A DNA stretch of 64,000 nucleotides, from assembly GCF_009931435.1 (NCBI RefSeq), contig NZ_CP043414.1; one strand, 5' to 3'. Positions within the stretch are counted from its first letter, which is position 1. Every line of letters starts with the position of its first letter. The position numbers were made by a program, and so were the translations under genes. The notes below the pieces were generated by a model, which ran no database searches, was not told where the DNA came from, and was given only the letters and a program-made list of their open reading frames with translations. The stretch comes from Escherichia coli (GTDB lineage Bacteria; Pseudomonadota; Gammaproteobacteria; Enterobacterales; Enterobacteriaceae). Below are positions 1-64,000 of the stretch, one piece after another.

Positions 1-45997: not shown

Positions 45998-46927
45998 TTA
46001 ATCCAACGTTGGATTCATGTGCCGTAGATCGTATGGCGTGATCTGGTAGACGTAATAGTTGAGCCAGTTGGTAAACAGCAAATTACCGTGACTACGCCAG
46101 CTCGCTCGCGGTGTATTTTGCGGATCATTATGCGGGAAATAGTTATACGGTACATCCGGGTCTAGTCCGGCTTCCACATCGCGGAAAAATTCCTGCGCCA
46201 GCGTATGTGCGTCGTATTCCGGATGCCCCGTCACAAAGGCAATGCGCTTATCTTTGCTGGCAAACAGATATGCATCCCCTTCTTCTGTCTCCGCCAGAAT
46301 TTCCAGATCGGTATAATCACGAATCAACGCTGCCGGAAAGTCAGCATAGCGCGAATGCGGTGCCAGGAATGAATCATCAAAGCCACGCGTCAGAAGCGCA
46401 TGAGGATGGAGAATATGATGCTCGTAAACGCCAGATAGTTTGTCGGTGCGGGTTTGCTTAGGAATGCCGTAGAGGATATTGAGCGCGGCCTGGACCGCCC
46501 AACAGACAAACAGCGTCGAGGTGACGTGATCTTTCGACCACTCCAGCACCTGTTTGATCTGCGGCCAGTAAGCGACATCATTAAACTCCACCAGGCCCAG
46601 CGGCGCGCCGGTAACTATCAGACCGTCAAAGTTTTGTTCCTGAATATCTTCAAAGTTACAGTAGAAGTTATTCAGATGCTCTGCGGGCGTGTTGCGCGAT
46701 TCACGGGAATCGATGCGCAACAGCTGAATATCGACCTGCAAAGGTGAGTTTGAAAGCAGGCGCAAAAACTGATTTTCAGTTTCGATCTTCTTCGGCATCA
46801 GGTTAAGGATAAGCACCTTTAGCGGACGAATTTCCTGACCAGACGCGCGAGAAGTTGTCATCACAAAGACGTTTTCTTCACGCAAGAAATTGACGGCGGG
46901 TAGCTCGTCCGGCACACGAATCGGCAT
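45998..46927 (-). CDS. metA: homoserine O-succinyltransferase
   Basis: 309 aa, [28 protein letters not shown]. Confidence 0.97.
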
Positions 46928-46946
46928 AACCTGATTACCTCACTAC

Positions 46947-46978
46947 ATACGCTTATACGTTTAGACATCCAGATAGCT
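46947..46978 (-). promoter_or_regulatory. MetJ operator: four tandem 8-bp met boxes upstream of metA
   Basis: Minus-strand AGCTATCT GGATGTCT AAACGTAT AAGCGTAT versus consensus AGACGTCT. Confidence 0.65.
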
Positions 46979-47083
46979 GAAGATAACCAGAAAATTTGCC
47001 AATGTCGAGCCTGCATGTTGAAGGTGAGAAAGTTTCAAGGAAAAGGCTACGTTAGAATATAAGAATGACGAAAAGGAGAGAAA

Positions 47084-47527
47084 ATGGTTATTAGTATTCG
47101 CCGCTCACGGCATGAGGAAGGGGAAGAACTGGTTGCGATTTGGTGCCGTTCTGTCGATGCCACTCACGATTTTTTATCAGCAGAGTATCGGGCCGAGCTG
47201 GAAGAGCTGGTGCGTTCCTTCCTGCCGGAAGCGCCGTTGTGGGTCGCGGTTAATGAGCGGGATCGGCCGGTTGGGTTTATGTTGTTAAGTGGGCAGCATA
47301 TGGATGCGCTGTTTATCGATCCTGATGTGCGCGGCTGCGGCGTGGGTCGGATGCTGGTGGAACATGCGCTCTCGATAGCACCGGAACTGACAACCAATGT
47401 TAATGAGCAAAATGCCCGGGCGGTAGGGTTCTATAAGAAGTTGGGATTTAAGGTTACGGGACGCTCTGAGGTGGACGATTTGGGGAAACCGTATCCGTTG
47501 CTGAATCTGGCGTATGTGGAGGCGTAG
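47084..47527 (+). CDS. yjaB: GNAT-family N-acetyltransferase
   Basis: 147 aa with acetyl-CoA-binding motif RGCGVGRMLVEHA. Confidence 0.9.
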   Translation: MVISIRRSRHEEGEELVAIWCRSVDATHDFLSAEYRAELEELVRSFLPEAPLWVAVNERDRPVGFMLLSGQHMDALFIDPDVRGCGVGRMLVEHALSIAPELTTNVNEQNARAVGFYKKLGFKVTGRSEVDDLGKPYPLLNLAYVEA

Positions 47528-47590
47528 GCAATTTTTTTCTCATCCCGGTGAGCTGAACTTCAGGTTTCGTACCCACCAATGGTGACATGA

Positions 47591-47974
47591 TTATTTCTGC
47601 TTAAGCATTGCCATGACCGCACTATCACTGAGCACCACTGATTGCGCATGGATGTGGAAATGGCGATATTTCATTAACGTTGCACCAGCGACCACTTCAT
47701 GAAGAATGCGTTCCTCAACCTGTGACAAACCGCCCTCATTCATTTCCAGCGCGCTCACAACAATATCCATACGTTTTGCTGGCAAAAAAGAGTACCAGGG
47801 TGAACGTGGGTGGAGTTGCAAAACAAGATCTTGCAGAACTTTTTCTGCAACAAAGAAATTGGCGATTAACAGGCGCTGGTTACTGAAGGCAGCCTCTCCT
47901 GACACTTCACGTTTGCTTTCAAGATCGCGAACAGTAATTTGATTACGACGAATTTGGATATACAGAACTGACAT
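47591..47974 (-). CDS. yjaA: stress-induced protein YjaA
   Basis: 127 aa from MSVLYIQIRRNQITVRDLESKRE. Confidence 0.85.
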   Translation of the reverse strand: MSVLYIQIRRNQITVRDLESKREVSGEAAFSNQRLLIANFFVAEKVLQDLVLQLHPRSPWYSFLPAKRMDIVVSALEMNEGGLSQVEERILHEVVAGATLMKYRHFHIHAQSVVLSDSAVMAMLKQK

Positions 47975-48008
47975 GAGATTCCCTTCATCATGCAAATAAT
48001 TGATATGC

Positions 48009-48036
48009 AAAAAGGCCCAGTCTTCCGACTGGGCCT
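48009..48036 (-). terminator. rRNA operon terminator
   Basis: Minus-strand ggcccagtc-ggaa-gactgggcc hairpin followed by a T-run, just 3' of the 5S gene. Confidence 0.75.
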
Positions 48037-48049
48037 TCTGCTTAATTTG

Positions 48050-48169
48050 ATGCCTGGCAGTTCCCTACTCTCGCATGGGGAGACCCCACACTACCATCGG
48101 CGCTACGGCGTTTCACTTCTGAGTTCGGCATGGGGTCAGGTGGGACCACCGCGCTAAGGCCGCCAGGCA
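48050..48169 (-). rRNA. rrfE: 5S ribosomal RNA
   Basis: 120 nt reverse complement of 5S rRNA (TGCCTGGCGGC...CTGCCAGGCAT); operon identity from flanking metA and purH. Confidence 0.95.
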
Positions 48170-48252
48170 AATTCTGTTTCATCAGACCGCTTCTGCGTTC
48201 TGATTTAATCTGTATCAGGCTGAAAATCTTCTCTCAATCCGCCAAAACATCT

Positions 48253-51167
<2,915 letters not shown>

Positions 51168-51360
51168 TCACAACCCGAAGATGTTTCTTGCGATTCATCA
51201 TCGTGTTGCGAAAATTTGAGAGACTCACGAACAACTTTCGTTGTTCAGTGTTTCAATTTTCAGCTTGATCCAGATTTTTAAAGAGCAAATATCTCAAACG
51301 TCACCCGAAGATGAGTTTTGAGATATTAAGGCAGGTGACTTTCACTCACAAACCAGCAAG

Positions 51361-51436
51361 TGGCGTCCCCTAGGGGATTCGAACCCCTGTTACCGCCGTG
51401 AAAGGGCGGTGTCCTGGGCCTCTAGACGAAGGGGAC
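51361..51436 (-). tRNA. gltV: tRNA-Glu (UUC) in the 16S-23S spacer
   Basis: Reverse complement reads GTCCCCTTCGTCTAGAGGCCCAGGACACCGCCCTTTCACGGCGGTAACAGGGGTTCGAATCCCCTAGGGGACGCCA. Confidence 0.95.
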
Positions 51437-51521
51437 GTATCAGTCTGCTTCGCAAGACGCCTTGCTTTTCACTTTCTATCAGACAATCTGTGTGAGCACT
51501 GCAAAGTACGCTTCTTTAAGG

Positions 51522-53063
<1,542 letters not shown>

Positions 53064-53188
53064 AAAAGTTTGATGCTCAAAGAATTAAACTTCGTAATGA
53101 ATTACGTGTTCACTCTTGAGACTTGGTATTCATTTTTCGTCTTGCGACGTTAAGAATCCGTATCTTCGAGTGCCCACACAGATTGTCT

Positions 53189-53208
53189 GATAAATTGTTA
53201 AAGAGCAG
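53189..53208 (-). promoter_or_regulatory. rRNA leader boxA antitermination element
   Basis: Minus-strand TGCTCTTTAACAATTTATCA. Confidence 0.8.
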
Positions 53209-53229
53209 TTGCGACGCGGCTTTCAACTC

Positions 53230-53390
53230 ACTGTCGCGAGGTGGCGTATATTACGCTTTCCTCTTTCAGAGTCAACCCTGAATTTCAGGATTTTTCTCTT
53301 CAACCGAACCGGCTGTTTGTGTGAAGTGATTCACATCCGCCGTGTCGATGGAGGCGCATTATAGGGAGTTCTCCGCAGGCCGCAATAGAA
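53230..53390 (-). promoter_or_regulatory. rRNA operon tandem promoters P1 and P2
   Basis: P1 minus-strand TTGCGG-N16-TATAAT-GCGCC (-10 at 53358-53363) with AT-rich UP region upstream; P2 TTGACT-N17-TAATAT near 53235-53270. Confidence 0.8.
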
Positions 53391-53556
53391 AAATTGCAGA
53401 AAAATGACTGACTGCTGCATTCCCCAGCAAAACCCCGCTTTATACCTTTTTACGCACAGAGTTATCCACAATCATCAATGTAATTTCTGTATTTTTCCCA
53501 CGGTAAACACTGTCAAAATTGTGATCACCATTGAAAGAGAAAAATTCGCGAGCGTT

Positions 53557-53573
53557 GCGCAAACGTTTTCGTT
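53557..53573 (+). promoter_or_regulatory. PurR operator at the purHD promoter
   Basis: gcgcaaacgttttcgt matches the PUR box ACGCAAACGTTTTCNT. Confidence 0.75.
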
Positions 53574-53679
53574 ACAATGCGGGCGAAAAATAAGGATGCC
53601 CCGTTAGGGGCGTTAGCTGAGTTTTTCGCGAAAAATTCAGCTAACGCTCTCTGTAATAGTCAAATCCAGGGGATTTACC

Positions 53680-55269
53680 ATGCAACAACGTCGTCCAGTC
53701 CGCCGCGCTCTGCTCAGTGTTTCTGACAAAGCCGGTATCGTCGAATTCGCCCAGGCACTTTCCGCACGCGGTGTGGAGCTGCTGTCTACAGGGGGCACTG
53801 CTCGTCTGTTAGCAGAAAAGGGTCTGCCGGTAACCGAAGTTTCCGATTACACCGGTTTCCCGGAGATGATGGATGGACGCGTGAAGACCCTGCATCCAAA
53901 AGTGCATGGTGGCATTCTGGGCCGTCGCGGCCAGGACGATGCCGTTATGGAAGAACATCAGATCCAACCTATCGATATGGTGGTTGTTAACCTCTATCCG
54001 TTCGCCCAGACCGTGGCCCGTGAAGGTTGCTCTCTGGAAGATGCGGTTGAGAACATCGATATCGGTGGTCCAACGATGGTGCGCTCCGCCGCCAAGAACC
54101 ATAAAGATGTCGCAATCGTGGTGAAGAGCAGCGACTACGACGCCATTATTAAAGAGATGGATGCCAACGAAGGATCGCTGACGCTTGCAACCCGTTTCGA
54201 TCTCGCTATCAAAGCCTTCGAACACACCGCCGCCTACGACAGCATGATTGCCAACTACTTCGGCAGCATGGTTCCGGCTTATCACGGTGAAAGCAAAGAG
54301 GCCGCCGGTCGCTTCCCGCGTACGCTGAACCTGAACTTCATTAAGAAGCAGGATATGCGCTACGGCGAGAACAGCCACCAGCAGGCTGCCTTCTATATAG
54401 AAGAGAATGTGAAAGAAGCCTCCGTTGCCACCGCAACCCAGGTTCAGGGTAAAGCCCTCTCTTATAACAACATCGCCGATACCGATGCGGCGCTGGAGTG
54501 CGTGAAAGAGTTCGCCGAGCCGGCATGTGTGATTGTGAAGCACGCCAACCCTTGCGGTGTGGCTATCGGCAATTCCATTCTTGATGCTTACGATCGCGCG
54601 TATAAAACCGACCCCACCTCGGCGTTCGGCGGCATTATCGCCTTTAACCGCGAGCTGGATGCTGAAACCGCACAGGCCATCATTTCTCGTCAGTTTGTCG
54701 AAGTGATTATTGCGCCGTCCGCCAGCGAAGAAGCGTTGAAAATCACCGCCGCTAAACAGAACGTACGTGTCCTGACCTGCGGTCAGTGGGCCGAGCGTGT
54801 TCCAGGCCTTGATTTCAAACGCGTGAACGGTGGTCTGCTGGTTCAGGATCGCGATCTGGGGATGGTCGGTGCGGAAGAACTGCGCGTCGTCACCAAACGT
54901 CAGCCGACTGAACAGGAACTGCGTGATGCACTGTTCTGCTGGAAAGTGGCGAAGTTCGTGAAATCCAACGCTATCGTCTATGCCAAAAACAATATGACCA
55001 TCGGTATTGGCGCGGGCCAGATGAGCCGCGTGTACTCCGCGAAAATCGCCGGTATTAAAGCTGCCGATGAAGGCCTGGAAGTGAAAGGTTCCTCGATGGC
55101 TTCTGACGCGTTCTTCCCGTTCCGCGACGGTATTGATGCCGCCGCCGCTGCGGGCGTGACCTGCGTAATCCAGCCTGGCGGTTCTATCCGTGATGACGAA
55201 GTAATTGCCGCCGCCGACGAGCACGGTATTGCGATGCTCTTCACCGACATGCGCCACTTCCGCCATTAA
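53680..55269 (+). CDS. purH: bifunctional AICAR transformylase / IMP cyclohydrolase
   Basis: 529 aa, [27 protein letters not shown]. Confidence 0.98.
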
Positions 55270-55280
55270 TGGAGCGACAG

Positions 55281-56570
55281 ATGAAAGTATTAGTCATTGG
55301 TAACGGCGGGCGCGAGCACGCGCTGGCCTGGAAAGCGGCCCAGTCGCCGCTGGTTGAGACTGTTTTTGTTGCTCCGGGTAACGCAGGTACTGCGTTGGAA
55401 CCCACGCTGCAAAACGTCGCTATCGGCGTGACCGATATCCCGGCGCTGCTGGATTTCGCACAAAACGAAAAGATCGATCTGACCATCGTCGGCCCGGAAG
55501 CACCGCTGGTGAAAGGCGTGGTCGATACTTTCCGCGCCGCCGGGCTGAAAATCTTCGGCCCAACCGCAGGTGCCGCGCAACTTGAAGGCTCGAAAGCGTT
55601 TACCAAGGATTTCCTGGCCCGCCATAAGATCCCTACGGCGGAATACCAGAACTTCACCGAGGTCGAACCTGCGCTGGCGTATCTGCGTGAAAAAGGCGCG
55701 CCCATCGTTATTAAAGCTGACGGTCTGGCTGCCGGGAAAGGCGTTATCGTGGCGATGACGCTGGAAGAAGCGGAAGCGGCTGTTCACGATATGCTGGCGG
55801 GCAACGCTTTTGGCGACGCGGGTCATCGCATCGTTATCGAAGAGTTCCTCGATGGCGAAGAAGCGAGCTTTATCGTGATGGTGGACGGCGAGCATGTGCT
55901 GCCGATGGCCACCAGTCAGGACCACAAACGCGTAGGTGATAAAGATACCGGGCCGAACACGGGCGGGATGGGCGCTTACTCCCCTGCACCAGTGGTGACC
56001 GATGAGGTTCATCAGCGCACCATGGAACGTATCATCTGGCCAACCGTGAAAGGCATGGCAGCGGAAGGCAGCACCTACACCGGTTTTCTCTACGCGGGCC
56101 TGATGATCGACAAACAGGGCAATCCGAAGGTTATCGAATTTAACTGCCGCTTTGGCGATCCGGAAACCCAGCCGATTATGCTACGCATGAAGTCCGATCT
56201 GGTTGAGCTTTGCCTGGCGGCCTGTGAAGGTACGCTTGACGAGAAAACGTCCGAGTGGGATGAACGCGCTTCTCTCGGCGTGGTGATGGCTGCGGGTGGA
56301 TATCCGGGCGATTACCGCACCGGCGATGTGATCCACGGCCTGCCGCTGGAAGAAGCGTCTGACGGCAAAGTGTTCCACGCGGGCACAAAACTGGCGGATG
56401 ACGAGCAGGTGGTAACCAGCGGCGGGCGCGTACTGTGCGTCACCGCGCTGGGTCATACCGTGGCAGAAGCGCAGAAACGCGCTTATGCCTTAATGACCAA
56501 TATCCATTGGGACGATTGCTTCTGCCGGAAGGATATCGGCTGGCGCGCCATCGAACGCGAGCAGAACTAA
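55281..56570 (+). CDS. purD: phosphoribosylamine-glycine ligase
   Basis: 429 aa from MKVLVIGNGGREHALAW, 9 bp after the purH stop. Confidence 0.97.
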   Translation: MKVLVIGNGGREHALAWKAAQSPLVETVFVAPGNAGTALEPTLQNVAIGVTDIPALLDFAQNEKIDLTIVGPEAPLVKGVVDTFRAAGLKIFGPTAGAAQLEGSKAFTKDFLARHKIPTAEYQNFTEVEPALAYLREKGAPIVIKADGLAAGKGVIVAMTLEEAEAAVHDMLAGNAFGDAGHRIVIEEFLDGEEASFIVMVDGEHVLPMATSQDHKRVGDKDTGPNTGGMGAYSPAPVVTDEVHQRTMERIIWPTVKGMAAEGSTYTGFLYAGLMIDKQGNPKVIEFNCRFGDPETQPIMLRMKSDLVELCLAACEGTLDEKTSEWDERASLGVVMAAGGYPGDYRTGDVIHGLPLEEASDGKVFHAGTKLADDEQVVTSGGRVLCVTALGHTVAEAQKRAYALMTNIHWDDCFCRKDIGWRAIEREQN

Positions 56571-57892
56571 CGCGACAGTTTTGCCAATAGCGTTTTGCGC
56601 GTAATCCCTAACTGACGGGCGGCTTCGGTTTTGTTGCCGCCCGTTTTCTCCAGCGCCGCCAGAATCACTTCTTTTTCGACTTCCACCAGCGGCTGAATAT
56701 CCTGACTTTGCACCAGCGGGATCGGCGTACTGGCAATCGCCAGCGGCAGCTCGCGTTCGGAAATATATTCCCCGGTCAGCAGCACCACCGCCCGTTCCAC
56801 CGCGTTTTCCAGTTCACGAATATTTCCCGGCCAGTCGTAGTGAATCAGCAGATCCATCGCCTGGGGCGTAAACCCTTTTACCGCCTTGCGATTGCGTTCG
56901 GCAAAGCGCTGCAGAAAATGACCAGCCAGCAGAGGAATATCTTCCCGCCGCTGACGCAGCGGCGGTACTTCAATCGCCACCACATTCAGGCGATAGTAGA
57001 GATCCTGGCGAAAACGCCCGGCATTCACCTCAGCGGCAAGATCGCGATGAGTCGCCGCAATCAGCCGGACATCAACCGAGATAGTCTGATTGCTGCCGAC
57101 ACGCTGAACTTCGCGCTCCTGAATCGCACGCAGCAGACGAACCTGCATCATCGGCGAGATATCGCCAATTTCATCGAGAAACAGCGTGCCGCCGTCCGCC
57201 TCAACAAAGCGCCCTTCCCGCCGTTTGTCGGCTCCGGTAAACGCCCCTTTTTCGTGACCGAACAATTCAGATTCCAGTAAGGATTCGTTGAGTGCCGCAC
57301 AGTTGAGCGTTACCAGCGGCTTTTCACTCCGTGCGCTACTGGCGTGAATCGCCCTGGCGACCAGCTCTTTACCGGTGCCGGAATCGCCGTGGATCAGCAC
57401 CGTGGCTTCCGATGGCGCGACGAGGGCAATTTCACTGAGCAGGTGCTGCATCGCCGGGCTTTTACCGACCATACCGAACTGGCTGGCAGACACCGCAGGC
57501 GTTTCAGCATCAACACTGTGCGTATGCGCAAGCGCCTTTTCCAGGGTTGCCTGCAGGTTATCGAAATCCAGCGGCTTGATGAGATAATCCAGCGCCCCGG
57601 TTTTCAACGCCTCTACCGCCGTCTCGACGCTGGAGTACGCGGTCATAATCAGTACCGGAATTGCCGGATTTAACGCTTTGATCTCTTTCAGCGTGGCGAT
57701 GCCATCCATCTCTGCCATTCGCACATCACAAAGCACAAGATCAAAAACCTGTTCCCGCACTTGCTCCAGCGCCTGTCGCCCGCTGTTCGCCAGCGCGACG
57801 TTATAGCCCCAGCCGCGCAGCAATGCCTGCAAGATAGTGCAGTGGCTAATGTCATCATCCACCACCAGAATATCGATATTATCGTGCGTCAT
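56567..57892 (-). CDS. zraR: sigma54-dependent response regulator (NtrC family)
   Basis: 441 aa; receiver domain, AAA+ domain with GESGTGKE-like Walker A (GDSGTGKE) and GAFTGA, C-terminal HTH. Confidence 0.96.
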
Positions 57893-59265
57893 CCTTGTGG
57901 GTCCTTACGCGTAATATTGACCGGAAGCCAGAGGGTGAACGTTGCACCTTTCCCCTCCTGGCTTACGACCTGAATTGTACCACCGTGTTGTTCAACAATA
58001 TTATGCACAACCGCCAGCCCCAGTCCGGTGCCTTCGGCTTTGGTGGTGAAGTACGGGGTGAAGATGGCTTCAAGCTGATCCGCCGCAATTCCCTTACCGC
58101 TGTCGGTTACGCTTATTTTAACGCCTGCGCTGCTTTCGTTGGCCGTCACGCTAATCACGCCATGCTGACCAATAGCCTGAATAGCATTGAGATAGAGATT
58201 CAACAGGACCTGAGTCAGTCGGTCCGGATCGGCCTGTATCTCCGGCAATGCGTCGTTGGCGGTAAAGCGTAATTGGATCTCCCTACTGTTTGCATCCTGG
58301 CTTACCAGTTGTAATGAGTGGTTAATCAGCGTGTTGAGATCCACCGCCTTCAAAGCAAGATGCGTTGGCTTAACCAGCTCCAGCAGCTCGCTTACCACGC
58401 GGTTTAAACGGTCGGCTTCTTTCGCCATCACCTGCGCCAATTGATGCGCTTCTCCTCCTGCTGGTGCGCGTTCGGCAAAATATTTCGCCAGCCCTTTAAT
58501 CGAGGAAAGCGGGTTACGGATTTCATGGGCGACGCCTGCGGCCAGATGTCCCAGCGCCACCAGCTTCTCTTTGCGCTTCATTTCATCCTGTAACAGCTGG
58601 CGCGAGCGAAGATAGCGGCGATACCAGAAGAATGACAACACGCTTGCCAGCAAGACCGTCGCCAGGGCGAAGAGGATAATCAGGGTGTTTCTCTGCTCAC
58701 GCTCTTCGGCACTCACAATGTTACTGGCGTCGAAAGCGATAAAAATTGCTTGTGGTGTCGCGGCATACTGCTGCATATGGCGCATCCGGTGCATTCCAGC
58801 AGCAAACATCGGTTGAAACTGGCGATAAATTTCCAGAACAGGCTCGCCGTCTGCGCTATCGATCCGCCGCCACGCTTCTTCGTCTCCCGGATGTAACTGC
58901 TGCATTTCCTGCGGGGAATAAAGCTGTTTTCCCACCATGCCGGAGTTGCTATGCATCACGATTGTTCCTTGTTCATCCGTGACCGCAAACCAACGCACTC
59001 CTGGCTGCCCAGCCATTTCTTCCAGTAAAGCCTGCTGCTGCGCATGATGCATGCGCATCCCCATACCGACGCGCGAGCCGGATTCGAGAGCGCGGATAAG
59101 TACACTGCCTTTTTCCAGCAGAGTTTGTCTGGCGGCGGCAGTCTCGCGCCCATAATCGCGAATCACGGTCACTGCAAACAACCCCACCAGTCCAACAATG
59201 ACTACGGGAAGGATCGCGCTTAACCATTTTGCTAAGGCATCTTTTGATCGCTGCATAAAACGCAT
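57889..59265 (-). CDS. zraS: sensor histidine kinase
   Basis: 458-aa ORF; H-box HEIRNPLSSIKG; 4-bp overlap with zraR. Confidence 0.95.
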   Translation of the reverse strand: MRFMQRSKDALAKWLSAILPVVIVGLVGLFAVTVIRDYGRETAAARQTLLEKGSVLIRALESGSRVGMGMRMHHAQQQALLEEMAGQPGVRWFAVTDEQGTIVMHSNSGMVGKQLYSPQEMQQLHPGDEEAWRRIDSADGEPVLEIYRQFQPMFAAGMHRMRHMQQYAATPQAIFIAFDASNIVSAEEREQRNTLIILFALATVLLASVLSFFWYRRYLRSRQLLQDEMKRKEKLVALGHLAAGVAHEIRNPLSSIKGLAKYFAERAPAGGEAHQLAQVMAKEADRLNRVVSELLELVKPTHLALKAVDLNTLINHSLQLVSQDANSREIQLRFTANDALPEIQADPDRLTQVLLNLYLNAIQAIGQHGVISVTANESSAGVKISVTDSGKGIAADQLEAIFTPYFTTKAEGTGLGLAVVHNIVEQHGGTIQVVSQEGKGATFTLWLPVNITRKDPQG

Positions 59266-59296
59266 CTTCTTCTTTGCCTGTTCATCCCTTTTTGAC

Positions 59297-59312
59297 AGCA
59301 GAAATCATGCCA
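59297..59312 (-). promoter_or_regulatory. sigma54-type promoter for zraSR
   Basis: Minus-strand TGGCATGATTTCTGCT (GG at -24, GC at -12). Confidence 0.6.
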
Positions 59313-59363
59313 TCTTTTATTAGCACTTACCCTGCGCTTTAACACAAAGGCTTAAGTTTCAAT

Positions 59364-59409
59364 GAGTAAAAATGACTCGCCACACACAGCAGGCGAGTCA
59401 TTTTTACTC
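59364..59409. promoter_or_regulatory. Palindromic enhancer (ZraR binding sites) between zraP and zraS
   Basis: Perfect 18-bp inverted repeat gagtaaaaatgactcgcc / ggcgagtcatttttactc separated by 10 bp. Confidence 0.8.
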
Positions 59410-59451
59410 GTTTATCATGTCATATTGCCCGTCATATCAGCGTTTCGCCGT

Positions 59452-59467
59452 TGGCACGAAAGATGCA
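59452..59467 (+). promoter_or_regulatory. sigma54 promoter of zraP
   Basis: TGGCACGAAAGATGCA about 36 bp upstream of the zraP ATG. Confidence 0.8.
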
Positions 59468-59502
59468 ATACCCGAAGTAAGACAACCACTGGAGGATTAA
59501 CC

Positions 59503-59922
59503 ATGAAACGGAACACGAAAATTGCCCTGGTGATGATGGCGCTTTCAGCAATGGCGATGGGATCGACATCTGCATTTGCTCACGGCGGACACGGTATGTG
59601 GCAGCAAAATGCCGCGCCTTTGACCAGCGAACAACAGACAGCGTGGCAGAAAATCCATAATGACTTTTACGCTCAAAGCAGCGCACTGCAACAGCAACTG
59701 GTGACGAAGCGTTATGAATACAATGCCCTGTTAGCCGCGAACCCACCGGATAGCAGCAAAATTAACGCGGTCGCCAAAGAGATGGAGAATTTGCGTCAGT
59801 CGTTAGATGAGTTACGGGTGAAACGAGATATTGCGATGGCTGAAGCGGGTATTCCGCGCGGTACCGGAATGGGTTACGGCGGCTGCGGTGGTGGCGGTCA
59901 TATGGGTATGGGCCACTGGTAA
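59503..59922 (+). CDS. zraP: zinc-resistance-associated periplasmic protein
   Basis: ATG at 59503 with GGAGG Shine-Dalgarno; signal peptide MKRNTKIALVMMALSAMAMGSTSAFA; Gly/His/Met-rich C-terminus. Confidence 0.93.
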   Translation: MKRNTKIALVMMALSAMAMGSTSAFAHGGHGMWQQNAAPLTSEQQTAWQKIHNDFYAQSSALQQQLVTKRYEYNALLAANPPDSSKINAVAKEMENLRQSLDELRVKRDIAMAEAGIPRGTGMGYGGCGGGGHMGMGHW

Positions 59923-59923
59923 A

Positions 59924-60625
59924 TCAGAACGTTTTCTCATTGGGTTGCCAGCGACAGAAATCAGAGTTTGCCACTAACAGTAATTGCGAACCTTCGGGCG
60001 CTTCCAGCCATGCCACGCTGACATCAACAGAAGAGCGGCTCTGGCGGCGCTCGATATGCGCTATCGCCTGCGAATCTAAATCAGGTTTAATGGTTTGCCC
60101 TTCGCAGGTGGTCACGGTCTGTTCCATCGCATGCCAGCGCCCCTGGCGCAGCACGACTCTCCCCTGACGTAAGGCATCGCTAATCTGGCGGATCTGATCA
60201 GCACGATAACGGTATAAATCGATTTGGTCGTTAGAAAGCTGCTGCTTTTCCCCATCGGATTCACGTTGCATAAAGCTCAGATCGCCGCGATCGTCAAAAC
60301 GCGCGCGAATATTCACCGGCGGTTTGCTGTAAACATTGATATTGATAAGCGTGAGGTTATCGCCCTGCCAGCGATACTCTCGCGTCGTGGTATCGCCACT
60401 GCGCCACGGGCTAAACACAGCAAGCAGATGCACATTATTGCCACTGTCTTTTCGCCAGATACGTACCGCGCCCTGATCTTCAGCAAATCCACTGGCGGTA
60501 AAGGGAGGAAGTGAAGAGTTGTGACTACAGGCAGTGAGAAACAGAGCGCCCGCCAGCATCAATGATCGACGCCAGAAAGACAAAAGGGGTGAAACCACCC
60601 CTTCGTTAAAACTGTTCACTGCCAC
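59924..60625 (-). CDS. yjaH: uncharacterized DUF1481-type protein
   Basis: 233-aa ORF between zraP and hupA. Confidence 0.85.
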   Translation of the reverse strand: MAVNSFNEGVVSPLLSFWRRSLMLAGALFLTACSHNSSLPPFTASGFAEDQGAVRIWRKDSGNNVHLLAVFSPWRSGDTTTREYRWQGDNLTLININVYSKPPVNIRARFDDRGDLSFMQRESDGEKQQLSNDQIDLYRYRADQIRQISDALRQGRVVLRQGRWHAMEQTVTTCEGQTIKPDLDSQAIAHIERRQSRSSVDVSVAWLEAPEGSQLLLVANSDFCRWQPNEKTF

Positions 60626-60631
60626 GCAATC

Positions 60632-60904
60632 TTACTTAACTGCGTCTTTCAGTGCCTTGCCAGAAACAAATGCCGGCACGTTAGCTGCGGCAATTTTGAT
60701 TTCTTTACCGGTCTGCGGGTTGCGGCCAGTACGCTCAGCGCGGTGGTTCACTTTGAAGGTACCGAAACCAACCAGTTGTACAGCATCGCCTTCTTTCAGA
60801 GACTCAGTAATTGCAGCCAGAGTGGACTCCAGAGCAGCTTTAGCCTGGGTTTTGGACAGTTCTGCTTTCTCTGCAATTACATCAATCAGTTGAGTCTTGT
60901 TCAT
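60632..60904 (-). CDS. hupA: DNA-binding protein HU-alpha
   Basis: 90 aa, [71 protein letters not shown]. Confidence 0.98.
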
Positions 60905-61090
60905 AAGTTATCCTTACAATGTGTTTATCGCTTGCTAAGCATCGAGTGCGACGGAAATGCCAGAATAGCACTCTCCTGCATACACGCACCGATAGCCACT
61001 TTTTTTCGCCCCCCAAATGTAGACCAGACGGGGGGCGAAAGGGAAGACTCCAGGTATGACAAATCAGGCGTTAAATCACGTTTTCTGGTC

Positions 61091-64000: not shown

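Follow-up and report, generated by a model that had tools for sequence, protein, structure and literature searches.

The near-perfect 38-bp palindrome that precedes purH in Escherichia coli is very probably a selected RNA structure, here called P2, formed by the sense strand of the purHD leader. The reading that we favor, with a confidence falling somewhat short of even, is that the palindrome encodes a conserved leader RNA hairpin which may act in cis on the fate of the mRNA, with RNase III as the candidate agent. Regarding its separate parts, a role of P2 in the post-transcriptional control of mRNA stability or translation has about an even chance of being correct, and the assignment of RNase III as the effector at P2 is tentative. 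The window referred to below is the whole stretch of E. coli DNA that was analyzed, 64,000 nucleotides in length, and all coordinates are positions within it.

Layout and folding of the purHD leader

RefSeq annotation places purH to the right of the element and the rrnE 16S rRNA gene to its left, on the opposite strand. Between them lie the -10 hexamer TATAAT of the rrnE P1 promoter (53363-53358, minus strand), a consensus DnaA box (53462-53470) and the PurR operator (pur box) of the purHD promoter, GCGCAAACGTTTTCGT (53557..53572, plus strand), which is the reverse complement of the published purH-purD PurR site ACGAAAACGTTTGCGC (PMC3159470). The PurR box was kept at every Enterobacterales locus examined. 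Directly 3′ of it stands the purHD -10 hexamer TACAAT (53573..53578, plus strand), which takes the form TA(C/A/G)AAT, with the same spacing to the PurR box, in about 40 species. Judged from the position of this -10 element, transcription would start at about 53585-53586; the TSS supplements of PMC3415461 contain no purH entry. The purH coding sequence (53680..55269, plus strand, 529 aa) is the first gene of the purHD operon, as given by the ORF list and by RefSeq for the identical K-12 locus, and its 5′ untranslated leader measures about 95 nt from the predicted start. The regulators tabulated for purHD are PurR, RbsR and PhoP (PMC10100675). The palindrome ends 32 nt 5′ of the purH ATG (53680), downstream of the PurR box and the -10 hexamer, and thus lies within the promoter-deduced 5′ leader to which the original prediction had assigned it.

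Read along the plus strand, the leader begins with an A-rich tail, GAAAAAUAAGGAU (53585..53597), predicted to be unpaired or weakly paired; in relatives this tail is also A-rich, but its sequence differs. The tail is followed by P1, a GC-rich 5-bp hairpin (GCCCC-GUUA-GGGGC, 53598..53611), which overlaps by two nucleotides (G53610 and C53611) with P2, the 38-nt palindrome (53610..53647) forming a 17-bp RNA helix closed by a CGCG loop. A conserved GGG located 5′ of P2 (53607..53609) can pair either with the CCC of P1 or with the UCU found directly 3′ of P2 (53648..53650). In the second case, the pairs G609·U648, G608-C649 and G607·U650 lengthen the P2 helix from 17 to about 20 bp. Further downstream come a pyrimidine-rich and partly boxA-like 3′ flank, GCUCUCUGUAAUA (53646..53658), and a small hairpin, P3 (AAAUCC-AGG-GGAUUU, 53662..53676), predicted with P of about 0.98, which contains the purH Shine-Dalgarno sequence AGGGGA (53668-53673). 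P3 is confined to Enterobacteriaceae, and CCAAAGCCAAGGGAUAAAACC is found in its place in other families.

An inverted-repeat search returned two arms of 19 nt (53610-53628 and 53629-53647), 95% complementary and separated by a spacer of 0 nt. This agreed at every coordinate with the feature reported beforehand, namely a 38-bp palindrome with one mismatched pair that follows a short hairpin. The sole mismatch, G53621·T53636, becomes a G·U wobble in RNA. The palindrome is the longest closely spaced inverted repeat in the window, where three weaker ones were also found; for a 19-nt arm with at most one mismatch, we estimate a chance expectation of about 1e-4 per 64 kb. RNA folding reproduced the anticipated stem of about 17 bp with its CGCG loop (-22.5 kcal/mol), and the whole leader gave a z-score of -5.4 against 200 shuffles, with an ensemble pairing probability of about 1.0 for P2 in the full leader. 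P1 alone is predicted to fold with -11.5 kcal/mol. In the E. coli ensemble, P1 competes with the GGG:UCU-extended form of P2 (-38.6 versus -41.0, a gap of 2.4 kcal/mol). The GGG is predicted to pair with the 3′ flank with P = 0.6-0.8 in E. coli, and ensemble predictions give it the same preferred partner in most species.

Flannigan et al. (1990) reportedly located the 5′ end of the purHD mRNA by primer extension and remarked on two mutually exclusive dyad symmetries. These two symmetries would agree with P1 and P2, and the palindrome was probably already noted as a dyad symmetry at that time.

Conservation of the hairpin within and beyond E. coli

A 341-nt intergenic query around the element matched 5419 of 5426 complete E. 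coli genomes. Within it, a 57-nt core was identical in 5381 of the 5419 genomes (99.3%), the 341-nt query being the more variable of the two. K-12 differs from the window at four positions of the upstream spacer and at none between the PurR box and the ATG. Sensitive blastn with the 57-nt query (word size 11, both strands) detected a single locus per genome in the 5419 genomes, and neither pattern search nor the covariance model found a second copy in the 64-kb window. Because the element is single-copy, with no dispersed copies, a REP/BIME/ERIC repeat family was rejected. The element resembles REP/BIME and ERIC sequences as an imperfect palindrome in an enterobacterial intergenic region, but it is present once, at a fixed place beside one gene across families, and carries no REP or ERIC sequence. 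The purH leader of Photorhabdus, for its part, carries a separately inserted ERIC-like element.

The comparison of purH loci covered 80 species. Besides E. coli, 35 Enterobacterales species carry the same element between the PurR box/-10 and the ATG, including members of Escherichia, Citrobacter, Kluyvera, Enterobacter, Cedecea, Erwinia, Pantoea, Brenneria, Serratia, Rahnella and Yersinia. Among these species, the outer arms GCGUUAGCUGA.../...UCAGCUAACGC hardly change, and the apex enclosed by them, 4 to about 70 nt long, defies alignment across genera. Base pairing was evaluated on the 14 pairs of the basal stem in 36 species (24 distinct sequences), the apex being swapped for GAAA. With a register picked from conserved anchors and by maximizing pairs, 87% of the cells were paired, versus 21-35% when the partner was slid by 1-3 columns. 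Changes on both sides were observed at 10 of the 14 pairs, and none of 500 shuffles matched the observed values on any measure. For example, pair 7 changes from G-C to C-G, U-A or U·G among species, pairs 3 and 10 from G-C to A-U, and pair 8 from C-G to A-U. An untrimmed MAFFT/RNAalifold alignment of 34 sequences also recovered P1 and P2; double changes were present at 13 of the 17 pairs. In P1, the loops vary among the 34 species and some two-sided changes were identified by RNAalifold, such as GCCUC/GAGGU in L013. The check proposed at the outset, whether Enterobacteriaceae keep both arms and show compensatory changes in them, thus gave a positive answer in the trimmed and the untrimmed alignments, and for this reason supports the reading of the palindrome as an RNA structure.

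The apex inserts are usually self-complementary (28 bp in Yersinia L036, 21 bp in L017 and 31 pairs in L020), and the long forms of P2 are predicted to reach 21-34 pairs. In about 19 sampled species, belonging to about 10 named genera, P2 is exactly 38 nt long (39 in one of them) with differing loops. Since this size is kept with varied loops and the duplex is longer still in the long forms, it is apparently the length of the duplex that matters and not the sequence of its tip.

Taken as a comparative signature, the conservation pattern fits a stem-loop under selection for pairing, with a dispensable tip. A passive hairpin lacking any regulatory role, arisen through palindrome-favoring mutation or by hitch-hiking with the promoter, is very unlikely. 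Template-switch mutation could indeed yield palindromic apices, but the arms were kept with compensatory changes in at least four Enterobacterales families while the apex was fully turned over, and the core is identical in 99.3% of the E. coli genomes while the adjoining spacer is more polymorphic.

The sense-strand RNA is the likely molecule given the location of the element in the transcript, 3′ of a conserved promoter. Tests of strand favor it weakly: more stable folding was predicted for the sense than for the antisense strand in 25 of 33 distinct sequences, some of the long forms being better folded as antisense, and 17 G·U cells were counted in the basal stem versus 12 A·C cells. These wobble statistics leave the two strands not clearly separated, which would also suit an element acting as DNA, either as a site for a dimeric transcription factor, one of the functions first suggested for the palindrome, or as a cruciform taking up the supercoils generated by the divergent rrnE promoters, which lie at a distance of about 250 bp. 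The E. coli palindrome is unbroken through its center (TTCGCGAA, zero spacer) and sits between two promoters, one of them very strong. However, a dimeric site needs a fixed spacing of its half-sites, and here the arms stand anywhere from 0 to about 70 bp apart, depending on the genus, so the binding-site proposal is disfavored. The center is moreover unconserved, being different and non-palindromic even in close relatives (TTGCGA, TAGCCAAG, TACGCAAG), and PurR, RbsR and PhoP, the regulators listed for purHD, bind other motifs. The hairpin is also kept in Vibrionaceae, in which no rRNA operon was detected in loci extending up to 1.2 kb upstream. Overall, we regard an element acting at the DNA level as highly improbable.

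In the purH leaders of Vibrionaceae, Aeromonas, Oceanisphaera and Tolumonas, a long hairpin is found 28-50 nt before the ATG. The Vibrionaceae hairpin covaries (UUUGGCAA/UUGCCAAA, UUUACCAA/UUGGCAAA, UUUCCCAA/UUGGAAAA and UUUCUCAA/UUGAAAAA), and the sequence of its stem differs from that of the enterobacterial P2. In Vibrionaceae and Aeromonas, the hairpin occupies the same position and has a GG...UCU-type base, and the Vibrionaceae 3′ flank ..AAAUAUCUUUAU resembles ..UAACGCUCUUUAU. Position, architecture and the similar 3′ flank suggest that the Vibrionaceae and enterobacterial hairpins may share a common ancestry. As the enterobacterial covariance model R1 found none of the hairpins of Vibrionaceae, Aeromonas, Oceanisphaera or Tolumonas, we offer this homology as a suggestion. 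The same model gave no detection in the leaders of Morganellaceae, Budvicia, Edwardsiella or Pasteurellaceae; those of Pasteurellaceae are short and devoid of a hairpin.

Comparison with known leader elements

A cmscan of window positions 53000-54000 against Rfam 15 (E up to 10) yielded no credible match, a mir-725 match on the palindrome being spurious (23.8 bits versus a gathering score of 76). The search of 14 orthologous or analogous loci (E up to 1) gave no match on the leader either. The claim that the palindrome is not a described element holds for Rfam and is qualified by the dyad symmetry said to have been remarked on in 1990. In many other bacteria, purH is preceded by a ZTP (pfl) riboswitch, for which no Rfam match was obtained in the window or at the 14 other loci. 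The purHD leader resembles this riboswitch in being structured and placed at the same position before a gene consuming AICAR ribotide (ZMP), and plausibly also in its logic. It differs from it in that its conserved nucleotides lie in a regular helix instead of junctions and loops, and in that its apex is dispensable. A literature search whose reach stopped short of the original purHD papers retrieved no mention of the purHD hairpin and no functional study; there is no purH entry in the p19 dsRNA paper (PMC7373196), and a 2024 survey of new ncRNAs names purH only for an unrelated Thioalkalivibrio motif.

The stem itself has the form of a terminator, with 17 bp, a GC-rich base (GCG/CGC) and a 4-nt loop, and is followed on its 3′ side by TCTCTGTA (UCUCUGUA as RNA), in which four of the eight bases are T/U. 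A consensus terminator scan of the plus strand did not report P2, and with the U-run absent, the earlier view that this is not a classical terminator was upheld. On the minus strand, the scan flagged GCCCCTAACGGGGC followed by ATCCTTATTT, a candidate that we rejected as the main function: its U-tract is interrupted and, in relatives, unconserved, and no obvious target for termination is apparent. In a more elaborate scheme, which we consider unlikely, P2 and the pyrimidine- or U-rich tract would constitute a pause hairpin or a weak, conditional intrinsic terminator, with P1 as the anti-terminating fold that deprives the P2 base of two to five of its pairing partners. Such an attenuator would make use of the mutual exclusion between P1 and the extended P2 base, 2.4 kcal/mol apart, and the 1990 description is said to have stressed two mutually exclusive hairpins. 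It would also account for the U-rich tract that follows the stem in many relatives (UCUUUAUUG, UCUUAUUUAUUU, UCUUUUAUUG; UCUUUAUUUU in Vibrio). The E. coli tract UCUCUGUAA, however, has four U in nine and the terminator scan makes no call on it; stems of 17 to more than 30 bp are unusually long for terminators; and no purH 3′ end appears in the accessible portion of the Term-seq supplements of PMC7815308. Furthermore, neither a conserved leader peptide or other sensor nor ligand-type conserved unpaired nucleotides were found. Concerning leader peptides, no uORF is conserved in the E. coli group: the only leader ORF of E. coli is AUG-CCC-CGU-UAG, which lacks Shine-Dalgarno spacing and is not kept beyond close relatives, and a uORF ending at the purH Shine-Dalgarno sequence occurs in Cedecea, Erwinia and Yersinia only.

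The 3′ flank calls for comparison with the rrn leader, whose antitermination region, like the suhB boxA, shares with purH a leader hairpin followed by a GCUCU(U)(U)A-type sequence with C4 present. P2 would then be a boxB-like hairpin and the following CGCUCU... a boxA-like sequence, the two forming a Nus-factor module that loads NusB/NusE(S10)/SuhB. The result would be either a Rho-resistant RNA polymerase in the leader or a suhB-like repression of translation with Rho termination; in both cases, purine synthesis would be tied to the transcription of rRNA. GCUCU starts the sequence at or after the 3′ end of P2 in nearly all 36 species, and the critical C4 is present everywhere. The flank reads GCUCUUUA in Serratia and Rahnella and CGCUCUUA in Erwinia and Pantoea, the latter being the lambda boxA. 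Compared with the boxA consensus GYUCUUUAANA, with its critical C4 (PMC5725501), the E. coli sequence GCUCUCUGUAA scores 8/11 in register 0 and 9/11 in register +2, and its relatives 7-10/11, the free N position being counted as a match in all scores out of 11. The Brenneria sequence GUUCUUUAAUG attains 10/11, as do only 6 of the 63989 positions in the window. In the same window, rrnE displays the arrangement of a hairpin, 3-4 nt and then GCUCUUUAACA, and its genuine boxA, GCTCTTTAACA (53206-53196, minus strand), lies about 400 bp from the purH flank. There is also a precedent for mRNA control at suhB, and a perfect boxA stands upstream of E. coli prs, a nucleotide-synthesis gene (PMC5725501).

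Several features argue against this module, to which we assign a low probability. The E. coli GCUCUCUGUAA fits 7 of the 10 specified positions, with U6 replaced by C or G; position 6 is C in E. coli, and T6C is among the two changes of an inactive suhB boxA mutant (PMC5725501). Scores of 8-9/11 occur at about 1e-3 to 6e-3 of the window positions. A survey of 940 gamma-proteobacterial genomes for a perfect GYTCTTTAANA within 50 bp of the start listed suhB, prs, rpsJ and others, without purH. In addition, the P2 stem sequesters three of the boxA nucleotides (CGC), Vibrionaceae retain UCUUUAU alone and, unlike the rrn region, the purH leader has no boxC and a motif that is partly paired and off consensus at 3 of 10 specified positions. 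With rrnE about 400 bp away, a ChIP signal of the Nus factors at the purH leader would be confounded. A similarly low probability attaches to a wider proposal in which the hairpin, the GGG/UCU pair and the boxA-like flank would together form an unrecognized purHD riboregulator, read by Nus or other factors and present in Enterobacterales and, in diverged form, in Vibrionales and Aeromonadales.

Regarding a possible partner of the RNA, several positions are more constant than pairing alone demands. From Escherichia to Yersinia, U4, U5, A6 and their partners hardly vary, and at pair 8 (C53617-G53640 in E. coli) 13 of the 24 distinct sequences have a C·C or C·U mismatch. The UCU at 53648-53650 is the same in all 34 species, whereas several positions of the stem are variable, and the GGG at 53607-53609 is conserved at 90% or more in the same species. 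Arms so close to invariant go beyond the needs of a sequence-blind nuclease and hint at a partner that is sequence-specific. P2 would accordingly be, in a further reading that we likewise rate as unlikely, the operator for a translational repressor, an activator protein or an sRNA bound to the helix base (GUUA/UAAC, pair 8 often being a C·C or C·U mismatch) or to the single-stranded UCU. The basal arm sequence, conserved far beyond the need of pairing, the recurrence of the 1x1 mismatch at the same position and the three invariant flank nucleotides speak for such an operator, but the Vibrionaceae stem has a different sequence and, because the element exists at a single locus, it is not part of a recognizable regulon motif. 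We know of no candidate partner for the purHD helix. CsrA bridging two GGA sites was rejected for want of conservation of the CsrA-type GGA located 5′ of P1: the upstream AAGGAUG becomes AAAGAUG, GAAGAUG or other variants in close relatives, the GGA proximal to the Shine-Dalgarno sequence being conserved. Pairing of the P1 CCCC or of the CUCU flank with the GGGG of the Shine-Dalgarno sequence was examined too, and one possible coordinated change was seen by eye (CUCUC flank with AGGGG versus CUCUU flank with AAGGG). This anti-Shine-Dalgarno model was not adopted because ensemble predictions differ inconsistently between species, a point that also counts against an operator working through flank-to-Shine-Dalgarno pairing.

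A proposed cis-acting helix in purHD expression

In the mechanism that we favor, the E. coli P2 would be a trimmed, minimal form of an older leader hairpin found throughout Enterobacterales, and the helix would influence in cis what becomes of the transcript once PurR-controlled initiation has taken place. Its duplex of about two turns could serve as an entry site for the double-strand-specific RNase III, whose cut would remove the triphosphorylated 5′ end together with P1. Cleavage would in this way set the stability of the purHD mRNA, its translation or both, independently of the promoter, and the alternative between P1 and GGG:UCU pairing may tune the amount of full-length duplex.

Leaders processed by RNase III typically carry hairpins that are long and imperfect and have free tips. 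A duplex of about 22 bp fits into the dimer of this enzyme (PMC6212723). Entry of RNase III is favored here because the regular duplex of about two turns comes near this length and because long free-tipped hairpins are typical of such leaders. Regarding size (about 20-22 bp), the extended P2 of E. coli has 20 bp and the long forms have 21-34 pairs; a helix of 17 to 20 bp is at the lower limit for the enzyme. Like the leaders of rnc, pnp, metY-nusA and phage lambda N, that of purHD contains a long, largely regular duplex upstream of the ribosome-binding site, kept in evolution with a free tip sequence. It differs from them in its length in E. coli, where the helix has 17 bp, or 20 with G·U-rich extensions, and cleavage is putative. 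A second difference is that the sequence of its stem base is conserved beyond expectation for a mostly sequence-blind nuclease. A reported RNase III site in the purH-rrsE spacer (4207874) corresponds to about 53338 in the window, beside rrnE P1 and not at the palindrome. As purH is repressed in rich medium, the RNase III site data sets are uninformative either way.

The ompA 5′-UTR stabilizer offers another comparison, with stable stem-loops in a long leader and AU-rich single strands before the Shine-Dalgarno sequence. Unlike the purHD leader, it has its hairpin at the extreme 5′ end, as protection requires; since about 12 unpaired nucleotides precede P1, protection of the purHD mRNA from 5′-end-dependent RNase E would be weak.

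The purHD operon of E. coli has been described as controlled at transcription initiation. A helix kept by compensatory evolution across the order, with a counterpart in Vibrionaceae, argues for an extra layer acting after initiation. The step concerned consumes AICAR ribotide (ZMP), and many other bacteria control this same step by the ZTP riboswitch. If the riboregulator proposal were true, production of the enzyme that consumes AICAR would be linked to rRNA transcription or nucleotide status, and the leader would be the equivalent, in gamma-proteobacteria, of the ZTP riboswitch controlling purH in other bacteria. If the helix only sets basal mRNA stability, it would be one more ordinary leader hairpin. 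The element is of a familiar kind, a conserved 5′-UTR stem-loop, and is absent from Rfam; its annotation would therefore improve 5′-UTR maps. Small and single-copy, in the best-studied bacterium, it is a modest lead to a PurR-independent control of purHD.

A DnaA box between rrnE and purH

The plus strand at 53462-53470 matches the DnaA box consensus perfectly (TTATCCACA). This 9-mer, flanked by rrnE P1 on one side and the PurR box of purH on the other, occurs only once in the 64-kb window. Comparison with the purH loci fetched from other species (L-numbers) revealed the identical 9-mer upstream of purH, as one copy in constant orientation, in about 40 species of Enterobacterales, including Photorhabdus, Xenorhabdus, Budvicia and Rosenbergiella (L001-L042, L059, L060, L062). 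This retention, together with its singularity in the window, suggests that purHD or rrnE receives a conserved input from DnaA. To our knowledge, regulation of purHD by DnaA has not been reported. DnaA is among the tabulated regulators of guaBA (PMC10100675).

The rRNA operon leader

The Rfam family Ysr197 ("Yersinia sRNA 197") matched the rrn P1-P2 leader region on the minus strand, at 53185-53418 of the window and at 56-301 of L036, with scores below the gathering score. Since it is this region that is matched, what Ysr197 models is apparently the leader of an rRNA operon. The classical RNase III site is located at -115. Gordon et al. 2017 list an RNase III site at genome coordinate 4207874, entered as "purH-rrsE, rRNA", which coordinate arithmetic places at about 53338 in the window, adjoining rrnE P1 and some 273 nt 5′ of mature 16S. 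Its offset from -115 may come down to the resolution of the method used there, which is based on coverage.

The purH start region and leader hairpins

A short, lineage-specific uORF occupies the final 25-40 nt or so before the purH ATG in nine loci (L015, L020, L024, L025, L027, L028, L030, L032, L036), while the leaders of E. coli and its close relatives are without it. The peptide reads MRTKAKG in Cedecea and Erwinia and ends in ...NNCDSKAKG in Yersinia, each directly followed by the stop. Because this UAA falls within the purH Shine-Dalgarno/spacer (GGA-UAA-AACC-AUG), the arrangement suggests termination-reinitiation coupling between the uORF and purH. In the window, a small hairpin (AAAUCC-AGG-GGAUUU, 53662-53676), predicted with very high probability (P about 0.98), splits the purH Shine-Dalgarno between its loop and its 3′ arm; its conservation is limited to Enterobacteriaceae.

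Short pyrimidine/purine palindromes with the pattern YUCUCUAUAUAGAGAR, in some cases as a tandem pair, recur in the long-form apices of P2, the leader palindrome at 53610-53647, in Yersinia, Serratia, Rahnella and Pantoea (L023, L026, L030-L036). In Photorhabdus caribbeanensis (L037), an ERIC-like repeat (..GGGAACGAATCCCTGGGAGCATAGCGAACTATGTGACCAGGGTGAGTG..) inserted about 120 nt 5′ of purH extends the leader to about 250 nt.

Outside Enterobacterales, the purH leaders of Vibrionaceae (L039, L043-L056, L061, L066, L068, L072), Aeromonas (L050/L053) and L057 carry a long covarying hairpin of their own. This hairpin (AGGU[AC]UUUNNNAA ... UUNNNAAAUAUCU), positioned 28-50 nt 5′ of the ATG, had no Rfam match and was missed by the enterobacterial covariance model.

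A boxA consensus at a nucleotide-synthesis gene

Regarding boxA, the NusB/NusE site weighed as a rival reading for the flank 3′ of P2, a perfect consensus (GCTCTTTAATA) lies upstream of E. coli prs, which encodes PRPP synthetase outside the window, according to the supplementary data of PMC5725501. A predicted Nus-factor site is therefore already on record for one nucleotide-synthesis gene.

What the first reader, a model, noticed from the sequence alone, without database searches (positions are those of the whole stretch)
59266..59502. Compact divergent sigma54 control region with a perfect 18-bp inverted-repeat enhancer
Between zraS (minus) and zraP (plus) lies a perfect inverted repeat, gagtaaaaatgactcgcc N10 ggcgagtcatttttactc (59364-59409). 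It is flanked by a sigma54 -24/-12 element on each strand: TGGCACGAAAGATGCA toward zraP and TGGCATGATTTCTGCT toward zraS. This is a textbook bidirectional enhancer. The ORF track's 186-aa zraP starting at 59362 would translate through the enhancer and is an artefact; the real start is the ATG at 59503.
Basis: partly seen in the sequence, partly recalled or inferred. Interest (0 to 1): 0.3.

Follow-up and report, generated by a model that had tools for sequence, protein, structure and literature searches.

The report
Known zraP–zraSR sigma-54 control region

Summary
The 237-bp zraS/zraP spacer (59266-59502) holds a perfect 18-bp inverted repeat (59364-59381 / 59392-59409). It also holds two divergent -24/-12 elements (59312-59297 minus, 59452-59467 plus). 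The repeat is the longest perfect one in the 64-kb window. The two promoters are the best new sigma-54 PWM hits.

The window is E. coli, and this is the published zraP-zraSR (hydHG) control region. K-12 sigma-54 ChIP-seq peaks lie on both promoters. The main ZraR ChIP-exo peak maps to 59373-59405, inside the repeat. gSELEX gives this spacer as ZraR's single strong target. The zraP start at 59503 is also confirmed.

One refinement comes from 26 spacers in five genera. The conserved unit is a 15-bp box, GRGTAAAAATGACYC, present twice in inverted orientation, 31 bp centre to centre. The 16 bp between the boxes vary freely. The 18-bp perfection is strain-level; K-12 has 17/18. Each box has its own GRGT-N7-ACYC dyad, so two ZraR dimer sites are more likely than one long palindrome. 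Escherichia lacks exactly 11 bp (one helical turn) between the boxes and the zraP promoter.

Verdict: real, correctly interpreted, already known, low interest.

The parts
56567..57892 (-). zraR: NtrC-family sigma-54 activator (response regulator) that binds the enhancer
   Evidence: ORF. Pfam gives Response_reg + Sigma54_activat + AAA_lid_14 + HTH_8. A GAFTGA motif is visible in the translation. PDB 1ojl ZraR matches at E=1.8e-177. RefSeq name.
57889..59265 (-). zraS: sensor histidine kinase, first gene of the zraSR operon
   Evidence: ORF. Pfam gives HisKA + HATPase_c. RefSeq annotation.
59286..59286 (-). Predicted zraSR transcription start, 21 nt before the ATG
   Evidence: Position is 19 bp downstream of the motif centre, by the rule of PMC4591121. 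It is predicted only and not mapped.
59297..59312 (-). zraSR sigma-54 promoter, TGGCATGATTTCTGCT (-24 GG, -12 GC)
   Evidence: Found. PWM score 17.6. Identical to K-12 ChIP-seq site OS39. 14 of 16 columns are invariant across 21 taxa.
59327..59349 (.). Conserved block AACCCTG-N8-CACAAAC, at about -41 to -63 of the zraSR promoter; function unknown
   Evidence: Seen in the alignments (mean majority fraction 0.79, against 0.51-0.65 for its flanks). It has no IHF consensus and no sigma-70-like match.
59364..59378 (+). ZraR box L, GAGTAAAAATGACTC (consensus GRGTAAAAATGACYC). Its centre is at -107 for zraP and -85 for zraS
   Evidence: 11 of 15 columns are invariant. It overlaps the K-12 ZraR ChIP-exo peak mapped to 59373-59405.
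59379..59394 (.). 16-bp segment between the boxes. It varies freely except for the GC just 5' of box R; the length is fixed
   Evidence: The box centre-to-centre distance is 31 bp in 25 of 26 spacers.
59395..59409 (-). ZraR box R, the same box in inverted orientation (GAGTCATTTTTACTC on the + strand). Its centre is at -76 for zraP and -116 for zraS
   Evidence: 13 of 15 columns are invariant.
59410..59451 (.). Unconserved linker between the enhancer and the zraP promoter. It is 11 bp shorter in Escherichia than in Citrobacter, Salmonella, Kosakonia and Pluralibacter
   Evidence: 0 of 42 invariant columns. In Salmonella LT2 the two promoters are 11 bp further apart.
59452..59467 (+). zraP sigma-54 promoter, TGGCACGAAAGATGCA
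   Evidence: Found. PWM score 17.5. K-12 ChIP-seq site OS38 differs by one spacer base. 12 of 16 columns are invariant.
59478..59478 (+). Predicted zraP transcription start, 25 nt before the ATG
   Evidence: Same rule as for zraS. It is predicted only.
59491..59495 (+). Shine-Dalgarno GGAGG, 7 nt before the zraP ATG
   Evidence: Sequence. A GGAG-type SD is present at this spot in most of the loci, with A-substituted variants in a few (GAGAGG, TGAGG, GGATAA).
59503..59922 (+). zraP coding sequence: 139 aa, Sec-type signal peptide MKRNTKIALVMMALSAMAMGSTSAFA, Metal_resist domain
   Evidence: RefSeq start. Pfam PF13801. Conservation begins at ATGAAACGGAA. The upstream frame is closed in other genera.

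Best explanation
The spacer is the zinc- and envelope-stress-responsive control region of the ZraPSR system. RNA polymerase with sigma-54 sits in closed complexes on two divergent -24/-12 promoters, one for zraP and one for zraSR. Between them lie two 15-bp ZraR boxes in inverted orientation, 31 bp (three helical turns) apart.

Once ZraS has phosphorylated ZraR, ZraR dimers occupy the boxes and assemble into an AAA+ ring. The intervening DNA loops out, and the GAFTGA loops contact sigma-54. ATP hydrolysis then opens either promoter. This gives strong induction of the periplasmic protein ZraP and positive autoregulation of zraSR.

Because the two boxes are inverted copies, the enhancer has a twofold axis near 59386/59387. 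It therefore presents the same face to both promoters.

Shown by data: the sequence elements, their conservation, sigma-54 and ZraR occupancy of the orthologous K-12 DNA, and ZraR-dependent expression. Inferred: one dimer per box, ring assembly, looping, and the exact start sites.
For: Sequence elements and their statistics.

Orthology: there are no indels against K-12 across the spacer.

Sigma-54 ChIP-seq peaks on both promoters in K-12: PMC4591121. Sigma-54-dependent expression of both operons, with sigma-54 ChIP-chip binding at both promoters, in Salmonella: PMC3844500. Both listed as known sigma-54 promoters: PMC2831329.

ZraR ChIP-exo peak_9 (signal/noise 73) maps to 59373-59405. gSELEX recovered this spacer in 81 of 86 clones: PMC8249747. 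[quoted passage not shown] The zraR deletion effects on zraP and zraS are.

ZraR domain make-up is, and the ZraR entry 1ojl, which holds six chains, is.

Phylogenetic footprint over 26 spacers from 5 genera: only the two promoters and the two boxes are near-invariant. Box spacing is fixed at 31 bp. The distance to the zraS promoter is fixed to within 2 bp, and the distance to the zraP promoter changes by 11 bp.

For one dimer per box: the two positions that vary recurrently in a box are 2 and 14 (three single-taxon changes aside). These are dyad mates, and all but one change there is a transition, so both half-sites read GRGT. In box L they covary as A/T versus G/C (covariation score 0.122 against 0.091, reached by 7 of 500 shuffles). 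The GT-N7-AC geometry equals that of single NorR dimer sites (PMC2831303). Arms centred 31 bp apart are too far apart for one Fis-type HTH dimer (inference).
Against: Neither transcription start is experimentally mapped in any source I could read, and EcoCyc listed both promoters as 'predicted' in 2015.

All occupancy and expression data come from K-12 or Salmonella, not from this strain.

The covariation supporting one dimer per box rests on few independent events. The tool itself warns that related sequences can beat the shuffles without any constraint. Box R shows uncompensated changes (G/T four times, A/C twice).

No IHF consensus was found to help bend a loop of only 76-116 bp.

A second ZraR ChIP-exo peak lies on the zraP start codon (59493-59518), where there is no box.
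Confidence: 0.9

Rival explanations
1. The 46-bp element is one long palindrome, with each 18-bp arm acting as a half-site for a single symmetric ZraR oligomer. There would be no independent dimer site in each arm.
For: In this window the arms are perfectly complementary over 18 bp. The core AAAAATG inside each box is not itself symmetric. Box R carries uncompensated changes at positions 2 and 14.
Against: Inter-arm complementarity is not maintained. Pair 14-33 is broken in 13 of 25 spacers. Pairs 16-18 with 29-31 are broken in 5-9 of 25. There is no covariation above the shuffles. The arm centres are 31 bp apart. The positions that vary recurrently are intra-box dyad mates. Related activators use separate dyad sites with the same GT-N7-AC geometry.
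Confidence: 0.25
2. The inverted repeat acts as a nucleic-acid structure, such as a hairpin terminator, an RNA element or a cruciform, rather than as a protein-binding site.
For: A perfect 18-bp stem could in principle fold.
Against: It lies upstream of both predicted start sites, so neither zra transcript includes it. There is no T-run and no terminator-like hit. No Rfam family matches the spacer. Conservation acts on each arm's sequence, with no compensatory inter-arm changes. ZraR occupies it in vivo.
Confidence: 0.02
3. The region is coding: a 186-aa ZraP isoform starts at 59362 and the repeat is only codon sequence.
For: The frame is open from 59362. The 186-aa product has been deposited for at least one E. 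coli genome (P0002).
Against: RefSeq and K-12 start zraP at 59503. The frame is closed 1-6 codons upstream of the ATG in every genus other than Escherichia and in E. albertii, and an 11-bp indel breaks it. A strong SD and a signal peptide begin at 59503. The promoter lies downstream of 59362.
Confidence: 0.01
4. The boxes are mainly the target of a different regulator, for example a Cpx- or zinc-responsive factor, and ZraR acts elsewhere in the spacer.
For: Each box contains GTAAA, which I recall as resembling a CpxR half-site. A second ZraR ChIP-exo peak lies away from the boxes.
Against: The strongest ZraR ChIP-exo peak is centred on the boxes. gSELEX with purified ZraR selects this spacer. 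No tandem GTAAA-N5-GTAAA arrangement is present.
Confidence: 0.03

Closest known systems
E. coli K-12 zraP-zraSR (hydHG) intergenic regulatory region (Leonhartsberger et al. 2001, PMID 11243806; EcoCyc/RegulonDB promoters zraPp and zraSp)
   Same: It is orthologous DNA. The spacer is 237 bp with no indels and about 97% identity. The boxes are identical, the zraS promoter is identical, and the start-codon offsets match. Sigma-54 and ZraR occupancy were measured on it.
   Different: K-12 has a T instead of a C at the innermost arm position, giving 17/18. It also has two other substitutions in the inter-box segment and one in the zraP promoter spacer, G where this window has A. None of these touches a conserved position. 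I recall the 2001 abstract describing 'two inverted repeats separated by a 14 bp spacer', which fits 16-bp arms here. That paper is not held, so I could not check it.
NorR enhancer of the norR-norVW divergent region
   Same: It is an NtrC-family activator encoded next to its target. The enhancer sites have a GT-N7-AC dyad core, each taken to bind a dimer that contributes to a hexamer (PMC2831303). The ZraR boxes contain GT-AAAAATG-AC.
   Different: NorR needs three sites and IHF, and only the norV side is sigma-54 dependent. Here there are two boxes, no IHF consensus, and sigma-54 promoters on both sides.
NtrC enhancer at glnAp2 (my own recollection, not checked here)
   Same: Two dyad-symmetric dimer sites lie about three helical turns apart upstream of a -24/-12 promoter. 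A phosphorylated response regulator oligomerises on them and acts by looping.
   Different: The NtrC sites serve one promoter and have a different sequence. Here one enhancer, symmetric as a whole, serves two divergent sigma-54 promoters.
hycA-hypA divergent sigma-54 promoter pair (FhlA)
   Same: Two divergent sigma-54 ChIP-seq sites lie in one short spacer (OS27 and OS28, motif centres 128 bp apart).
   Different: It uses a different activator and a different enhancer sequence, CATTTCGTACGAAATG. I did not analyse it here.

Membership tests
Sigma-54 (-24/-12) promoter | GG and GC dinucleotides exactly 10 bp apart within a TGGCAC-N5-TTGCW-like sequence | tested here: met
   Both sites match. 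Leave-out PWM scores of 17.5 and 17.6 lie above the training median of 15.6.
Sigma-54 (-24/-12) promoter | Occupied by sigma-54 holoenzyme in vivo | not testable with these tools
   Published for the orthologous K-12 sites (ChIP-seq OS38 and OS39) and for Salmonella LT2 (ChIP-chip). Not measured in this strain.
Sigma-54 (-24/-12) promoter | Transcription starts about 12 nt downstream of the -12 GC and depends on rpoN | not testable with these tools
   Only predicted starts are available. Sigma-54-dependent expression is reported in PMC2831329 and PMC3844500. No mapped start site was found in the held literature.
Bacterial enhancer (UAS) of an NtrC-family activator | Repeated dyad-symmetric sites about 70-150 bp upstream of the -24/-12 promoter | tested here: met
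   Box centres lie at -76/-107 (zraP) and -85/-116 (zraS). Each box has a GRGT-N7-ACYC dyad.
Bacterial enhancer (UAS) of an NtrC-family activator | Bound by the cognate activator | not testable with these tools
   Published for K-12: the ChIP-exo peak maps to 59373-59405, and gSELEX selects the spacer.
Bacterial enhancer (UAS) of an NtrC-family activator | The cognate activator has a receiver domain, an AAA+ sigma-54 interaction domain with GAFTGA, and a Fis-type HTH | tested here: met
   Pfam hits PF00072, PF00158 and PF02954 on the adjacent zraR product. GAFTGA is present in the translation.
Bacterial enhancer (UAS) of an NtrC-family activator | Sequence and spacing under purifying selection across species | tested here: met
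   11-13 of 15 box columns are invariant, against 0 of 42 in the neighbouring linker. Box spacing is 31 bp in 25 of 26 spacers.
Bacterial enhancer (UAS) of an NtrC-family activator | Removing the sites abolishes activation | not testable with these tools
   This needs reporter assays with box mutants.
Intrinsic terminator or structured RNA | GC-rich stem followed by a T-run, or a match to an RNA family, with compensatory changes in the stem | tested here: not met
   There is no terminator-like site, no Rfam match in the spacer, and no inter-arm covariation.

The most novel reading that the evidence does not exclude
Two details appear not to be spelled out in the literature I could read.

(a) The enhancer is two self-symmetric ZraR dimer sites (GRGT-N7-ACYC). 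Their inverted arrangement makes one twofold-symmetric enhancer for both promoters. Helical phasing looks constrained: Escherichia lost exactly 11 bp on the zraP side, while every other distance stayed essentially fixed (box spacing within 1 bp, zraS side within 2 bp).

(b) A further conserved block (59327-59349, about -41 to -63 of the zraSR promoter) could be the site of an unidentified factor. Such a factor might bend the DNA or set the much weaker, partly ZraR-independent expression of zraSR relative to zraP.
Probability: 0.3. Interest if true: 0.25.

Novelty: already known. Interest (0 to 1): 0.1.

Why it matters
It matters little beyond annotation. It confirms that the long 186-aa zraP ORF, still present in some deposited annotations, is wrong. 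It also places the promoters and ZraR boxes precisely in this strain. The comparative refinement (15-bp boxes, fixed 31-bp spacing, a one-turn indel, an extra conserved block) could guide the design of zraP-based zinc and lead biosensors. It also gives simple mutational tests of how one enhancer serves two sigma-54 promoters.

Tried and rejected
- Leonhartsberger et al. 2001 (PMID 11243806), the primary paper on the HydG/ZraR binding site, is not held. Phrase searches for its wording found nothing. Only secondary statements could be cited.
- Searches for mapped transcription starts found none. A guessed PMC id for an E. coli dRNA-seq paper was not held. A Salmonella Cappable-seq paper gives only expression changes.
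- IHF consensus WATCAANNNNTTR: no match with one mismatch or fewer in the K-12 locus. In the window spacer there were only two-mismatch matches, none conserved.
- A sigma-70-like promoter that could explain basal zraSR expression: none in 59150-60050.
- Rfam: nothing in the spacer.
- Additional ZraR boxes elsewhere in the 64 kb: only chance-level three-mismatch hits.
- The shuffle line at the end used a wrong threshold because of a selection bug and should be ignored. One search replaces it.
- The genome-contig scan with a single ZraP protein reached only Escherichia, Citrobacter and Salmonella. Kosakonia, Pluralibacter and S. enterica were added through protein look-ups. Klebsiella and Enterobacter were not sampled.
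This report is the same with that field added.

Full report
**What is in the sequence.** The window is E. coli chromosome. A 901-bp stretch around the finding matches 5,420 of 5,426 complete RefSeq E. coli genomes, the best at 99.7%. Gene order is purH, purD, zraR(-), zraS(-), zraP(+), yjaH(-), hupA(-). The finding's coordinates, 59266-59502, are exactly the 237-bp spacer between the zraS ATG (59265, minus) and the zraP ATG (59503).

The repeat reads gagtaaaaatgactcgcc (59364-59381), then 10 nt, then ggcgagtcatttttactc (59392-59409). It is 18/18 complementary. It is the longest perfect inverted repeat in the 64 kb; the next unrelated one has 13-nt arms, and the expectation for 18 or more is about 3e-5.

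TGGCACGAAAGATGCA (59452-59467, +) and TGGCATGATTTCTGCT (59312-59297, -) are the only matches of TGGCAYN6TGCW in the window. That loose pattern alone is not significant, since 23 of 100 shuffles reach two matches. I therefore built a PWM from 40 published intergenic sigma-54 ChIP-seq motifs, leaving out the two zra sites. The zra sites score 17.6 and 17.5, ranks 2 and 3 of 128,000 positions. Rank 1 is the pspG promoter, a training sequence, and rank 4 scores 13.1. Simulated sequence gives 0.145 hits at that level per 64 kb, or 5e-4 per 237-bp spacer.

**What it is.** K-12 MG1655 aligns to the spacer without any indel, so published K-12 coordinates transfer linearly.
- Sigma-54 ChIP-seq peaks OS38 (zraP) and OS39 (zraS) lie on these two motifs. 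Their predicted starts are 25 and 21 nt before the start codons (PMC4591121). That places them at window 59478 (+) and 59286 (-).
- Both promoters are listed among known sigma-54 promoters, at -51 and -47 from the ATGs, the offsets seen here (PMC2831329).
- In Salmonella LT2 both promoters bind sigma-54, and both operons are expressed in a sigma-54-dependent way when driven by a promiscuous activator (PMC3844500).
- ZraR ChIP-exo in zinc gives its strongest peak at K-12 4201786-4201818, which is window 59373-59405, inside the repeat.
- Deleting zraR lowers zraP by 12.7 log2 units and zraS by 3.2 log2 units (PMC7657598 supplement).
- Genomic SELEX with purified ZraR returns this spacer as the single strong target, in 81 of 86 clones (PMC8249747).
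- The adjacent zraR product has the receiver, sigma-54-interaction and Fis-type HTH domains and a GAFTGA motif. It matches the solved ZraR structure 1ojl.

**The zraP start.** RefSeq and K-12 start zraP at the position equal to 59503. A GGAGG lies 7 nt upstream, and the product begins with a typical signal peptide. Sequence conservation across genera starts abruptly at ATGAAACGGAA. The frame upstream of that ATG is closed within 1-6 codons in E. albertii and in all Citrobacter, Salmonella, Kosakonia and Pluralibacter loci. The 59362 ATG is also upstream of the zraP promoter. The 186-aa ORF is therefore an artefact, although it has been deposited as a protein for at least one E. coli genome.

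**Comparative anatomy.** I collected 26 zraS-zraP spacers from Escherichia species, Citrobacter species, Salmonella, Kosakonia and Pluralibacter.

Four islands are nearly invariant:

| Element | Invariant columns |
|---|---|
| zraS promoter | 14 of 16 |
| Box L, 59364-59378 | 11 of 15 |
| Box R, 59395-59409 | 13 of 15 |
| zraP promoter | 12 of 16 |
| Linker from box R to the zraP promoter | 0 of 42 |
| Segment between the boxes | 2 of 16 |

The conserved unit is thus a 15-bp box, GRGTAAAAATGACYC, present twice in inverted orientation. The centres are 31 bp apart in 25 of 26 spacers and 32 bp in the other.

The three inner base pairs that make the arms 18 bp long here are not conserved as pairs; they are broken in 5-9 of 25 spacers. 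K-12 itself has 17/18. No complete RefSeq genome is identical to the window over 59355-59418.

There is no covariation between the arms. This argues against selection on a hairpin and for selection on each box as a protein site.

Within a box, the two positions that vary recurrently are 2 and 14; three single-taxon changes aside, all other box positions are fixed. Positions 2 and 14 are dyad mates, and all but one change there is a transition, so both half-sites read GRGT. In box L they covary, with A/T 9 times, G/C 10 times and mixed pairs 6 times. The score exceeds all but 7 of 500 shuffles. However, the events are few and phylogenetically clustered, so I treat this as weak support.

The geometry GT-N7-AC is the same as that of individual NorR dimer sites (PMC2831303). 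I therefore favour two ZraR dimer sites three helical turns apart, at about 0.6 for this sub-claim. The alternative is one long palindrome.

**Distances.** Box centres lie at -85 and -116 from the predicted zraS start, to within 2 bp, in every genus. From the predicted zraP start they lie at -76 and -107 in Escherichia (-75 and -106 in E. albertii), but at about -87 and -118 in all other genera. The difference is 11 bp, about one helical turn, within an otherwise unconserved linker. The Salmonella LT2 promoter coordinates show the same 11-bp difference. This fits an enhancer that must face the promoter from a given side of the helix, which is an inference. No IHF consensus was found.

**Mechanism and rivals.** Best explanation, confidence about 0.9 for the overall scheme:
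1. Zinc or envelope stress activates ZraS, which phosphorylates ZraR.
2. ZraR dimers occupy the two boxes and assemble an AAA+ ring.
3. The ring contacts closed sigma-54 complexes on either side by looping.
4. ATP hydrolysis opens the promoters.

The result is strong zraP induction and zraSR autoregulation. Steps shown by data are the elements, their conservation, occupancy in K-12 and Salmonella, and ZraR dependence. Ring assembly, looping, dimer stoichiometry and the start sites are inferred.

The rivals are poorly supported: a structural hairpin or terminator, a long ZraP isoform, and another regulator's site.

**Comparison and novelty.** This is the same locus as the published K-12 zraP-zraSR (hydHG) control region, so the finding is already known. 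I recall the 2001 abstract describing two inverted repeats separated by a 14-bp spacer, which fits 16-bp arms here. That paper is not held and the wording is unverified. A 2016 review lists the ZraR enhancer sequence in Salmonella as not known (PMC4987338). The box consensus and spacing given here may therefore be a small useful addition, but they are not a new kind of system.

**Limits.** Start sites are predicted only. All occupancy and expression data are from other strains. Sampling covers five genera. The shuffle line at the end is invalid and is replaced.

Noticed in passing
window 59327-59349: A conserved block, AACCCTG-N8-CACAAAC, lies between the zraSR -24 element and box L, at about -41 to -63. 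It is conserved across Escherichia, Citrobacter and partly Salmonella, while its flanks are not. It matches no IHF or sigma-70-like consensus, and no function is assigned.
   Followed up: partly
window 59493-59518: A second, weaker ZraR ChIP-exo peak in K-12 (peak_8, 4201673-4201698) maps onto the zraP ribosome-binding site and start codon, about +15 to +40 of the predicted start. There is no ZraR box there. It may be an indirect cross-link through the loop to RNA polymerase.
   Followed up: no
window 59410-59451 (indel near 59424): Escherichia spacers are exactly 11 bp shorter than those of Citrobacter, Salmonella, Kosakonia and Pluralibacter between box R and the zraP promoter. That is one helical turn. 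All other element distances are essentially fixed (box spacing within 1 bp, zraS side within 2 bp).
   Followed up: yes
window 57889-59265 (zraS) and the spacer: In published K-12 data, zraS expression in plain LB does not depend on ZraR (log2 change -0.02). In the same medium zraP depends on it strongly (-5.6). This implies a basal zraSR promoter that the simple sigma-70 scan did not find.
   Followed up: partly
window 59920-59926 and 56567-56570: The zraP and yjaH stop codons are convergent and 1 bp apart, with no intrinsic terminator detected. The zraR and purD 3' ends overlap by 4 bp. Both pairs are listed as convergent 'excludons' in PMC12288877.
   Followed up: partly
window 910-926 (minus strand): The pspG sigma-54 promoter, TTGGCATGATTCTTGTA, is the top PWM hit in the window. 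It is identical to the published K-12 site OS40.
   Followed up: no
window 59503-59922: ZraP here is 139 aa, with a shorter C-terminal Gly/His-rich tail than the 141-aa K-12 protein. The 186-aa extended ORF from 59362 exists as a deposited protein for E. coli 53638.
   Followed up: no
window 48052-53063, 27956-28152, 14336-14406, 25751-26037: Rfam finds a complete rrn operon on the minus strand (16S, tRNA, 23S, 5S). It also finds a lysine riboswitch, two naRNA4 copies and STnc430.
   Followed up: no
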